A stretch of DNA of 64,000 nt, from contig OZ257142.1 in assembly GCA_965279035.1 (NCBI GenBank), forward strand, positions 736,001 to 800,000, given 5' to 3'. The position numbers and the translations under genes were made by a program. Shown here one piece after another: positions 1 to 64,000 of the stretch; within the stretch, counting starts at the first letter, position 1, and each line of letters starts with the position of its first letter. A model generated the notes under the pieces. The model saw only the letters and a list, made by a program, of their open reading frames with translations. It made no database searches and had not been told where the DNA came from. This DNA is from Bacteroidia bacterium (lineage in GTDB: Bacteria > Bacteroidota > Bacteroidia > M30B66).

Positions 1-227
1 AATTAAAATAGAATTCAAACAATCATAAATTGCTATGTCTCAATAATAGTATAAGAGATAGGTAGTTTTACTATAAAATATTACCGTTAAATAACCCTAG
101 TGAAATCTGTGAAATAAGATTTTAAGTTGATTGTTTAACTATCTTTTAATGTTCGAATAAATAAGATGAACAATATCAAGTAAACCTTTTTATCGTGCTT
201 TTTTAAGCAAACTCTTACAAGCTAATC

Positions 228-746
228 TCAAAAATGGGATTTTGTATCATTTGAAATAGCCGCAAAAAATCGATTATGCCAACTCTCAGATGCAGGAATA
301 AGCCAACTGTTTTTTAATTCTTTGCCACTAAACACCAAATTATTAAAAACTAATGTGTCAGAATCTAGTTGTCCATTCGATGCAAACGTCTCAAATTCAG
401 CTATAGGGTTCAACTGTAACTGACCTTGCTCATCTAACCAAGCGACCTGCATACGATCTAAAAAATCGATATGAAGGTCATTTCCCAATGCTGAAATCCA
501 ATGAACCGATTTGTCGATCGAACAACCACTTGCTTTGGCTTGATCTTCATCAACCATTACAATGACAAACAAATTTTTGAACACCAAAACTTCTGCACGT
601 AAAGGTTTGCCATGTGCTGCCCAATTGGCAACAAACGTTTCCCCAGAAATCTGGATTAATTGAGCTTCATCGTCCGATAAAATCCGGTTTGCTTGATACA
701 CCCAAATTCTATCTGTATCCTGAATGTGTTCGAAAGTCTTTTCCAT
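228..746 (-). CDS. Conserved Bacteroidota hypothetical protein (often labelled 'ABC transporter ATPase'; no Walker motifs seen)
   Basis: RIWVYQ...WAAHG...ASGCSIDKSVH motifs. Start placed at ATG 746 (MEKTF), 4 nt after the stop of the upstream gene. Confidence 0.7.
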   Translation of the reverse strand: MEKTFEHIQDTDRIWVYQANRILSDDEAQLIQISGETFVANWAAHGKPLRAEVLVFKNLFVIVMVDEDQAKASGCSIDKSVHWISALGNDLHIDFLDRMQVAWLDEQGQLQLNPIAEFETFASNGQLDSDTLVFNNLVFSGKELKNSWLIPASESWHNRFFAAISNDTKSHF

Positions 747-750
747 GGTA

Positions 751-1536
751 TTATAAATCAGCAGCTTGAGCAATTAATTCAGCAATATCTAGAACACTAA
801 CGCTTGCCTCTTTTTCAGCATGTTTCACACCGTCGGTCATCATCGTATTGCAAAATGGACAACCAACAGCTATAATTGATGATTGAGTAGCAAGTGCCTC
901 TTCGGATCGTTCTATATTGACTTCTTTGTTTCCTGGTTCAGCTTCTTTGAACATTTGTCCACCACCTGCACCACAACACAATCCTTTTGTTTTACAACGT
1001 TTCATCTCCACCAATTCGGCATCGAGTTTCCCGAGTACCTCACGTGGAGCTTCGTATTCTCCGTTTGCGCGACCTAAATAACAAGGATCGTGAAACGTAA
1101 TTTTCTTCCCCTTGAACGAACCGCCTTCTACTTTCAAACGTCCATCTTTCATCAAACTCTCGATCAATTGAGAATGATGCACCACATCGTAATGACCTCC
1201 TAATTCAGGATACTCGTTTTTAAGTGTATTGAAACAATGCGGACAAGCTGTTACAATCTGCTTCACTTCATAACCATTCAAAACAGCGATATTTTGCATA
1301 GCCTGCATCTGAAACAGAAATTCGTTTCCAGCACGTTTAGCCGGATCGCCTGTACAGCTTTCTTCTGAGCCAAGTACAGCAAATTTCACATCGGCTGCTT
1401 GAAGCAATTTCGCTACAGCTTTAGTTACTTTTTTTGCACGGTCATCAAAACTACCAGCACAACCAACCCAGAATAAAATTTCAGGAACCTCACCATTTGC
1501 AAGGTATTGTGCCATCGTCTTTACATTTAATTCCAT
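751..1536 (-). CDS. CCG-domain (Fe-S)-binding protein (HdrB/GlcF/FadF C-terminal-like)
   Basis: FWVGCAGS, ESCTGD, TACPHC, HDPCYLGR, CCGAGGG and GCPFC motifs, consistent with two cysteine-rich CCG domains. Confidence 0.9.
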   Translation of the reverse strand: MELNVKTMAQYLANGEVPEILFWVGCAGSFDDRAKKVTKAVAKLLQAADVKFAVLGSEESCTGDPAKRAGNEFLFQMQAMQNIAVLNGYEVKQIVTACPHCFNTLKNEYPELGGHYDVVHHSQLIESLMKDGRLKVEGGSFKGKKITFHDPCYLGRANGEYEAPREVLGKLDAELVEMKRCKTKGLCCGAGGGQMFKEAEPGNKEVNIERSEEALATQSSIIAVGCPFCNTMMTDGVKHAEKEASVSVLDIAELIAQAADL

Positions 1537-1545
1537 GGTGATTTC

Positions 1546-1615
1546 AATTACGAATTAAAAATTACGAATTACGAATTACGAATTACGAATTACGAATTAC
1601 GAATTACGAATTACG
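1546..1615 (+). repeat. Heptamer tandem array (AATTACG)x10
   Basis: AATTACG at 1546, variant AATTAAA at 1553, then 8 perfect copies at 1560-1615. Confidence 0.98.
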
Positions 1616-1635
1616 AATGTATTTGTATTAAATAG

Positions 1636-1992
1636 TTAATTGGGGAGTTTGTTTTTGGTTGTTCGTTGTATAGAGCCAATAATACGAAGAATCTCATCTA
1701 TTTGAAGGAGTAATTCTTCTGAATGTGTTGGTTCAATTGTATTTGAATCTCTTAGTAATCGAATCCAAAATTTAGTTTCTCTCGCTTCTTTATATGCTAT
1801 GCTGATTTTGCTCAAAAAATCTTTTCTCGACTGACCTCCAATAGCTTCTTCCACATTCGCACCAATTGAAGTCCCTGATTTTAGTAGCTGTCGTGATAAA
1901 ATATACTCTTTATTCTTGTGCATTTGCCTTGAAATATTAATGATCTTTAGAGCAAAGTCATAGGTTTTTTGTTGAATCAAATTCTCTTTCAT
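1636..1992 (-). CDS. Four helix bundle protein (TIGR02436 / 23S rRNA-IVS protein family)
   Basis: 118 aa with the family signature QLLKSGTSIGANVEEA..GQSRKDFLSKISIAYKEARETKFWIRLL. Confidence 0.9.
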   Translation of the reverse strand: MKENLIQQKTYDFALKIINISRQMHKNKEYILSRQLLKSGTSIGANVEEAIGGQSRKDFLSKISIAYKEARETKFWIRLLRDSNTIEPTHSEELLLQIDEILRIIGSIQRTTKNKLPN

Positions 1993-2057
1993 AATACTAG
2001 TTTAGGTTAATAGCTATTTTTTAATTTATATAATGTTTTCATTCCCTACTTCACAAT

Positions 2058-2065
2058 CAAATTTA
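2058..2065 (-). promoter_or_regulatory. Candidate Bacteroidota -7 promoter box for the four-helix-bundle gene
   Basis: Minus strand reads TAAATTTG, matching TAnnTTTG, 65 nt upstream of the ATG. No clear -33 TTTG. Confidence 0.45.
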
Positions 2066-2158
2066 TTCATTCCTAATTTCTCATTCGTAATTGACCATTC
2101 GTAATTAGTAATTGATCATTATTGACCATTCGTAATTCGTAATTGACAATTCGTAATT
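2065..2158 (+). repeat. Degenerate heptamer array (NNNNATT, consensus CGTAATT), inverted relative to 1546-1615
   Basis: 13 units: attcatt cctaatt tctcatt CGTAATT gaccatt CGTAATT agtaatt gatcatt [att] gaccatt CGTAATT CGTAATT gacaatt CGTAATT. CGTAATT is the reverse complement of AATTACG. Confidence 0.93.
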
Positions 2159-2163
2159 AATTA

Positions 2164-3477
2164 TCATTCGTCTTTCCAATTCAAACGATCCGATGGAGAA
2201 AACTGCCAAGGAGCACCATTGTTCTCAATATTGGTAAACATTGAACTTAAAGCTGCAGGAGGAGCACTTTCTTCCATCACCAGTTGTCGACGTAAATCAA
2301 TGATAATACTGAGCGGATCAATATTCACCGGACATGCTTCTGTACACGCATTACACGTAGTACATGCCCATAATTCTTCCGGTTGAATATAATCGTGCAA
2401 CAAACTTTTTCCATCTTCCTTGAATTCACCTTTGTTGGCATCGATGTTTTTACTCACTTCTTCCAAACGATCACGTGTTTTCATCATGATCGCTCGTGGA
2501 CTTAACAACTTACCAGTTTGGTTTGCCGGACATTCCGATGTACATCGTCCACACTCAGTACATGTATAAGCATCGAGCAAGCTTTTCCAAGTTAAGTCTT
2601 GAACGTCTTTCGCTCCAAATTTCACTGGTCCATCCAACTCAACAGGAACAGCCGAAGGATCCATCATCAACTTCACTTCATTGGTAACAGCAGCCATATT
2701 GGTAAAACGACCTTTATTTTCGAGGTTGGAATACCAAACATTGGGAAAAGCTAAAATGATATGGAAGTGTTTGGAATAAGGGAGATAATTTAAGAAAGCA
2801 AGAATTCCAAGAATGTGAAACCACCAAGCGCCACGTTCATACGCTATAAGTGAGTGAGTTGACCAAGAGTCGAACAATCCAGTAATAAGCGAACTAACTG
2901 GAAAAGAGCCTGCTTGCATATAATGCTCAGTGGCTTCAGGGCGTAACTGCAAAACTTGATCTGCCGCATTCATAGTTAAAAAGGCAGTCATCAATAAGAC
3001 CTCAATCAGTAAGATTGCATTTGCATCGGATCTCGGCCAACCATTTAACTCGTTTTGACGGAAGCGTTTTATGTAAATAATATTCCTTCGGATGAAGAAG
3101 ATAATTACAGAAACAAGAACACCTAGTGCTAAGAATTCAAACGAACCAATTAGGAAATCATAAAAACCTCCTAAGAGCGGAGCAAATAGTCGATGCGTTC
3201 CGAAAATCCCATCGAGAATTATCTCCAGAACTTCTAAATTGATAATGACAAATCCTGCATAAACCAAAATATGCAATATCCCAGCAACAGGTTTCACAAC
3301 CATTTTACTTTGCCCCAAAGCAACACGTGCCATAAGCTTCCAACGCTCCGGTTTACGGTCGCTACGATCGAGCTTTCTTCCTAAACGAATGTTGCGAATG
3401 ATCTTTCGAACGTTGAATGTAAAAAGCCCTGCACCTGCACTAAATACTAGAAGAAATAATATGTTTGGAAGTCCCAT
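2164..3477 (-). CDS. Membrane-bound 4Fe-4S dicluster oxidoreductase (FadF N-terminal-like)
   Basis: Several TM helices, SKHFH, and two ferredoxin motifs CTECGRCTSECP and CTTCNACTEACP. ATG 3477 preferred over the ORF-track start at 3501. Confidence 0.88.
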   Translation of the reverse strand: MGLPNILFLLVFSAGAGLFTFNVRKIIRNIRLGRKLDRSDRKPERWKLMARVALGQSKMVVKPVAGILHILVYAGFVIINLEVLEIILDGIFGTHRLFAPLLGGFYDFLIGSFEFLALGVLVSVIIFFIRRNIIYIKRFRQNELNGWPRSDANAILLIEVLLMTAFLTMNAADQVLQLRPEATEHYMQAGSFPVSSLITGLFDSWSTHSLIAYERGAWWFHILGILAFLNYLPYSKHFHIILAFPNVWYSNLENKGRFTNMAAVTNEVKLMMDPSAVPVELDGPVKFGAKDVQDLTWKSLLDAYTCTECGRCTSECPANQTGKLLSPRAIMMKTRDRLEEVSKNIDANKGEFKEDGKSLLHDYIQPEELWACTTCNACTEACPVNIDPLSIIIDLRRQLVMEESAPPAALSSMFTNIENNGAPWQFSPSDRLNWKDE

Positions 3478-3531
3478 AAGCGATTCTGGTTGGGTCAACA
3501 AATATAAAGGCAGATGGTTTCCTGCTATTTA

Positions 3532-4521
3532 TTATTTAGGGGATTTTCCCTTTTTAGGTGTTTTTTCTTTTTTTCCAAAAACCGAAAAATGAACATACCT
3601 ATTCGGGTGAGCTTTCATATCCTCTAACAATAAACTCAAGTTTCTTGAACTATGATCGAGATTTACATAAAGTGAATCGTCTGTAGCCAATTTACCTAAA
3701 GTTCCTTGTCCACTTTCGACATTCTGCAACACCTTATTTAAACTGGAAATGGTGCCTTGTAAATCGGTTAAGGTTTGCTTCACATTGCTTTTAGCCACAT
3801 CATCCGATATGCGATCCATATTGGTAAAAACATGGGAAAGCTTCTCATTGTTGTTTTTCAAATTATCAGTAATAGACGCCACATTGCTCAATATGGAGCT
3901 CAGTCTATGACGTTCGTTTGTCACTAATAAATCAAACTCATTTACTGTATGCTCAAATCGTTTGATCGACGTATTTACACTTTCGAAACTACTAATCAGA
4001 CCATCTTGAGTTTTTCGGTTGAATACATTATTGAAACCAGTAAGCACCGAATCAACTGAACCAGCCAATGCTTCAATTTGAGCTTTCAAAGGAAGAATTG
4101 CTTTCTTAATTTCATCAGTAATTCCTGCATCACGAACAGCAATCAAGGTATCACCTCGCTTTGCTAAGACAGTCGATTTTCCCAATGTTAGCTCCAAGGT
4201 TCTCGTTCCTAAAAGATCCTGAACAATATGAGCTTCCGAATCTTTAGGTATGTTGAGGTCATTGTTATCAATCAAGAATTTTACAAGGACTTTGTATGAA
4301 CCTTCGGACAAAAATCCAACTTGATCAACGATTCCAACTTGAAAGCCATTCACCTGTACACGAGCCGATGGCATGAGTTGATCAACATTGTCAAACACAG
4401 CGTAATATGAACGTGAAGGTGAAAAAAGGTTTTTACCTTTTAAAAAGTTAAAACCAAAATAGAGGAGTACGATACCCAGTGTTACGACGATACCAACACG
4501 TACTTCACGGGATACTTGCAT
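3532..4521 (-). CDS. mlaD: MlaD/MCE family protein
   Basis: N-terminal TM, MCE motif (V.VNGFQVG.V), long helical tail, and the typical Bacteroidota C-terminus HPNRYVHFSVFG. Confidence 0.85.
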   Translation of the reverse strand: MQVSREVRVGIVVTLGIVLLYFGFNFLKGKNLFSPSRSYYAVFDNVDQLMPSARVQVNGFQVGIVDQVGFLSEGSYKVLVKFLIDNNDLNIPKDSEAHIVQDLLGTRTLELTLGKSTVLAKRGDTLIAVRDAGITDEIKKAILPLKAQIEALAGSVDSVLTGFNNVFNRKTQDGLISSFESVNTSIKRFEHTVNEFDLLVTNERHRLSSILSNVASITDNLKNNNEKLSHVFTNMDRISDDVAKSNVKQTLTDLQGTISSLNKVLQNVESGQGTLGKLATDDSLYVNLDHSSRNLSLLLEDMKAHPNRYVHFSVFGKKEKTPKKGKSPK

Positions 4522-4538
4522 GTTTTTTTAAATTAAAA

Positions 4539-5747
4539 TTAGGGTTGAATTGATTGTGCTTCCTGTAATGTAATGCGTTGATTGTTTTGAAATGCAACCA
4601 CAAAGGCATCACCGAATCCGGCCTTCTTCAATTCGGCGAGCAATTTAAGCGCTTCTTCCTGTTTCTCACAGTGCCCAACAGTATATTTCCAGGATTTATT
4701 GAATTTATATTCCCATACATCGGTTCGTCCTTTGAAACGTGCCGATTTCAATGAGATTTTTTCGGGTGATGTATACACTTGAATTCTGTAAACAATTCCA
4801 GAATTATCAGCTGTTAAAGCTGGATTTACTTCTTGTTTTTCGGGGCTTTTTTCAGGAACAACTTTATGCTCAATTGGTTTTTCCACTTTTACTTGAACAT
4901 CCTCTTCCTCATTGGGAAATTGCAAGTCGTGCCTTTCGTTAGTGCCATCAATCCAACTTTTATAGGTATCCAAAGCCTTTAAAATGGAATTGGCAATCTT
5001 TTGTTGACCAGCTGCCGATTTCAAATATTTCTCTTCTTCCCCATTGGTTAAAAATCCCGTTTCGATCAACACACTCGGCATCGTTGTGCGATATAAAACG
5101 AGAAAGCCAGCTTGCTTAACTCCCCGATTATGGCGCGCTCCATAGGTTTTAAATTCGTGTTGAAGTCGATCGGCGAAATACAGACTTTGATCTAAAAATG
5201 CATTCTGATACAAGGAAAAAATAATATTTGCCTCAGGACTGTTAGGATCAAAACCGTCGTATTTTTTTTGGTAATTATCTTCCTGAAGGATAACCGCATT
5301 TTCGCGTTTTGCCACATTGAGGTTATCGGTGCTTTTATGAAGACCCATCACGAATGTTTCTGCGCCAAAGGCTGTTTTTGGTCCACTGTTGCAATGGATG
5401 CAAATAAACAAATCTGCTTTATTCTCATTCGCAATCTGTGCACGTCGATACAGTTCAACAAACACATCTGTCTTCCGCGTAAAGATCACTTTTACATCGG
5501 GAAAGTTAGCTTCAATGAGCTTTCCTAATTTTAAGGAAACTGCTAAAGCCACATTTTTTTCATAAGCTCCTGCTCCATGACATCCGCTATCATGTCCACC
5601 ATGACCAGGATCTATCACAATGGTTCTCAAACCATTTTCACGATGAATGTTTTGATCAGCTTGAATTGATGGCAGAAATAACACTGTAATCCCTGCAAGT
5701 AGCAGAGTAAACAGAAGAATAAAACGTTTTTTTAGCAGGTATTTCAT
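4539..5747 (-). CDS. N-acetylmuramoyl-L-alanine amidase (Amidase_3) with C-terminal SPOR-like domain
   Basis: IVIDPGHGGHD, EKNVAL, FICIHCNS and PSVLIETGFLTN Zn-amidase motifs. Confidence 0.93.
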   Translation of the reverse strand: MKYLLKKRFILLFTLLLAGITVLFLPSIQADQNIHRENGLRTIVIDPGHGGHDSGCHGAGAYEKNVALAVSLKLGKLIEANFPDVKVIFTRKTDVFVELYRRAQIANENKADLFICIHCNSGPKTAFGAETFVMGLHKSTDNLNVAKRENAVILQEDNYQKKYDGFDPNSPEANIIFSLYQNAFLDQSLYFADRLQHEFKTYGARHNRGVKQAGFLVLYRTTMPSVLIETGFLTNGEEEKYLKSAAGQQKIANSILKALDTYKSWIDGTNERHDLQFPNEEEDVQVKVEKPIEHKVVPEKSPEKQEVNPALTADNSGIVYRIQVYTSPEKISLKSARFKGRTDVWEYKFNKSWKYTVGHCEKQEEALKLLAELKKAGFGDAFVVAFQNNQRITLQEAQSIQP

Positions 5748-5789
5748 GAGACTGATACAGCTTTGAAACGAGGTTGCAACGAAATAAAT

Positions 5790-5828
5790 TAGTTTTGCAC
5801 TCGTTTCGAAACGGATTTTACAAAACTA
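5790..5828. promoter_or_regulatory. Pair of opposed -7 boxes (TAGTTTTG on + at 5790-5797; TAGTTTTG on - at 5821-5828)
   Basis: Both match TAnnTTTG and lie between the divergent amidase and lptD genes. Confidence 0.5.
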
Positions 5829-5841
5829 ATCGGCAGCAACC

Positions 5842-8391
5842 TTGCGATTACGTATAGCGCTACGGCACTTAACAACAGTTTTATTCACAGTTGTGGCTTT
5901 TGCCAGTTTGCTTGTGCAATCTGCTGTTTTGAACGCGCAAGTGCCCGATTCATTGCCTGTTGCAGATACTTCCAAGAAAGTTATTGCGCTCCCGCCAGGC
6001 TCTTTACCCCCTTCTCCCGATGCGCTTGATTCAAAAGTTGAGTACAAAGCCCGCGATTCAATGCGCTTTGATTTGAAGCAAAAGAAAATCTTTTTGTATG
6101 GTGCTGCCGATGTTAAATACGATCAAATTCACCTAACTGCCGATTACATCGAAATCAATTGGGGAACAAATGTCGTTCATGCCGAAGGTCGTCCCGATTC
6201 GACGGGGAAAATTGTTGGACATCCTGTTTTTGATGAAGGCACTCAAACGTTCGATGCCGAAAGGATGGACTATAATTTCAAAACGAAAAAGGGAAGAATC
6301 TCAGGAATCTTTACCAAACAGGGCGATGGGTATTTACATGGTGATCAAGTAAAGAAGAATGAAAAAGATCAGTTTTTCATCCGCAACGGGAAATACACCA
6401 CGTGCAATCTCCCCGATCATCCCCACTTTTATATCAATGCTACCAAAATCAAAGTTTTACCCAACGATAAAATTGTTTCTGGGCCAGCCAATCTTTGGAT
6501 AGAAGATGTCCCAACACCTTTAGCTGTTCCTTTTGGAATTTTTCCCAACACAACTAAACGCCAATCAGGTGTGATTTTTCCAACGTATGGTGAATCGCCC
6601 GGACTTGGTTTTTACCTTCAAGAAGGCGGTTATTATTTTGGAATCAACGATTATATCGATGCTTCAATACGAGGCAATATTTATTCAAGAGGTTCTTGGG
6701 GACTAAGTGCCGGAACATCCTATAATTACCGCTATCATTTTAATGGAAGTATGGATTTGAGGTTTTCGAAAATACTTCGGGGCGATCCTGATTTACTTGG
6801 TTCCTCAATCAATAAAGACTTTTTCATAAACTGGAAACACAGTCAAGATCCTAAATCCAGACCGAATTCTCGTTTCTCTGCTTCGGTTCAAGCAGGAACA
6901 AGTAATTACAATAAACTCAATTCTTTTAATACAAATAACATTGTAGCTAATACATTTCAATCGAGTATTTCGTATGCTAAAACCTTTGCGAACACCCCGT
7001 TCAATATGGTCATTAGCGCAGGTCATAGTCAGAATACGGCAACTAAAATCATAACGATTTCTGCACCTGAGCTTCAATTGAATATGAATCGCTATTATCC
7101 TTTAAAGCGGAAAAATCCGATTGGTGAACAACGTTGGTACGAAAAGCTTGGTGTAACGTATACCATGCAAAGCAAAAACACCATATCTCAAGCAGATTCA
7201 CTTTATGGAAGGCCTGGCTGGACTCAGAAATTCAACAATGGTGTGCAACACCAAATTCCTATTTCAACCTCCGTTCAATTTCTAAAATTCTTCACCTTTT
7301 CTCCTGGAATTAATTACACCGAACGATGGTACTTTAATACCATTGAAAAATACTACAATGAAAAAACGGGAACAGTTGCTGAAGACACCATTCGTGGATT
7401 CAAATCAACACGCGAATGGAACGCCAATGCGAACATCAGTACTCGTTTATATGGATTTCTGAAATTGGGAAAAAATACTGTTCGTAATGTAATGACTCCT
7501 CAAGTGAGCTTTCGGTATCAACCCGATTTCAGCACACGGAAATATGGATTTTATGGACCCAATGGAACAGTAGGATATTATTCTCCTTATGATCATGGAA
7601 TTTATGGACAGCCTTCAGTCGGCCGACAAGGAACCGTTGGATTAAGTTTAAACAACAATTTAGAAGCGAAAGTCCGTTCGAAACGAGATACCACAGGTAC
7701 AGGTTTGAAAAAAATTATTCTCTTTGATGCATTCAACTTTTCAACGGCATACAACCTTGCAGCCGATTCTTTGAACTGGCAAAATTTAGCCATCAATGCA
7801 AGAACTAAACTCTTTAAAAAACTCGACGTTGTTTACAGCAGCACACACGATTTTTATGCGTACGACACCATCGCGAAAACACGCATTAATACGTTTGAAT
7901 ATGATAAAACGGGACATCTTTTTAGAACAGTAAATACCAATTTGTCTTTAACTACAACTCTCGCCTCTGCCAAAAAACAAAAGTTGAGTTCTAAAGCAGG
8001 AACCGATGCAGAGCGAGCAGATCTTTCGCGTAACCCCAATAGTTATGTCGATTTTACTATTCCTTGGTCGCTAAATGCAGGCTTTGTTTTTAGTAAAACA
8101 GTTTCTGGTAACAATACAATTATCAATGAAGTATTGAATGTAAGTGGAGATTTAAATCTAACCTCGAAATGGAAAATTGGATTTAGTACAGGTTATGATT
8201 TTTACAAAAAGAAAGTCTCTCTTACCACAGTGGATATTTTCCGCGATTTACATTGCTGGGAGATGCATTTTAATTGGATTCCTTTTGGATTTAGACAGAG
8301 TTATAATTTCACCATCAATGTGAAATCATCCATGCTTCAGGATTTAAAAGTAAATCGAAGAAGACAATGGTATGATGTGCAAAACCAATAA
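5842..8391 (+). CDS. lptD: Putative LPS assembly protein LptD (Bacteroidota type)
   Basis: Signal peptide, OstA-like N-region (YKARDS, YTTCN), beta-barrel, C-terminal RDLHCWEM motif. TTG start uncertain. Confidence 0.85.
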   Translation: MRLRIALRHLTTVLFTVVAFASLLVQSAVLNAQVPDSLPVADTSKKVIALPPGSLPPSPDALDSKVEYKARDSMRFDLKQKKIFLYGAADVKYDQIHLTADYIEINWGTNVVHAEGRPDSTGKIVGHPVFDEGTQTFDAERMDYNFKTKKGRISGIFTKQGDGYLHGDQVKKNEKDQFFIRNGKYTTCNLPDHPHFYINATKIKVLPNDKIVSGPANLWIEDVPTPLAVPFGIFPNTTKRQSGVIFPTYGESPGLGFYLQEGGYYFGINDYIDASIRGNIYSRGSWGLSAGTSYNYRYHFNGSMDLRFSKILRGDPDLLGSSINKDFFINWKHSQDPKSRPNSRFSASVQAGTSNYNKLNSFNTNNIVANTFQSSISYAKTFANTPFNMVISAGHSQNTATKIITISAPELQLNMNRYYPLKRKNPIGEQRWYEKLGVTYTMQSKNTISQADSLYGRPGWTQKFNNGVQHQIPISTSVQFLKFFTFSPGINYTERWYFNTIEKYYNEKTGTVAEDTIRGFKSTREWNANANISTRLYGFLKLGKNTVRNVMTPQVSFRYQPDFSTRKYGFYGPNGTVGYYSPYDHGIYGQPSVGRQGTVGLSLNNNLEAKVRSKRDTTGTGLKKIILFDAFNFSTAYNLAADSLNWQNLAINARTKLFKKLDVVYSSTHDFYAYDTIAKTRINTFEYDKTGHLFRTVNTNLSLTTTLASAKKQKLSSKAGTDAERADLSRNPNSYVDFTIPWSLNAGFVFSKTVSGNNTIINEVLNVSGDLNLTSKWKIGFSTGYDFYKKKVSLTTVDIFRDLHCWEMHFNWIPFGFRQSYNFTINVKSSMLQDLKVNRRRQWYDVQNQ

Positions 8392-8392
8392 A

Positions 8393-9298
8393 TCACGATT
8401 GTTGGCTTCTCTGACGAAGAAGAATTTTGCGATAATGCAACCACTCATAAGTAATACTGAGACTTAGCAGCATTACAGGCAAGCAAATCAACCAGGAAAT
8501 AGATTCTAAATAAATTGTTCCTGTTTTTCCGAAAGAAATCGTTCCCCAACAGGCAAGACCAAACAAACCAAGTGGAATGGTTCTGTACCACATATACTCA
8601 TAACGGGCTTCAATCCAAGAAGAAACATCACCTTTTTTCACTTGCTTATTTAATTCTTTCGCAACCGTTTCGAGTGCCATATTATACAAACTGTACAAAG
8701 CATAAAAAACCATCATGGGTGGAAAGAATAATACTGCTCCCATCAAGCCTACAATACTCATAAGCAGGAAAGCAGCAATCAAGAAAATAGCCCCAAATAA
8801 TAAACGGAAAAACCGATAGATCGCGAAAGCAAATCCATTTAGTTTGTCTTCACCGGGATAATGTTTTTCAATTAAGTTTTCATACCATTTTCCAATGATA
8901 GCTGCAGGAGAAAAAGTCCATTTAATCGTCTTAGATCGCGTCTTTTTTCTATCGCTTGAGAGGAGCTGAAATAACTTCAGCACATTGTCCATTTCTTTGA
9001 TTAATGGTGATTCTACAATCTTTGGTGGAGGAGGCGGAGGTCTTCTTTCGCGACGAACAATTGGATCAGTTGCTCGATGAGATTCGGGCGAATTAATAAC
9101 GAATTCTGATTTCCTTAGAAGCAATTCGCTCGCTTGTCTGGCAGAAATAAATTGCTTAGAAGCCTGCTCTTGCAAACGCTCATCCCGATGTTTATCTGGA
9201 TGAAATATCTTTGCTTTTGACCTAAAAGCTTTACGCACATCGTCGTGGCTAACAGGCAATTGCAAGTCAAGTATGGCTATAGCTTCTCGTATGGTCAT
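8393..9298 (-). CDS. J-domain (DnaJ) protein with C-terminal TM helices
   Basis: N-terminal AIAILDL...VRKAFRSKAKIFHPDKH with the HPD motif, Pro-rich linker, about 4 hydrophobic segments. Confidence 0.75.
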   Translation of the reverse strand: MTIREAIAILDLQLPVSHDDVRKAFRSKAKIFHPDKHRDERLQEQASKQFISARQASELLLRKSEFVINSPESHRATDPIVRRERRPPPPPPKIVESPLIKEMDNVLKLFQLLSSDRKKTRSKTIKWTFSPAAIIGKWYENLIEKHYPGEDKLNGFAFAIYRFFRLLFGAIFLIAAFLLMSIVGLMGAVLFFPPMMVFYALYSLYNMALETVAKELNKQVKKGDVSSWIEARYEYMWYRTIPLGLFGLACWGTISFGKTGTIYLESISWLICLPVMLLSLSITYEWLHYRKILLRQRSQQS

Positions 9299-9393
9299 CC
9301 TCTAAATAACTCAGTCAAAAGCCAAATTGTTGTATGCGGCTTCTTGCTTTTCTTGCTGCAAATTTACATTACCTTTCGGCATTCTTCTTTTTC

Positions 9394-10350
9394 ATGAAAC
9401 TTACGCCTGCCCGAACACTTGCCGAAATTGCCGATTTAATCCATGCCCGTTTCTACGGAAACCCCGATCATCTAGTTACTGGCATCAATGAAATTCATAA
9501 AGTAGAAGTTGGAGATCTTTCTTTTGTTGATCATCCAAAATACTATGACAAATGTTTGAACTCAGCGGCAACAACCATTCTTATCAATAAAGAAGTCGAT
9601 TGTCCCGATGGCAAAGGTTTACTTTTTAGTGATGATCCGTTTAGAGATTATAATTTTTTAGTCGATTTCTTTCGCCCATTTCAACCCGCTGAAAAATTAG
9701 TAAATACCTCAGCGAAAATTGGCGAAGGAACCATTATTCAACCTGGTGCTTTTGTTGGAAATCATGTGGTGATTGGTCGCGATTGTTTGATTCATCCCAA
9801 CGTGGTAATTTATGACCACTGTGTTTTGGGCGATCGTGTGGTTATTCATGCTGGAACCATTATCGGTGCTGATGCTTTCTACTTTAAACGACGTCCCGAA
9901 GGATATGATAAAATGAAAAGTTGCGGTCGCGTTGTGATTGGCGATGACGTCGAAATTGGCGCTGGTTGTACAATCGATAAAGGCGTTACTGGCGATACCG
10001 TGATTGGTCGTGGAACTAAATTCGACAACCAAATTCATATTGGGCATGATACCGTTGTGGGTGAAGATTGTCTCTTTGCAGCTCAAGTAGGAGTTGCAGG
10101 AGTTGCTACAATAGAAAATAATGTCACCATTTGGGGACAGGTCGGCGTTTCGAAAGATTTAACGATTGGATCGGGAGCAATTATTCTTGCAAAAAGCGGT
10201 GTTGGTAAATCCCTCAAAGGAAATACTACGTACTTTGGAATACCGGTGTCGGAGGCGCGTGAAAAGATGCGCGATCTAGCTAATATCAAACGCATACCTG
10301 ATATTCTCGATACGGTTTACAAACGCACACAGGATAATAAAGAAGATTAA
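9394..10350 (+). CDS. lpxD: UDP-3-O-acyl-glucosamine N-acyltransferase (LpxD family)
   Basis: Hexapeptide repeats, CTIDKG, DNQIHIGHD containing the catalytic His. ATG 9394 chosen as start. Confidence 0.85.
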   Translation: MKLTPARTLAEIADLIHARFYGNPDHLVTGINEIHKVEVGDLSFVDHPKYYDKCLNSAATTILINKEVDCPDGKGLLFSDDPFRDYNFLVDFFRPFQPAEKLVNTSAKIGEGTIIQPGAFVGNHVVIGRDCLIHPNVVIYDHCVLGDRVVIHAGTIIGADAFYFKRRPEGYDKMKSCGRVVIGDDVEIGAGCTIDKGVTGDTVIGRGTKFDNQIHIGHDTVVGEDCLFAAQVGVAGVATIENNVTIWGQVGVSKDLTIGSGAIILAKSGVGKSLKGNTTYFGIPVSEAREKMRDLANIKRIPDILDTVYKRTQDNKED

Positions 10351-10367
10351 ATTAAATTGTAAAAACC

Positions 10368-11585
10368 GTGATTGAAACAGTGAAAGGGACTAACGATCAG
10401 CATTACCGAAAGCAATTGTATGCGCTTTTGCAGGTAACTCGCGCGATTAATAGCAACTTTCCAGCTTCCGATCTCTTCAGTATTTACGAGTATATTTTAG
10501 GACACCAACTCGGATTTACCAAGTTTGCCTATTGCAGTTTCGATGGAATTTGGCGATGGCCAATTTGCGTAGGTGCCATGCATGAAACATTGAGCATTCG
10601 CCCAGAAATCGATTTGGAGCCTTTTGTTGAGATGACTTTTCTTGCTGAACAAGATAATCCTCAGCTTCAGAATTTTGATTTAGTTGTTCCAATTCAACAT
10701 AAAAATCACCCATTAGCCTATTTATTAATTGGTGAATTGGATGTTGAGGAAATTCGAAATGAGCGGAAGTTTGATTTAGAATTTATTCAAACTATCTGCA
10801 ACATCATTGCTGTAGCCATTGAAAACAAACGACTTTTCAAAGAAAATATTCAACAAGAAATGTTTCGCCGTGAGTTAGAAATGGCGCGAGAAGTTCAAGC
10901 AATGTTAATTCCTTCTTCTTTGCCGAATGATGAAGTTGTTGATTTTGCTGCGTTCTATCAACCTCAACGTCAAGTCGGTGGCGATTACTACGATTTCATC
11001 CGCATAAACGATAATGAAATGGTTTTTTGTGTGGCCGATGTTTCTGGGAAAGGAGTTTCTGCTGCTATTCTTATGGCAAATTTTCAGGCCTATTTGAGAG
11101 CCATGGTTCAGAATCAACCCGATCTTGAAAAGCTTGTCAGCGACTTAAATGATAAAGTTGTTCAAAGTGCAAAAGGAGAAAAATTCATCACGCTTTTCAT
11201 CGCACATTATAATCAAGTTACACGAATGCTCCATTATGTGAATGCAGGTCACAATCCACCAATTCTGCATAAACCCGATGGCGTCGAAATTCTCAAATTA
11301 GGAACGACTGGTTTGGGGATGATTGAAAAATTATATCGACTGGATTCGGGGAATGTTGAAATTCCACCAGGTTCGGTGTTGGTTTGTTATACCGATGGTT
11401 TGGTAGAGCAAGAAGATGATTCAGGAAGTGATTTTGGAATCGAGCACTTGATCGAATTTATTGAGCAAAATGCCGAATTGAGTTCAGAACAAATCAATGC
11501 TTCTTTGGTGAAACACTTAATAAGCTTCAAAGGCGATCAACCGTATATCGATGATATTGCCTTGCTTACCTGTCGTTTTCATTGA
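10368..11585 (+). CDS. SpoIIE/RsbU-type PP2C serine phosphatase with N-terminal GAF-like region
   Basis: VGGDYYDF, ADVSGKG, NAGHNPP, YTDGLVE and DDIALL motifs. Confidence 0.9.
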   Translation: MIETVKGTNDQHYRKQLYALLQVTRAINSNFPASDLFSIYEYILGHQLGFTKFAYCSFDGIWRWPICVGAMHETLSIRPEIDLEPFVEMTFLAEQDNPQLQNFDLVVPIQHKNHPLAYLLIGELDVEEIRNERKFDLEFIQTICNIIAVAIENKRLFKENIQQEMFRRELEMAREVQAMLIPSSLPNDEVVDFAAFYQPQRQVGGDYYDFIRINDNEMVFCVADVSGKGVSAAILMANFQAYLRAMVQNQPDLEKLVSDLNDKVVQSAKGEKFITLFIAHYNQVTRMLHYVNAGHNPPILHKPDGVEILKLGTTGLGMIEKLYRLDSGNVEIPPGSVLVCYTDGLVEQEDDSGSDFGIEHLIEFIEQNAELSSEQINASLVKHLISFKGDQPYIDDIALLTCRFH

Positions 11586-13078
11586 GCAATTGTACTTCCT
11601 TTTTTGGGTAGTTCTTCTTCCTTGTTATTGTGAAAAACATCCAAGGCAACCAACATGGCAATCATCGACCAAAATGGGGCAGAAGCTTTATCCTGATCGA
11701 GAAAATTGTTCAAAAAGCTATGAAGGAAATACGTTGATAATCCGATAAGAATTCCAATAGCTAGGAATTTCACTTCTTGAGATTTTGCAGTGATATAAAC
11801 CCTTCGGCCAGTTCTAACTGAAAGGATTACGATCATTAGATAACACAATGAGCCTATAAATCCAGATTCGGCTAATGGCCCAAGATATTCGCTATGCGCA
11901 TTCCCTAAAGTTCCCGCATTGGTGCTCACATAGGTGAGTTCATATGAACGCTGATAGGGTGCATATTGAAAGCGATAGGTTCCCGGCCCAAATCCCAGAA
12001 TGGGCTTTTTCTGAAACATCCGGATAGCCGATTTCCAACGATTAATCCGCTCTAAATTGGAAGCATCATTTTTAATGTTGGAGACTGATTTTAAATGTTT
12101 TGCAAGATCTTGAGAAGAACTTTGCTTGTTACTTGAGACCTTTTGCATGATATCGTCTTTGTAAACAAACAACACGGCAATTGCGATGATCAATCCACTT
12201 AAAACAATACGCCAATGGATTTTTAATAAGAAGATTAAATAAATCAAATACGCTCCAACAATGCTTAACCAAGCAGCTCGTGTATAGGAAACAATGATTC
12301 CTATAAAAATGATGAAGAAAAAGATGAGTGATGAGAATCGAGCTTTGGGTGAATAGGATTTATCGAAAGCAAATACAAACATCACTGGAAGCATCATCGC
12401 TATGACAGCTCCGTAAATTGTATGGTCCTTAAAAAAGGGCTGCATTACCCAGTACAATGCATTCTTATCAATATTATAATGGAAGAACTGAATGATGGAG
12501 TAAATAATTACAATGCTTAAAGGAATTGTGAAAAGCCAAATCCAAAAGCGGATGTTTTCTTTTTTCCTGAAAACCTGACTCGCTACGAAGTAAAACGAAA
12601 CCACAAACCACATCCGTGCAATCGTATACTTAATCGAAACCATGGGCATCGTGCTCGTTAACGAAGTAATTGTCATCCATAATAACATACAGATGATGGC
12701 TATGGTTACTGGATGTTTTGTAATTCGGCGATCAAATCCTCCTTCAAATAAAAGCTTGAAAAAAAACACGAGCATCACTCCAAAAAGCAATGGTTCTGTA
12801 GGAAGAGTTAATGCTGCATATTCGTTAAACTCTACGGTTAAGGAGAATGGAGTAAAGAATAAAATGAAATAAACCAGCTTGTCGAGCGATACGAGTGCTG
12901 AAAATAAAATAAGCAAGACCACCGGAATCAAAGGCAATAGGTAAACTTCTTGAGTTAGAAGCCAGGAATTTAATGCGATGAATGCACTAACAATCCCATA
13001 GAACCAAGCCGTTGGGCGGGAAAAAAAATGGAGAATACGATCACTCAAAACGACTACGGATTCGCTGAATGTTTTCAA
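11579..13078 (-). CDS. O-antigen ligase/polymerase (Wzy_C) family membrane protein
   Basis: About 12 TM helices, SYTRAAW, ERINRW, GFGPGTY and NAHSEYL motifs. Confidence 0.85.
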   Translation of the reverse strand: MKTFSESVVVLSDRILHFFSRPTAWFYGIVSAFIALNSWLLTQEVYLLPLIPVVLLILFSALVSLDKLVYFILFFTPFSLTVEFNEYAALTLPTEPLLFGVMLVFFFKLLFEGGFDRRITKHPVTIAIICMLLWMTITSLTSTMPMVSIKYTIARMWFVVSFYFVASQVFRKKENIRFWIWLFTIPLSIVIIYSIIQFFHYNIDKNALYWVMQPFFKDHTIYGAVIAMMLPVMFVFAFDKSYSPKARFSSLIFFFIIFIGIIVSYTRAAWLSIVGAYLIYLIFLLKIHWRIVLSGLIIAIAVLFVYKDDIMQKVSSNKQSSSQDLAKHLKSVSNIKNDASNLERINRWKSAIRMFQKKPILGFGPGTYRFQYAPYQRSYELTYVSTNAGTLGNAHSEYLGPLAESGFIGSLCYLMIVILSVRTGRRVYITAKSQEVKFLAIGILIGLSTYFLHSFLNNFLDQDKASAPFWSMIAMLVALDVFHNNKEEELPKKGSTIAQ

Positions 13079-14066
13079 TAATAATAGTCAATACAACAGC
13101 TAAAAGAAAAGTAGCAACGGTTGAAACAAGAACGATCAACCAACGAACAGGGTAGCTTTTCTTTTCAGCAGGTTTCGCCAAATTCACAACAAATTTGTGT
13201 GGGATTTTATCTGTCGCATCTACTTTCGCTTCCTCATACTTGGTTTTCAATCGGCTTAAAGATTCCCGATCATGTTCCATGTCTTGCGTAATGGATGTAT
13301 ACAAACCACCATATTTAGCAAGAATGGCCATCTTCTCATCAATTTGTCGAGTAGCTGATGCACTTCCTGCCATCAAGGCTTTTCCGTATGCTTCACTCAA
13401 ACGTTCAACTTGAGAATCATAATCCAAAACACCTAAATCGCGTAGTTTATTTAAGGTGTCTTCGCGCGCTTGCAGATAATGAGTAAAATCGAAATATTCC
13501 TTTTGAACAATGGCTAAAGCCTGTGAAGCTCGTTCATGCTGCATTCGGGTTTTTACAGTATCGATTAAGGTACAGATTTCATTGGCGATATCAGCAGCTA
13601 GCTTGGGATCTTCATCCATCACATCTACCCGAACCGATAAATACTCAGTACGATTGAAAGAGATGTTCTCCTCAAACATTTTGTTGAGTTCAGTCATTGG
13701 ATATCGCCCATCTTTATTGATGCGATAATGCTCCATCAAATTATACTTCGAAATCAATCGTTCCCGAATCTCATCCGAATTCAAAATTTGAAGCATTTGC
13801 TCAACTTGCTCTTCTTCTCCAAACTGAAGGATATTCTCTTTCTCAAAAGAATTCTCACTTAAAAGCGATTTAGAAATGGAACTGTTGGTCGTCGGAAACA
13901 TAATGACCGATGACTTGAAGCGTGGTTTGATGAAAAATTCTGATGAAAATACCACTGATGCAATGAGTGCAGCCAGTGTTGCGATCAAAATCGGCTTACG
14001 TTTCTTCCAGAGAAATATCAACAAGTTTGTTGAATCAAACAGGCTTCCCGGTTGTGTTGACTCCAT
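13041..14066 (-). CDS. wzz: Wzz-type polysaccharide chain-length determinant
   Basis: Two terminal TM helices, periplasmic coiled coil, PAEKKSYP motif before TM2. Confidence 0.8.
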   Translation of the reverse strand: MESTQPGSLFDSTNLLIFLWKKRKPILIATLAALIASVVFSSEFFIKPRFKSSVIMFPTTNSSISKSLLSENSFEKENILQFGEEEQVEQMLQILNSDEIRERLISKYNLMEHYRINKDGRYPMTELNKMFEENISFNRTEYLSVRVDVMDEDPKLAADIANEICTLIDTVKTRMQHERASQALAIVQKEYFDFTHYLQAREDTLNKLRDLGVLDYDSQVERLSEAYGKALMAGSASATRQIDEKMAILAKYGGLYTSITQDMEHDRESLSRLKTKYEEAKVDATDKIPHKFVVNLAKPAEKKSYPVRWLIVLVSTVATFLLAVVLTIIIENIQRIRSRFE

Positions 14067-14129
14067 ATTGAATTGGATTCTATCTTTAGTTTGCCCGCAA
14101 AAGTAGCATTTTCAGCCCATTTGCTTTAA

Positions 14130-15569
14130 TTACCCATATTTCAGAATGCGGAATATTGATTTTACGTGGAGTAATCCAATCGCAAAAGCAAATGCAGCCG
14201 ATATCCCGGAAAAAACAACCATCCCAATTATCCAATTTTGAAACAGCAATTGACTGATCCAAGCAAAGAGAATTACTGCAGGAATGAAAATGCAAAGTTG
14301 AGTGATTAAACGAACGTTTACCTTAAACTTAAAAATGCGTTGAGCTAGGTATAGTTGCAATATTGCCGTCCCGAATTGAGTAATTAATGAGGAAAGGGCA
14401 GCTCCCTGTGCCATAAAATGAGGAATCAAAAGAGCATTTAAGGTTAGATTAAACACCATTCCAGATCCAGCCATGATATTAAGCTGTAGAAGATTTCCAT
14501 TGGCCGTTAAGAGAGTACCGAAAATATAGGATAAGGAAGAAGCGATGAAACATCCCATCAAAATTGAAAATACCTGAGCCGATTCATGCGCATGTTCTTT
14601 ACACAACAAACGCATCATTTCTTCATTGAAAAAGATACAACCTACCGTAATAACTATAGCAGGAGTTAACAGAATAGTGAAAGCTAGTTTTACTAGTTGT
14701 TCAACTGACTCCTTATAACGAAGCATGCGTGCAAACATGGGCAACAGCAATCCTGCGAATAAAAATGAAATCATGTTTGCTGAATCGAGTAAACGATAAG
14801 CCGATGCATAAATTCCACTTTCGATTGCCCCATTAGGTAAAATTCGTTCGAGCATCACGGTATCAACTCGATTATAAAAGGTCATGAGCAAAACGAGGAT
14901 GGCAAAGGGAAAACTCTTCTTTAGTATTAAGAAGAAAAAAGGGCGATTCCATTTTAATTGTTTGAAAGCAGCTTTTCGAACAACAATGAAAAACGTAATT
15001 AATGTAGTGAGTAAATAGGAAAATGTTTGAGTATAGATGAACCATTCAATTTGAAATGGACCGTCAGTAACATGTCCCCACAATAAAATACTACAAAAAA
15101 GAATCATCAAACTTCGATCAAGTACCGAAATGATGCTATCCGTTTTGAAGAGATGCAATCCTGCTAAATTCGATCTCATGTAAAGAATCATGAAAGCGAG
15201 AAACTGATTAAAGCCCAGCATGGCTAGTAATCCAAGTTGCTTGGGCGAATATCCGATGAGGAAACCTGCTGTTAATGTAATCACCATAAAAGCAATTCCC
15301 AATAATAGCTTCAGAGCTAGAATGCTTGAAAAATGCTTATTAATTAAATGGTTGTTTTGAGCGATGTTCTTGTTATTGAAATTGGTAATTCCAAAATCCA
15401 AGAGGATATTCAATAAAAAAGAAAAATTGAAAATGGCAAAGTACATCCCATACGCTTCGGTACCAACAGTTTGCTGAACAGCTCTATCAATACCAAGAAT
15501 CCAAAATGGCTTGATGAGCAAATTGAGCGTAAGTAATAAAGCAAGATTTTGGATGAACTTTTTTTGCAT
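14130..15569 (-). CDS. wzx: Wzx-type oligosaccharide flippase
   Basis: Polytopic membrane protein with YGMYFAIFNF, LDFGI, RVDTVML and GIYASAYRL motifs. Confidence 0.82.
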   Translation of the reverse strand: MQKKFIQNLALLLTLNLLIKPFWILGIDRAVQQTVGTEAYGMYFAIFNFSFLLNILLDFGITNFNNKNIAQNNHLINKHFSSILALKLLLGIAFMVITLTAGFLIGYSPKQLGLLAMLGFNQFLAFMILYMRSNLAGLHLFKTDSIISVLDRSLMILFCSILLWGHVTDGPFQIEWFIYTQTFSYLLTTLITFFIVVRKAAFKQLKWNRPFFFLILKKSFPFAILVLLMTFYNRVDTVMLERILPNGAIESGIYASAYRLLDSANMISFLFAGLLLPMFARMLRYKESVEQLVKLAFTILLTPAIVITVGCIFFNEEMMRLLCKEHAHESAQVFSILMGCFIASSLSYIFGTLLTANGNLLQLNIMAGSGMVFNLTLNALLIPHFMAQGAALSSLITQFGTAILQLYLAQRIFKFKVNVRLITQLCIFIPAVILFAWISQLLFQNWIIGMVVFSGISAAFAFAIGLLHVKSIFRILKYG

Positions 15570-15585
15570 AATAGCAACTCCAGTC

Positions 15586-16053
15586 TTAACGCAAACGATC
15601 GGCAGAACGAACCAATGCTTCGTCTTTTCGAATTGCCCTATTGGCTAAAAAAATAAAAATCACCCCAATAAGTGGGAGCATTAATCCCCAACCATAGGTT
15701 CCTGCTAGGTGCTCTCCAGGTATTGCATCCAATGTTTTGTTGATCGAGCCAACCAACAATAAGAGCATGGCGGTATAAGCTAACATAGCTGATGCACTTA
15801 AACGTAATTGTAAAGAACGTCGTTTATATAGAAACAAAATGATGAGAGGAAAGAGCGTAAGTAAAAAACCTACTGCAACTAATGAAGGTTGACTCACAAG
15901 CACCTTTTCTTCTGGGCTTTCTTGCATCAAACCACCTAAATAAAATGTAAACGATGCACCATTTGCGATGGTGTGGTATAATGGGGCTGCAAGTAAAATT
16001 CCTGAGCAACAAGCGGCCAGAAATAAATAGAGACTTTGAATTCGTTGGATCAT
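15586..16053 (-). CDS. DUF4293 family membrane protein
   Basis: Starts MIQRIQSLYL and ends AIRKDEALVRSADRLR. Start placed at ATG 16053. Confidence 0.88.
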   Translation of the reverse strand: MIQRIQSLYLFLAACCSGILLAAPLYHTIANGASFTFYLGGLMQESPEEKVLVSQPSLVAVGFLLTLFPLIILFLYKRRSLQLRLSASAMLAYTAMLLLLVGSINKTLDAIPGEHLAGTYGWGLMLPLIGVIFIFLANRAIRKDEALVRSADRLR

Positions 16054-16273
16054 TTTTTCTTTGAAAGGCTGCAAAAATAGATAATGATAGCTGTTTTCCT
16101 TCGCATAAAATATGTTCTTCCTATGTTGTATATCCAAATTATTGTATTATTGCACTCGTTTATCACATAAATCACTCCGATACTGTTTCATATTCAGTCC
16201 TCAACACTGAATAACTTCATCGGAAATCCCCTCACAAAACTGAATTACGAGTCATTTAATACGGTATATCCGC

Positions 16274-18361
16274 ATGTACGACATTCTCGAACTGAATGCC
16301 AAGCTTGTAGGTGAATTGCGTGAAATCGCCAAGAAGCTCAACATCTCCAAAGCTGACGTCCTTAAAAAACAAGATCTGGTATACCGGATACTTGATGAAC
16401 AGGCACTTAACCCTACTGAAGCAAGTCGATTGAAAAAGAAAGAAGAAAGCTCGAAGCCCGCTGCTAAACCAGCTGCCGAAGTTCCTCCAAACAAAAATGT
16501 GGAAGCCGTTAAATTGACGCTCAATCCAGCGGATGTTCGACGAATGGCAACTCAAGCTATGCAAGATGAAAAGCCTGTTCCTAAACAGGAAGTTTCAAAA
16601 CCAGCCATCAAAGAAGCGAAAGTTTCAAAAGAAGAAGTGAAACCTCTTCGGGGGCGTCGTCCAAATGCTCTTAAAGAAACACCTGCTCCTTCAATTCCTG
16701 AAGCTCCAGCACCTAAACCGCTTTCCGAGAAAATTCCGGTTAGAAATAATCCGCGTTTACCTCGCCCACTTGCTGGAAAACCTCCCGTTCCTTCTGAGCC
16801 AATTTCAGAAAAGCCAACAGTAGAAAAGCCCAATCCACCAGCTGAAGGTGAAGTTGTTAAAGTGGTTCCAACTCCTCATCCCGATGGAAAGTTGATTAGA
16901 ACCGATCGTCGCGAACGAACCAATCGAATGCCTTTTGATAAACGTTCCGATAACCTTGCGAATTATCAACCTCCTGCTTCTGCTCAAACACCTCCACAAG
17001 CACCGCCAACTCAAGCACCTCAACAAACTCCTCAACAAGCTCCAGCCCCTCAGAATAATTCTGGACAACAACAAAATTCAAATCAAAATCCTCAGCAAAG
17101 AGGAAATTGGCAGAATCAAAATCAGAATCAGAATCAACAGCGCCAACAGATGCCGCGTCCTCAGCACCAGCATCAACAACGCAATCCAAGCTTTCAACAA
17201 GCCAATGTAGAAAGTTCAACTCCAATTGATCCACTTCTTAATCTCGACCTAACTGTTCCTACCGAAGGTGTGCTCGAAATGATGCCCGATGGTTACGGAT
17301 TTTTACGCTCGTCTGATTATAATTACCTCGCTTCTCCCGACGATGTATATGTTTCTATTGCTCAAGTAAAACTTTACGGTCTTAAAACTGGCGATACAGT
17401 TGATGGTGGCGTTCGTGCTCCGAAAGAAGGAGAAAAATATTTTCCACTTACACGCATCGATAAAATTAATGGCCGCGATCCTTCCTATGTGCGCGATCGT
17501 GTTCCTTTCGATTTCCTAACACCTATGTTTCCGGATGAGAAATTGAAACTTACCGGTCATAAGCAAGGTACTATGTCGACTCGCGTGATGGATCTTTTTA
17601 CACCCATCGGAAAAGGTCAACGTGGATTAATTGTGGCTCAACCCAAAACGGGTAAAACAGTTCTACTAAAAGAAGTTGCTAACGCGATTGCTGATAATCA
17701 TCCGGAAGTATACCTTATCATTCTTTTGATTGATGAACGCCCCGAAGAGGTAACCGATATGGCGCGTAGCGTGAAGGCTGAAGTGATCTCCTCTACGTTT
17801 GATGAACCAGCAGAACGCCATGTTAAAATTGCCAATATCGTTCTCGAAAAAGCAAAACGCATGGTAGAATGCGGACAAGATGTAGTCATTCTACTCGATT
17901 CAATTACTCGTCTTGCAAGAGCTTACAATACAGTGCAACCTGCATCTGGTAAAGTACTTTCAGGTGGTGTTGATGCTAACGCACTGCATAAACCAAAACG
18001 CTTTTTTGGAGCAGCTCGTAAAATTGAAAAAGGTGGTTCTTTAACTATTCTCGCAACTGCACTCATTGATACTGGTTCTAAGATGGACGAAGTGATTTTT
18101 GAGGAATTCAAAGGAACCGGTAATATGGAACTTCAACTCGATCGCAAACTCGCTAACAAACGCGTTTTCCCTGCAATCGACTTGACCGCTTCATCTACGC
18201 GTCGCGATGATTTATTGGTTGATAAAGAAACCCTTCAACGTATGTGGATTCTTCGCAATCACCTAAGCGACATGAATACTGTGGAAGCGATGGAATTCAT
18301 TCGTCAACAAATGAATGGAACAATCAGCAATGAAGAGTTTCTAATAGGAATGAATGGCTAA
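16274..18361 (+). CDS. rho: Transcription termination factor Rho with large N-terminal insertion
   Basis: Rho_N helices, [30 protein letters not shown] and FKGTGNMEL motifs. Confidence 0.98.
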
Positions 18362-18364
18362 TCA

Positions 18365-18874
18365 ATGAAACCTGAAACACGTTTTGCCCTATTCATTTTC
18401 GCAGCATCTGTCATTTGGAGAACTGGTCTTTACCTAAGTGGTTTTGCCGATTCTACGTTAGGGAATTATCCTTTGCTACCTGTGTTTGGTTTTCTTCTCA
18501 TTGGAATGTTCCGAGGGATGGAAAACCGCAGACAACTCGATTTCCCAAACGGAATTCCGTTTTTGCCTGCTTTTAAAACAGGAATGTCAATCGCTGCATT
18601 GTTTTCTTTGATGTACACTTTATTCATTTATGTGTACATCACCTATTTAGATTACGATTTCAAAGGTCGATTTATAGCGAAACGTGTTCTTGATCTTCGG
18701 AAAAATAAAACTCCTGAAGTAGATATTACAGCATGGATTGATGGAGCAGAGAAATTTCCATTTGCCATGACCTGGATCCTTTTTACATTCATCGGATTGA
18801 TGGTGCTCAGTGTGTTTTATGCAGGTGTTATTGGTCGGATGATGGTTAAAAAATATCCTGTAAAAGCAGCTTAA
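18365..18874 (+). CDS. DUF4199-like membrane protein
   Basis: 4 TM helices and an AFKTGMSIA motif; lies directly after rho. Confidence 0.6.
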   Translation: MKPETRFALFIFAASVIWRTGLYLSGFADSTLGNYPLLPVFGFLLIGMFRGMENRRQLDFPNGIPFLPAFKTGMSIAALFSLMYTLFIYVYITYLDYDFKGRFIAKRVLDLRKNKTPEVDITAWIDGAEKFPFAMTWILFTFIGLMVLSVFYAGVIGRMMVKKYPVKAA

Positions 18875-20232
18875 TTCATTCCAAGTTGATTCGGAAGTTC
18901 CTCAAAACTCAACCCGTCAAAATTCCCGGAACTCATCATCAGTAAATTGGCATTGTCCCAGTTTTCATTTCTCAAGGCTTCAACAAGCAGAGCTGAATCG
19001 TTAAAGACAATCACATTATTTCCACCAAAAGCAGATTTAACTTGCTCGGTTGTAATAGGTTTTAATTTTTTGTGCTCTACCGTGTGCGGATTGAAGTAAA
19101 CATAGGCCTTATCTGCTTTGGCCATGGAGTTTTTATATTCCAATAGAAACAGCTCATTTAAACTACTAAACGTATGGAGTTCCATACAGGCAATGAGTTT
19201 TCTGTTTGGAAACTGCTCCCTTACTGCATCGGTTGTTGCTTTTAGTTTTGATGGAGAATGTGCAAAATCTTTAAACACGCTGGTGCTACTGTTAGAAAAG
19301 ACAAGCTCGAGCCTTTTTGCAGCTCCTGTGAACGATTGAATTGCTTGATAGAAATCGGCTTTACTCATCCCCAATTCTTCACAAACCAAGAGAGCTCCTT
19401 TTAAATTCTGCAAATTATGCTTTCCGAAAATCTTAAGCGGAATTCGTTGTTCTTCATCAATTAAATAAGTAAAGCCATTGATGATTTCAGAAGGATGTTC
19501 ATGATACGGGTGTAGCCGAATATCTTTTCTACAATTCGCTGCAATCTTCACTAATTCTGGATCTCCATCAAAGAAAATGAGCGTTCCGTTCAGTTCAATT
19601 TTATCAGCAAATAATTGGAATTGCTCTACATAATTTTCAAACGTTGGAAAAACATTGATATGATCCCAAGCAACACCACTCAATAATGCTATGTGAGGAT
19701 GATATAAATGAAATTTTGGGACACGTTCGATTGGCGATGCTAAATATTCATCACCTTCCAATAGGATGCGTGGTGATTCGGCAGTAATTTTTACCATTGT
19801 ATCAAATCCCTTCAGCTGCGCACCTACCAAATAATCACACTCCATGCTACATGCGTTCAAAGCATGAAGGATCATCGCCGTAATGGAAGTTTTACCATGG
19901 CTTCCGCCAATAACAACGCGTGTTTTGTTTTGACTTTGGTCATAAATATAACCCGGATAGGAAAATACGTTCAAGCCTAATTCTTGAGCTTTAAGCAATT
20001 CAGGATTATCGATTCGTGCATGCATTCCTAAAATAACAGCATCTAAATCTGAAGTTATTTTATCGGGAAACCAACCATCTTGTTTGGGTAATAATCCATG
20101 TGAAGCTAGCCGTGTGCGGGATGGCTCAAACACTTCATCGTCCGAACCACTTACTTCATATCCTTTTTTATGCATGGCAATCGCCAAATTATGCATCGCA
20201 CTTCCACCAATTGCAATCAGATGAACCTTCAT
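18871..20232 (-). CDS. mpl: Mur ligase, Mpl/MurC-like (murein peptide ligase)
   Basis: HLIAIGGSAM, GSHGKTS, EGDEY, WDHINVF and DFAHSPSK motifs. Confidence 0.8.
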   Translation of the reverse strand: MKVHLIAIGGSAMHNLAIAMHKKGYEVSGSDDEVFEPSRTRLASHGLLPKQDGWFPDKITSDLDAVILGMHARIDNPELLKAQELGLNVFSYPGYIYDQSQNKTRVVIGGSHGKTSITAMILHALNACSMECDYLVGAQLKGFDTMVKITAESPRILLEGDEYLASPIERVPKFHLYHPHIALLSGVAWDHINVFPTFENYVEQFQLFADKIELNGTLIFFDGDPELVKIAANCRKDIRLHPYHEHPSEIINGFTYLIDEEQRIPLKIFGKHNLQNLKGALLVCEELGMSKADFYQAIQSFTGAAKRLELVFSNSSTSVFKDFAHSPSKLKATTDAVREQFPNRKLIACMELHTFSSLNELFLLEYKNSMAKADKAYVYFNPHTVEHKKLKPITTEQVKSAFGGNNVIVFNDSALLVEALRNENWDNANLLMMSSGNFDGLSFEELPNQLGMN

Positions 20233-20348
20233 TCCTCAAAATTTCCGGTAAATTTAGCCCCTGCGTTTAGCTTGATTCTTCACTTGTTCTGAATTTGTGA
20301 ACATCGTGCTGTGACCTAATGCACATTCATCTTTATTTGTAAAAAAAT

Positions 20349-21194
20349 ATGCAGTTATTTCCAATCAATGCCGGCCATTTCAAACTCGATGGTGGCGCTA
20401 TGTTCGGTGTAGTTCCTAAATCGCTTTGGAGTAAAAATTATCCTGCAGACGAAAACAATCTCTGCTCTTGGGCTATGCGTTGCTTATTGGTTCAAGATGG
20501 AAACCGCTTAGTACTTATTGATAATGGAATGGGAAATAAACAGGATGAAAAATTCTTCTCCCATTATGCATTGCATGGCGAAGACACTTTAGACAAATCG
20601 CTTCAATATGCTGGCTTTCATCGTGATGATATTACAGATGTTTTTTTAACGCATCTTCATTTTGATCATTGCGGCGGAAGCATCGAATGGAATTCCAATC
20701 GTTCTGGCTTTCGCCCAGCTTTTAAAAACGCCACCTATTGGAGTAATGCTGAACATTGGAAATGGGCCACCGAACCAAATCCTCGCGAAAAAGCATCCTT
20801 CTTAAAAGAAAATATTTTGCCCATACAAGAATCTGGACAACTCCGTTTTATCGAAGGGAATGAGTTATTTAAAGGATTCAATATCGAACGAGTGAACGGA
20901 CATACCGAATCAATGATGCTACCTGTAATTGAAACCGGTGGACATAAAATTATGTACATGGCCGATCTGCTTCCTTCGCCCGTGCATGTTCCAGTTGCTT
21001 GGGTGATGGCATACGATACCCGCCCATTGCTCACCATGCAGGAAAAGTCATCAGTGCTTTCAACCTGTGTCTCAGAAGAACGAATCCTCTTTTTTGAACA
21101 TGATAAATCCATCGAATGCGCCACATTGCAACAAACAGAAAAGGGAATTCGCATAAAAGATACCTTTCCATTGTCTGCACTTTTTTCTTCTTAG
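20349..21194 (+). CDS. MBL-fold metallo-hydrolase (YtnP-like)
   Basis: LDGGAMFGVVPK and THLHFDHCGG motifs. Confidence 0.9.
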   Translation: MQLFPINAGHFKLDGGAMFGVVPKSLWSKNYPADENNLCSWAMRCLLVQDGNRLVLIDNGMGNKQDEKFFSHYALHGEDTLDKSLQYAGFHRDDITDVFLTHLHFDHCGGSIEWNSNRSGFRPAFKNATYWSNAEHWKWATEPNPREKASFLKENILPIQESGQLRFIEGNELFKGFNIERVNGHTESMMLPVIETGGHKIMYMADLLPSPVHVPVAWVMAYDTRPLLTMQEKSSVLSTCVSEERILFFEHDKSIECATLQQTEKGIRIKDTFPLSALFSS

Positions 21195-22261
21195 CTCAAT
21201 TCGCTTCGAATAGTGGTGCTCAAGCGCTTGTCATTATTGGAAAGCAAGCACCATTTATTCTTCGGGAACTTGTTCAGCCATTTGGTCAATTAAGCGACGT
21301 AGATTCTTGCTTATTTATTTCTCCAACTCGCTTGGCTGTTCGTAAAACGGGTGAGCAAGGATTTCGTTTATATACTTCAACCTTACGACCTATAGGAAAT
21401 TCATTAGTAAGTCGAATCGGAATTCAGCATGAAGCGATGATTCCTTTTGCCTTTGGCGATGATTGGGGAATTGCAGATACCAATGGACATGTTCTTATTA
21501 AACCACGTTTCGATGAAATAATATTAATTAAACATGGGAAAATTGCTGTTAGAAAAGGGAATCAATTTGGTGTGATTAATTCTTCTGGGAAATGGATTCT
21601 CAAGCCCGAATCGGATAAATCAAAAGCACTTAATCTACTCCATCCACCCCCCAAAAGCACATCGAAATTCGACTCTTCTCTTTTTGATAAAGTAGCGTTC
21701 GAAGACGGAGATTCTATTGTTCGAGTATATAAAAACAAACGTGTTGGATTTGTTGATTTGAGAACAGGAAGGACTATTTCTGAAATCATTTTTGAAGAAG
21801 CATCTCCTTTTATTTTGGGAAAAGCCATCGTTAAAAATGAAAACGGATATACATTAATGAATGAATCTGGACAGATTTGCCCTATGCAGATGTTCGATTT
21901 TATTCAGTTTGATCAATCCTTAAATCTTGTTTTTTATTCTGGAGAAGGTTCCGAACGTTGGATGGGACTTCTTGGAGATCATTGCGAAATTATTGTTCCA
22001 GGATCGTTTCGTGAAATTGGTCATTTTTCAGAATCTTTTGCTCGATGTTCTAGAACTGGAATCGGATATAATTACCTTGATCAAAAAGGAGATGAAGTAT
22101 TTCCGAAGAAAGTATTTAGTACAGCCGAAGATCCCCAAAATGGATTTGGGCTTGTATGCGAAAATAATGTGTGGCAAATTTTGAATCTATGGAATGCTGA
22201 TCCTCGACCTGTTTACGTATCAAACGATCGAACCGCCTTTCAAATCATTAGTTTTCATTAA
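21116..22261 (+). CDS. WG-repeat-containing exported protein
   Basis: Repeats WGIADTNG, FGVINSSG, VGFVDLRTG, YNYLDQKG; signal-peptide-like N-terminus. Start uncertain because of a 79 nt overlap. Confidence 0.65.
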   Translation: MRHIATNRKGNSHKRYLSIVCTFFFLAQFASNSGAQALVIIGKQAPFILRELVQPFGQLSDVDSCLFISPTRLAVRKTGEQGFRLYTSTLRPIGNSLVSRIGIQHEAMIPFAFGDDWGIADTNGHVLIKPRFDEIILIKHGKIAVRKGNQFGVINSSGKWILKPESDKSKALNLLHPPPKSTSKFDSSLFDKVAFEDGDSIVRVYKNKRVGFVDLRTGRTISEIIFEEASPFILGKAIVKNENGYTLMNESGQICPMQMFDFIQFDQSLNLVFYSGEGSERWMGLLGDHCEIIVPGSFREIGHFSESFARCSRTGIGYNYLDQKGDEVFPKKVFSTAEDPQNGFGLVCENNVWQILNLWNADPRPVYVSNDRTAFQIISFH

Positions 22262-22620
22262 TAAAACCAGCTTTTTCGAGTTTCTATTCCTACAAACAAT
22301 CCTTCTGGACGAATTTCAATTGGATAAAGATTGATATTGTTTTCTCGTCTTTCAACTTCTCTCCCTGTTTTTAAATTCCAAGCATAGCGATGAAACGGAC
22401 AAACAATCGTCCCGTTTTCACAAAATCCACCATGAGTAATCGGTAAGTTTTGATGAGGGCATTTTTCATCTAAAGCATAAAAGCCAGTTTCTGTCCTAGC
22501 TAAGCAAAGACGCTTTTCACCCACTTCAATGGAGATTGTTTTGTTGATTGGAACTATTTCTTTTGCTTTTTCAATGGAACTGAATACCATGAACCACTCG
22601 GTACTTTTCTTAGAAAACAT
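22258..22620 (-). CDS. Rieske 2Fe-2S ferredoxin
   Basis: CPHQ...CPFH motifs. Confidence 0.9.
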   Translation of the reverse strand: MFSKKSTEWFMVFSSIEKAKEIVPINKTISIEVGEKRLCLARTETGFYALDEKCPHQNLPITHGGFCENGTIVCPFHRYAWNLKTGREVERRENNINLYPIEIRPEGLFVGIETRKSWFY

Positions 22621-23547
22621 TCAGGGTACTGTTACGATGTTGAGTTTTTGAGAATGAATGACAAAGATAGCGGGAGTTGAACCAATAGACTCACCATCTG
22701 CTTGAATTGGTAGGTCAGGAGTGTGGATTTCTAATTTCGCACAAGTCATCGTTTGTACTTCTTTCAGTTTAGTAAAGCTCCCTGTAAACAATCGGGGAAG
22801 ATTGAAAATGACTTTAATACGTTTTATTTTAGATGCAATAGTTAAATGAAACAAGCCATCCGATGGCTCTGCTTCTGGAACAAGTTTCATCGCATTGCCA
22901 GCATATCGACAAATGCCCGCCAATAGTGCAAATAATTCGGTGTCTTGTTTTTTATCGTCAACACTAAAATCGATTCTGGGTTCTTTATATTTAGTTAAGG
23001 TTCCAACTAAGTGAGAAACATAGGTTAAAACGCCACTTTTTCCTTGAGCTTTTGCTGCATTCGCAGCTTGTGCAACTTTAGCATCAAATCCACACCCTGC
23101 TACATTTATAAACCACATTTCCCTTTCAACTCCACGATTTTGAAAGGAGATATGAGCAACGTCTTGTTGTTTGGAAATTGGATTCTTTAATAAATTAATA
23201 GAAGATTCAATTGAGTTAGGGATTTTCCACGTTCGTCTCCAATCATTTCCGGTTCCAACAGGAATCTGTGCTAATAAAATCTGATTACTTGGAATGTGCG
23301 TTTGCTCTAAAATACCATTGGCAACTTCATTTAATGTTCCATCACCACCAGCCACAACAAATTTTCTGAATCCTTTTTCTATCGATTTCTTCGTTACTTC
23401 AATCGCATCACCACCGTGTTTCGTTTCATAAAGTGTATACGATATTCCAGCATTGACCAATGATTGCTCAATCCGCCATTTATGCCGAAGTCCTTTCCCT
23501 CCACCTGCTTTGGGATTCAAAATCAAAAACCAATCTGCTTGTTCCAT
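22621..23547 (-). CDS. Diacylglycerol/lipid kinase family (YegS/BmrU)
   Basis: NPKAGGG, AGGDGTLNEVANG, PVGTGND and QADGE motifs. Confidence 0.92.
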   Translation of the reverse strand: MEQADWFLILNPKAGGGKGLRHKWRIEQSLVNAGISYTLYETKHGGDAIEVTKKSIEKGFRKFVVAGGDGTLNEVANGILEQTHIPSNQILLAQIPVGTGNDWRRTWKIPNSIESSINLLKNPISKQQDVAHISFQNRGVEREMWFINVAGCGFDAKVAQAANAAKAQGKSGVLTYVSHLVGTLTKYKEPRIDFSVDDKKQDTELFALLAGICRYAGNAMKLVPEAEPSDGLFHLTIASKIKRIKVIFNLPRLFTGSFTKLKEVQTMTCAKLEIHTPDLPIQADGESIGSTPAIFVIHSQKLNIVTVP

Positions 23548-23574
23548 TTTTCAAACATAATGGGAATTATCCAT

Positions 23575-23612
23575 AAAAAATAAGGCGCTGAATCAATTGA
23601 CTCAGCGCCTTT
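23575..23612 (-). terminator. Intrinsic terminator after hsp20
   Basis: Stem AAGGCGCTGA/TCAGCGCCTT with an A-run at 23575-23580, which is the U-tract on the minus strand. Confidence 0.8.
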
Positions 23613-23631
23613 ATAACAACCACCATTTTGA

Positions 23632-24078
23632 TTAATTCAACTCAATTTTTCGAGCTATTTTAGTTTCAATCTCCTTTTTAGGTAATTCAATATGAAGAAT
23701 CCCATGCTCAAAACGAGCAGCAATTTTTTCTTGGTCTACATTTTCAGGTAAAGTAAAACTGCGTTTGAAATTCTGAAAACTGAACTCTTTTCTGCTATAA
23801 CGTTTCTCAGTTTGTTCTGTTTCTGATTTCTTTTCTCCACTTACCGTTAGGATTTCATTTTCAATCGACAATTCAATTTCCTCTTTTGTGAATCCAGGTG
23901 CCGATAACTCTAAATGAAAATGTTGCTCATTTTCTGAAATGTTTACTGCTGGCAATCCCGAAGCGGTACCAAATGGACGAAATCCTGACATTTCGTTTTC
24001 GAAAAAATCGTTGAACAAGCTTGAAAAAGCAGGTGATACAGGACGATTCGTTGGTTTGTTAAATTTTATAAGTGTCAT
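23632..24078 (-). CDS. Hsp20/alpha-crystallin small heat-shock protein
   Basis: PAVNISE, SAPGF, FKRSFTLP, GILHIELPK and C-terminal IEL motif. Start at ATG 24078. Confidence 0.95.
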   Translation of the reverse strand: MTLIKFNKPTNRPVSPAFSSLFNDFFENEMSGFRPFGTASGLPAVNISENEQHFHLELSAPGFTKEEIELSIENEILTVSGEKKSETEQTEKRYSRKEFSFQNFKRSFTLPENVDQEKIAARFEHGILHIELPKKEIETKIARKIELN

Positions 24079-24112
24079 GGGTTTTTGTTTTTTAATTGTT
24101 TCCTCAGCCGTT

Positions 24113-24293
24113 TTCAATCTATATTCCATTTAAAATTAACGGACAATATGGCGCAATTATTTTGGAGCGAATGACAAAACGGCGCACGAGAATTTAATCT
24201 AACACAGGATGACACGATTTCATTCAGTTCCATTTCAATCTGACAGTCTTTTCGTCGATATGTCTGAATTAAAACTGTCGGAATACTCTTTGA
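24113..24293. promoter_or_regulatory. Divergent regulatory region with two GGAATA-N4-TTGA boxes and GACA-based repeats
   Basis: TGGAATATAGATTGAA (- strand, 24113-24128); CGGAATACTCTTTGA (+ strand, 24279-24293); GACAAtAtGGCGCA at 24142 and GACAAaAcGGCGCA at 24173; further TGACA at 24210 and 24241. Confidence 0.5.
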
Positions 24294-24326
24294 GTAGGGC
24301 AACTCACACAAAAAACTATAACGAAT

Positions 24327-25007
24327 ATGAGTGGAATATATCTGATCATGATCTTGGTGATGGGCGTTTCATGGTTTGTTAGCTACAGGCTAAAAAGCAA
24401 GTTCAAGTATTATTCTGAACAACAACTTCAATCTGGATTAAGTGGAAAAGAAATCGCTGAAAAAATGTTAAGCGACAATGGAATCGCCAATGTTCGAGTT
24501 ACATCTGTCGAAGGATTTCTTTCAGATCACTACAACCCATTAGAAAAAACAATCAACTTAAGTCCTGAAGTATATAATGGTAGAAGCATAGCTTCCGCCG
24601 CAGTTGCAGCACACGAATGCGGGCATGCTGTGCAACATGATAAAGGATATGCTTGGCTTTCGATGCGTTCGGCACTTGTTCCTGCAGTTCAGTTTTCATC
24701 CAATATTGTACAGTGGATTTTACTTGCGGGAGTTCTATTATTGAATGCATTTCCCTACTTATTAATCATTGGTGTTGCTCTTTTTGCAATCACTACCTTA
24801 TTTAGTTTGATCACCTTACCTGTTGAAATAGATGCTTCTCGTAGGGCTTTAATTTGGTTAGATAGCACTGGAATGGCCAAAGGTCAAGACCATGAAAAAG
24901 CAAAAGATGCTTTACAATGGGCTGCAATGACTTATGTAGTTGCTGCTATTGGTTCGATTGCTACCTTATTGTATTACGTTTCAATTCTAAATAATAGAAG
25001 AAATTAG
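24327..25007 (+). CDS. Membrane zinc metallopeptidase (YugP / Zn_peptidase_2 family)
   Basis: LSDHYNP, AVAAHECGHAVQH, TLPVEIDAS and AAMTYV motifs. Confidence 0.92.
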   Translation: MSGIYLIMILVMGVSWFVSYRLKSKFKYYSEQQLQSGLSGKEIAEKMLSDNGIANVRVTSVEGFLSDHYNPLEKTINLSPEVYNGRSIASAAVAAHECGHAVQHDKGYAWLSMRSALVPAVQFSSNIVQWILLAGVLLLNAFPYLLIIGVALFAITTLFSLITLPVEIDASRRALIWLDSTGMAKGQDHEKAKDALQWAAMTYVVAAIGSIATLLYYVSILNNRRN

Positions 25008-25036
25008 GTGTGGATATTTAATTTAACAAATAATAG

Positions 25037-25063
25037 AGCTGGTTTTTAACCAGCTTTTTTTTT
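25037..25063 (+). terminator. Intrinsic terminator
   Basis: AGCTGGTT-ttt-AACCAGCT followed by T8. Confidence 0.85.
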
Positions 25064-25103
25064 GAAGCTCAGTATTTTCTATCTTGCAATACATATTTTT
25101 TTT

Positions 25104-28100
25104 ATGAAGAAATTTCTCCAATCGATTCTCATCATTGTCTTTGCATTTAGTTCAATTCAATCTTTTTCTCAAACAAGTTCCATTACGTGGATTGGTGGTG
25201 ATGGACTTGCTTCGCCAATTCGACTTAGATTTCAATTAGGAGAATATACTATCAAATCGGTATCTACTCCACGTGGTGCTGAATCCATCGTTGTTGCATC
25301 AGGCGCTTCTCCTATACTTCGAGCCGGTGCACCCGATCTTCCAAAATTTACAGGTTCGGTAATCATTCCTGATTTAGCTTCTTATCAAGTTGAGATTATT
25401 TCATCTCACACGATTGAAATTGCAAATCAAACAATTGCTCCTTCTAAAGGCAATCTTAAAAGAGATATAAATCCATCAACTATTTCCCGAAATCGCGGTG
25501 AAGTTTACCAAACAAATAACTTATTTCCAGAACACCTTGCTTCGCTTAGAAACCCATATATCTTTTCAGAATTTAGAGGTCAAACAGTAATTTTCTATCC
25601 GTTTCAATACAACCATCAATCTCATACTCTTCACGTAACTGATCAAATAGAAGTTGTACTTCGTCCGCTTGAACAAGTAAGTCCACAAAATCCATTTGTA
25701 AGAAATCTACAGGTTCATAGTGATATTAATAAGACAGATTTATATTCAAAACATTTTCTTAATTACTCTGTAGATCGCTATTCCCCAATTTTAGAGCAAC
25801 CACGAATGCTTATAATTTCCGATCCTGCCTTTGTTGCTGATCTCGAGCCCCTTATTACATGGAAACGTCAAACAGGAATGGACGTTGAAGTGCTCACCTT
25901 AGCTCAAGCTGGTGGAAATGCTGCAGGAATTTCTTCTGCAGTTCAAACACGTTATCATGGACAAGGCTTAAGTTATTTACTTCTTGTTGGTGATATTGCT
26001 CAAATCCCATCATTGTCTGCTTTTACAGGCAAATCCGATCCTTCTTATGGATTTATCGACGGAAATGATACCTATCCCGAAGTCATTGTTGGTCGACTTT
26101 CGGCTGAAAATACTACTCATGTTCAAACGCAAGTGAGCAAAATTGTTCAGTATGAAAAAGCGCTTCTGCCAGTTTCGAATTTATGTCACCTTTTAGCCAT
26201 GGCTTCTGATCAAGGTCCGGGTGATGACAATGAACTGGATTGGGAACACGAACGTGTAATGCGAAATAAATTAACTTCATACACGTATAATCTTGCTTAT
26301 GAATTATATGATGGAAGTGAAGGTGAACTCGATCAAGCAGGAAACCCAAGTGCAGCGAATGTAACATCAACTCTTAATCAAGGAGTTGGATTGTTGAATT
26401 ACACAGGACATGGTTCTGCAACCAGTTTTGGTACAAGCGGATTTTCCAACACACAAATAAATCAACTCCAAAATAACGGCATGCTTCCTTTTGTTTGGTC
26501 TGTTGGTTGTGTCAATGGTGAATTTGATAATGGTACTTGTTTCGGGGAATCTTGGCTTAGAGCAACATCTAATGGTCAATTAACTGGAGCTGTTGCTACA
26601 TATATGTCATCTATCAATCAAAGTTGGGATCCTCCAATGTCTGCTCAAGATGAAATGGTTGATTTGCTAACTGGTTTAGTTCAAACAACCAATACACGAA
26701 CTTTCGGTGGTTTGTGTTTGAATGGTTGCCTTCAAATGAATGATGAATATGGTACAGCAGGCGATGAAATGACTGCTACTTGGCATATTTTCGGAGATCC
26801 TTCTATGATGGTTCGAACTGCTGTTCCTACATCAATGGTAGTTACACATGCTGCAACTACTGCTTTAGGAACGAATGGCTTTTTAGTAAATGTTGATGTA
26901 GAAGATGCACGCGTTGGTATTACTCAAAATGGTGTTCTACTTGGAACCGCACTTGTTTCATCTGGTCAAGCCTGGGTTAATTTTTCACCACTTACTTTAA
27001 CCGATCCATTACTTATTACTGTAACAGCATTTAACCACATTCCATATCAAGGAAATGTTACAATTGAAAGTCCTTCAGATGCCTTTTTACTTTTGAGTAA
27101 CCACCAGTTGAATGAAGTTTCAGGAAATGGAGATCAACTAGCCGATTATGCTGAAACGTTACAAATTAATGCAAGCATCGAAAATGTTGGTGGGTCAGAA
27201 GCTACCGATGTTTCAGGTACTATTACTACTTCGGATGCATACATCACTATCCTTAATCCGAATTGCCAATTTGGGAATGTTGCTGCTGGATTAACAGCTT
27301 TATCAGATGGATGCTTCACTTTCCAAGTAGACAATAACATTGTTGATCAATCTATAGCACATTTTATTCTTACGTTCACCGATAATTCAGGTAATTCTTG
27401 GTCGCAACCATTAACTGTTACGCTCAATGCTCCTGTATTGCAAATTCCTACAATAAGCTTCAGCGAAATTACTGGAAACGGAAATGGTCAACCTGATGCT
27501 GGAGAAAGCCTCGAGATTGTTTTTTCAAATCAAAACGATGGACATGCTGCAACTCTCATTGGAATAGGAACTGTTACAGTGAATGCTAGTGAGATTTCTT
27601 TACCTCAGTCCGACATTTCTATTTCTTCACTTAATTCCTCAAATCAAGAAACAAGTTCATTTACTTTAAATATTCAATCTACTGTTAGTGCAGGTTCGTA
27701 TGTTCCCGTTCAATATACATGGACTGCCGGCTCCTATTCGGTTTCAAAAAACACCTTGCTTCATGTGGGTGCTGTAATTGAAGATGTTGAAACTGGAGAT
27801 TTTTCTCATTTCAATTGGCAAAACGCTGATCAAACTCCTTGGACAATTGATAATGCAACTGTTTACGAAGGAACAAATAGCTTCAAATCTGGAGCAATTG
27901 GTAATAGCGAAACGACTCAACTAATCATTCAATATAATGTGAGCACAGCCGATACATTGCGATTCATGAAGAAAGTATCAACTGAAGAAGGATATGATTA
28001 TTTGAAATTTTATCTTGATGGACAACCCATTCAAACTTGGAGTGGATTAATTGACTGGTCACAAGAAAAAGTAATCGTAAGTGCCGGAATCCATGAATTT

Positions 28101-28481
28101 AGCTGGATTTACGAAAAAGATGATATGGTTTCTGGAAATGAAGATGCTTGTTGGATAGATTATATCGTATTTCCTGCAGGAAACTCTGTAAGTCCATCTG
28201 GAATTCAGCAAACTAGTAATGTAACGGAGTCTTTTAATGTATTTCCGAATCCAATTCAACAAGGAGTTTTTACTTTAACAGGAAATCAGATTCAACAAGG
28301 AGTTTATACATTCCGTATGCTTGATGCATCGGGACGTTGTATTGAAAATCGTAAAGAAAAATCGGGATTATCCTCGAATCAATGGAAATGGGATATTTCT
28401 CAGTATGCTGCAGGATTCTATTTTCTTGAAATCAGAAAACCGGATAACCAAATTCAGACAATAAAACTAATGCTTGAATAA
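25104..28481 (+). CDS. Gingipain-like cysteine peptidase (C25) with propeptide, Ig-like domains and T9SS C-terminal domain
   Basis: NYTGHGS and SVGCVNG catalytic motifs, FGDPSM, C-terminal VFPNP...GFYFLEI...TIKLMLE. Start at ATG 25104. Confidence 0.92.
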   Translation: MKKFLQSILIIVFAFSSIQSFSQTSSITWIGGDGLASPIRLRFQLGEYTIKSVSTPRGAESIVVASGASPILRAGAPDLPKFTGSVIIPDLASYQVEIISSHTIEIANQTIAPSKGNLKRDINPSTISRNRGEVYQTNNLFPEHLASLRNPYIFSEFRGQTVIFYPFQYNHQSHTLHVTDQIEVVLRPLEQVSPQNPFVRNLQVHSDINKTDLYSKHFLNYSVDRYSPILEQPRMLIISDPAFVADLEPLITWKRQTGMDVEVLTLAQAGGNAAGISSAVQTRYHGQGLSYLLLVGDIAQIPSLSAFTGKSDPSYGFIDGNDTYPEVIVGRLSAENTTHVQTQVSKIVQYEKALLPVSNLCHLLAMASDQGPGDDNELDWEHERVMRNKLTSYTYNLAYELYDGSEGELDQAGNPSAANVTSTLNQGVGLLNYTGHGSATSFGTSGFSNTQINQLQNNGMLPFVWSVGCVNGEFDNGTCFGESWLRATSNGQLTGAVATYMSSINQSWDPPMSAQDEMVDLLTGLVQTTNTRTFGGLCLNGCLQMNDEYGTAGDEMTATWHIFGDPSMMVRTAVPTSMVVTHAATTALGTNGFLVNVDVEDARVGITQNGVLLGTALVSSGQAWVNFSPLTLTDPLLITVTAFNHIPYQGNVTIESPSDAFLLLSNHQLNEVSGNGDQLADYAETLQINASIENVGGSEATDVSGTITTSDAYITILNPNCQFGNVAAGLTALSDGCFTFQVDNNIVDQSIAHFILTFTDNSGNSWSQPLTVTLNAPVLQIPTISFSEITGNGNGQPDAGESLEIVFSNQNDGHAATLIGIGTVTVNASEISLPQSDISISSLNSSNQETSSFTLNIQSTVSAGSYVPVQYTWTAGSYSVSKNTLLHVGAVIEDVETGDFSHFNWQNADQTPWTIDNATVYEGTNSFKSGAIGNSETTQLIIQYNVSTADTLRFMKKVSTEEGYDYLKFYLDGQPIQTWSGLIDWSQEKVIVSAGIHEFSWIYEKDDMVSGNEDACWIDYIVFPAGNSVSPSGIQQTSNVTESFNVFPNPIQQGVFTLTGNQIQQGVYTFRMLDASGRCIENRKEKSGLSSNQWKWDISQYAAGFYFLEIRKPDNQIQTIKLMLE

Positions 28482-28483
28482 GT

Positions 28484-30145
28484 TTACTTTTTCATCATGG
28501 ATGAATCTAGATTCCATTCTAATTCAAGATCCCATCCAGCACGAATGTTGACTTCTCCTGAATAATATCTCATTGTTTCAGCTTGAGTTCGATTTGTAAA
28601 CTTTCCAGGTGTCCATTTTCCGTTTTTATCAAGATCTGATAAAATACGAATGCTATATTTTCCGGGTATAAGGCTTTCAAATACAAGCGCTTCACCCGAT
28701 TTCACCTTTCTTGAAAAGAGTTTCTTACCTTTTGAATCCACTAATTCGAGAAGCAAATCGTCTGTTGGATTTTCGGTAATAACTCGAAAGTCTAAAAGTC
28801 CTAAGTCATCTGGACTTAACAAACTGACAGTTAGTTTAAGCGTATCATTCTTCATTCCAAAAACATCTTCAAAAGCACCAGGTTTCATATAAAAACTAGC
28901 CTTATTTAGAGGATTTACAGGAAGAATTATTGGTACTCTAAAGCATACACTATCACGACTTAAATTGAGTTTTGCTTGGATTGTATCTTTTCCAATTATC
29001 CAAAATAAATTTTCAGGCTTAATAAGTTTTCCCGGATGATTTGGAATGATTTCAAATGAATTCTCAGGGCTGATTTTTCCATTTTCAAGAGTATTCGTAA
29101 ATCGCAACAAGGTGTCAATACCCATTTTACTTTTCTTGAAACTCATTTTGCGACGAATCTGATCAGGTGCGAAAACAAGTGTATCCGTTTTGTTTTTACC
29201 TCCTTGTTGAGTTTCAACATATAAACTCAAACTATCCTTTTTTTGATTAGGTATCCATACTATAATTGAATCAGTTCCCTTTGTATACTCAGAGTAAAAC
29301 GGAATAGCTTGAGAACTAAAATCCGTAATTTTCAAGGATTCAATGGGCAAAGCATATTTGAGCACAATTTTACCCGGAAGCTCAAACTCTTTTTTTAACA
29401 AACGTTGATTGGAGGCGATTTCTTGACTTAACCTAAAATTGATTGATTGAGTTATTGTAGAATCAATAATCAATGCTTCAGCTCGATATCCAATTTTTTC
29501 TTCAGGTTGATCGTATAAATAATTTGCATTGCCATCTTTTAATGCAAATGCTAAATAAGTTCCTTGACGAATATTATTTAATTGATAGTTTCCTGATGCA
29601 TCTGTTCTTGCAAAATAACGTGGTATTTGTTTGAAAGGCATGCTATCCTGAATGATAGAATACAGCATCACCAAAGCATCTTTTATCGGTTGGTTTGTGT
29701 AACCATCAAGTAGATTTCCTTTTACTCGAAGGGAATCAATTGTATTTCCTGTGCTAAATGCAAACGTTCTATCAGGAAAGGCATTCCCCTCACTAATATC
29801 GGTGACTGATTTACCAATAGTAACTGAATATGTTGTAGCACTATCAAGTGGTTCTGTAAAAGTTAACTGGACAGTTTTTCCTTTCAGACTGACTTTGGGT
29901 GGAACACGTAATGGGGGAGAAATAACGATTCCAGAACCTCCGTCTTTTAATTCAATAAACTCGTTAAAGGTGAAACTTATCTTATCCCCTTGAAAGTTCG
30001 TTGAAGCACTATCAGGAACTATTTTTACTAGGATTGGTGCTTCAGCGTCCTTTAATCCACCATTGGGAGGGACTCGACTTGCACAGGAAATTAAGACCAT
30101 TGCAATCAAGCAAAAAAATACCCGAAAGATTCCTATACTTCTCAT
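28484..30145 (-). CDS. Ig-like (Big_5) domain lipoprotein
   Basis: Lipobox LISC followed by ASRVPPNGGLKD..P; FNEFI and AFSTG motifs. Start at 30145 inferred from a 4 nt overlap with the upstream gene. Confidence 0.75.
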   Translation of the reverse strand: MRSIGIFRVFFCLIAMVLISCASRVPPNGGLKDAEAPILVKIVPDSASTNFQGDKISFTFNEFIELKDGGSGIVISPPLRVPPKVSLKGKTVQLTFTEPLDSATTYSVTIGKSVTDISEGNAFPDRTFAFSTGNTIDSLRVKGNLLDGYTNQPIKDALVMLYSIIQDSMPFKQIPRYFARTDASGNYQLNNIRQGTYLAFALKDGNANYLYDQPEEKIGYRAEALIIDSTITQSINFRLSQEIASNQRLLKKEFELPGKIVLKYALPIESLKITDFSSQAIPFYSEYTKGTDSIIVWIPNQKKDSLSLYVETQQGGKNKTDTLVFAPDQIRRKMSFKKSKMGIDTLLRFTNTLENGKISPENSFEIIPNHPGKLIKPENLFWIIGKDTIQAKLNLSRDSVCFRVPIILPVNPLNKASFYMKPGAFEDVFGMKNDTLKLTVSLLSPDDLGLLDFRVITENPTDDLLLELVDSKGKKLFSRKVKSGEALVFESLIPGKYSIRILSDLDKNGKWTPGKFTNRTQAETMRYYSGEVNIRAGWDLELEWNLDSSMMKK

Positions 30146-30639
30146 TTTGAATACAAATGATGTTCGATCATTTTGCAAATGCGCTCTAATCCGAATTGAT
30201 CGTTTTCATCAAAAAAATTCAGAATCTCACTATCAATGTCCAATACCGCAATCACATTTTTTGATTTCGAGTGGATAGGAATAACAATCTCTGAACGAGA
30301 ATGGCTACTACAAGCAATATGTCCTGGAAAATTATCTACATCAGAAACTAAAATCGTTTTGTCTTCAGCCCAAGAAGAACCACATACACCTTTCCCCTTA
30401 TGAATTCGAGTACATGCAATTGGGCCTTGAAATGGTCCTAATACTAATTGTTCATCTTTCACAAAATAGAATCCGGTCCACAAAAAGTGAAATGCTTCTG
30501 TAATAGCAGCAACAGTATTTGCAAGACAAGCAATCTCATCATTTTCTCCATCGAGTAATGCTTTCAACTGTATTGCTAACTCGTTGTACCGAAGAACTTT
30601 TTCTTCAGGTTTACTTTCGAAAATGAGGGTAGTTGACAT
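30142..30639 (-). CDS. msrC: GAF-domain free methionine-R-sulfoxide reductase (fRMsr/MsrC-like)
   Basis: WTGFY, LGPFQGPIACTRI, GVCG and GHIACS..SRSEIV motifs. Confidence 0.85.
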   Translation of the reverse strand: MSTTLIFESKPEEKVLRYNELAIQLKALLDGENDEIACLANTVAAITEAFHFLWTGFYFVKDEQLVLGPFQGPIACTRIHKGKGVCGSSWAEDKTILVSDVDNFPGHIACSSHSRSEIVIPIHSKSKNVIAVLDIDSEILNFFDENDQFGLERICKMIEHHLYSK

Positions 30640-30644
30640 TCGTA

Positions 30645-31637
30645 TTAATGCATGAATCCGATAATCTCTCGAACATCTTTTAAGGTTTTAGAAGCACTTT
30701 CTCTTGCTTTTTCTTCACCTCGTTCCATCACCTTTTTTAAGTAATCAGTATCAGAATGGAGTTCTAAAATTCGTTCTCTAATAGGCGTTGTGAATAGAAT
30801 CATGTCTTCGGCCAATTGCTTTTTCATATCCCCATAACGTATAGAACAAGCATTGTAATTATCTTCAAAATGTTGAATAGTATCTTTATTAGAAACCAGA
30901 GACATTAAGGTAAATAAATTAGAAATTGACTCTGGTTTTGTTTGAAACGGTTGAGTTGGACCACTGTCTGTTACCGCCCTCATAATTTTTTTACGAATAC
31001 TTTCTGGCTCTTCGGATAAGAAAATGGCATTTCCCTCACCTTCGCTTTTGCCCATTTTGCCTGATCCATCAAGACCAGGAACTTTTACTAGTTGTTCGCC
31101 AAAATTAAAGGCATATGGTTCTGGAAAATAATCAACATTATATAAATGATTAAATCGATTCACAAAATTTCTCGCCATTTCGAGATGTTGTTCTTGGTCT
31201 TTACCCACAGGAACTTTAGTCGCTTTGTGAATAATGATATCTGTAGCCATTAATACAGGATATGTGAGTAATCCCGCATTCACATTGTCAGGATGTTTTC
31301 TGACTTTTTCTTTAAACGAAGTACAGCGTTCCAATTCGCCAACATGCGCATACATGTTGAAAAGGAGATATAATTCAGGAATCTGAGGAATATCGCTTTG
31401 AATGTAAATTGTACTTACTTCAGGATCAATTCCAACAGCTAAATATTCAACAAGTACATTTTTAACGCTTTGTTTGAAATCACCAGGTTTGGGATGCGTG
31501 GTTAGCGCATGCATATCTGCAATAAAGAAGAAGCAGCGGTGTTCATGCTGCATCTTAAGAAAATTCTTTACTGCGCCAAAATAATTACCAATATGTAGGT
31601 TTCCGGTGCTCCGGATTCCACTAACAACCGTTTCCAT
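30645..31637 (-). CDS. trpS: Tryptophan--tRNA ligase
   Basis: HIGN, PVGKDQEQH and KMGKS motifs. Confidence 0.97.
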   Translation of the reverse strand: METVVSGIRSTGNLHIGNYFGAVKNFLKMQHEHRCFFFIADMHALTTHPKPGDFKQSVKNVLVEYLAVGIDPEVSTIYIQSDIPQIPELYLLFNMYAHVGELERCTSFKEKVRKHPDNVNAGLLTYPVLMATDIIIHKATKVPVGKDQEQHLEMARNFVNRFNHLYNVDYFPEPYAFNFGEQLVKVPGLDGSGKMGKSEGEGNAIFLSEEPESIRKKIMRAVTDSGPTQPFQTKPESISNLFTLMSLVSNKDTIQHFEDNYNACSIRYGDMKKQLAEDMILFTTPIRERILELHSDTDYLKKVMERGEEKARESASKTLKDVREIIGFMH

Positions 31638-31674
31638 GCTGCAAAACTAATCGAATTTGTTGCAGCGCAAACGT

Positions 31675-32037
31675 TTATAGATTGCTTCTTAAAAGCTCAA
31701 TGATTAGATCCTTGTCCTTTATTCGATCCTGTAATAAAGCAAGTTCTTTCACAAGTTTCTCGTTTTGTAATTTTAACTCGTCCATCTCTTTCATCGATTC
31801 TAGTGGATCGATCAATTGCTCAACTTGTTTATTTTTCGATAGAGGAATACTGTAAAGACGGAAAAAGTCGAATTCTAATGCCTCCGATATTTTAAAAAGC
31901 ATTTCTGAGTCAATACTTTTCCGGGTGAATATATCATATACATTATTCCTGTTTGTATTTATCGTTCTAGAGAAATCAACAACCTTCAATCTTTTTCCTC
32001 TTAGTCTATTTTGAATTTCTTCTCCAATGTGTATCAT
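31675..32037 (-). CDS. XRE-like HTH protein with C-terminal coiled coil
   Basis: IHIG...NVYDIFTRKSID..L..IS.AL..DFF pattern, leucine-zipper-like tail. Confidence 0.75.
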   Translation of the reverse strand: MIHIGEEIQNRLRGKRLKVVDFSRTINTNRNNVYDIFTRKSIDSEMLFKISEALEFDFFRLYSIPLSKNKQVEQLIDPLESMKEMDELKLQNEKLVKELALLQDRIKDKDLIIELLRSNL

Positions 32038-32212
32038 ATCAGGATTATAATTAGGCTATATGTAATAGTGAAATGTTAATGCAACAAATATTTGCGATAA
32101 GTTTTAATAAAACAAGAGAAAATGCACCAAATTATATAACAACCTGCACGCTAGTTTACAACTTTGCTACTTTGTTTTATAGAATTGATGCAGAAATAGG
32201 TGTTTTGGATAA

Positions 32213-32980
32213 TTAGTAATTAGATAATATCCACCCTTTTACTGTATCAATAAATTCTGCTGGCTTTTCTGCGTGGAGCCAATGTCCAGCATTTTCCATT
32301 ATCAAAAATGTTGTATTCGGAAATTGTTTTCTAATTTCAGAATACTCTTCCTTCATAATATATCGGCTATTGCCTCCATGATAAAACAAGGTTGGAACAA
32401 AACAAATTCCTGCCGGTAATGCTTCTCCAACATTTTCAATCTTGTCAGTCAATACATTCAAATTAAATCTCCATGCAAATTTATTTTCAGGAGTTCGATA
32501 TAGATTTTTCAGTAAAAACTGTTTCGTCCCTTCGTCTTTAATTGATTCAGTTAAAATTTCTTCTGCTTCTTTACGAGTAGTTATTTTTTCAGGATGAATT
32601 GAATTTAATCCCTGCAAAATTTCTTCATGATGTGGCTTGTAATAACGCGGTCCTATATCTGCAATCAATAATGAATACAAGCGGTCAGGAAATTTTTGAG
32701 CAATTCGCATCGCAACTTTACCTCCCATACTATGTCCAATTAAATGAACCTTCTTGAGACCGAGATGATTCATAGTTTCAACCACATCATCCGCCATAAA
32801 CTCATAATTGAATGCATCTGAGTGGCCCGATTGACCATGATTACGAAGGTCAAACGTAAAAACACTAAACTGATCTCCTAAATTCCGAGCGATACCTGTC
32901 CAATTATCACTCTGGCCAAATAATCCATGTAAAATAATAATGACTTCCCCTTCTCCAAAATGACGTTCAAAAAGTATCAT
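32213..32980 (-). CDS. Alpha/beta hydrolase (YbfF-like esterase)
   Basis: LHGLFG, DLRNHG, GHSMGGK and AGHWLHAE motifs. Confidence 0.92.
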   Translation of the reverse strand: MILFERHFGEGEVIIILHGLFGQSDNWTGIARNLGDQFSVFTFDLRNHGQSGHSDAFNYEFMADDVVETMNHLGLKKVHLIGHSMGGKVAMRIAQKFPDRLYSLLIADIGPRYYKPHHEEILQGLNSIHPEKITTRKEAEEILTESIKDEGTKQFLLKNLYRTPENKFAWRFNLNVLTDKIENVGEALPAGICFVPTLFYHGGNSRYIMKEEYSEIRKQFPNTTFLIMENAGHWLHAEKPAEFIDTVKGWILSNY

Positions 32981-33690
32981 GCTAATTGACGTAAATAAAG
33001 CTGAACAGTATTCTCAAGTCCTAAATACAATGCTTCTGATATAAGAGCATGACCAATTGAAACTTCAAGTAAATCGGGAACATGTTGAGAAAAAAAACGA
33101 AGATTTTCACTATTTAAATCATGTCCCGCATTTACACCAAGACCTAATTCACGGGCTTGTATAGCTGCAACTCTGTATGGTTTTACTGCATCTTCGGGCG
33201 ATTGACTATAGTTTTTAGCATAGCTTTCTGTATATAATTCAATCCGGTCTGTTCCAGTTTTTGCAGCTGAAACATACCGGTTTATTTGTGTATCCATAAA
33301 CAAGGAAACTCGAATTCCATGAGCATGAATCTCATCCACTACTTCTTTTAGAAAAGAAGATTGAACATCTGTATCCCAACCTGCATTGGATGTTAGCGCT
33401 TCTGGTGGATCGGGAACTAAAGTTACTTGACTAGGTTTGGCTTTACATACCACATCCAAAAATTCCTTCGAAGGATATCCCTCAACATTTAATTCAGTGT
33501 GAATTATCGATCTTAAATCAAAAACATCTTGATAGGTTGCATGGCGTTGATCTGGTCTTGGATGAATTGTTATTCCTTGAGCTCCAAATCGCTCAATGTT
33601 TAAAGCAGCTTCAATTAGATTGGGAAAATTAGTTCCTCTCGAATTTCGAAGTAAGGCAATCTTATTGATGTTCACACTTAATAGTGTCAT
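32977..33690 (-). CDS. pdxJ: Pyridoxine 5'-phosphate synthase
   Basis: LSVNINKIA.LRNSR, ITIHPRPDQRH, NAGHDL and VSIGHAL motifs. Start at ATG 33690. Confidence 0.96.
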   Translation of the reverse strand: MTLLSVNINKIALLRNSRGTNFPNLIEAALNIERFGAQGITIHPRPDQRHATYQDVFDLRSIIHTELNVEGYPSKEFLDVVCKAKPSQVTLVPDPPEALTSNAGWDTDVQSSFLKEVVDEIHAHGIRVSLFMDTQINRYVSAAKTGTDRIELYTESYAKNYSQSPEDAVKPYRVAAIQARELGLGVNAGHDLNSENLRFFSQHVPDLLEVSIGHALISEALYLGLENTVQLYLRQLA

Positions 33691-33826
33691 GGATGTTTTT
33701 TCATGCAAATCTACAAAACACGCATTGCCCGTTGTAGAAGAACTTTCAAATCCATACGTTTGTCCATCATTGAAACATTTCTTTCATTCAATCGTTTGCA
33801 AAAGAACCTGAGATATTCATTTCTCT

Positions 33827-34489
33827 ATGTTGGCACAAAACCTAATATCTGATACAATTCCACCATTAAAAACTTCCGATAGTGGGATTAAAGCCTTGCA
33901 TTGGATGGATGAATTTCGCGTTGCCCATTTGCCAATTGTGAATGAAACCGAATTCCTTGGATTAATTTCCGATACGGATATTTTAGATTTAAATGCTCCC
34001 GAAGAAGCTTTGGGGAATCATCCGCTTTCGCTCATTCGTCCCTTTGTTTATGAATCTGAACACATTTACGAAGTGTTAAAGTTAGCTGCCCGTATGCATC
34101 TTTCATTAATACCAGTCTTAGATTCTGAAAATAAATACTTGGGAAACATCAGCTTAAAATCATTGGTTGAACATTTTGCTGCTACATCTTCAGTTCTTAA
34201 TCCAGGAGGAATCATCGTTCTTGAGTTGAACCAAAATGATTACTCCCTTTCTCAAATTGCTCGAATTGTTGAAGAGAACGACACCAAAATAATGAGTCTT
34301 TCAATTGACAATAATCCTGACTCAACACAAATTGAGTTGACAATCAAAGTGAATCGTGAAGATATACGTGCAATTCTAGCATCATTTGCTCGATATAATC
34401 TAACCGTAAAAGCAACATTTCAACAATCTGAATTCTCTGAAGATCTTCGTAATCGATTTGATCTTTTTATGAATTACATCAACATGTAG
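33827..34489 (+). CDS. CBS-domain protein (AcuB-like)
   Basis: Two CBS repeats (HLPIV..FLGLIS, LIPVLD..YLGNI) and an ACT-like C-terminus. Confidence 0.85.
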   Translation: MLAQNLISDTIPPLKTSDSGIKALHWMDEFRVAHLPIVNETEFLGLISDTDILDLNAPEEALGNHPLSLIRPFVYESEHIYEVLKLAARMHLSLIPVLDSENKYLGNISLKSLVEHFAATSSVLNPGGIIVLELNQNDYSLSQIARIVEENDTKIMSLSIDNNPDSTQIELTIKVNREDIRAILASFARYNLTVKATFQQSEFSEDLRNRFDLFMNYINM

Positions 34490-34571
34490 AGAATATTCAT
34501 TCAATGTTCTTCTTGTTCCGTTTTTTCATGCTCTTTGATCCATATCTTCGTTCTTTAACGAATTTGGAATT

Positions 34572-35450
34572 ATGTTGATTGCCATTTTTGGAAGATCATT
34601 TTCAGAAAATCGAACTCAAGTAGTTAGCCAATTGTATACAGCTCTTGCCGAAGCAGGAGTTGATTTAATTATTTATGAGCCATTTCTAAATGCTACTCGT
34701 TCACTTTTACATGATGGTGTTACAGTACAGTCTTTTCAATCGGCTGATGAAATTAATCGATCGATAAGTTGTTTAATTACAATAGGTGGTGATGGAACAC
34801 TATTAGAAGCAATCACCTATATCCGAGATTCTGATGTTCCCGTTCTTGGTATAAACACCGGGCGCTTGGGTTTTTTAGCTGGTTTTTCACAAGATGAAAT
34901 TCCACTTGCTGTCAATATGGCTATTAACAAAACCTATTTTATTGATGAACGAACTTTGCTCCATTTAGAAATAGATGGCAGCGCATTTTCTGATTTTCCT
35001 TTTGCATTAAACGATATCACACTGCATAAAAAAGAAAACTCCACCATGATTACTGTTCATACAAAATTGAACGGTGATTATTTAAATTCGTATTGGGCAG
35101 ATGGTTTAATTGTCGCATCTCCAACAGGTTCATCTGGCTATTCTTTAAGTTGCGGAGGACCTATCCTAATGCCTGAATCACCTAGTTTTATTGTTACTCC
35201 CATAGCTCCTCATAACTTAAATGTTCGCCCATTAGTTATCAATGATCAAAATGAAATTTCTATCGAAGTAGAGGTAAGAGGGAAGAATTTTCTAATTGCT
35301 TTAGATTCAAGATCTGTTTCAGTTCCCGCGCATTCAAAAATTAAAATTAAAAAGGCTCCTTTTAAAATTCGCTTGGCAAGAAAGCCTGATCAACCTTTTC
35401 TTAAAACATTAAGGGAAAAATTGATGTGGGGAATTGACCGAAGAAATTAA
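34572..35450 (+). CDS. nadK: NAD kinase
   Basis: GGDGTLL, GRLGFL, ADGLIVASPTGSSGYSLSCGGP motifs. Confidence 0.96.
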   Translation: MLIAIFGRSFSENRTQVVSQLYTALAEAGVDLIIYEPFLNATRSLLHDGVTVQSFQSADEINRSISCLITIGGDGTLLEAITYIRDSDVPVLGINTGRLGFLAGFSQDEIPLAVNMAINKTYFIDERTLLHLEIDGSAFSDFPFALNDITLHKKENSTMITVHTKLNGDYLNSYWADGLIVASPTGSSGYSLSCGGPILMPESPSFIVTPIAPHNLNVRPLVINDQNEISIEVEVRGKNFLIALDSRSVSVPAHSKIKIKKAPFKIRLARKPDQPFLKTLREKLMWGIDRRN

Positions 35451-35551
35451 GTGAGAAATCCTCCATATTAAATCTAATTATTCGTTTCTTTCAATTCATT
35501 CTCGCTTACCATTTTTGGTATATTTGCCATAACTGCCAATAATACTTTAAG

Positions 35552-36478
35552 ATGAGGAAATTAATACTCCTTAGCATTTTTTTGCTATCAATTGCTTTTT
35601 CAGCTCAAGCTCAACGAAAAGGCAAAGGACGATTTTTAGATCGTTGTGAAAGTACTTATGGTATTGGGTTTACAAACTTTCTTGGCGAACTTGGAGGAGC
35701 AAACCAATTCGGTACCAATGGACTAAAAGATTTGGAAATGATCTTGACTCGTCCTGCTGTTCATTTAGGATTTCGTTATCGGAAAAATCCAGTTCTATCT
35801 TTTAAATTTAACTTAAACTATGGTCGAGTTGCTGGTCGAGATAGTTTAACGCGAGAACCTTTTCGTAAAAACAGAAATTTAAGTTTCCGTTCACCCATTT
35901 TTGAGACTTCTTTTCAAGTTGAGATTTCTGTTTTGCAGTTGAAATCATCGAAAAGTATTTACAAACTCCAAGGGGTAAGAGGTAAAAGCGGTATTGACTT
36001 GAATATTTATTTTTTCGCAGGTGTTGGTGGATTTTATTTTAATCCCAAAGCTTTATTAGGAGGAAGATGGTGGGCTCTTCAGCCTCTTGGTACTGAAGGT
36101 CAAGGAATTGCTGCTTCAAGAACACCTTATAAACGTTTCCAAATGTGTTTTCCAATTGGATTCGGATTCCGTGTACCATTGCCTGATAAACGTTGGACGA
36201 TCGGTTTTGAATACGGAATGAGAATTACAACAACCGATTATATCGATGATGTAAGTACTTCATACTTTTCTCCTACGTTGATTGCTGATAAAAACGGTCC
36301 TGTAGCTGCTGCATTATCGAATAGAGCAAATCCATTCTCATCCGATTTTATCAAAGGTTCTGCTGCAACAGGTCAACAACGTGGCGACCCAACCGATCGT
36401 GATGCATATATGTTTGGTATAATTACCATGACTTATCGCTTGAAATCAGGAAAATCAATCCTTCCAAAATTCCGGTAA
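35552..36478 (+). CDS. DUF6089/PorG-like outer-membrane beta-barrel protein, copy 1
   Basis: Signal peptide; RNLSFRS, WALQPLGTEGQG and TDYIDDVS motifs. Confidence 0.75.
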   Translation: MRKLILLSIFLLSIAFSAQAQRKGKGRFLDRCESTYGIGFTNFLGELGGANQFGTNGLKDLEMILTRPAVHLGFRYRKNPVLSFKFNLNYGRVAGRDSLTREPFRKNRNLSFRSPIFETSFQVEISVLQLKSSKSIYKLQGVRGKSGIDLNIYFFAGVGGFYFNPKALLGGRWWALQPLGTEGQGIAASRTPYKRFQMCFPIGFGFRVPLPDKRWTIGFEYGMRITTTDYIDDVSTSYFSPTLIADKNGPVAAALSNRANPFSSDFIKGSAATGQQRGDPTDRDAYMFGIITMTYRLKSGKSILPKFR

Positions 36479-36511
36479 CCAAACTACGTTATCAAAAGTA
36501 TACTCCTTCGT

Positions 36512-37348
36512 ATGCGATCTTCATTCATCGGATTTTTGTTGCTGTTATTTTTTACACTATCAGCTCAAGCTCAAGTTTTTAATAAGTACTCTGAATTAGG
36601 ATTATTTGGAGGCGTTTCCTATTATATGGGTGATTTAAACCCTGGGAAACAGTTTTTTATGGTTCGTCCTGGTGGAGGTATCGTTTATCGATATAATCCA
36701 AGTCGCCGCTTTGCATGGGAAATTCATGGATTGTATGGAAGTGTTCAAGCCGATGATGCTAAATCAGGTAAAGACAATCAAATCTCTAGAAATCTATCCT
36801 TCCGATCTCAAGTGATTGAATTTGCTGGAATGTTGCATTTCAACTTTTTTAATTATGAAATAGGGAATCCCGAAACACCAGCTACTCCTTATATTTTCGG
36901 TGGTATTGGTTTGTTTCGATACAATCCTAAAGCAGATTATCAGGGAGAATGGGTTGCTTTACAACCTTTAGGTACTGAAGGTCAGGGCTCTACAAAATAT
37001 GCAAGTAGAAAACAGTATTCTTTAATGGGAGCAACACTTCCTTTCGGTTTTGGAGTTAAGTTTCATGCCTTTAATCGTTTGGGTGTTAGTATTGAATGGG
37101 GACTCCGAAAAACATTTACAGATTATTTAGATGATGTAAGTTCCACCTATGCCGACCCCGATGTTTTATTTGCTACTCATGGGGTTTTGTCTGCAACATT
37201 AGCCGATAGATCATTAGTCAATCCTGGAAAAGTGAATACAGGTCGCCAAAGAGGATATAGCACAAATAAAGACTGGTATTCTTTCGCTGGACTTACTCTT
37301 ACATATAAGATTGTACCTCGAAAAGCCGAATGTGCGGCTTACAAGTAA
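36512..37348 (+). CDS. DUF6089/PorG-like outer-membrane beta-barrel protein, copy 2
   Basis: YYMGDLN, RNLSFRS, VALQPLGTEGQG, TDYLDDVS and DWYSF motifs; directly upstream of uppS-bamA. Confidence 0.78.
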   Translation: MRSSFIGFLLLLFFTLSAQAQVFNKYSELGLFGGVSYYMGDLNPGKQFFMVRPGGGIVYRYNPSRRFAWEIHGLYGSVQADDAKSGKDNQISRNLSFRSQVIEFAGMLHFNFFNYEIGNPETPATPYIFGGIGLFRYNPKADYQGEWVALQPLGTEGQGSTKYASRKQYSLMGATLPFGFGVKFHAFNRLGVSIEWGLRKTFTDYLDDVSSTYADPDVLFATHGVLSATLADRSLVNPGKVNTGRQRGYSTNKDWYSFAGLTLTYKIVPRKAECAAYK

Positions 37349-37399
37349 TCCGTTATCTTTGCGCGTTCATGCCGGTTGAAATTTCGGCGCAATGCTCAA

Positions 37400-38149
37400 A
37401 TGGCGAATAAAGAAGAAATCAATACACATACGCTACCTGCTCACATTGCCGTTATCATGGACGGAAATGGCCGTTGGGCTAAAATGCAAGGTAAATTAAG
37501 AACATTTGGACACGAAAGTGGTGTAAAAGCCGTTAGAGAAACAGTGGAAGCGTGTGCCGAATTAGGTGTTCCTTATCTCACCATGTATGCCTTTTCTACA
37601 GAAAATTGGAATCGTCCTCAATATGAAATTAACGCCTTAATGACTTTACTCGTTAGCACAATTAGTAAAGAAACAAAGACACTCATGGATAATAACATTC
37701 GTTTAGAATCCATTGGTGACATAGAATCATTACCCAAAAAGTGTCAAAGAGAACTAAAAGAAGCAAAAGAGAAAACAGCTGCAAATTCTCGAATGACATT
37801 GGTTTTGGCTTTAAGCTATAGTTCACGTTGGGAAATAACAAACGCAGTAAAGAATATAGCTGCTCGAGTTGAGTTAGGCGAAATTAAATCGGAGGATATT
37901 ACCGAGAAAATGATTTCTAACTATTTGACTACTTCGGGAATGCCCGATCCTGAATTATTAATTAGAACCTCAGGCGAACATCGAATTAGTAACTTTTTAC
38001 TTTGGCAAATCTCATACGCTGAACTTTACTTTACCGACAAGCTTTGGCCAGATTTCAGAAAAGAAGATTTATACGACGCAATTGTCAGCTTTCAACAGCG
38101 CGAAAGACGCTTTGGCAAGACAAGCGAACAATTGAATTTAAAATCATGA
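37400..38149 (+). CDS. uppS: Undecaprenyl diphosphate synthase
   Basis: HIAVIMDGNGRWA, YAFSTENW and IRTSGEHRISNFLLWQ motifs. Confidence 0.97.
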   Translation: MANKEEINTHTLPAHIAVIMDGNGRWAKMQGKLRTFGHESGVKAVRETVEACAELGVPYLTMYAFSTENWNRPQYEINALMTLLVSTISKETKTLMDNNIRLESIGDIESLPKKCQRELKEAKEKTAANSRMTLVLALSYSSRWEITNAVKNIAARVELGEIKSEDITEKMISNYLTTSGMPDPELLIRTSGEHRISNFLLWQISYAELYFTDKLWPDFRKEDLYDAIVSFQQRERRFGKTSEQLNLKS

Positions 38150-40677
38150 TGCGGAAAATTACCAGACAGATTTTAGTGCTGCTTTTATTCATTTCCTATG
38201 CTTCGGTTTCTGCTCAATTAGTACCAGGGGCAGCAATTGAATCTATAAGTTATAGTGCTCCTAAAGAATATGAAATTGCTGATATTACTTTTCAAACAAA
38301 GGATAATAGCAACCTTGATCAAAACATATTACGTTTATTATCAGGCTTAAATAAAGGAGATAAAATCATGATTCCCGGAGATCGGGTGAGTAGTGCCATT
38401 GAAGCACTTTGGAAGCAAGGACTGTTTACTGGTATTGAAGTGAAGGCATCAAAGATTGAAGGTGATAAAATTTACTTAGTTATTTTTTTAGAAGAAAGAG
38501 CTAGACTTTCTCGATTCCGATTCGTTGGAGTGAAAAAAAATGAGGCCGACGATTTACGTGAACAAATCAAACTCATTCGAGGAAAGCCAGTGAATGAGAA
38601 TCTACTTGTAAATACTCGAAATACTGTTAAGGAGTTTTTCGTTGATAAAGGGTATATGAATGTGGATGTGAATGTGAATACATCAGCAGACACAATTCCC
38701 GGTGGGGGCGTTATGATGAATATTCTTGTGAATAAGAATCGGCGTGTTAAAATCCATAAAATCAATATCAATGGAAATGAGTTCGTTTCTGATCGAAAAC
38801 TCAAAAAGAAAATGAAAAACACCAAGGAAAACCCTTGGTACAGCATATTTACAACTTCCAAATACATGGAAGATAATTATGTAGAAGACAAAAATAAATT
38901 GCTAGGGATTTATTTCGACAAAGGTTTTAAAGACGCTCGAATTATTAAAGACACAATTTATAAGTATGATTCTAAACGAATAAACATTGATATTCAGATT
39001 GATGAAGGGAAACAGTATTTCTTTCGAAATATCACTTGGGTTGGAAACATTAAATACAATTCGAAACAATTAACTGATATCCTTGGAATTAAAAAAGGTG
39101 AGATTTACAATCAAGCAACCTTGGAGCAAAATCTTTTTATGAATGCTTCTGAATCGGATGTATCCTCACTTTATATGAATGATGGTCACTTGTTTTTCCA
39201 AGTAACTCCTGTAGAAACTTTTGTAGATAATGATTCGGTTGATATAGAAATGCGTGTTTATGAAGGGAAACAAGCAAGAATTAATCGTGTTACTGTTACG
39301 GGAAATGATAAAACCAACGACCATGTTGTAATGCGTGAAATTAGAACGCGACCAGGGCAATTGTTTCGTCGTTCAGATATCATTCGTACACAAAGAGAGC
39401 TTTCTCAATTAGGATATTTCGATCCTGAGAAAATGGGTGTTAATCCTGTTCCAAATCCACAAGATGGAACCGTTGATATTGAATATAAAGTAGAAGAAAA
39501 ACCATCTGATCAATTACAACTCTCAGGTGGTTGGGGAGCAGGACGACTCATTGGTAATTTAGGTTTGGCATTTAATAATTTTAGTGCAAAACGCTTTTTA
39601 AAGAAATCAGCTTGGAGGCCTTTACCTTCAGGTGATGGGCAGAGATTGTCGATCAATGCATCATCAACTGGACGGGCATTTCAAAGTTATAACCTTTCAT
39701 TTACTGAGCCTTGGTTAGGTGGCAAAAAGCCGAATTCATTAACAGTTACAGCCTATCATTCAATCTATGGAAATGGGGCAGCAAAGAATGACCCTACACG
39801 AAGTTTGACAAAGAATACAGGTATTATTTTAGGATATGGTCGTCGATTACGTTGGCCTGATGACTTCTTTACACTTCAACAATCCGTGAGTTTTCAATAC
39901 TATGAATTAGTAAACTCAACAGCATTTGAATTGAAAAATGGATTTGCGAATAACTTGAGTTTTACAACAACACTTTCAAGGAATTCTATCGATGCTCCTA
40001 TTTATCCTAAATCAGGATCCAACATTAGTTTTTCTCTACAATTTACTCCTCCCTATTCGTTAATTAATAATACGCCTGCAAACGAATTAGTAACACTTGA
40101 ACAGCGATACAAATGGGTGGAATTTCACAAATGGAAATTTGATGCTCAATGGTTTACGCCATTATCTCGGAATAAAAACACCTTGGTCTTAATGACGCGA
40201 GCAAACTTCGGTTTTGTTGGTTTGTATAATCAGAATAAAGGACTTTCACCATTTGAACGTTTCCGTTATGGAGGAACTGGCCTTAGTGGACTCACTTGGG
40301 GAGCTCAATTTCTCGGGGCAGAAATTGTCGGACTTAGAGGATATCAGGATGGTTCAATTTCAAAAGGTGCAACAGGAGGAGTTGGCGATGCTCCAATTTA
40401 CAGTCGATACACCATGGAGTTACGATTCCCAATTTCATTAAACCCTTCTGCAACAGTTTTTGCATTGGGATTTCTTGAAGGAGGAAATGCATGGACTAGC
40501 TTTAAAGACTACAATCCATTCAATATAAAGCGGTCTGCGGGAGTTGGTGTTCGAGTATTTTTACCCATGTTTGGATTACTTGGACTTGATTATGGATTTC
40601 GTTTCGATGATGTGCCTGGGTATTCAGGAATGCCTAAAAGCCAATTTCACTTTATTATCGGACAAAACTTTAATTGA
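38146..40677 (+). CDS. bamA: Outer membrane protein assembly factor BamA
   Basis: Signal peptide after ATG 38146, POTRA repeats, LRGY motif, C-terminal FHFIIGQNF. Confidence 0.95.
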   Translation: MMRKITRQILVLLLFISYASVSAQLVPGAAIESISYSAPKEYEIADITFQTKDNSNLDQNILRLLSGLNKGDKIMIPGDRVSSAIEALWKQGLFTGIEVKASKIEGDKIYLVIFLEERARLSRFRFVGVKKNEADDLREQIKLIRGKPVNENLLVNTRNTVKEFFVDKGYMNVDVNVNTSADTIPGGGVMMNILVNKNRRVKIHKININGNEFVSDRKLKKKMKNTKENPWYSIFTTSKYMEDNYVEDKNKLLGIYFDKGFKDARIIKDTIYKYDSKRINIDIQIDEGKQYFFRNITWVGNIKYNSKQLTDILGIKKGEIYNQATLEQNLFMNASESDVSSLYMNDGHLFFQVTPVETFVDNDSVDIEMRVYEGKQARINRVTVTGNDKTNDHVVMREIRTRPGQLFRRSDIIRTQRELSQLGYFDPEKMGVNPVPNPQDGTVDIEYKVEEKPSDQLQLSGGWGAGRLIGNLGLAFNNFSAKRFLKKSAWRPLPSGDGQRLSINASSTGRAFQSYNLSFTEPWLGGKKPNSLTVTAYHSIYGNGAAKNDPTRSLTKNTGIILGYGRRLRWPDDFFTLQQSVSFQYYELVNSTAFELKNGFANNLSFTTTLSRNSIDAPIYPKSGSNISFSLQFTPPYSLINNTPANELVTLEQRYKWVEFHKWKFDAQWFTPLSRNKNTLVLMTRANFGFVGLYNQNKGLSPFERFRYGGTGLSGLTWGAQFLGAEIVGLRGYQDGSISKGATGGVGDAPIYSRYTMELRFPISLNPSATVFALGFLEGGNAWTSFKDYNPFNIKRSAGVGVRVFLPMFGLLGLDYGFRFDDVPGYSGMPKSQFHFIIGQNFN

Positions 40678-40783
40678 AAAAAAGAGCAATTGGATATAAG
40701 ATCTATTCCTTTGCACGATTGTTGAAAGGCCGAAAACAAATGATAAAGAAATGATTACTTTTGCACCCTCTATTCAACCGGTT

Positions 40784-41383
40784 ATGAAAAAGCTCATCTT
40801 CGCGCTTCTGGTTTTATTTTCAGCAACGACAAGCGTATCGGCACAAAAGTTCGCATACGTTGATACTCAGTATATTTTGGAGAATTTACCAGAATATAAA
40901 TCTGCTCAACAACAATTAGATCGAATTTCGATTCAATGGCAAAAAGAAATCGAGTTAAAATTTGCAGAGATAGATAAAATGTACAAAGACTTTCAGGCGG
41001 AATCGATTCTTCTAACTGATGATATGAAGAAGAAAAGGGAAGAAGAAATAATAGATAAAGAATCGGCAGCCAAAGAACTTCAAAAGCAACGATTCGGAAA
41101 AGGTGGTGATCTTTTGAAAAAAAGACAAGATTTAGTTAAACCAGTTCAGGACAAGATTTACAATGCGATTAAAGAGATTGCTACTGCTAAAAATTATGCA
41201 GTTGTATTTGATAAATCAAGTGATTTAACAATGCTATTCACAAATCCTAAGTATGATATTAGCGATCAAGTTCTTGAATCTCTAGGATATACTCCAGGTC
41301 AGAAAAATGATGATCAGAATAATTCTGATAAAGGAAATGGAGGCAGTCCTGCTTCTCCATCTGCACCAACAAATAAAAAATAA
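40784..41383 (+). CDS. skp: OmpH/Skp chaperone, copy 1
   Basis: AQKFAYVDTQYIL; coiled coil; YAVVFDKS. Confidence 0.9.
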   Translation: MKKLIFALLVLFSATTSVSAQKFAYVDTQYILENLPEYKSAQQQLDRISIQWQKEIELKFAEIDKMYKDFQAESILLTDDMKKKREEEIIDKESAAKELQKQRFGKGGDLLKKRQDLVKPVQDKIYNAIKEIATAKNYAVVFDKSSDLTMLFTNPKYDISDQVLESLGYTPGQKNDDQNNSDKGNGGSPASPSAPTNKK

Positions 41384-41399
41384 ACATTAAAAACTACGA

Positions 41400-41912
41400 A
41401 TGAAGCAATTGATCGCCTTGGCATTGTTTGCCACCGCTCTGATAGGAACGCCTGCATTGGCTCAGAAATCTAATAAGTTTGGACATATTAATTCTTCCGA
41501 ACTACTTAGTCTAATGCCAGAAAGAAAAGCAGCAGCAGCTAAAATGGATTCCATCACGAAAGATGTTGAAAAACAACTTCAGGAAATGATGACAGAGTAC
41601 AGAACTAAGCAAGAAAAATACTCTAATGAAGCTCCTAAATTATCTGAATTGTTAAAGAAAGATAGAGAAGAGGAACTCAGTGGATTAGCAACAAGAATCC
41701 AAAACTTTCAGCAGCAAGCTCAACAATCACTTGAAAAACAAGAGCAAGATTTAATTGAACCTGTTGTTTCAAAAGCTAAGAAAGCCATTGAACAAGTAGC
41801 AAAAGAAAATGGGTATACCTACATTTTTGATACTTCAGCAGGTTCCTTACTTTTTTGGGAAGAAAGTGATAACATTTTGGTTATGGTGAAGAAAAAACTG
41901 AACCTTCCTTGA
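41400..41912 (+). CDS. skp: OmpH/Skp chaperone, copy 2
   Basis: KFGHINSSELLSLMPE; AKENGYTYIFD. Confidence 0.9.
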   Translation: MKQLIALALFATALIGTPALAQKSNKFGHINSSELLSLMPERKAAAAKMDSITKDVEKQLQEMMTEYRTKQEKYSNEAPKLSELLKKDREEELSGLATRIQNFQQQAQQSLEKQEQDLIEPVVSKAKKAIEQVAKENGYTYIFDTSAGSLLFWEESDNILVMVKKKLNLP

Positions 41913-41936
41913 TTCTTTTAAAAAAATAAAAAATGT

Positions 41937-41963
41937 AAAGCACTCCAATTGGGGTGCTTTTTT
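41937..41963 (+). terminator. Intrinsic terminator after the skp genes
   Basis: AAAGCACTCC-aatt-GGGGTGCTTT followed by a T-run. Confidence 0.75.
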
Positions 41964-41974
41964 TATTCTTGTAT

Positions 41975-42781
41975 ATGCATCCAAATTCACCAATTGGCAT
42001 TTTTGATTCAGGCATAGGAGGTTTAACTGTTGCCGCAGCAATTCATCGGCTTTTACCAAATGAGTCGCTTGTTTATTTTGGCGATACAGCACATTTCCCA
42101 TATGGCGACAAATCTCCTTCCCGAATTGAGTCTTACGGAGTTGGAATTTCCGATTTCTTACTTCAACAGGGATGTAAAATGATTGTCATCGCATGTAATA
42201 CTGCTTCTGCTCATGCGTTTAAAGCAGTTACTAAACATGTTGGGGCAAAGGCTATCGTTGTGAATGTAATCGATCCAGCATCCCAAATAGTAGCTCAACG
42301 TTATCCTTCAGGAAGAGTTGGAGTAATAGCTACACGTGGAACGATTCAATCAGGAATCTATCCACGGAAAATAAAAAAATATAGCTCAGGAACTGAAGTA
42401 ACTTCATTGGCTACACCACTTTTAGCGCCTATGATTGAAGAGGGTTTTTTTAATAATAGAATTTCCCGTACAGTAATTCATTCCTATTTAGAAAAGAAAT
42501 CACTTCAAAATATTCAAGCAATTATTCTTGGATGTACTCACTATCCATTGATTAGAAAAGAAATTGAAGAATACTATAAAGGAAATGTAGATGTAGTAGA
42601 TTCTGCCGAAATGGTTGCCCTCACAGTTCGTGAACGACTTGAAAATACAGGATTATTATCAGACCAATTACATCCTAGTTTACGGTTTTTAGTTTCTGAT
42701 TTTACAGAGTCTTTTGAAAGTAGTGCCACCTATTTCTTCCCTGAAAAGGTGAATCTGGAAGAATGTGATATATGGAAATAA
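41975..42781 (+). CDS. murI: Glutamate racemase
   Basis: IFDSGIGGLTV, IACNTAS and LGCTHYP motifs. Confidence 0.97.
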   Translation: MHPNSPIGIFDSGIGGLTVAAAIHRLLPNESLVYFGDTAHFPYGDKSPSRIESYGVGISDFLLQQGCKMIVIACNTASAHAFKAVTKHVGAKAIVVNVIDPASQIVAQRYPSGRVGVIATRGTIQSGIYPRKIKKYSSGTEVTSLATPLLAPMIEEGFFNNRISRTVIHSYLEKKSLQNIQAIILGCTHYPLIRKEIEEYYKGNVDVVDSAEMVALTVRERLENTGLLSDQLHPSLRFLVSDFTESFESSATYFFPEKVNLEECDIWK

Positions 42782-42808
42782 AAAAGGCAACTCATTGAGT
42801 TGCCTTTT
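42780..42808. terminator. Bidirectional terminator between convergent murI and the M16 peptidase
   Basis: AAAAGGCAACTC-att-GAGTTGCCTTTT. Confidence 0.85.
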
Positions 42809-42826
42809 AAAGAAGTTAAATTCTAA

Positions 42827-45661
42827 TTACTGAACTGGATTTCCTTCTGTGTCTAACTCAATAACTGGATAGCCAAGAAGTTTAATTTTCTCGAAGTTGG
42901 TTGCTTTATCACCAACAATTACAACGATCATTTTCTCTAATGGTAAATAGCGTTTTGCTAAACCATCGATATCATTTTTAGTGATCGAACTTAAAATGGC
43001 ATTTTGTTTATCGATGTAGTTTTTATCTAGATTATAAACAAGTAAGTTTTGAAGGAACAGCGCCTTTTGGAAAGGTGTTTCATATTTCAATGCATCCCTT
43101 TGTCCTAAAGAACTTTTTGTAAAAGCTAATTCTTCTGGAGTTATTCCTGCTGTTCTATACGCACTCATTTCAGAGAAGAAATCCATCATAGAACTATCCG
43201 TTTTTTCAGCTTTCACCCCAGCAGATGCAGAAAAAGGACCTTTAAATACAGAACCATTAAACGAGGTTCTAGCACCATAAGTATAACCTTTCTTCTCACG
43301 TAAAGTTAAATTGATACGGCTGTTGAAATTTCCTCCAAGCGTATAATTCATAATTCCAGCGCGGTAAAATTCTCCATCAGCATCGAATGGTAAAGCCATA
43401 TATCCAATACGAATTTCCGACTGTGGAGCTTTGTCTTTATTCACAAAATAAATGGTTGTTTTAGCAATTTCAGGTGTTGCAGGATACTTCAGTTCAACTG
43501 GTGCTTTTGAGGCTGTCCAATTAGTTAAAAATGGAACTGATTGCATTAATTCCTTTTGATTTATTTGTCCAACTGAAACTAGCTTTGCTTTTGCTGGAAT
43601 AATTTGAGCAGCATAGAAATCTTTCACATCCTGTAAAGTAATTCCTTCAAGAGTTTTCTTCGTTCCAACGACAGGAATTCCGAAAACGTGATCACCGTAA
43701 AGTAATTTTGAAAATACATTATCAGCGATGGTTGCAGCACGTGTTGCATTATTATCAATTGCAGCTACATTTTGTGATTTTGCTGTAGTGAATTCTTCCT
43801 CATCAAATCGTGGATGAAATAATTTTTCCTCTAGCAACTGAAGTGTCCGTGCTAAATTTTTCTTTAATGAAAAAACATTCACATAAACAAATTGACGATC
43901 TGAAGAAAAGCTAATTTCAGAACCTAGTTTTTCTAATTCTGTAGTGATTTCTTCTGATGTATATTTCTGAGTTGATTCATTCAAGAGATCCGTTAGCAAA
44001 TTAGCCAATCCAGCTTTTGCCGGATCTTCAGCTGCATGTCCAGCAGGAAAAGAAAGCAATATGGAAACAATAGGCAAATCATTATCCGGAGAGCCAATTA
44101 CTTGTAGTCCATTCGCAAAATTTTCTTTCCAAAATTCAGGCAGGTGAATCACCGGATTCGCTCCAGCAGCGGGGCGTTTGCTTCTATCGAAAGTATCTTT
44201 TGCTTTGACATAACTCAAGTTTTTGTATTCACTTCCTTCGGCACCTTCAGCCTCTGTAGCTTTCTTTGGAGTGAAATTATCTTCATGAGCAATTAATTCA
44301 CGTTGACCTTTAGGAACAACACTGGTAATAACTGCTGGTTTTCCTTTTATGTATTTCTGATATACACGAATTACATCCTCTTTTTTCAAATTTTGAAGCT
44401 GCTCCAATTCCTTTTTGATGTAGTTCGGATTCCCTTTGAATGTCTCATAAGAAGCAAGTTTAGATGCTTTCCCACTAACACTTTCTAAGCTTTGAATCAT
44501 TTGAGCTTCACGAGAATTTTTTATTCTAGATAAATCCTCATCCGTTACACCTCTTTTCTCAAATTCAACAAAGGCATCACGGATTGTTTTTTCCATATCT
44601 GCCAAAGTTTTACCTGGAAAAGGAAGAATACTTACTACAAAAGTTCCTGTTAATTCGGATGTTGGATTGGATGCTCTTGCTTGAACTGCCAAATTGGTTT
44701 TGATTAGGTTCTGATATAGAATGGAAGTTTTATCTCCACCAATTAATTCAGCAAGTAAATCCAATGGTAATTCATCTTCATCACCCGAAGAAACAGAAGG
44801 CCAAGTCATTTGAATCAAAGGGAAACGAATATTATCTTCCAAAGAAATGTAACGATCTTGATCAAGTGTAACCGGCATTTTAGCCATCGGTTTTACTTCT
44901 GGACCTCTTGGAATGCTGCCAAAATATTTCTGCGCTAATTTTACAACTTCAGCCGGATCAACATTTCCAGCAACTGTTAATACTGCGTTATTGGGTCCAT
45001 ACCAACGTAAAAAGAATCTTTTTAAATCATCAACTGTTACGCGATCAAGGTCTTTTAAATAGCCGATTGTTGGCCATGAATAGGGATGACCAAAAGGATA
45101 AAGTGCTTCACTGGTGCGTTCTCCTACTAATCCATATGGACGATTGTCGTAATTCTGACCACGTTCATTTTTAACTGTAGCTCGTTGGATTTCAAATTTC
45201 TGTTGTGTAACAGCATCCAATAAAAATCCCATTCTGTCGGCCTCAAGCCATAAAGCAGTTTCGAGTTGATTACTTGGAACCGTTTCAAAATAGTTGGTTC
45301 GATCAAGATTCGTAGTGCCATTTAAGGTACCGCCCGATTCTGTTACAATGGAGAAATGTTCTTCATCCGCCACATTATCAGAACCCTGAAACATCATGTG
45401 TTCGAAAAAGTGAGCAAATCCCGAACGACCTATTTGTTCACGAGCAGATCCAACATGGTAAGTTACATCAACATGAACAACCGGATCACTTTTATCTACG
45501 TGAACAATCACTGTCATCCCATTATCGAGTTTATATTTCTCATAAGGAATAACAATTTCATCCCCTTTTTTCTCCACTTTTTCTACCAGCTTTTGAGCAG
45601 TAACGGGGAAAAGGACGAATAATGAAAAAGCCCCAGTTAGGAGCGAAATGCGTTTTAACAT
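42827..45661 (-). CDS. M16 (pitrilysin/PqqL-like) zinc peptidase, exported
   Basis: Signal peptide, YHVGSARE, AHFFEHMMF (HxxEH), NGTT, LREKKGYTYG. Confidence 0.93.
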   Translation of the reverse strand: MLKRISLLTGAFSLFVLFPVTAQKLVEKVEKKGDEIVIPYEKYKLDNGMTVIVHVDKSDPVVHVDVTYHVGSAREQIGRSGFAHFFEHMMFQGSDNVADEEHFSIVTESGGTLNGTTNLDRTNYFETVPSNQLETALWLEADRMGFLLDAVTQQKFEIQRATVKNERGQNYDNRPYGLVGERTSEALYPFGHPYSWPTIGYLKDLDRVTVDDLKRFFLRWYGPNNAVLTVAGNVDPAEVVKLAQKYFGSIPRGPEVKPMAKMPVTLDQDRYISLEDNIRFPLIQMTWPSVSSGDEDELPLDLLAELIGGDKTSILYQNLIKTNLAVQARASNPTSELTGTFVVSILPFPGKTLADMEKTIRDAFVEFEKRGVTDEDLSRIKNSREAQMIQSLESVSGKASKLASYETFKGNPNYIKKELEQLQNLKKEDVIRVYQKYIKGKPAVITSVVPKGQRELIAHEDNFTPKKATEAEGAEGSEYKNLSYVKAKDTFDRSKRPAAGANPVIHLPEFWKENFANGLQVIGSPDNDLPIVSILLSFPAGHAAEDPAKAGLANLLTDLLNESTQKYTSEEITTELEKLGSEISFSSDRQFVYVNVFSLKKNLARTLQLLEEKLFHPRFDEEEFTTAKSQNVAAIDNNATRAATIADNVFSKLLYGDHVFGIPVVGTKKTLEGITLQDVKDFYAAQIIPAKAKLVSVGQINQKELMQSVPFLTNWTASKAPVELKYPATPEIAKTTIYFVNKDKAPQSEIRIGYMALPFDADGEFYRAGIMNYTLGGNFNSRINLTLREKKGYTYGARTSFNGSVFKGPFSASAGVKAEKTDSSMMDFFSEMSAYRTAGITPEELAFTKSSLGQRDALKYETPFQKALFLQNLLVYNLDKNYIDKQNAILSSITKNDIDGLAKRYLPLEKMIVVIVGDKATNFEKIKLLGYPVIELDTEGNPVQ

Positions 45662-45782
45662 AAGTGTGTTTTTCGAGTTGCAAGTTTATACAAAGATTTC
45701 GGTACTAGAAGAATACATCGGTGCTTGAATTCTAGAAAATAATACATTATTCTTTTTTATGGATGTTTAGGATTTAACCATG

Positions 45783-45790
45783 TACATTTG
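45783..45790 (+). promoter_or_regulatory. -7 promoter box in front of the riboswitch
   Basis: TACATTTG matches TAnnTTTG. Confidence 0.6.
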
Positions 45791-45794
45791 ATGG

Positions 45795-45950
45795 CTTTTT
45801 GGTTCGCACCCTGTGTGTGATTAAAAGGGAATCCTGTTAAAATCAGGAACAGTTCCCGCTGCTGTGATTCTCAATAAAAAAACATTCAGTATTTGCCACT
45901 GTTAAACCGGGAAGGCGCTGGATGTGAGGAAAGTCAGAAGACCTGCCAAG
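45795..45950 (+). ncRNA. Cobalamin riboswitch
   Basis: Ordered conserved blocks GGTT..AAAAGGGAA (45823), CCTG/CAGG stem, CCCGCTGCTGT (45855), GCCACTG (45895), GGGAAGG (45909), AGTCAGAAGACCTGCC (45932); upstream of a TonB receptor. Confidence 0.95.
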
Positions 45951-46008
45951 AGTATATGTTCCAAGCTTTCGGGAAGAAAGGCAATGAACAGGAAGGCCAT
46001 TGGCTTTT

Positions 46009-46054
46009 GTTGATAGGTGTGTTTTCACATTATTCAACCCTGTTTTCTTTTTTT
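46009..46054 (+). terminator. Possible riboswitch-controlled terminator in the expression platform
   Basis: Imperfect hairpin GTTGATAGGTGTG-tttt-CACATTATTCAAC followed by a T-rich tract, ending about 22 nt before the start codon. Confidence 0.4.
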
Positions 46055-46076
46055 CCATTGTTAGGATGAAAAGAAA

Positions 46077-47987
46077 ATGATGCGACAACAACTAGTATTT
46101 CTTCTTATTTTATTCAGTCAAGTGCATATTGCTTTTGCTCAAAAGGAGCGGAAGGATACCATTTTGCTGTTACGTGTTGTTACCATTGAAGATATTCGTC
46201 TTCCAGCATCCAATCCTGGACTTGATCAAGAAAATTTCCGAACTCAAAAAAATGGAAAATCTGCACAATCATTGGCAGAAATTTTAAGTAGAAATTCCGC
46301 TTCATTTATTCGTCAATATAGTCCAGGCACTTTAGCTTCTCCTTCAATTCGAGGAACTGGTGCTGCCCATACAGCATTGATTTGGAATGGCTTGAATCTT
46401 CAAAGTGCTATGAATGGACAGCTCGATTTAAGCTTGATTCCAGCACAATTGTTTGATCAGTTTACTTTGCAAAAAGGAGCTAGTGCAGCTTCATGGGGCT
46501 CCGGTGCTATTGGTGGTGCTATCACGTTGAATTCTGATGAACCTACAAATCACTTTCGACTTACACAAAACTCTGGAAGTTGGGGTTTTAAACAAAGTGC
46601 TTTGGATATCGGATTAAAAAGGAAGTCTATTGGATTTAGAGTCCGTGTATTTGAAACTACTGCTTTAAATAATTTTCGATTTCAGAATGATGCTTTATTT
46701 CTTAGCCCAATTCAAAGGCAGACGAATGCTGCACAATTCATGAAAGGATTGATGCAAGATATCTTTGTTGAAACAGGCAAGCATTCCTATTTTCAACTAG
46801 CATTTTGGGGTCAATATTCGAAACGTCACATTCCTCCCATCCAAACAATTCCTTTTGCTGTTGCTCATCAAATTGATCGAACCAATCGATTAAATGCAAG
46901 TTGGAAACGAAGCGTTGAACGATGGGACATCCTTATTCGTGGAGGATTTTTTCAAGAAGAAATTGGTTTCAAAGATTCTCTTAGTCAAATCGATAGTAGA
47001 AATAATTCAAAAACGTCTATCATCGAATCTGAATTTGGGAAATCACTTTTCAATCAACGAATTCGGATACAAGTTGGCGGAAATGCTTCTGTTTCGATGG
47101 CTAAATCACAAGGACTCGGAAGTCAATGGAAACAACAAAATAGGAAATCAATCTTTGCTTCTTTCCGTTCTGAGTTTCTTAAAAAACGTTTAGAAAATCT
47201 TATCCAGATACGTCAGGAATGGTATAATAATCATGCTGTTCCTTTTATTCCGTCATTTTCTTCATCCTTCAACTTAGTAAAGAATATTAAAATCAGAGGT
47301 CAACTTGCTCGAACATTTCGATTGCCAACGTTAAATGATCTTTATTGGCAACCTGGCGGAAATTCTGATTTACTTCCAGAACATGGATTAGCAATGGAAG
47401 CTGGATTTCAGTATTTAAAAGAAAATGAATCTTTCAGTTTTCTTGGAAAAGCAGGTATATTTTCAACTCGTGTAAAAAACTGGATTCTTTGGGTGCCTGG
47501 ATTAACTTATTGGAAGCCAGAAAACATTCAACAAGTTTTCAGTAGGGGAGAAGAAATAGTAATCAGCCTTTCAATAAAACGAAATAAAACGGATGTTTTA
47601 AGGGTTTCATCTTCTTTGCAATATGTCAATTCAAGTGTAGAGAAATCAAATTCAATTTCCCAGAATAGGCAATTAATTTATGTTCCCAAATTCACATGGA
47701 ATGGGAATGTTTTTATTCAACTCCCATTTGCTCAATTGGATATTAGCTCAACCTATACAGGCTTGAGATATACAACAAGTGACAATGCTTCTTACTTGCC
47801 TGCATTTTGGGTATTTAATGTAACTCTATCTAAGGAAATAGCATTCTATAAGCACACTGCTTCCATTTATTTCCAAGTAAATAATATGTTCAATTCACGC
47901 TATCAGGTAATAGCATGGCGTCCAATGCCTTTAAGGTCAATTATGGCAGGAATTTCATTTTCATTTCACCCAACCCATTCATCATGA
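46077..47987 (+). CDS. btuB: TonB-dependent receptor, BtuB-like
   Basis: Plug motif PSIRGTGAAHT.LIWNG, GSGAIGG, FRLPTLNDLYW, VNNMFN..Y; downstream of a B12 riboswitch. Confidence 0.85.
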   Translation: MMRQQLVFLLILFSQVHIAFAQKERKDTILLLRVVTIEDIRLPASNPGLDQENFRTQKNGKSAQSLAEILSRNSASFIRQYSPGTLASPSIRGTGAAHTALIWNGLNLQSAMNGQLDLSLIPAQLFDQFTLQKGASAASWGSGAIGGAITLNSDEPTNHFRLTQNSGSWGFKQSALDIGLKRKSIGFRVRVFETTALNNFRFQNDALFLSPIQRQTNAAQFMKGLMQDIFVETGKHSYFQLAFWGQYSKRHIPPIQTIPFAVAHQIDRTNRLNASWKRSVERWDILIRGGFFQEEIGFKDSLSQIDSRNNSKTSIIESEFGKSLFNQRIRIQVGGNASVSMAKSQGLGSQWKQQNRKSIFASFRSEFLKKRLENLIQIRQEWYNNHAVPFIPSFSSSFNLVKNIKIRGQLARTFRLPTLNDLYWQPGGNSDLLPEHGLAMEAGFQYLKENESFSFLGKAGIFSTRVKNWILWVPGLTYWKPENIQQVFSRGEEIVISLSIKRNKTDVLRVSSSLQYVNSSVEKSNSISQNRQLIYVPKFTWNGNVFIQLPFAQLDISSTYTGLRYTTSDNASYLPAFWVFNVTLSKEIAFYKHTASIYFQVNNMFNSRYQVIAWRPMPLRSIMAGISFSFHPTHSS

Positions 47988-48955
47988 ACAAACTATTATC
48001 CCTAGTCTTTTGCAGCATTGTGTTTGATTTTCTCCCTGCGCAAACAACTGTAACATTCGAAGATCTTTCTCTACCAACAGATTCCTGGTGGGTAGGAAGT
48101 GATGGAATTTCCAATGGTTTTAGCTGTAATGATGCCTATTTCCCCACAGTTTGGGATACTGCTTTTGGAGGTTATTGGTCTAGTGGCTTCGCCTATAGCA
48201 ACATGACCGATTCTGTTACTTCAGGCTATCTCAACATGTATTCAGCTAAAGCTGGATCTGGATATCAGAATTCAGAAAATTATGCAATTACTTATGGTGA
48301 TGGCTGGTTTTTACCAGGTCCAATTGATCATGCACATCTGTATGAGCCTGTGGAAATGTACATCACCAATAATACGTTTGCCTATAATAACATACGAGAT
48401 GGTGATGCGATTGGGAAAAAATTCGGAGGAGTTTCGGGAAATGATCCAGATTATTTTTCAGTTACTTTCGAGGGAATTCATCTTGGGCAAACTACTGGTA
48501 CTGCTGTAACTGTCTATCTAGCTGATTTTCGTTTTGAAGATAACTCCTTGGATTATATTCTATCCGAGTGGACTTGGGTAGATCTTTCGCCATTAGGTTT
48601 GGTTGATAGCGTGATATATAGCTTTGAATCTTCCGATGTTGGTGATTTTGGAATCAATACTCCTTTGTATTTCTGCATGGATAATTTCAAAGTGAATAAC
48701 GTTCCGAATGGGTTTCAAAACATACCAACTTATACTCTTGATGTTTTCCCTAATCCAACGTCTGAATTCATTCGGATTTCAAGCGGACAAATTTCAAATG
48801 GTACTATTTCAATTTATTCAATGGATGGTTCACTGGTTAAAACACAAACATTCAATACAGTGAATCCATACATTTCTGTAAGCGAATTAGCTAATGGAAT
48901 GTATTTCCTGCGCTTGAATGGAACAATGAGCCGTACTTTTGTTGTTCAACATTAA
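47984..48955 (+). CDS. DUF4465 (BtuJ-like) protein with T9SS C-terminal domain
   Basis: YWSSGFAYSN, MYITNNTFAY, YLADFR, WTWVDLS.LG and SSDVGDFGINTPLYFCMDN; tail VFPNP...GMYFLRL. Start at ATG 47984. Confidence 0.8.
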   Translation: MNKLLSLVFCSIVFDFLPAQTTVTFEDLSLPTDSWWVGSDGISNGFSCNDAYFPTVWDTAFGGYWSSGFAYSNMTDSVTSGYLNMYSAKAGSGYQNSENYAITYGDGWFLPGPIDHAHLYEPVEMYITNNTFAYNNIRDGDAIGKKFGGVSGNDPDYFSVTFEGIHLGQTTGTAVTVYLADFRFEDNSLDYILSEWTWVDLSPLGLVDSVIYSFESSDVGDFGINTPLYFCMDNFKVNNVPNGFQNIPTYTLDVFPNPTSEFIRISSGQISNGTISIYSMDGSLVKTQTFNTVNPYISVSELANGMYFLRLNGTMSRTFVVQH

Positions 48956-48956
48956 A

Positions 48957-49949
48957 ATGAAAAGTTTTCTATTCTTCATTGTAGTTGTTCCTTCAATGCT
49001 TTGGGGGCAATTTGATCCTCCTGCTGATCAACCAGGATCATTAGCAATTCCCGTAAATAGCCCCTTGTTTATTGCATGGGCAACAACTGCTGAAGTAATT
49101 GCCGGTCCTCAACAAATAGGCGTTGATTCTCTTGGATTAGCGGCTAGTGGACAGGCTATTTTTGCCACTGGGAAAGCAGGAGAAAATCCGGTTGTGAGTT
49201 TAGGTGATGGTGGAAATGCAATTGTTCAATTTGAATTCTCAGTTCGAAATGGAATAGGGGCTGATTTTGCTGTTTTTGAAAATAGTTTTGATGGATTCTT
49301 TTTGGAATTAGCCTTTGTTGAAGTGAGTTCTGATGGAATTAATTTTTATCGATTTCCTTCGGCTTCATTAACAGACACAACGATTCAAGCATCCGGATTT
49401 TCAAATCTCGATGCGAAAAATCTGAATAACCTTGCTGGCAAACATGCAATGCTTTTCGGAACACCATTCGATCTTGAAGAATTATCTACTCAAGAAGGTT
49501 TAGACATAAATGCGATTAGTCATATTCGAATTGTAGATGTTGTAGGCAGCATCAATCCTGATTATGGTTCAAGAGATGCATTTGGGAGAATTATTAATGA
49601 TCCTTTTCCAACACCTTTTATTTCATCAGGATTTGATTTAGATGCCGTTGGAGTCATACATAATAATGACCCGAATGCAATTGAACAGCTTTCTACCAAT
49701 GGAAAAGCTTTTTTGTTTCCACAGCCAGCCGAACATTCAGTTCTTATTCAAATCCCCAATACAATTGGAAAATCAATTCATTGCACCATCAAATCTTTAG
49801 AAGGAAAAAATGTATTATCCATTGATGGAACGATGAATTCCAGTTCAAGTATTGAAATTGAAACATCTTCCTTAATCCCAGGTTATTATTTTATTGAATC
49901 AACCATTGAGTCTACTGTTTTCAACCAAAAGCTAATCATTCGGAAATGA
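48957..49949 (+). CDS. Cell-surface protein (BtuH-like domain) with T9SS C-terminal domain
   Basis: VVSLGDGG, RNG.GADFAVFEN, VEVSSDG, FDL, SGFDLDAVGV; tail LFPQP...GYYFIE...QKLII. BtuH similarity is from recalled motifs. Confidence 0.6.
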   Translation: MKSFLFFIVVVPSMLWGQFDPPADQPGSLAIPVNSPLFIAWATTAEVIAGPQQIGVDSLGLAASGQAIFATGKAGENPVVSLGDGGNAIVQFEFSVRNGIGADFAVFENSFDGFFLELAFVEVSSDGINFYRFPSASLTDTTIQASGFSNLDAKNLNNLAGKHAMLFGTPFDLEELSTQEGLDINAISHIRIVDVVGSINPDYGSRDAFGRIINDPFPTPFISSGFDLDAVGVIHNNDPNAIEQLSTNGKAFLFPQPAEHSVLIQIPNTIGKSIHCTIKSLEGKNVLSIDGTMNSSSSIEIETSSLIPGYYFIESTIESTVFNQKLIIRK

Positions 49950-50977
49950 AATTGAGAATTTTAGCTTTATTCCTTTTAGGGATTTTATCATCATGTAAAA
50001 AAGATGAAAAGGTTCCTGACCCAATTGTCCCGGTTCAAAAAGATTACAATGCTATTGTAGTCAATGAGGGTAATTTTCAATGGGGAAATTCTTCCATGAC
50101 ACAAATTGATTTGAGTACAGATCATGTTGTTGCAGATGTTTTTTCTCAGGTAAATCAGCGTCCCTTAGGAGATGTGTTTCAATCGATTTCGCAAATTGGT
50201 TCGGAACTATGGTTAGTGGTAAATAATTCTCAAAAAATAGAGCGTATTGATTTCAAAACGATGGTTGCGAAATCTCCTATAACAGGAATTCATTCTCCAC
50301 GAAATATTCAGCAGTATTACAACAAAGCATTTGTCACCGATTTGTATTCAAACAGCGTCCATGTGTTTGATATTTTTAGTGGTGAAAACACGATGAATAT
50401 TCCTTTTCCGGGTTGGAGTGAAGGTATTATTTTGGATCAATCGGCTCGCTTGTGGGTGACGAATGTTACACGTGGGAATCTAGTTATTATAAATCCTGTA
50501 AATAATCAGGTAGTTGATTCACTGAATGTTGGAGACGCTCCGCGCTATATTTGTAACGATAAGATGGGTCGAATTTGGGTCTTGTGTGAAGGTCATCTTC
50601 CTCCTTCAGAAACAGCCGGAAGTCTTTGGTGTATCAACCCTTTAGATAAAACGGTTATGAAAACGTTCACATTTAATTTGGGCGAACATCCTTCTAAATT
50701 AATTTCAATGACAGCTTCTGGAGAATTAATTTTTCTAAATCAAGGGGTGTATAAAATTTCGATTGATGCTAGCAGTTTACCAAGTACTCCATTCATTCCT
50801 CAAGGTAATCGCTTGTTTTACGGTTTAGGCTTTAATGAAATCCACTCTACTATTTGGGTAGGTGATGCACATGATTATCAGCAAGCAGGAGAAGCTTTAG
50901 TGTATAACTCGAGCAATGGAACATTATTAAAATCCTATGCTGCTGGAATCATTCCCGGCTCTTTTTATTTTTACTGA
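49946..50977 (+). CDS. btuG: BtuG-like (YncE/DUF5074) beta-propeller lipoprotein
   Basis: Lipobox LSSC-KKD; NEGNF..GNSS, VN.RPLGDVFQS, VVNNSQKI, SPR, VGDAHDYQQ.G, AGIIPG. Confidence 0.82.
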   Translation: MKLRILALFLLGILSSCKKDEKVPDPIVPVQKDYNAIVVNEGNFQWGNSSMTQIDLSTDHVVADVFSQVNQRPLGDVFQSISQIGSELWLVVNNSQKIERIDFKTMVAKSPITGIHSPRNIQQYYNKAFVTDLYSNSVHVFDIFSGENTMNIPFPGWSEGIILDQSARLWVTNVTRGNLVIINPVNNQVVDSLNVGDAPRYICNDKMGRIWVLCEGHLPPSETAGSLWCINPLDKTVMKTFTFNLGEHPSKLISMTASGELIFLNQGVYKISIDASSLPSTPFIPQGNRLFYGLGFNEIHSTIWVGDAHDYQQAGEALVYNSSNGTLLKSYAAGIIPGSFYFY

Positions 50978-50989
50978 TTATTTTTCAAT

Positions 50990-51640
50990 ATGAAAAAAGT
51001 CTGGAGTCCGCTCTATATTGGAATTATATCCTATTTCTGTTTAGTACTTCCTGCAGTTATTCTTTGGGGAATTAATTTTCGAAAAATGGGAAGAACCGAT
51101 CTCGTTAAGCCTAATTTTTTGATCGGTATTTTTTTATTTATTGCATTGATTTTGGGATGGATTTTTCTACCAAAATCATGGGATTGGGGCTTGGAAATAT
51201 TTCATGTATCCATCTCTATTGCTGGCGCCGCGATACAATATCCAATATACCGAAAGTTTTTAGAGGAAGATGAAGATAACAGAATTGTTGAAAGCCTTTT
51301 CCCTCAAGCGCTTTTATCCATTTTCTTTTTGATTTTATGCATCTCAACTTTTTTTGGATGGAATTGGTATTTGCAACATCAAACAGAAAAACAACTTTTA
51401 CAGTCTAAAGAATTGTATGATTTGGGCGATTATCCTGCATCCATCACGATTCTCAAAAAATTAATTGAAGAAGATCCCGGTCAGCGAACTGCCTATTTGA
51501 ATATGTCGATCGCATACGAAACCATGGGAAAACCCGACTCTGCCATCGTGATCATGGAGAATTGGTTAAATCAAATGCCAGAAGATGGGGAAGCGAAGGA
51601 GCGAATCTATCAACTTCGTTATATAAACAAAGGCAAGTGA
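50990..51640 (+). CDS. Membrane protein with C-terminal TPR repeats
   Basis: 4 hydrophobic segments, then YDLGDYPASI...DPGQRTAYLNMSIAYE..GK TPR pattern. Confidence 0.7.
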   Translation: MKKVWSPLYIGIISYFCLVLPAVILWGINFRKMGRTDLVKPNFLIGIFLFIALILGWIFLPKSWDWGLEIFHVSISIAGAAIQYPIYRKFLEEDEDNRIVESLFPQALLSIFFLILCISTFFGWNWYLQHQTEKQLLQSKELYDLGDYPASITILKKLIEEDPGQRTAYLNMSIAYETMGKPDSAIVIMENWLNQMPEDGEAKERIYQLRYINKGK

Positions 51641-53118
51641 TGATTTTTGAGAAAATGACGACTGTTTTCCAAATCGGTATATAGTAAACGGTCTTCATCA
51701 ACAAAAGGAACAACCTTTCTGTATGCCAACAAAATATCTTCAATTAAAGGAGAAGACTTCAAAGGCCTGCGAAATTCAATTGCTTGAGCAGCATTTAGAA
51801 GTTCAATTGCCAGTATTTTCTCTAAGTTTTCCATCACACGCCAAGCTTTCGTAGCTGCATTAGCACCCATACTTACGTGATCTTCTTGTCCATTGGAAGA
51901 GTCAATGGTATCGATAGAAGCAGGCGTGCAAAGTTGTTTGTTTTGACTTACAATGGAAGCTTGAGTGTATTGAGGAATCATTAGACCGGAATTCAATCCG
52001 GGTTTTGCAATTAAGAATGGGGGAAGCCCACGTTTCCCGCCAATGAGTTGATAGGTTCTCCTTTCCGAAATACTTCCAATTTCATGCATAGCAATGCAGA
52101 GGTAATCAAGCGCCATCGCCAAGGGTTGACCATGGAAATTCCCACCAGAAATGATTAAATCTTCCTCTGGGAAAATGGTAGGATTATCTGTTACGGCATT
52201 TAATTCATTTGTGAAAATAGATTCACAATGCCTAAGCACATCGAATGAAGCCCCTAAAACTTGAGGAATACAACGAAAAGAATAAGGATCTTGAACATGT
52301 GCTTTATACTGTGCAGAAATCTCACTCTCTTTCAATATACGACATACAGTTGAAGCAATAATTTGTTGTCCATGATGATGACGGATTTCGTGAAGGCGAG
52401 GATGAAATGGATCAGGTCGTCCATCATAAGCATCAATTGAAATACAGGCAATAACAGTTGCCCAATTGAAAAGTCGCATAGCTTCTGCACTAATGCAAAC
52501 TCCATAAGCATTCATAAATTGAGTGCCGTTGAGCAAAGCAAGTCCTTCTTTTGATTGAAGTTTTATTGGTTCCCAACCAAAACGTTCGAGTACTACTGAA
52601 GCTTGTTGACGAATTCCATTTACCCACACTTCACCCATTCCTAATAAAGGAAGGCTCATGTGAGCTAAAGGAGCTAAATCGCCCGAAGCACCTAATGATC
52701 CTTGCTGAAATACAACGGGCAAAATATCTTCATTGTAAAAATCAATCAAACGCTGAACGGTTATCTCCTGAACTCCAGAAAAACCGTACGTTAATGATTG
52801 AATTTTAAGCAAAAGCATGGCTTTGACGATCTGTGCTGGAACAGGATCACCTTGCCCGCAAGCATGAGATTTCACCAGATTTTCCTGTAATTGTTCTAAT
52901 TGGTCATGGCTAATTTGAACATCGCATAAAGAACCAAAACCTGTATTAATACCATAAATTGGATCATTCGATTTTGTAAGTCGTTGATCGAGGTAATCTC
53001 TTCCTTTTTGAATACTCGCTTTTGCTTCGTTGGAGAGAAAGATATGTTCTCCTGATTTTAAAAGATGATGAATCCTTTCAAGGTAACAATGAGAAGGATC
53101 AATAGCCTGACCTGACAT
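51619..53118 (-). CDS. hutH: Histidine ammonia-lyase
   Basis: YGINTGFG, GSLGASGDLAPL (MIO-forming ASG), QDPYSFRC, GGNFHG and QEDHVSMG motifs. Confidence 0.96.
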   Translation of the reverse strand: MSGQAIDPSHCYLERIHHLLKSGEHIFLSNEAKASIQKGRDYLDQRLTKSNDPIYGINTGFGSLCDVQISHDQLEQLQENLVKSHACGQGDPVPAQIVKAMLLLKIQSLTYGFSGVQEITVQRLIDFYNEDILPVVFQQGSLGASGDLAPLAHMSLPLLGMGEVWVNGIRQQASVVLERFGWEPIKLQSKEGLALLNGTQFMNAYGVCISAEAMRLFNWATVIACISIDAYDGRPDPFHPRLHEIRHHHGQQIIASTVCRILKESEISAQYKAHVQDPYSFRCIPQVLGASFDVLRHCESIFTNELNAVTDNPTIFPEEDLIISGGNFHGQPLAMALDYLCIAMHEIGSISERRTYQLIGGKRGLPPFLIAKPGLNSGLMIPQYTQASIVSQNKQLCTPASIDTIDSSNGQEDHVSMGANAATKAWRVMENLEKILAIELLNAAQAIEFRRPLKSSPLIEDILLAYRKVVPFVDEDRLLYTDLENSRHFLKNHHLPLFI

Positions 53119-53170
53119 GCGTTTGGTTGATTTTGGTTAATGCAAAATGAGAAAAAAAGGTTTCCGATTT

Positions 53171-54550
53171 CTAGTTATGAAATAGATCTTTGAATGAAGC
53201 GAGTTTATTTAGTGGAACAGAAATTTGCTTTCCACTTTGGAGTTCTTTGGTTAGAATACACTGATCAGCTCGTTCTCCTTCACCATAAATCATTAAGAAT
53301 GGAATTCCCTTTTTTTCGGCGTATTCAAATTGTTTTTTAAGTTTTGATATTTCAGGATAGATTTCCGCTTTGATGCCATTATTCCTGAGCAATTGAAGCA
53401 GTGGAAGTGCTGCTCGCTCATCTTCTTTTGTGAAATTGGCAATTAGTACTTCTGTTCCAACAACTGCCGATGAAGGAAAAAGATCTTGCATCAATAGAAC
53501 ATCATAAATTCGGTCAGCACCAAAAGAAATTCCCACACCCGGTACTCCAGGCAAGCCAAAAATCCCTGTTAAATCATCGTATCGTCCACCTCCGCCTATG
53601 CTTCCAAATTCAACTTCTTTAGCTTTTACTTCGATGATTGTTCCTGTATAGTAATTTAGTCCTCTAGCTAATGTTAAATCCAATTCTAGTGATGAAGTTT
53701 CAAGTTTAAAACCATTTTCTCCTTTAAAATAATCCAACAAAGTTTTTAGTTCTTCGATGCCCTGTTTTCCTATTTCTGATTGACTTAGAAAATCGTTCAA
53801 AAAGCCAATCTTTTCATTCAATCCTCCCGAAAAAGTAAACAGTGGTTTTAGCTTCGAAATCGCATTTTCTTCAAGTCCTTTTTCTCTTAATTCTTGTTCA
53901 ACTTTTTCAACGCCTATTTTATCGAGTTTATCTATGGCTACCGTAATGTCGATGAGCCTTTGCGGTTCTCCAATTACTTCTGCTATTCCAGATAAAATCT
54001 TTCGGTTATTTACTAAAATCCGAACAGGTAATTTAAAAGCAGTGAAAACGCGATCATAAATCTGAATTAATTCAGCTTCATTAATCAAAGACGCACTTCC
54101 TACAATATCTGCATCGCATTGCCAAAATTCACGATAACGTCCTTTTTGTGGACGATCGGCTCTCCAAACGGGTTGCATTTGATAGCGACGAAATGGGAAA
54201 GCAAGCCTGTCTTTATTCATTGCTACATATCGAGCAAAAGGAACCGTTAAATCGTATCGAAGTGCTTTTTCGCTTACTAAAGGCAAGACCGAATGAATTG
54301 ATTCTAAATTGATTTCTTGTTCTCGAACTTCTTTCAAGAAATCGCCCGAATTGAGAATCTTAAAAATCAAGCGATCTCCTTCTTCTCCATATTTCCCTGT
54401 GAGCGTGCTCAAATTTTCCATGGCAGGAGTTTCGAGCGACTGAAACCCGTATAATTCGAATGACTCACGAATGGTTTCGAAAATATAGCGTCGACGAGCT
54501 GTTTCAAGTGGTGAAAAATCGCGCGTTCCTTTAGGAAGTGAAGGTTTCAT
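53171..54550 (-). CDS. hisS: Histidine--tRNA ligase
   Basis: PKGTRDF, LRYDLTVP, GRYREFWQCD, RGLNYYTG and GGGRYD motifs. Confidence 0.98.
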   Translation of the reverse strand: MKPSLPKGTRDFSPLETARRRYIFETIRESFELYGFQSLETPAMENLSTLTGKYGEEGDRLIFKILNSGDFLKEVREQEINLESIHSVLPLVSEKALRYDLTVPFARYVAMNKDRLAFPFRRYQMQPVWRADRPQKGRYREFWQCDADIVGSASLINEAELIQIYDRVFTAFKLPVRILVNNRKILSGIAEVIGEPQRLIDITVAIDKLDKIGVEKVEQELREKGLEENAISKLKPLFTFSGGLNEKIGFLNDFLSQSEIGKQGIEELKTLLDYFKGENGFKLETSSLELDLTLARGLNYYTGTIIEVKAKEVEFGSIGGGGRYDDLTGIFGLPGVPGVGISFGADRIYDVLLMQDLFPSSAVVGTEVLIANFTKEDERAALPLLQLLRNNGIKAEIYPEISKLKKQFEYAEKKGIPFLMIYGEGERADQCILTKELQSGKQISVPLNKLASFKDLFHN

Positions 54551-54623
54551 AGCTAAGCAAAGGTAAAAAGGGATTTGTATTGACTAATATGATATAAGTC
54601 AAGCAATTCGATCAATTTGTAAA

Positions 54624-57449
54624 TCAATGAAATTTTTCTTTTAGGTATTTTCCTGTCCAGAGATCATCTCGTTCAGAAAGTTCTTTAGGAGTTCCTTCAA
54701 AAACTACTTGTCCACCATATTCTCCTCCATCAGGGCCCATATCTATTACATAATCGGCACACTTGATCACATCCAAATTGTGTTCAATAATAATTAGGGT
54801 GTGACCTTGAGCAATCAATGCATTGAAAGCATCCAATAATTTTCGAATATCATGAAAATGTAAGCCCGTTGTTGGTTCATCGAAAATAAAGAGCGTATGA
54901 ACTGCCGAACTTCCTTTCGTTAAAAACGATGCGAGTTTAATACGTTGCGCTTCACCACCCGAAAGCGTTGAAGATGCCTGTCCTAAATGGACATATCCCA
55001 AACCAACATCAGCTAATGGTTGAAGTTTCGCAACGATGCGTTGATCTGTTGCAAGCGTTTTTCCATTGTTGAAGAAGGTTATGGCTTCATAAACGGTCAT
55101 TTCAAGCACATTGTAGATGTTTTTTCCGTTGTATTCGATTTCGAGGATTTCGTCTTTAAAACGCTTTCCATTACACACATCGCATTGTAGTTTGATGTCG
55201 GCCATGAACTGCATCGATATCGTCACAAAACCTTCGCCTTCGCATTCTTCACAACGACCACCTTCTACATTAAACGAAAAAACAGATGGTTTGTAACCAC
55301 GAGTTTTTGATAATGGCTGAAGAGAATAAAGTGTTCGGATTTCATCGTAAGCCTTTACATACGTAACGGGATTACTTCTGCTCGATTTCCCAATAGGATT
55401 TTGATCGATGTATTCTACAGCTCCAATGGTTCTATAATCTCCTTCTAGTCGATCGAATTGACCGGTTTGTTCGGAATATCCTTCGAACATTTTTTTCAAA
55501 GCAGGATAGAGAATCTTATTTACTAAAGAACTTTTCCCTGAGCCTGAAACACCCGAAATTACCGTCATTACGCCTAAAGGAAACGTTGCATTCACGCTTT
55601 TCAAATTGTTATGACGTGCACCTTTAATCACGATCGATTGATTCCATTTCCGAGTTTTGGCAGGCAAGGAGATCTCTTTTCTGCCAGTGAGATAATCGGC
55701 AGTTAAGCTGTTACCAGCAGTGATGAGATCAGCATGAACTCCTTGAAATACAACCTCTCCACCATGAGTTCCTGCTTCGGGGCCCATGTCGATTAAGAGA
55801 TCTGCCGCTTTCATTATTTCTTCATCATGTTCAACTACAATGACGGTATTTCCTAGATCACGAAGTCGTTTGAGAATGACAATTAATCGATCTGTATCAC
55901 GCGAATGGAGGCCAATGCTTGGTTCGTCCAATACGTATAAAGAACCTTCCAGAGCAGAACCAATAGAAGTAGCTAAGTTTATGCGCTGACTTTCTCCACC
56001 CGAAAGCGAAGAAGATAAACGATTCAGAGTGAGATAACGAAGTCCAACATCACATAAAAAGCCCAGTCGACTTTGAATTTCTATCAGTACGCGTTTAGCA
56101 ACTTTCGCTTGGTATTCATCCAATTCAACTTGATCGAAGAATGATTTCAAACGATCAACCGGCATGAGCACTAATTCAATCACACTTTTTCCTCCAACTT
56201 GAACATAGCCAGCATCTTTTCTCAAGCGAGTTCCTTTGCAATCGGGGCAAGTCGTTTTTCCTCGATAACGGGAAAGCATCACACGATATTGGATTTTGTA
56301 GGCTTGCTCTTCTACATGTTTAAAGAACGCATTGATTCCTTCAGCGTAGGGTGTTCCATTCCAAAGTTGGTCCAGTTGATTTTCATCTAAATCGTAATAA
56401 GCACGATGAACAGGAAAATCGACCTTCATGGCATGTTTTACAAACAGATCGCGCCATTCGCTCATTTTTTCACCTTTCCAAGGAGCAACGCAGCCTTCAT
56501 AAACAGATAGGCTTTTATCAGGAACAACAAGTCCTTCGTCAATCCCAATCACAGTTCCAAATCCTTCGCAGGTTTTACAAGCTCCAAAGGGATTATTAAA
56601 ACTGAAAAGATGCACACTTGGTTCTTCGAATGTGATTCCATCCGCTTCGAACTTATTGTTCATCTTTTTAGTGAGAATCGTTCCGTCTTCTAGAGTAACT
56701 TCAATGATACATTCGTTGTTTCCTTCATAAAAGGTTGTTTGAACGGAATCCGAAATTCGGCTATTGTTGTCTTCGTCTTCAGCATTTACAACGAAGCGGT
56801 CGATGAGCAATTCAAGCGATTTGCCTTTTAGTGATTTAGCATCTTGTTCCCAATCTTCAATGCGTTTGAGTTCTTCTCCAATGCGCATTCTGGAAAAACC
56901 AAGTTGACGAAGCAATGATAGGTTAGCTGCTTTATTTTCAAAGCGATCATTGTGCAAGGGAGAATACAAAGAAACGCGAGCACCTTTGGGTTGAGTATTG
57001 ATAAAGTCAACTACATCAGCTGGTGTGGAACGAGAAACTACTTCACCCGAAACAGGAGAAATTGTTTTACCAATGCGGGCAAATAGCAATTTCATATAGT
57101 CGTAAATCTCGGTTGAGGTTCCAACTGTAGAACGCGGATTGGTCGAATTCACCTTTTGTTCGATGGCAACAGCAGGTGAAATGCCTTGAATAAAATCAAC
57201 ATCAGGCTTGTTAATTCGTCCTAAAAACTGACGTGCGTAAGAGCTAAGGCTTTCTACATAGCGTCTTTGCCCTTCGGCATAGAGCGTATCAAAAGCAAGC
57301 GAAGATTTTCCCGAGCCAGATAAACCCGTGATAACCACAAGTTTATTACGAGGAATGGCGATGTCCACATTTTTTAAATTGTGAACGCGAGCGCCTTTAA
57401 TGAAGATAGTAGTGCGAGGATCGTATAGATCAGTTGAGAGCTTGGGCAT
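54624..57449 (-). CDS. uvrA: Excinuclease ABC subunit A
   Basis: Two ABC ATPase sets ([23 protein letters not shown]) and Zn-finger CxxC pairs. Confidence 0.97.
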
Positions 57450-57625
57450 CTGTAAGATATTTGCAAAATTATGAATTCATATTTGCTTTTGTCAAAAACC
57501 TTTATTTACTTTGCTTATAACGATCGACAAACTATAGAAGTTTTGCCGATTTTTTTTAAGAACCAATTTTAAAAAACGCCTATAGCAGAAACCTCTACTT
57601 TTTAAAATAACTCACACAGTTTAAA

Positions 57626-57633
57626 AAGGAGGT
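57626..57633 (+). promoter_or_regulatory. Canonical Shine-Dalgarno AAGGAGGT
   Basis: Lies 4 nt upstream of ATG 57638. Confidence 0.6.
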
Positions 57634-57637
57634 CTGT

Positions 57638-58222
57638 ATGCGTTTAGCTCAGGTTCAGGATCAGGAACTGGTCCACAACTACATCAACGGTCACGAAGAA
57701 GCATTATCTGTTTTGGTTAGTCGCCATCAGCAGAAGGTCTTTACCTACATTCGCATGTTGGTGAAAGATTCGGCGCTGGCGGAGGACATTTTTCAGGATG
57801 TTTTCGTGAAAGTCATTCACACCCTAAAATCAGGGAATTACAACGAGGAAGGGAAATTCTTGCCTTGGATTATGCGTATAGCGCACAATCTGAGCATTGA
57901 CCACTTCCGTAAATCCAAACGCATTCCGGTAGTACAACCCAAAGATGATTTTGACATCTTTCGTACACTTCGGATTGAAGAAGAGAACGTAGAAGATAAA
58001 ATGGTACGTGATCAAATTCTGAAAGACGTTAAAAAGCTCATTAAAGAGTTGCCTGCAGAACAACAAGAAGTTTTGATTCTTCGTCATTATGCCGACATGA
58101 GTTTTCAGGAGATTGCCGATTTTACGAACGTCAGTATCAATACTGCATTGGGAAGAATGCGCTATGCACTGATCAACCTTCGTAAAATTGTGAAGCAAAA
58201 AGAGATGATTCTCTCCATGTAA
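57638..58222 (+). CDS. ECF-type RNA polymerase sigma-70 factor
   Basis: AEDIFQDVF, WIMRIAHNLSIDHFR (region 2), MSFQEIA..NVSINTALGRMRYA (region 4). Confidence 0.95.
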   Translation: MRLAQVQDQELVHNYINGHEEALSVLVSRHQQKVFTYIRMLVKDSALAEDIFQDVFVKVIHTLKSGNYNEEGKFLPWIMRIAHNLSIDHFRKSKRIPVVQPKDDFDIFRTLRIEEENVEDKMVRDQILKDVKKLIKELPAEQQEVLILRHYADMSFQEIADFTNVSINTALGRMRYALINLRKIVKQKEMILSM

Positions 58223-58242
58223 TTCAACGAACAATGAAAACG

Positions 58243-58275
58243 AAGCCAGTTCCATTCTTTGGAGCTGGCTTTTTT
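58243..58275 (+). terminator. Intrinsic terminator after the sigma gene
   Basis: AAGCCAGTTCCA...TGGAGCTGGCTT followed by a T-run. Confidence 0.85.
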
Positions 58276-58320
58276 GTTTTTCCCAATTGATTGAATTCTA
58301 TTATTTTGGCTTCAAGAATT

Positions 58321-59955
58321 ATGAAAAATCTTCTCCCCAAATCAGCTTTAAGTCGTGATCTCTTATTTTTAGGAATTCTATTATTGATTTCACTTTTCTA
58401 TGATTATCAGCATATTCTTTTTTACCGTCCACAAGGAATACATGCTTGGCGTCAAACAGATTGTCTTTCGCTAACCTATAGTTATTACAAAGAAAACGCT
58501 CCTTTTTTAGAGCCCCAACTTCATATCCAATTTAGTGATCATCAAACGAGTGGAAAAACATTGGGAGAATTTCCAATTCTCTATTATTTCATTGGAAATC
58601 TTTGGAAGATATTCGGGCATCAAGAATACATCTACCGCTTATTTGTTTTGTTGCTTAGTTACCTCGGATTATTCTGTTTATATCGAATTTCCTGGAAACT
58701 CACGAATAATTGGTTTTTAGCTGTATCAGCTCCAGTAATCCTTTTAAGCTCTCCCATATTTGCTTTTTATGCAGCAAATTTTTTAACCAATATTCCAGCT
58801 CTTAGTTTTCTGCTTATCGCTTGGTATTTTATGGTTCGCTATTTTGAAGCGAAGAAAATGCGACATTTTTATTGGGCTCTATTCTTTTTCTGTTTGACCG
58901 GATTACTGAAAGCTTCAACCTTGATGAGCTTTATGCTTCTTCCGCTTGCCTTAGTTCTTGAATTCACTGGGATTTATAAAATAAATAAAGACCAAAAACT
59001 TTTTGATAAACCGATCATTCAAGGAATTCTGATGCTTTTGATGTTTGGATTGGTGATGAGTTGGTACCAATATGCCGATTATTATATGTCGATACATGAA
59101 GGCCGATATACTTTCACAAAGCCAGTTACTTATTGGGGAGCACCCAAGGAATTAACCGATATCTATTTTTTGCATTTTAAAGAATCTTTATTGCCTCAAA
59201 TCCATCGTGTTGTTACGTTAAGCTTGATATTATTATCGGCTGTTTTTCTATTCATTCGATTCCGAAAAGTTGAAAAATATTGGTTAATCGGGATACCTAT
59301 TTTATTGATTGGATATGTGTTTTTTGTGCTTTTATTTATTTACAGTTTAGATGGACATGATTATTACCACATCGATTTTTTAGCGGTACTTATTTTTATC
59401 TATTTAGCATTTATACACTATTTAAGTAAGGAAGAAAAAGGATTACTGAGTTCTCCTATTTTCATGAGTTTATTTACTCTATTCCTTGTTTTTAATGTGA
59501 TGGGTTGTGCTAATAATTTACATGTTCGCTATCATAACTGTCCGGAAATTGACTTGCCTTACAGACAAAATTTTTGCAGTAAAAAAGAGGTAGATTTGTT
59601 AGGATATCCTCAATGGCAAAGTGATATTATGAAGACTTATGGCACGGTTGAGCCTTATTTACGTAAAGCTGGAATTACGAGAGAAGATCGATTTTTATCG
59701 ATGGACGATGGTTCATTTAATATTACGCTTTACTTGATGGATCAAAAAGGTTGGCCCAACATGGATGGCTCTTTAGGCGATAGCATTAAGGTGATGGACA
59801 AAATTCATTTGGGTGCAAAATTTATGATTATGCACAAACCGGAAACAATAGAACAAGCTTGGTTAAAGCCCTTTATGAGTCATCCCTTTTTGACTTATGA
59901 AAATCTTCAAATTTTTGATCTTCGTCCTTTGAATGTAGTAGAAAAGAAGAGTTAA
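58321..59955 (+). CDS. GT-C fold glycosyltransferase (ArnT/PMT family 39-like)
   Basis: H.WRQTD, GEFPILY, YIYRL motifs and about 12 TM helices. Start at ATG 58321. Confidence 0.75.
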   Translation: MKNLLPKSALSRDLLFLGILLLISLFYDYQHILFYRPQGIHAWRQTDCLSLTYSYYKENAPFLEPQLHIQFSDHQTSGKTLGEFPILYYFIGNLWKIFGHQEYIYRLFVLLLSYLGLFCLYRISWKLTNNWFLAVSAPVILLSSPIFAFYAANFLTNIPALSFLLIAWYFMVRYFEAKKMRHFYWALFFFCLTGLLKASTLMSFMLLPLALVLEFTGIYKINKDQKLFDKPIIQGILMLLMFGLVMSWYQYADYYMSIHEGRYTFTKPVTYWGAPKELTDIYFLHFKESLLPQIHRVVTLSLILLSAVFLFIRFRKVEKYWLIGIPILLIGYVFFVLLFIYSLDGHDYYHIDFLAVLIFIYLAFIHYLSKEEKGLLSSPIFMSLFTLFLVFNVMGCANNLHVRYHNCPEIDLPYRQNFCSKKEVDLLGYPQWQSDIMKTYGTVEPYLRKAGITREDRFLSMDDGSFNITLYLMDQKGWPNMDGSLGDSIKVMDKIHLGAKFMIMHKPETIEQAWLKPFMSHPFLTYENLQIFDLRPLNVVEKKS

Positions 59956-61502
59956 AGACTAATTGGAATATTGAAATAGCTTACTAATTCCAAGATTGTT
60001 TGTTGAATTACTTGTCTACTATTGTGCTGTCCAGCGCGTTGGTAGTTTTCTTGAATCTTTTTGAGGTATTGTTTTCGTTGACTACTCAACCACTGCGAAA
60101 CATAATAATAGGTGTGAATTTCGAGGTCGTTTTCGGAATTCACCACTCGACCTTTTGATAATTTTATGTAGCGTTTATAGGTTTCAACACACATTTTAAA
60201 ATCATCCAAAGCAAAATATCCTAACATTAAGCAAATGAAAATACTATCCATCGATTCCGAAAAGGTAATCTGCTGATAGGTTGTCATTAATTTCTCCAAA
60301 TTATCAACGCCACGTTCAATATCTGAATGATCTCCGAGTAGCAATAATGCTGACCAAGTAAGTCTGAAATGTATGAGGTCATTTACGTGATCAGGTTCCC
60401 AAATATCTTTTCGGATAAGTTCTTCGCATCGCATCGCTAAGCGTGTAATGTCTTGCCGATCATCAACTGGAATAACATTTCTAAAATCAACGCGGTGATT
60501 AATACTATGATATCGTGATAAATAATAGGTCGATTTAATAGTAATAGCGTAGAGTTCTGGGATGTTCACATAGTTTTCCCAGAATTTAAGGAAACGATTA
60601 TGTAGCAACATTTTTTGATATTCTGCTTTCCCTTCTTTACTACTTAAATCGGTTGTACTTAAGTTGAGTTTATAAAATAGGAATTTGCTGTAAATGTCTT
60701 CCATGAAAGGCATTACAATCGTTTGATTCTTATTTAATTCCTCATCAAAATCGGCAATCTCTCGTTGAGTTCTTTCGGTTAAATATTCTGTTGGGCGGTA
60801 GTAATAAAGAAGAAAGAAGCGTGAGTATTTACTTAATATTCGAATGGATGGTTCAGAATGCTCATGAAACTTTCTCAAATAATCAAAATGCTTATCGATA
60901 GATTGTAAAACAGAATCATCTTTTACACTGATATTGAAGTTTTTTCGGATATATAAGTAAAGATCGTTGATCGTACTTTCGTATTGAAGGATTTCTTGGA
61001 TTCGAGTATAAATTCGCACTGTTTCGGAATGCGACTTATACATTTGACTTTGTTGAGCAAGAAATTTTAGTGTTTGTATTTGAGTTGAATAGTCATAAAT
61101 CCGTTCGGCTACATCCAATAAAATATCAGCTAGAATATTGGCTTCGTGTAGATTACCTTCATTAATAAGGCGTTCAATTCTGCTAATATTGTGAACCAAA
61201 TAATTCGGATAATTTCTGCTTAAATAGGCCGATAATCTAAACGTATGAGATGCAAGTTGATTGAAACTTTTACGTGTTTGAACATCATGACTGCCGTATA
61301 CTTTGGAGCAAAGTTCATCGGATGTCAAAGACTCAACCAATGAATCATCAATTGATTCAACCAAACGCAAAGGAATATTTGCTTTTATTTCGGTTAAGTA
61401 GTTTGCAAATTCACTTCTATGAAATGGATCAAGAAGTTTTATCAATTTCTGAATGGTTAGAAATTGAGGCCGATTGGGTTTTAATTCTTCAACAGAAGTC
61501 AT
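59952..61502 (-). CDS. Hypothetical alpha-helical protein
   Basis: Uninterrupted 516 aa ORF, co-oriented with and 42 nt downstream of dnaG; no motif recognised. Confidence 0.7.
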   Translation of the reverse strand: MTSVEELKPNRPQFLTIQKLIKLLDPFHRSEFANYLTEIKANIPLRLVESIDDSLVESLTSDELCSKVYGSHDVQTRKSFNQLASHTFRLSAYLSRNYPNYLVHNISRIERLINEGNLHEANILADILLDVAERIYDYSTQIQTLKFLAQQSQMYKSHSETVRIYTRIQEILQYESTINDLYLYIRKNFNISVKDDSVLQSIDKHFDYLRKFHEHSEPSIRILSKYSRFFLLYYYRPTEYLTERTQREIADFDEELNKNQTIVMPFMEDIYSKFLFYKLNLSTTDLSSKEGKAEYQKMLLHNRFLKFWENYVNIPELYAITIKSTYYLSRYHSINHRVDFRNVIPVDDRQDITRLAMRCEELIRKDIWEPDHVNDLIHFRLTWSALLLLGDHSDIERGVDNLEKLMTTYQQITFSESMDSIFICLMLGYFALDDFKMCVETYKRYIKLSKGRVVNSENDLEIHTYYYVSQWLSSQRKQYLKKIQENYQRAGQHNSRQVIQQTILELVSYFNIPISL

Positions 61503-61544
61503 TGGGAAATATACTAAGAAGAAAATAATAGTTCAACAGAATAG

Positions 61545-63533
61545 CTAGAGAATAACATATGAAAGTTGGCTAGCGAGTTCCATTTTTGCTTTTTGAAGCG
61601 CCATATATTCCTGAAGAGCTTCAATCATTAAATCCTCATCGAGAGGTTCTTTCATGCGTTTATTAAGTTCGTTGAGCATTCCAATCACCCTTCTTAATTT
61701 ATAAGAGTAAACGGCACTTAATACCATTTTCCTCATCAATTGTTCTTCATCGGTAATGTAAATCTGATGTTTTTCTTTCCAATGTTCGCTCAATGTATGA
61801 GGATTACTAGTTAGATCAATTGCTTTAGAAGAAATTTCATGGTCTTGGTGATGAAGGAAAAAACTTTCTGAAGGATAATCGTTTTCTCCTAATTCTGTAA
61901 ATGAAAGGAAAATGCGATTCAACAAAGGATTCAATGGAGTTAATTCATCGTTCAATAATTCTTGAAGAATAAAATCACCCACTCGTAATTGAAAATCTTG
62001 TTTGTTGCCTTGTTCATCAGGTTGATGAAAAACGATTGTTTCATTGGCAAAACGAATCATGATTCTGATAATATCAGATTCCTGAGCCGAACCTGCTAAG
62101 GCAACAATTTCTTCTTGATCTGAATTTGCATCAGAAATGGATTCTGTTTCAGCCCAAAAATCATGTGGAGGTAAATCACTATTTTCTTGTGAAGTTGATT
62201 CTCGTTCTCTATCCCGTTCTATTTTTTTGCGGTTATTTTTAACCTGATTATTTAATTCCAGTATCAAGGTTTGTTCATCCATTTCGAGCTTTGCAGCACA
62301 TTTTCGAATGTATAATGAACGTAAAATTGGATCCGGAATTAAAGAAAGTGAATGAATAATTTCACGAATCATTTCGGCTGTTTTAATCGGATCACCTTTC
62401 GTGTCTTCTTGTAAAACAGAGGTTTTAAATTCAATAAAATCTTTCGATTCTTGACGAATATATTCTTTTACAAAAACAGGAGAATTGTTTCGTGCAAAGG
62501 AATCTGGATCTTCTCCTTCGGGAAACAAAACCACTTTCACATTCATTCCCTGTTCTAAAATCATGTCGAGTCCACGGAATGAAGCTTTTATTCCTGCTGG
62601 ATCTCCATCATATAAAATGGTGACGTTTTTTGTATAACGCTGAATGATTTTTACTTGATCGGCTGTAAGCGAAGTTCCGGATGATGAAACCACATTTTCG
62701 ATCCCTGCTTGATGCATCGAAATTACATCAGTATACCCTTCAACCAATAAAGCTTCATCCTGATTCATGATGGCTTTTCGGGCGTGAAAAATTCCATATA
62801 AAACGGAACTTTTGTGATACACATCCGACTCAGGTGAGTTGAGGTATTTTGCTTGCTTTTTATCGTTGATTAAAATTCGGCCACCAAATCCAATCACTTT
62901 TCCACTCAAATTCTGAATAGGGAAAATCACTCTGTTTTTAAAACGATCGAATTGCTTTCCTTCTTTATCGATTGTTAATCCAACACGAACTAAAAAGTCC
63001 ATATTGTAACCAGCTTCACGGGCGGCATCGCTTAATGTTGACCAGCCTTCTGGATGAAATCCGAGTTCAAATTTGCGAATGGTTTCATCGGTAAAGCCCC
63101 GCTCACGGAAATACGAGAGTGCAATGGTTCTTCCTGCTTCCGTTTCCCATAATTGATCTTTATAAAATTGTGTAGCCCATTGATTGACGAGCAACAGCGA
63201 TTCTCGTTCTTGAATTTCCTGTTTTACTTCATCTGTTTGAGCTTCTTCCTCAACATCAATCTGATATTTTTTGGCCAAGTATCGTATTGCCTCAGGATAA
63301 CTTAATTTCTCAAGTTCCATAACAAATCGAACCGAATTGCCAGCTTGCCCACAACCGAAACACTTGTAAATACCACGTGTTGGAGAAACATTGAATGAAG
63401 GTGATTTCTCATTGTGAAAAGGACATAGCCCAATCATACTCGAGCCACGTCGTTTTAGTGAGACAAAATCGCCAACCACTTCTTCGATACGTGCCGAGTC
63501 CATGACTTTATCAATGGTACGACGTGAAATCAT
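61545..63533 (-). CDS. dnaG: DNA primase
   Basis: CPFHNEKSPSF...CFGC Zn finger, KYLNSPES, VEGYTDV and YDGDPAG motifs. Confidence 0.98.
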   Translation of the reverse strand: MISRRTIDKVMDSARIEEVVGDFVSLKRRGSSMIGLCPFHNEKSPSFNVSPTRGIYKCFGCGQAGNSVRFVMELEKLSYPEAIRYLAKKYQIDVEEEAQTDEVKQEIQERESLLLVNQWATQFYKDQLWETEAGRTIALSYFRERGFTDETIRKFELGFHPEGWSTLSDAAREAGYNMDFLVRVGLTIDKEGKQFDRFKNRVIFPIQNLSGKVIGFGGRILINDKKQAKYLNSPESDVYHKSSVLYGIFHARKAIMNQDEALLVEGYTDVISMHQAGIENVVSSSGTSLTADQVKIIQRYTKNVTILYDGDPAGIKASFRGLDMILEQGMNVKVVLFPEGEDPDSFARNNSPVFVKEYIRQESKDFIEFKTSVLQEDTKGDPIKTAEMIREIIHSLSLIPDPILRSLYIRKCAAKLEMDEQTLILELNNQVKNNRKKIERDRERESTSQENSDLPPHDFWAETESISDANSDQEEIVALAGSAQESDIIRIMIRFANETIVFHQPDEQGNKQDFQLRVGDFILQELLNDELTPLNPLLNRIFLSFTELGENDYPSESFFLHHQDHEISSKAIDLTSNPHTLSEHWKEKHQIYITDEEQLMRKMVLSAVYSYKLRRVIGMLNELNKRMKEPLDEDLMIEALQEYMALQKAKMELASQLSYVIL

Positions 63534-63659
63534 TTGCTGCGAATATACATTGCAAGCACCGTGTTTTCATACAGCATTTGTTAGTATAAATCAGACAGAT
63601 TTAAAACTATTTACAATCAAGCACGAAAGGTAAGATACAAGTTTTACTTTTGCCCCTCA

Positions 63660-64000
63660 ATGCTTAACCTCGAACAGATAAAAGCTCCTATTTCGGAGGA
63701 AATGGAAGTCTTCGAACGCAAATTTCGCGATTCGATGAAAAGCTCTGTCCCTTTGCTCGAGAAAATCACCTATTACATCGTTAAACGAAAAGGGAAACAA
63801 ATTCGTCCCATGTTTGTGTTTTTGTCGGCAGGAATTTGTGGAGGAATTAAGGAAAGTACCTATCGAGCAGCATCCATGATTGAATTGTTGCATACAGCAA
63901 CCTTGGTGCATGATGATGTGGTAGATGATTCGAATGAACGTCGTGGATTTTTCTCCGTGAATGCTTTATGGAAGAATAAAATTGCAGTATTAGTTGGTGA
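63660..64000 (+). CDS. Polyprenyl synthetase (IspB-like), runs off the window end
   Basis: Not in the ORF track. Translated by hand from ATG 63660: MLNLEQIKAPISEEM...KGKQIRPM...IELLHTATLVHDDVVDDSNERRG (DDxxD motif). Confidence 0.93.
   Translation, partial: MLNLEQIKAPISEEMEVFERKFRDSMKSSVPLLEKITYYIVKRKGKQIRPMFVFLSAGICGGIKESTYRAASMIELLHTATLVHDDVVDDSNERRGFFSVNALWKNKIAVLVG

Follow-up and report, generated by a model that had tools for sequence, protein, structure and literature searches.

Inverted heptamer arrays around a four-helix-bundle gene in an Fe-S operon: a candidate compact selfish cassette of wide distribution

Why should two Fe-S genes of one operon be held apart by a third gene that is itself framed by inverted arrays of a seven-nucleotide repeat? 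The question is raised by a single locus in the 64-kb stretch of DNA analyzed here (henceforth the window), where all of the genes concerned lie on the minus strand. The upstream host gene (2164..3501, 445 aa, from the ORF list) encodes a membrane protein that contains a 4Fe-4S dicluster domain (Pfam Fer4_8/Fer4_9 and others); the downstream host gene (751..1536, minus strand, 261 aa) encodes an Fe-S protein with a CCG cysteine-rich domain (Pfam CCG, E 8.8e-31). The cassette at 1546-2158 occupies the whole of the spacer separating the two, and the sequence bears out the spacings given in the first-pass annotation: 5 nt separate the stop of the upstream gene from the cassette, whose far end lies 9 nt short of the downstream ATG. 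No target duplication is evident at the cassette ends.

In the sense of the mRNA the cassette begins with a 5′ arm (~2044..2158, minus strand; defined by sequence, TRF and inverted matches), a degenerate array of AATTACG-type heptamers. An AT-rich leader (1993..2043) runs from there to the ATG of a 118-aa four-helix-bundle (4HB) protein gene (1636..1992, minus strand; ORF list and profile matches to PF05635/TIGR02436), and a short spacer (1619..1635) separates the stop of this gene from the 3′ arm (1546..1618), a nearly perfect (CGUAAUU)x10.4. On the plus strand TRF describes 1546-1618 as a period-7 array of 10.4 copies with 93% matches (score 132), nine units of which are exact AATTACG: the tenfold array first reported for this flank is therefore confirmed. 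The reverse-complement array on the other flank is also present, but the 13 CGTAATT-type units originally counted there were a generous estimate: between 2040 and 2165 five units are exact and two carry one mismatch, the others are of AATxxxx type, there is a single 3-nt phase shift, and TRF recognizes 2128-2158 only (4.4 copies). With up to two mismatches the 14-mer AATTACGAATTACG occurs 11 times in 64 kb, every time at the 4HB locus; shuffled sequence contains it 0.69 times on average and three times at most.

Folding of the minus-strand RNA from 1530-2170 gives a long terminal stem made of the two paired arrays, with the ORF looped out as had been proposed (MFE −132 kcal/mol, z = −3.09; none of 20 shuffles was as stable). 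The stem is imperfect: the longest inverted match between the arms covers 68 nt with 72% complementarity, and the best short match 32 nt with 91%. Nothing in the region 1300-2400 scored above threshold in an Rfam scan, whether rRNA, ribozyme (including the core of a group I or II intron) or, in the leader, any known RNA family; the sole match, a snoRNA model lying over the 3′ arm, reached 28 bits where the gathering score is 95 and is a chance match. PADLOC returned no match, and Pfam scans of the 52 window ORFs contained neither transposase nor integrase families, in agreement with what had been said of the locus.

The 118-aa protein matches nearly the full length of both family models (PF05635, 23S_rRNA_IVP: E 1.3e-26, 93.3 bits, cutoff 33.8; TIGR02436: E 1.7e-29, 102.2 bits, cutoff 24). 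Among relatives of solved structure the closest is PDB 2RLD chain A (E 9.3e-25, residues 1-114), from which a four-helix-bundle fold is predicted. At least 7993 of the 8000 candidates scored are homologues at E ≤ 1e-3, and homologues with 82-95% identity exist. Seven pairs of 4HB genes gave dN/dS values of 0.05-0.24; the protein is under purifying selection. As recently as 2024 the TIGR02436/PF05635 family was still termed functionally uncharacterized (PMC11270868). The protein is basic by residue count, and we would guess at binding to the stem or the arrays that helps the element to persist or spread.

A rival account would make the gene the Avd accessory gene of a degraded diversity-generating retroelement (DGR). 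Avd is pentameric and binds both nucleic acid and the reverse transcriptase, and the window protein has weak similarity to two Avd models, NF033474 Avd (33.4 bits) and bAvd PF22296 (30.1 bits). Both scores fall short of the curated cutoffs, 80 and 40 bits respectively; moreover, no reverse-transcriptase family occurs among the 52 window ORFs and no template/variable repeat pair is present at the locus, where the heptamer arrays are the only repeats. A DGR remnant is, in our opinion, barely credible.

The generality of the architecture was assessed on 28 4HB loci, namely the window, 22 plasmid loci, three genome loci and two phage contigs, drawn from Bacteroidota, Cyanobacteriota, Bacillota, Spirochaetota, Chloroflexota and Pseudomonadota. 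These were hand-chosen database matches, with 11 of 31 and 28 of 31 matching plasmid records left out. A strict rule (array score ≥8 on both sides and consensus units complementary within one mismatch) is passed by 11 of 25 4HB loci and 3 of 1154 controls; since it misses degenerate and mixed arrays that are plain by eye, the ungapped inverted match between the 200-nt flanks, whose best value had to reach 15, became the main measure. By this measure 20 of the 28 4HB loci have inverted flanks, against 8 among 1154 controls (Fisher p 9e-31); six pairs of these loci are homologous cassettes, so that the 28 do not count as independent. The same imbalance is seen for genes flanked on either side by period-7 arrays (19/28 versus 11/1154 with arrays on both), and 16 of 18 loci tested have flank duplexes that outdo 97 or more of 100 shuffles. 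The expectation that TIGR02436 homologues would carry inverted heptamer flanks has thus been borne out: the repeat-gene-repeat architecture recurs across phyla, far above background.

Eight of the 28 loci fail the inverted-flank test. Three have no arrays (L047, L102 and L103), two have arrays that are direct and not inverted (L107 and L109), two have short arms (L012 and L042) and one has nested arrays (L007). Among 50,697 phage records only two contain a 4HB homologue, both without arrays. Inverted heptamer arrays are also not exclusive to 4HB genes: in Flavobacterium they surround an ordinary 160-aa gene of another kind. The 4HB genes lie within operons, frequently ones for defence (cas1/cas2, type I R-M, DISARM, DUF1156/DUF499, helicase-methylase), and according to annotation tables 5 of the 28 cassettes are antisense to both neighbors. 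Most co-directional cassettes, judged by eye, also fill the operon spacer from stop to start. Full-text searches of literature other than subscription journals and database family notes found nothing that links PF05635/TIGR02436 to inverted heptamer arrays, with one exception: the heptamers upstream of the ORF in the Coxiella intervening sequence (PMC4990558, partial text).

Heptamer repeats are common in intergenic DNA and might flank a 4HB gene by chance. Across 1.36 Mb of related genomes TRF reports period 7 more often than any other (148 of 802 rows), and many Fe-S operon spacers carry arrays without any 4HB gene. Chance, however, would have to account for the excess of inverted flanks over controls, for arms that are complementary in spite of different heptamers (see below) and for the fact that AATTACGAATTACG is found nowhere else in the window; we regard it as highly improbable.

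The heptamer differs from cassette to cassette (TTAGTGA, ACCAGTG, GTAAAAA, AATTCAA, GAGGTCG, TTTAGAT and TGTTGAA among them) and the arms are complementary nonetheless. Within one Nostocales subfamily (69-86% protein identity) the units are TAATTCG, CAATTCG, CAAGTCG and GAGGTCG, and for each of the four the consensus of the 3′ arm has no mismatch to the complement. These comparisons use per-arm consensus units and not formal covariation counts, because the MAFFT alignment shifted the register of the 5′ arms in L104 and L106. On this measure the complementarity claimed for the window holds across cassettes with differing heptamers: the two arms co-evolve. Their identity might be kept by slippage within the arrays combined with templated correction between the inverted arms. 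No signal specific to RNA pairing was found in the arms, mismatches of G-U type and A-C type being equal in number (30 versus 30), and the duplex is more stable in the sense transcript at 12 of 18 loci and in the antisense transcript at six. Selection may accordingly have acted on a structure in DNA just as well as on one in RNA.

The same build is found inside a ribosomal RNA gene. In Azospirillum lipoferum (L110) the 23S rRNA gene (Rfam, 613 bits) is interrupted by a 4HB ORF whose arms are heptamer arrays forming a stem of 25 bp or more (z −9.25), which makes the link to 23S rRNA intervening sequences (IVSs) firmer than the first-pass annotation had claimed. For the 23S IVS of Coxiella, excision by RNase III has been reported, tandem heptamers (GACAGAT x3) adjoin the ORF, and the ORF itself was judged by the authors to be decaying; an earlier proposal cited there views IVSs as relics of mobile elements in which the ORF served mobility (all from PMC4990558, partial text).

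If the cassette is an insertion, relatives should include empty sites. Using the CCG protein as query we gathered 80 orthologous loci, in 78 of which an orthologue of the 4Fe-4S gene adjoins the CCG gene. A 4HB gene of any kind is held by three of these 78 operons and absent from 75, and in 46 the spacer at the junction measures 11-169 nt. The closest relative (L015; CCG protein 94% identical) has a spacer of 123 nt with no 4HB ORF, and together with the 75 operons it supplies the empty-site comparison that had been called for. The spacer of L015 has the first ~26 nt of the window 5′ arm in common, and this junction often holds heptamer hairpins that lack an ORF; the arms could thus be older than the gene there. 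Three distinct 4HB subfamilies occur at the Fe-S junction, in 4 of 81 loci with the window included, and no 4HB gene lies outside it in the 1.36 Mb of related genomes.

Elsewhere the cassettes behave as transferable units, as the first-pass annotation had supposed in proposing spread without a transposase. In four pairs of loci from unlike contexts (L105/L106, L006/L104, L101/L105 and L005/L010) DNA homology is confined to arm, ORF and arm: the array-ORF-array stretch is a unit common to unrelated genomic contexts. In Nostoc flagelliforme four copies have no variable column in a block of 550 nt, while 83 of 451 columns vary in their flanks. The cassette has thus spread recently to four diverged paralogous sites in one genome. 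On three further plasmids from Nostoc the site is there but the cassette is not: in two (L095 and L096) an HTH gene is intact at the position of the cassette, and in the third (L097, unannotated) a longer stretch is missing. The N. flagelliforme cassette splits its host gene and is bordered by a target duplication of 14-15 bp, the only one seen among six cassette boundaries examined; the other five have none.

The Nostoc copies lend themselves to a purely DNA-level account, in which the arrays would be terminal inverted repeats, or would form hairpins or cruciforms in single-stranded DNA, and would be recognized by a recombinase or transposase encoded elsewhere, as for MITEs and REPs; the RNA stem would then be incidental and the 4HB gene cargo or helper. 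A unit that moves as a whole and has spread recently without an enzyme gene of its own, one insertion with a direct 14-15-bp target duplication, arm mismatches that lack G-U bias, the five cassettes antisense to both neighbors and the ORF-less inverted arrays at the Fe-S junction all agree with this account. It has greater difficulty with arm sequences that vary between cassettes, which are hard to square with a sequence-specific enzyme, and with the five boundaries that show no target duplication. In addition, the same build inside 23S rRNA is processed at the RNA level (PMC4990558, partial text), and the way in which the window cassette (and, by eye, most co-directional ones) fills its spacer from stop to start fits selection on the host transcript. 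We hold the DNA-level account to be an unlikely alternative.

A role in the service of the host has also to be weighed: the 4HB oligomer might bind the arrays in DNA or mRNA and tune the flanking operon genes, with array length as a slippage-prone switch. Heptamer arrays located just 5′ of start codons in Beggiatoaceae have been proposed to be sites used by a post-transcriptional regulator (PMC4679880, partial text), and purifying selection on the protein, the location of 4HB genes within operons (often those of defence) and the three subfamilies at one Fe-S junction, with none elsewhere in 1.36 Mb, would all suit a regulatory module. Yet the operons that harbor 4HB genes have no function in common, among 78 orthologous Fe-S operons 75 do without such a gene, and one cassette splits a host gene; presence and absence among relatives, cassette-limited homology and recent multi-copy spread are, furthermore, the pattern of a mobile element. 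We consider regulation improbable.

The reading that we prefer, to which we assign a probability of roughly 55%, is that 1546-2158 represents a compact selfish cassette with a wide distribution, the mRNA (operon) counterpart of the ORF-bearing 23S rRNA IVS. A repeat-gene-repeat unit present in several phyla, and even within an rRNA gene, looks like a widespread self-contained mobile cassette. Upon transcription within the host operon the arms would pair to give a stem of ~60-70 bp, looping out the 4HB gene and leaving the upstream stop and the downstream start ~14 nt apart. By analogy with the rRNA versions, for which cutting has been demonstrated by experiment, the stem is a likely substrate for RNase III, which may excise the cassette from the mRNA. 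Processing or looping-out would render the insertion tolerable to the host, and this would explain why copies are located exactly in operon spacers.

A bolder reading, which we put forward tentatively and think unlikely as a whole, combines these observations: PF05635/TIGR02436 proteins would be the signature gene of an unrecognized class of autonomous mobile element that has no transposase, integrase or ribozyme. Its heptamer ends would be matched by templated copying between arms, it would home into transcribed, hairpin-prone sites (rRNA helices, operon spacers, even coding regions), and it would survive since host RNase III removes or insulates it in RNA. The Avd-like oligomer would act on the folded arms and might recruit a reverse transcriptase or repair polymerase in trans. 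Copying primed at the target would be in keeping with the single duplication of 14-15 bp, and ORF-less heptamer hairpins, among them short rRNA IVSs and the convergent heptamer pairs seen in Xanthomonas, would represent decayed or non-autonomous derivatives.

ORF-bearing rRNA IVSs have been a puzzle since the 1990s. If the selfish-cassette reading is true, they are united with elements of ordinary, often defence, operons, and the large PF05635/TIGR02436 family gains a concrete context, with each gene at the core of a cassette armed with hairpins. Three things become testable: the spread of an element without a recombinase, arms that stay complementary while their sequence drifts, and whether insertions are tolerated by bacteria through their removal from mRNA. 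The arrays account for odd spacers and split genes in annotation, and probably cause assembly breaks too.

It remains to compare the cassette with known systems. The likeness to Avd is one of fold family and weak sequence similarity, both proteins being small and basic; it ends at family cutoffs that are not reached and at a window without reverse transcriptase or template/variable repeats. Homing elements such as group I introns and inteins share with the Nostoc cassettes an identical element at the same position in diverged paralogues and empty alleles in related strains. Unlike homing elements, the cassettes have no ribozyme (by Rfam scan) and no endonuclease domain, and the insertion has a duplicated target stretch and splits its host gene with no evident splicing.

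With MITEs and REP/BIME hairpins the cassettes share small size, the lack of a transposase of their own, foldable inverted ends (in the window, the inverted arrays), a position in operon spacers, and presence and absence among relatives together with multiple copies (L015 and 75 of 78 operons without a 4HB gene; four copies and three empty sites in Nostoc). They differ in having ends that are heptamer arrays peculiar to each cassette, in carrying a conserved protein gene, and in showing a target duplication in one cassette only.

Tandem heptamer arrays are known from cyanobacteria as STRRs, and the window likewise has head-to-tail 7-nt units in intergenic DNA (10.4 copies by TRF). TAACTGA arrays occur in Beggiatoaceae, cyanobacteria and Bacteroidetes (PMC4679880, partial text) and GGGAATC arrays in Xanthomonas, where 70-75 convergent (inverted) pairs are described (PMC4692102, partial text). 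Like the arrays of the cassettes, those of both papers are intergenic, have period 7, often lie by start codons and come from the same phyla. Arrays of the window type, by contrast, are complementary pairs tied to one gene family, and the available portions of the two papers make no mention of a 4HB or S23 gene between heptamer arrays.

There are, finally, the 23S rRNA IVSs of Leptospira, Coxiella, L110 and others. The window copy differs from these in lying in an mRNA operon spacer between protein genes, and not in rRNA helix 25 or 45, and in having arms that are long tandem arrays of ~70-115 nt where the IVS stem is 28 bp; the compared cassette ORFs are under purifying selection, in contrast to the decaying ORF of Coxiella (PMC4990558, partial text). 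What they have in common is the protein family (S23p/PF05635) and, at 1546-2158 as in the IVSs, complementary ends that pair into a stem enclosing the ORF, with heptamers in the arms of both L110 and Coxiella (PMC4990558, partial text).

The best-supported reading of the window's element is an IVS-like selfish cassette, resembling the intervening sequences of 23S rRNA, whose complementary heptamer arms belong to the element itself. It lies among three minus-strand genes, between a membrane protein of 445 aa that carries a 4Fe-4S dicluster domain (2164-3501) and a 261-aa CCG-domain Fe-S protein (751-1536), the middle gene encoding a 118-aa four-helix-bundle (4HB) protein (1636-1992). This protein clearly belongs to both PF05635 (93 bits, cutoff 33.8) and TIGR02436 (102 bits, cutoff 24), and its closest solved relative is PDB 2RLD; identity with Avd, the accessory protein of diversity-generating retroelements, was rejected, its scores falling under the cutoff of the Avd models. 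Read on the plus strand, an (AATTACG)x10.4 array occupies 1546-1618 (TRF score 132; nine exact units) and, by unit inspection, a degenerate reverse-complement array occupies ~2044-2158. The latter is real, but the 13 CGTAATT-type units ascribed to it by the first-pass annotation prove a generous count: five are exact, two carry one mismatch and the remainder, of AATxxxx type, are degenerate and include a phase shift of 3 nt. The sequence agrees with that annotation on the margins (5 nt from the upstream stop to the array, 9 nt from the array to the downstream ATG) and on the lack of a transposase or integrase: neither of these, nor a reverse transcriptase, nor another 4HB gene, was found among the 52 window ORFs scanned. 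Allowing up to two mismatches, the two-unit 14-mer has 11 matches in the 64 kb, every one at the cassette locus (shuffle mean 0.69). The fold proposed for the minus-strand RNA, run on 1530-2170, pairs both arrays (MFE -132 kcal/mol, z -3.09). Elsewhere the window consists of ordinary Bacteroidota chromosomal DNA, including type IX secretion tails, LptD_2 and DUF4199.

This architecture is general. A tblastn search of 72,556 plasmids with the window 4HB protein returned 31 records, of which 20 were chosen by hand and fetched (one paralogous copy among them, H8, was left out of the count); a second subfamily, queried with the protein of locus L042, gave 31 further records, three of them fetched, again by hand choice. 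Together with the window, two phage contigs and three genome loci, the plasmid loci make a set of 28, the plasmid sample being mostly cyanobacterial. By eye, nearly all 28 loci carry tandem heptamers on the 5′ side of the ORF and, on the 3′ side, the reverse complement, and the heptamer is specific to each cassette: TTAGTGA in Bernardetia, ACCAGTG in Euhalothece, TTAGGAA in Monoglobus, GATGAAG and TTTAGAT in Chlorohelix and Gloeocapsa, TGTTGAA and GTGGCAG in Flavobacteriales MAGs, and GTAAAAA, AATTCAA, GAGGTCG, CAAGTCG, CAATTCG and TAATTCG in Nostocales. Other 4HB genes had been suggested as a test for inverted flanks of 7-bp period. Scored as the best ungapped inverted match (+1/-1.5, threshold at least 15) between 200-nt flanks, inverted flanks occur at 20 of the 28 loci, which are non-independent because six pairs are homologous cassettes. 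The same loci supplied 1154 control genes, of which 8 score this high (Fisher p 9e-31); two-sided period-7 arrays occur at 19/28 compared with 11/1154. RNAduplex was run on the 150-nt flanks of 18 loci, and in 16 of them the duplex surpassed at least 97 of 100 dinucleotide shuffles. Among the loci failing the inverted-flank test, arrays are absent at L047, L102 and L103, direct at L107 and L109, short-armed at L012 and L042, and nested on both sides at L007. The direct arrays of L107 (Pseudanabaena) and L109 (Oscillatoria) are long: one has a period of 28 nt and one is a heptamer array rich in G.

Three of the eight controls that pass the threshold are one ordinary 160-aa Flavobacterium gene, flanked by inverted AACCTGA/TCAGGTT-type arrays at about 10820-11470 in L070, L072, L089 and L091 (also L075, L083, L084 and L086); a fourth orthologue falls just under. 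It sits after the CCG gene, has its window homologue in ORF 228-773 (no Pfam family) and is the sole clear non-4HB instance of the architecture.

According to the annotation tables, 17 of the 28 cassettes are co-directional with both neighbours, five are antisense to both and six are mixed or unannotated. Plasmid cassettes lie strikingly often inside defence operons: beside cas1/cas2 (L004, L007, L107), hsdS/hsdR (L008), drmD/MmeI (L011), helicase/methylase genes (L012, L106), and DUF1156, DUF499 and Swt1-HEPN genes (L013, L014, L108). Two of the cassettes separate cas2 from cas1 in antisense orientation. In Monoglobus (L008, 1501-1842) the 4HB gene that lies between hsdS and hsdR is unannotated and has two in-frame stops; this cassette is decayed and its arms are short. 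Among the listed homologues of the window protein, those at 70-95% identity form 48 distinct 90%-identity clusters, mostly on contigs shorter than ~2.5 kb, which would fit assembly breaks at arrays, or many copies.

The two arms covary. Within a Nostocales subfamily of 69-86% protein identity the 5′ unit is TAATTCG (L105, L106), CAATTCG (L101), CAAGTCG (L104) or GAGGTCG (L006), and in each of these five loci the 3′ consensus is its exact complement, so both arms have changed at three positions of the unit. Synonymous divergence between L105 and L106 is saturated (dS 2.6), and their arms are nonetheless identical. The protein is under purifying selection: seven pairs give an ORF dN/dS of 0.05-0.24, hence the protein is functional and no mere spacer. 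As a test of RNA- versus DNA-level pairing, arm mismatches divide into 30 of G-U type and 30 of A-C type; duplex stability, sense versus antisense, stands at 12 to 6. Selection for pairing may thus act on either nucleic acid. By hand count ~14 of 19 distinct 5′ units are purine-rich in the ORF sense (GAGGTCG, GGAAAGN, GATGAAG, AGAGGAC, GTAAAAA), and some of these arms include Shine-Dalgarno-like GGAG/GAGG sites, which a stem would sequester. The cassettes of L105 and L106 (Nostoc C052 and Dolichospermum) carry the window's heptamer pair AATTACG/CGTAATT, but each arm lies on the opposite side of the ORF.

Sites without the cassette exist, as the search proposed for the Fe-S genes shows. A genome scan with the CCG protein yielded 80 Flavobacteriales-type loci (1.36 Mb in total), in 78 of which the two Fe-S genes are adjacent: 46 have a short spacer of 11-169 nt, 28 a conserved HAD-like gene of ~140 aa and four other content. 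In the window's closest relative, L015 (CCG 94%, upstream protein 87% identical), the spacer is 123 nt and lacks a 4HB ORF. Its first ~26 nt are homologous to the window's 5′ arm, and TAATTGA units at its end can pair with that start to give a weak hairpin of 12 bp (z -1.4); the spacer looks like a remnant, or an older hairpin. At 2115-2175 a 14-nt (2 x 7) repeat, TTTCCCCTTTCTAC x4.4, lies in the loop of this hairpin. When all ORFs in the 1.36 Mb were scanned by HMM, only three 4HB genes came up (L030, L042, L047), each directly upstream of the CCG gene. They represent other subfamilies, share 25-32% identity with the window protein and have different heptamers or none; the junction is thus a repeated landing place.

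Heptamer arrays also occur around this junction without a 4HB gene. ORF-less heptamer hairpins fill many "empty" spacers (L089 9858-10003, L092 9905-10003, L044, L066, L016), with fold z of -3.8 in L089 (Flavobacterium) and -2.3 in L092, and period 7 is the most frequent TRF period in the 1.36 Mb (148/802 rows). The HAD-like gene (~137-150 aa, motifs DIDGT and GKPRGGNYHW; L017, L020-L022, L025, L026 and others) is a third operon member in many Flavobacteriales; the window lacks it. In L022 it stands between direct copies (8590-8760 and 9273-9440) of a composite repeat, in which an (AATAGTA)n array precedes a conserved, MITE-like stretch of ~40 nt, and that genome piece holds many further heptamer arrays. 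In L030, where TACGAAT arrays occupy four to five other sites, the 3′ arm (TCAACAA)x4 at 9976-10004 seems to reach into the CCG gene, at its N-terminal coding end; in relatives (L022 9659-9689; L021 and L025 near 9990) this motif is present in single copy, or in 4.4 copies without a 4HB gene. ACGAATx units recur right after the upstream Fe-S gene, whose 3′ end reads ..ACGAATxA; host sequence may seed heptamer arrays.

The cassette behaves as a transferable unit: DNA homology ends at the outer arm ends in L105/L106, L006/L104, L101/L105 and L005/L010, in unrelated contexts. It has also spread recently within one genome. Nostoc flagelliforme carries an AATTCAA cassette in four paralogous modules, and across the four copies a 550-nt block (arms, ORF and ~20 nt each side) has no variable column; in the flanks 83 of 451 columns vary (pairwise identity 89-95%). 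Cassette and heptamers are both absent from the homologous site on three other Nostoc plasmids, where two of them (L095, L096) carry an intact helix-turn-helix gene of 132 aa; the third (L097) is unannotated, and a longer stretch is missing from it. In N. flagelliforme the insert, 523-524 nt, interrupts the helix-turn-helix gene and is bordered by an 11-14-nt direct repeat. No such target duplication was found at five other cassette boundaries.

We suggest that the arms pair within the host transcript and that RNase III would then cut the cassette out, or the stem would loop it out; being looped or cut out of the transcript would be why cassettes can fill operon spacers from stop to start codon. 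The match between arms may be maintained by slippage together with templated correction between inverted repeats. The 4HB domain was still termed functionally uncharacterised in 2024 (PMC11270868). Heptamer arrays and convergent pairs are described from Beggiatoaceae, cyanobacteria and Bacteroidetes in passages of PMC4679880, and from Xanthomonas and Nostoc in passages of PMC4692102; in those passages we found no mention of the 4HB/S23 gene family. The family's link to the 23S rRNA IVS, stated in the first-pass annotation, is borne out by a counterpart in rRNA: on an Azospirillum lipoferum plasmid (L110) a 23S gene (Rfam LSU, 613 bits) is interrupted by a 4HB ORF. Four heptamers of (RGAKGAC) type make up one of its arms and their complement the other, and the stem in which the two pair is at least 25 bp long (z -9.25). 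The Coxiella IVS, as portrayed in sections of PMC4990558, has a 28-bp terminal stem, is excised by RNase III in vitro and carries two or three tandem GACAGAT heptamers, depending on strain, ahead of its S23p ORF; the same sections relate an older proposal of the IVS as a mobile element with an ORF that serves mobility.
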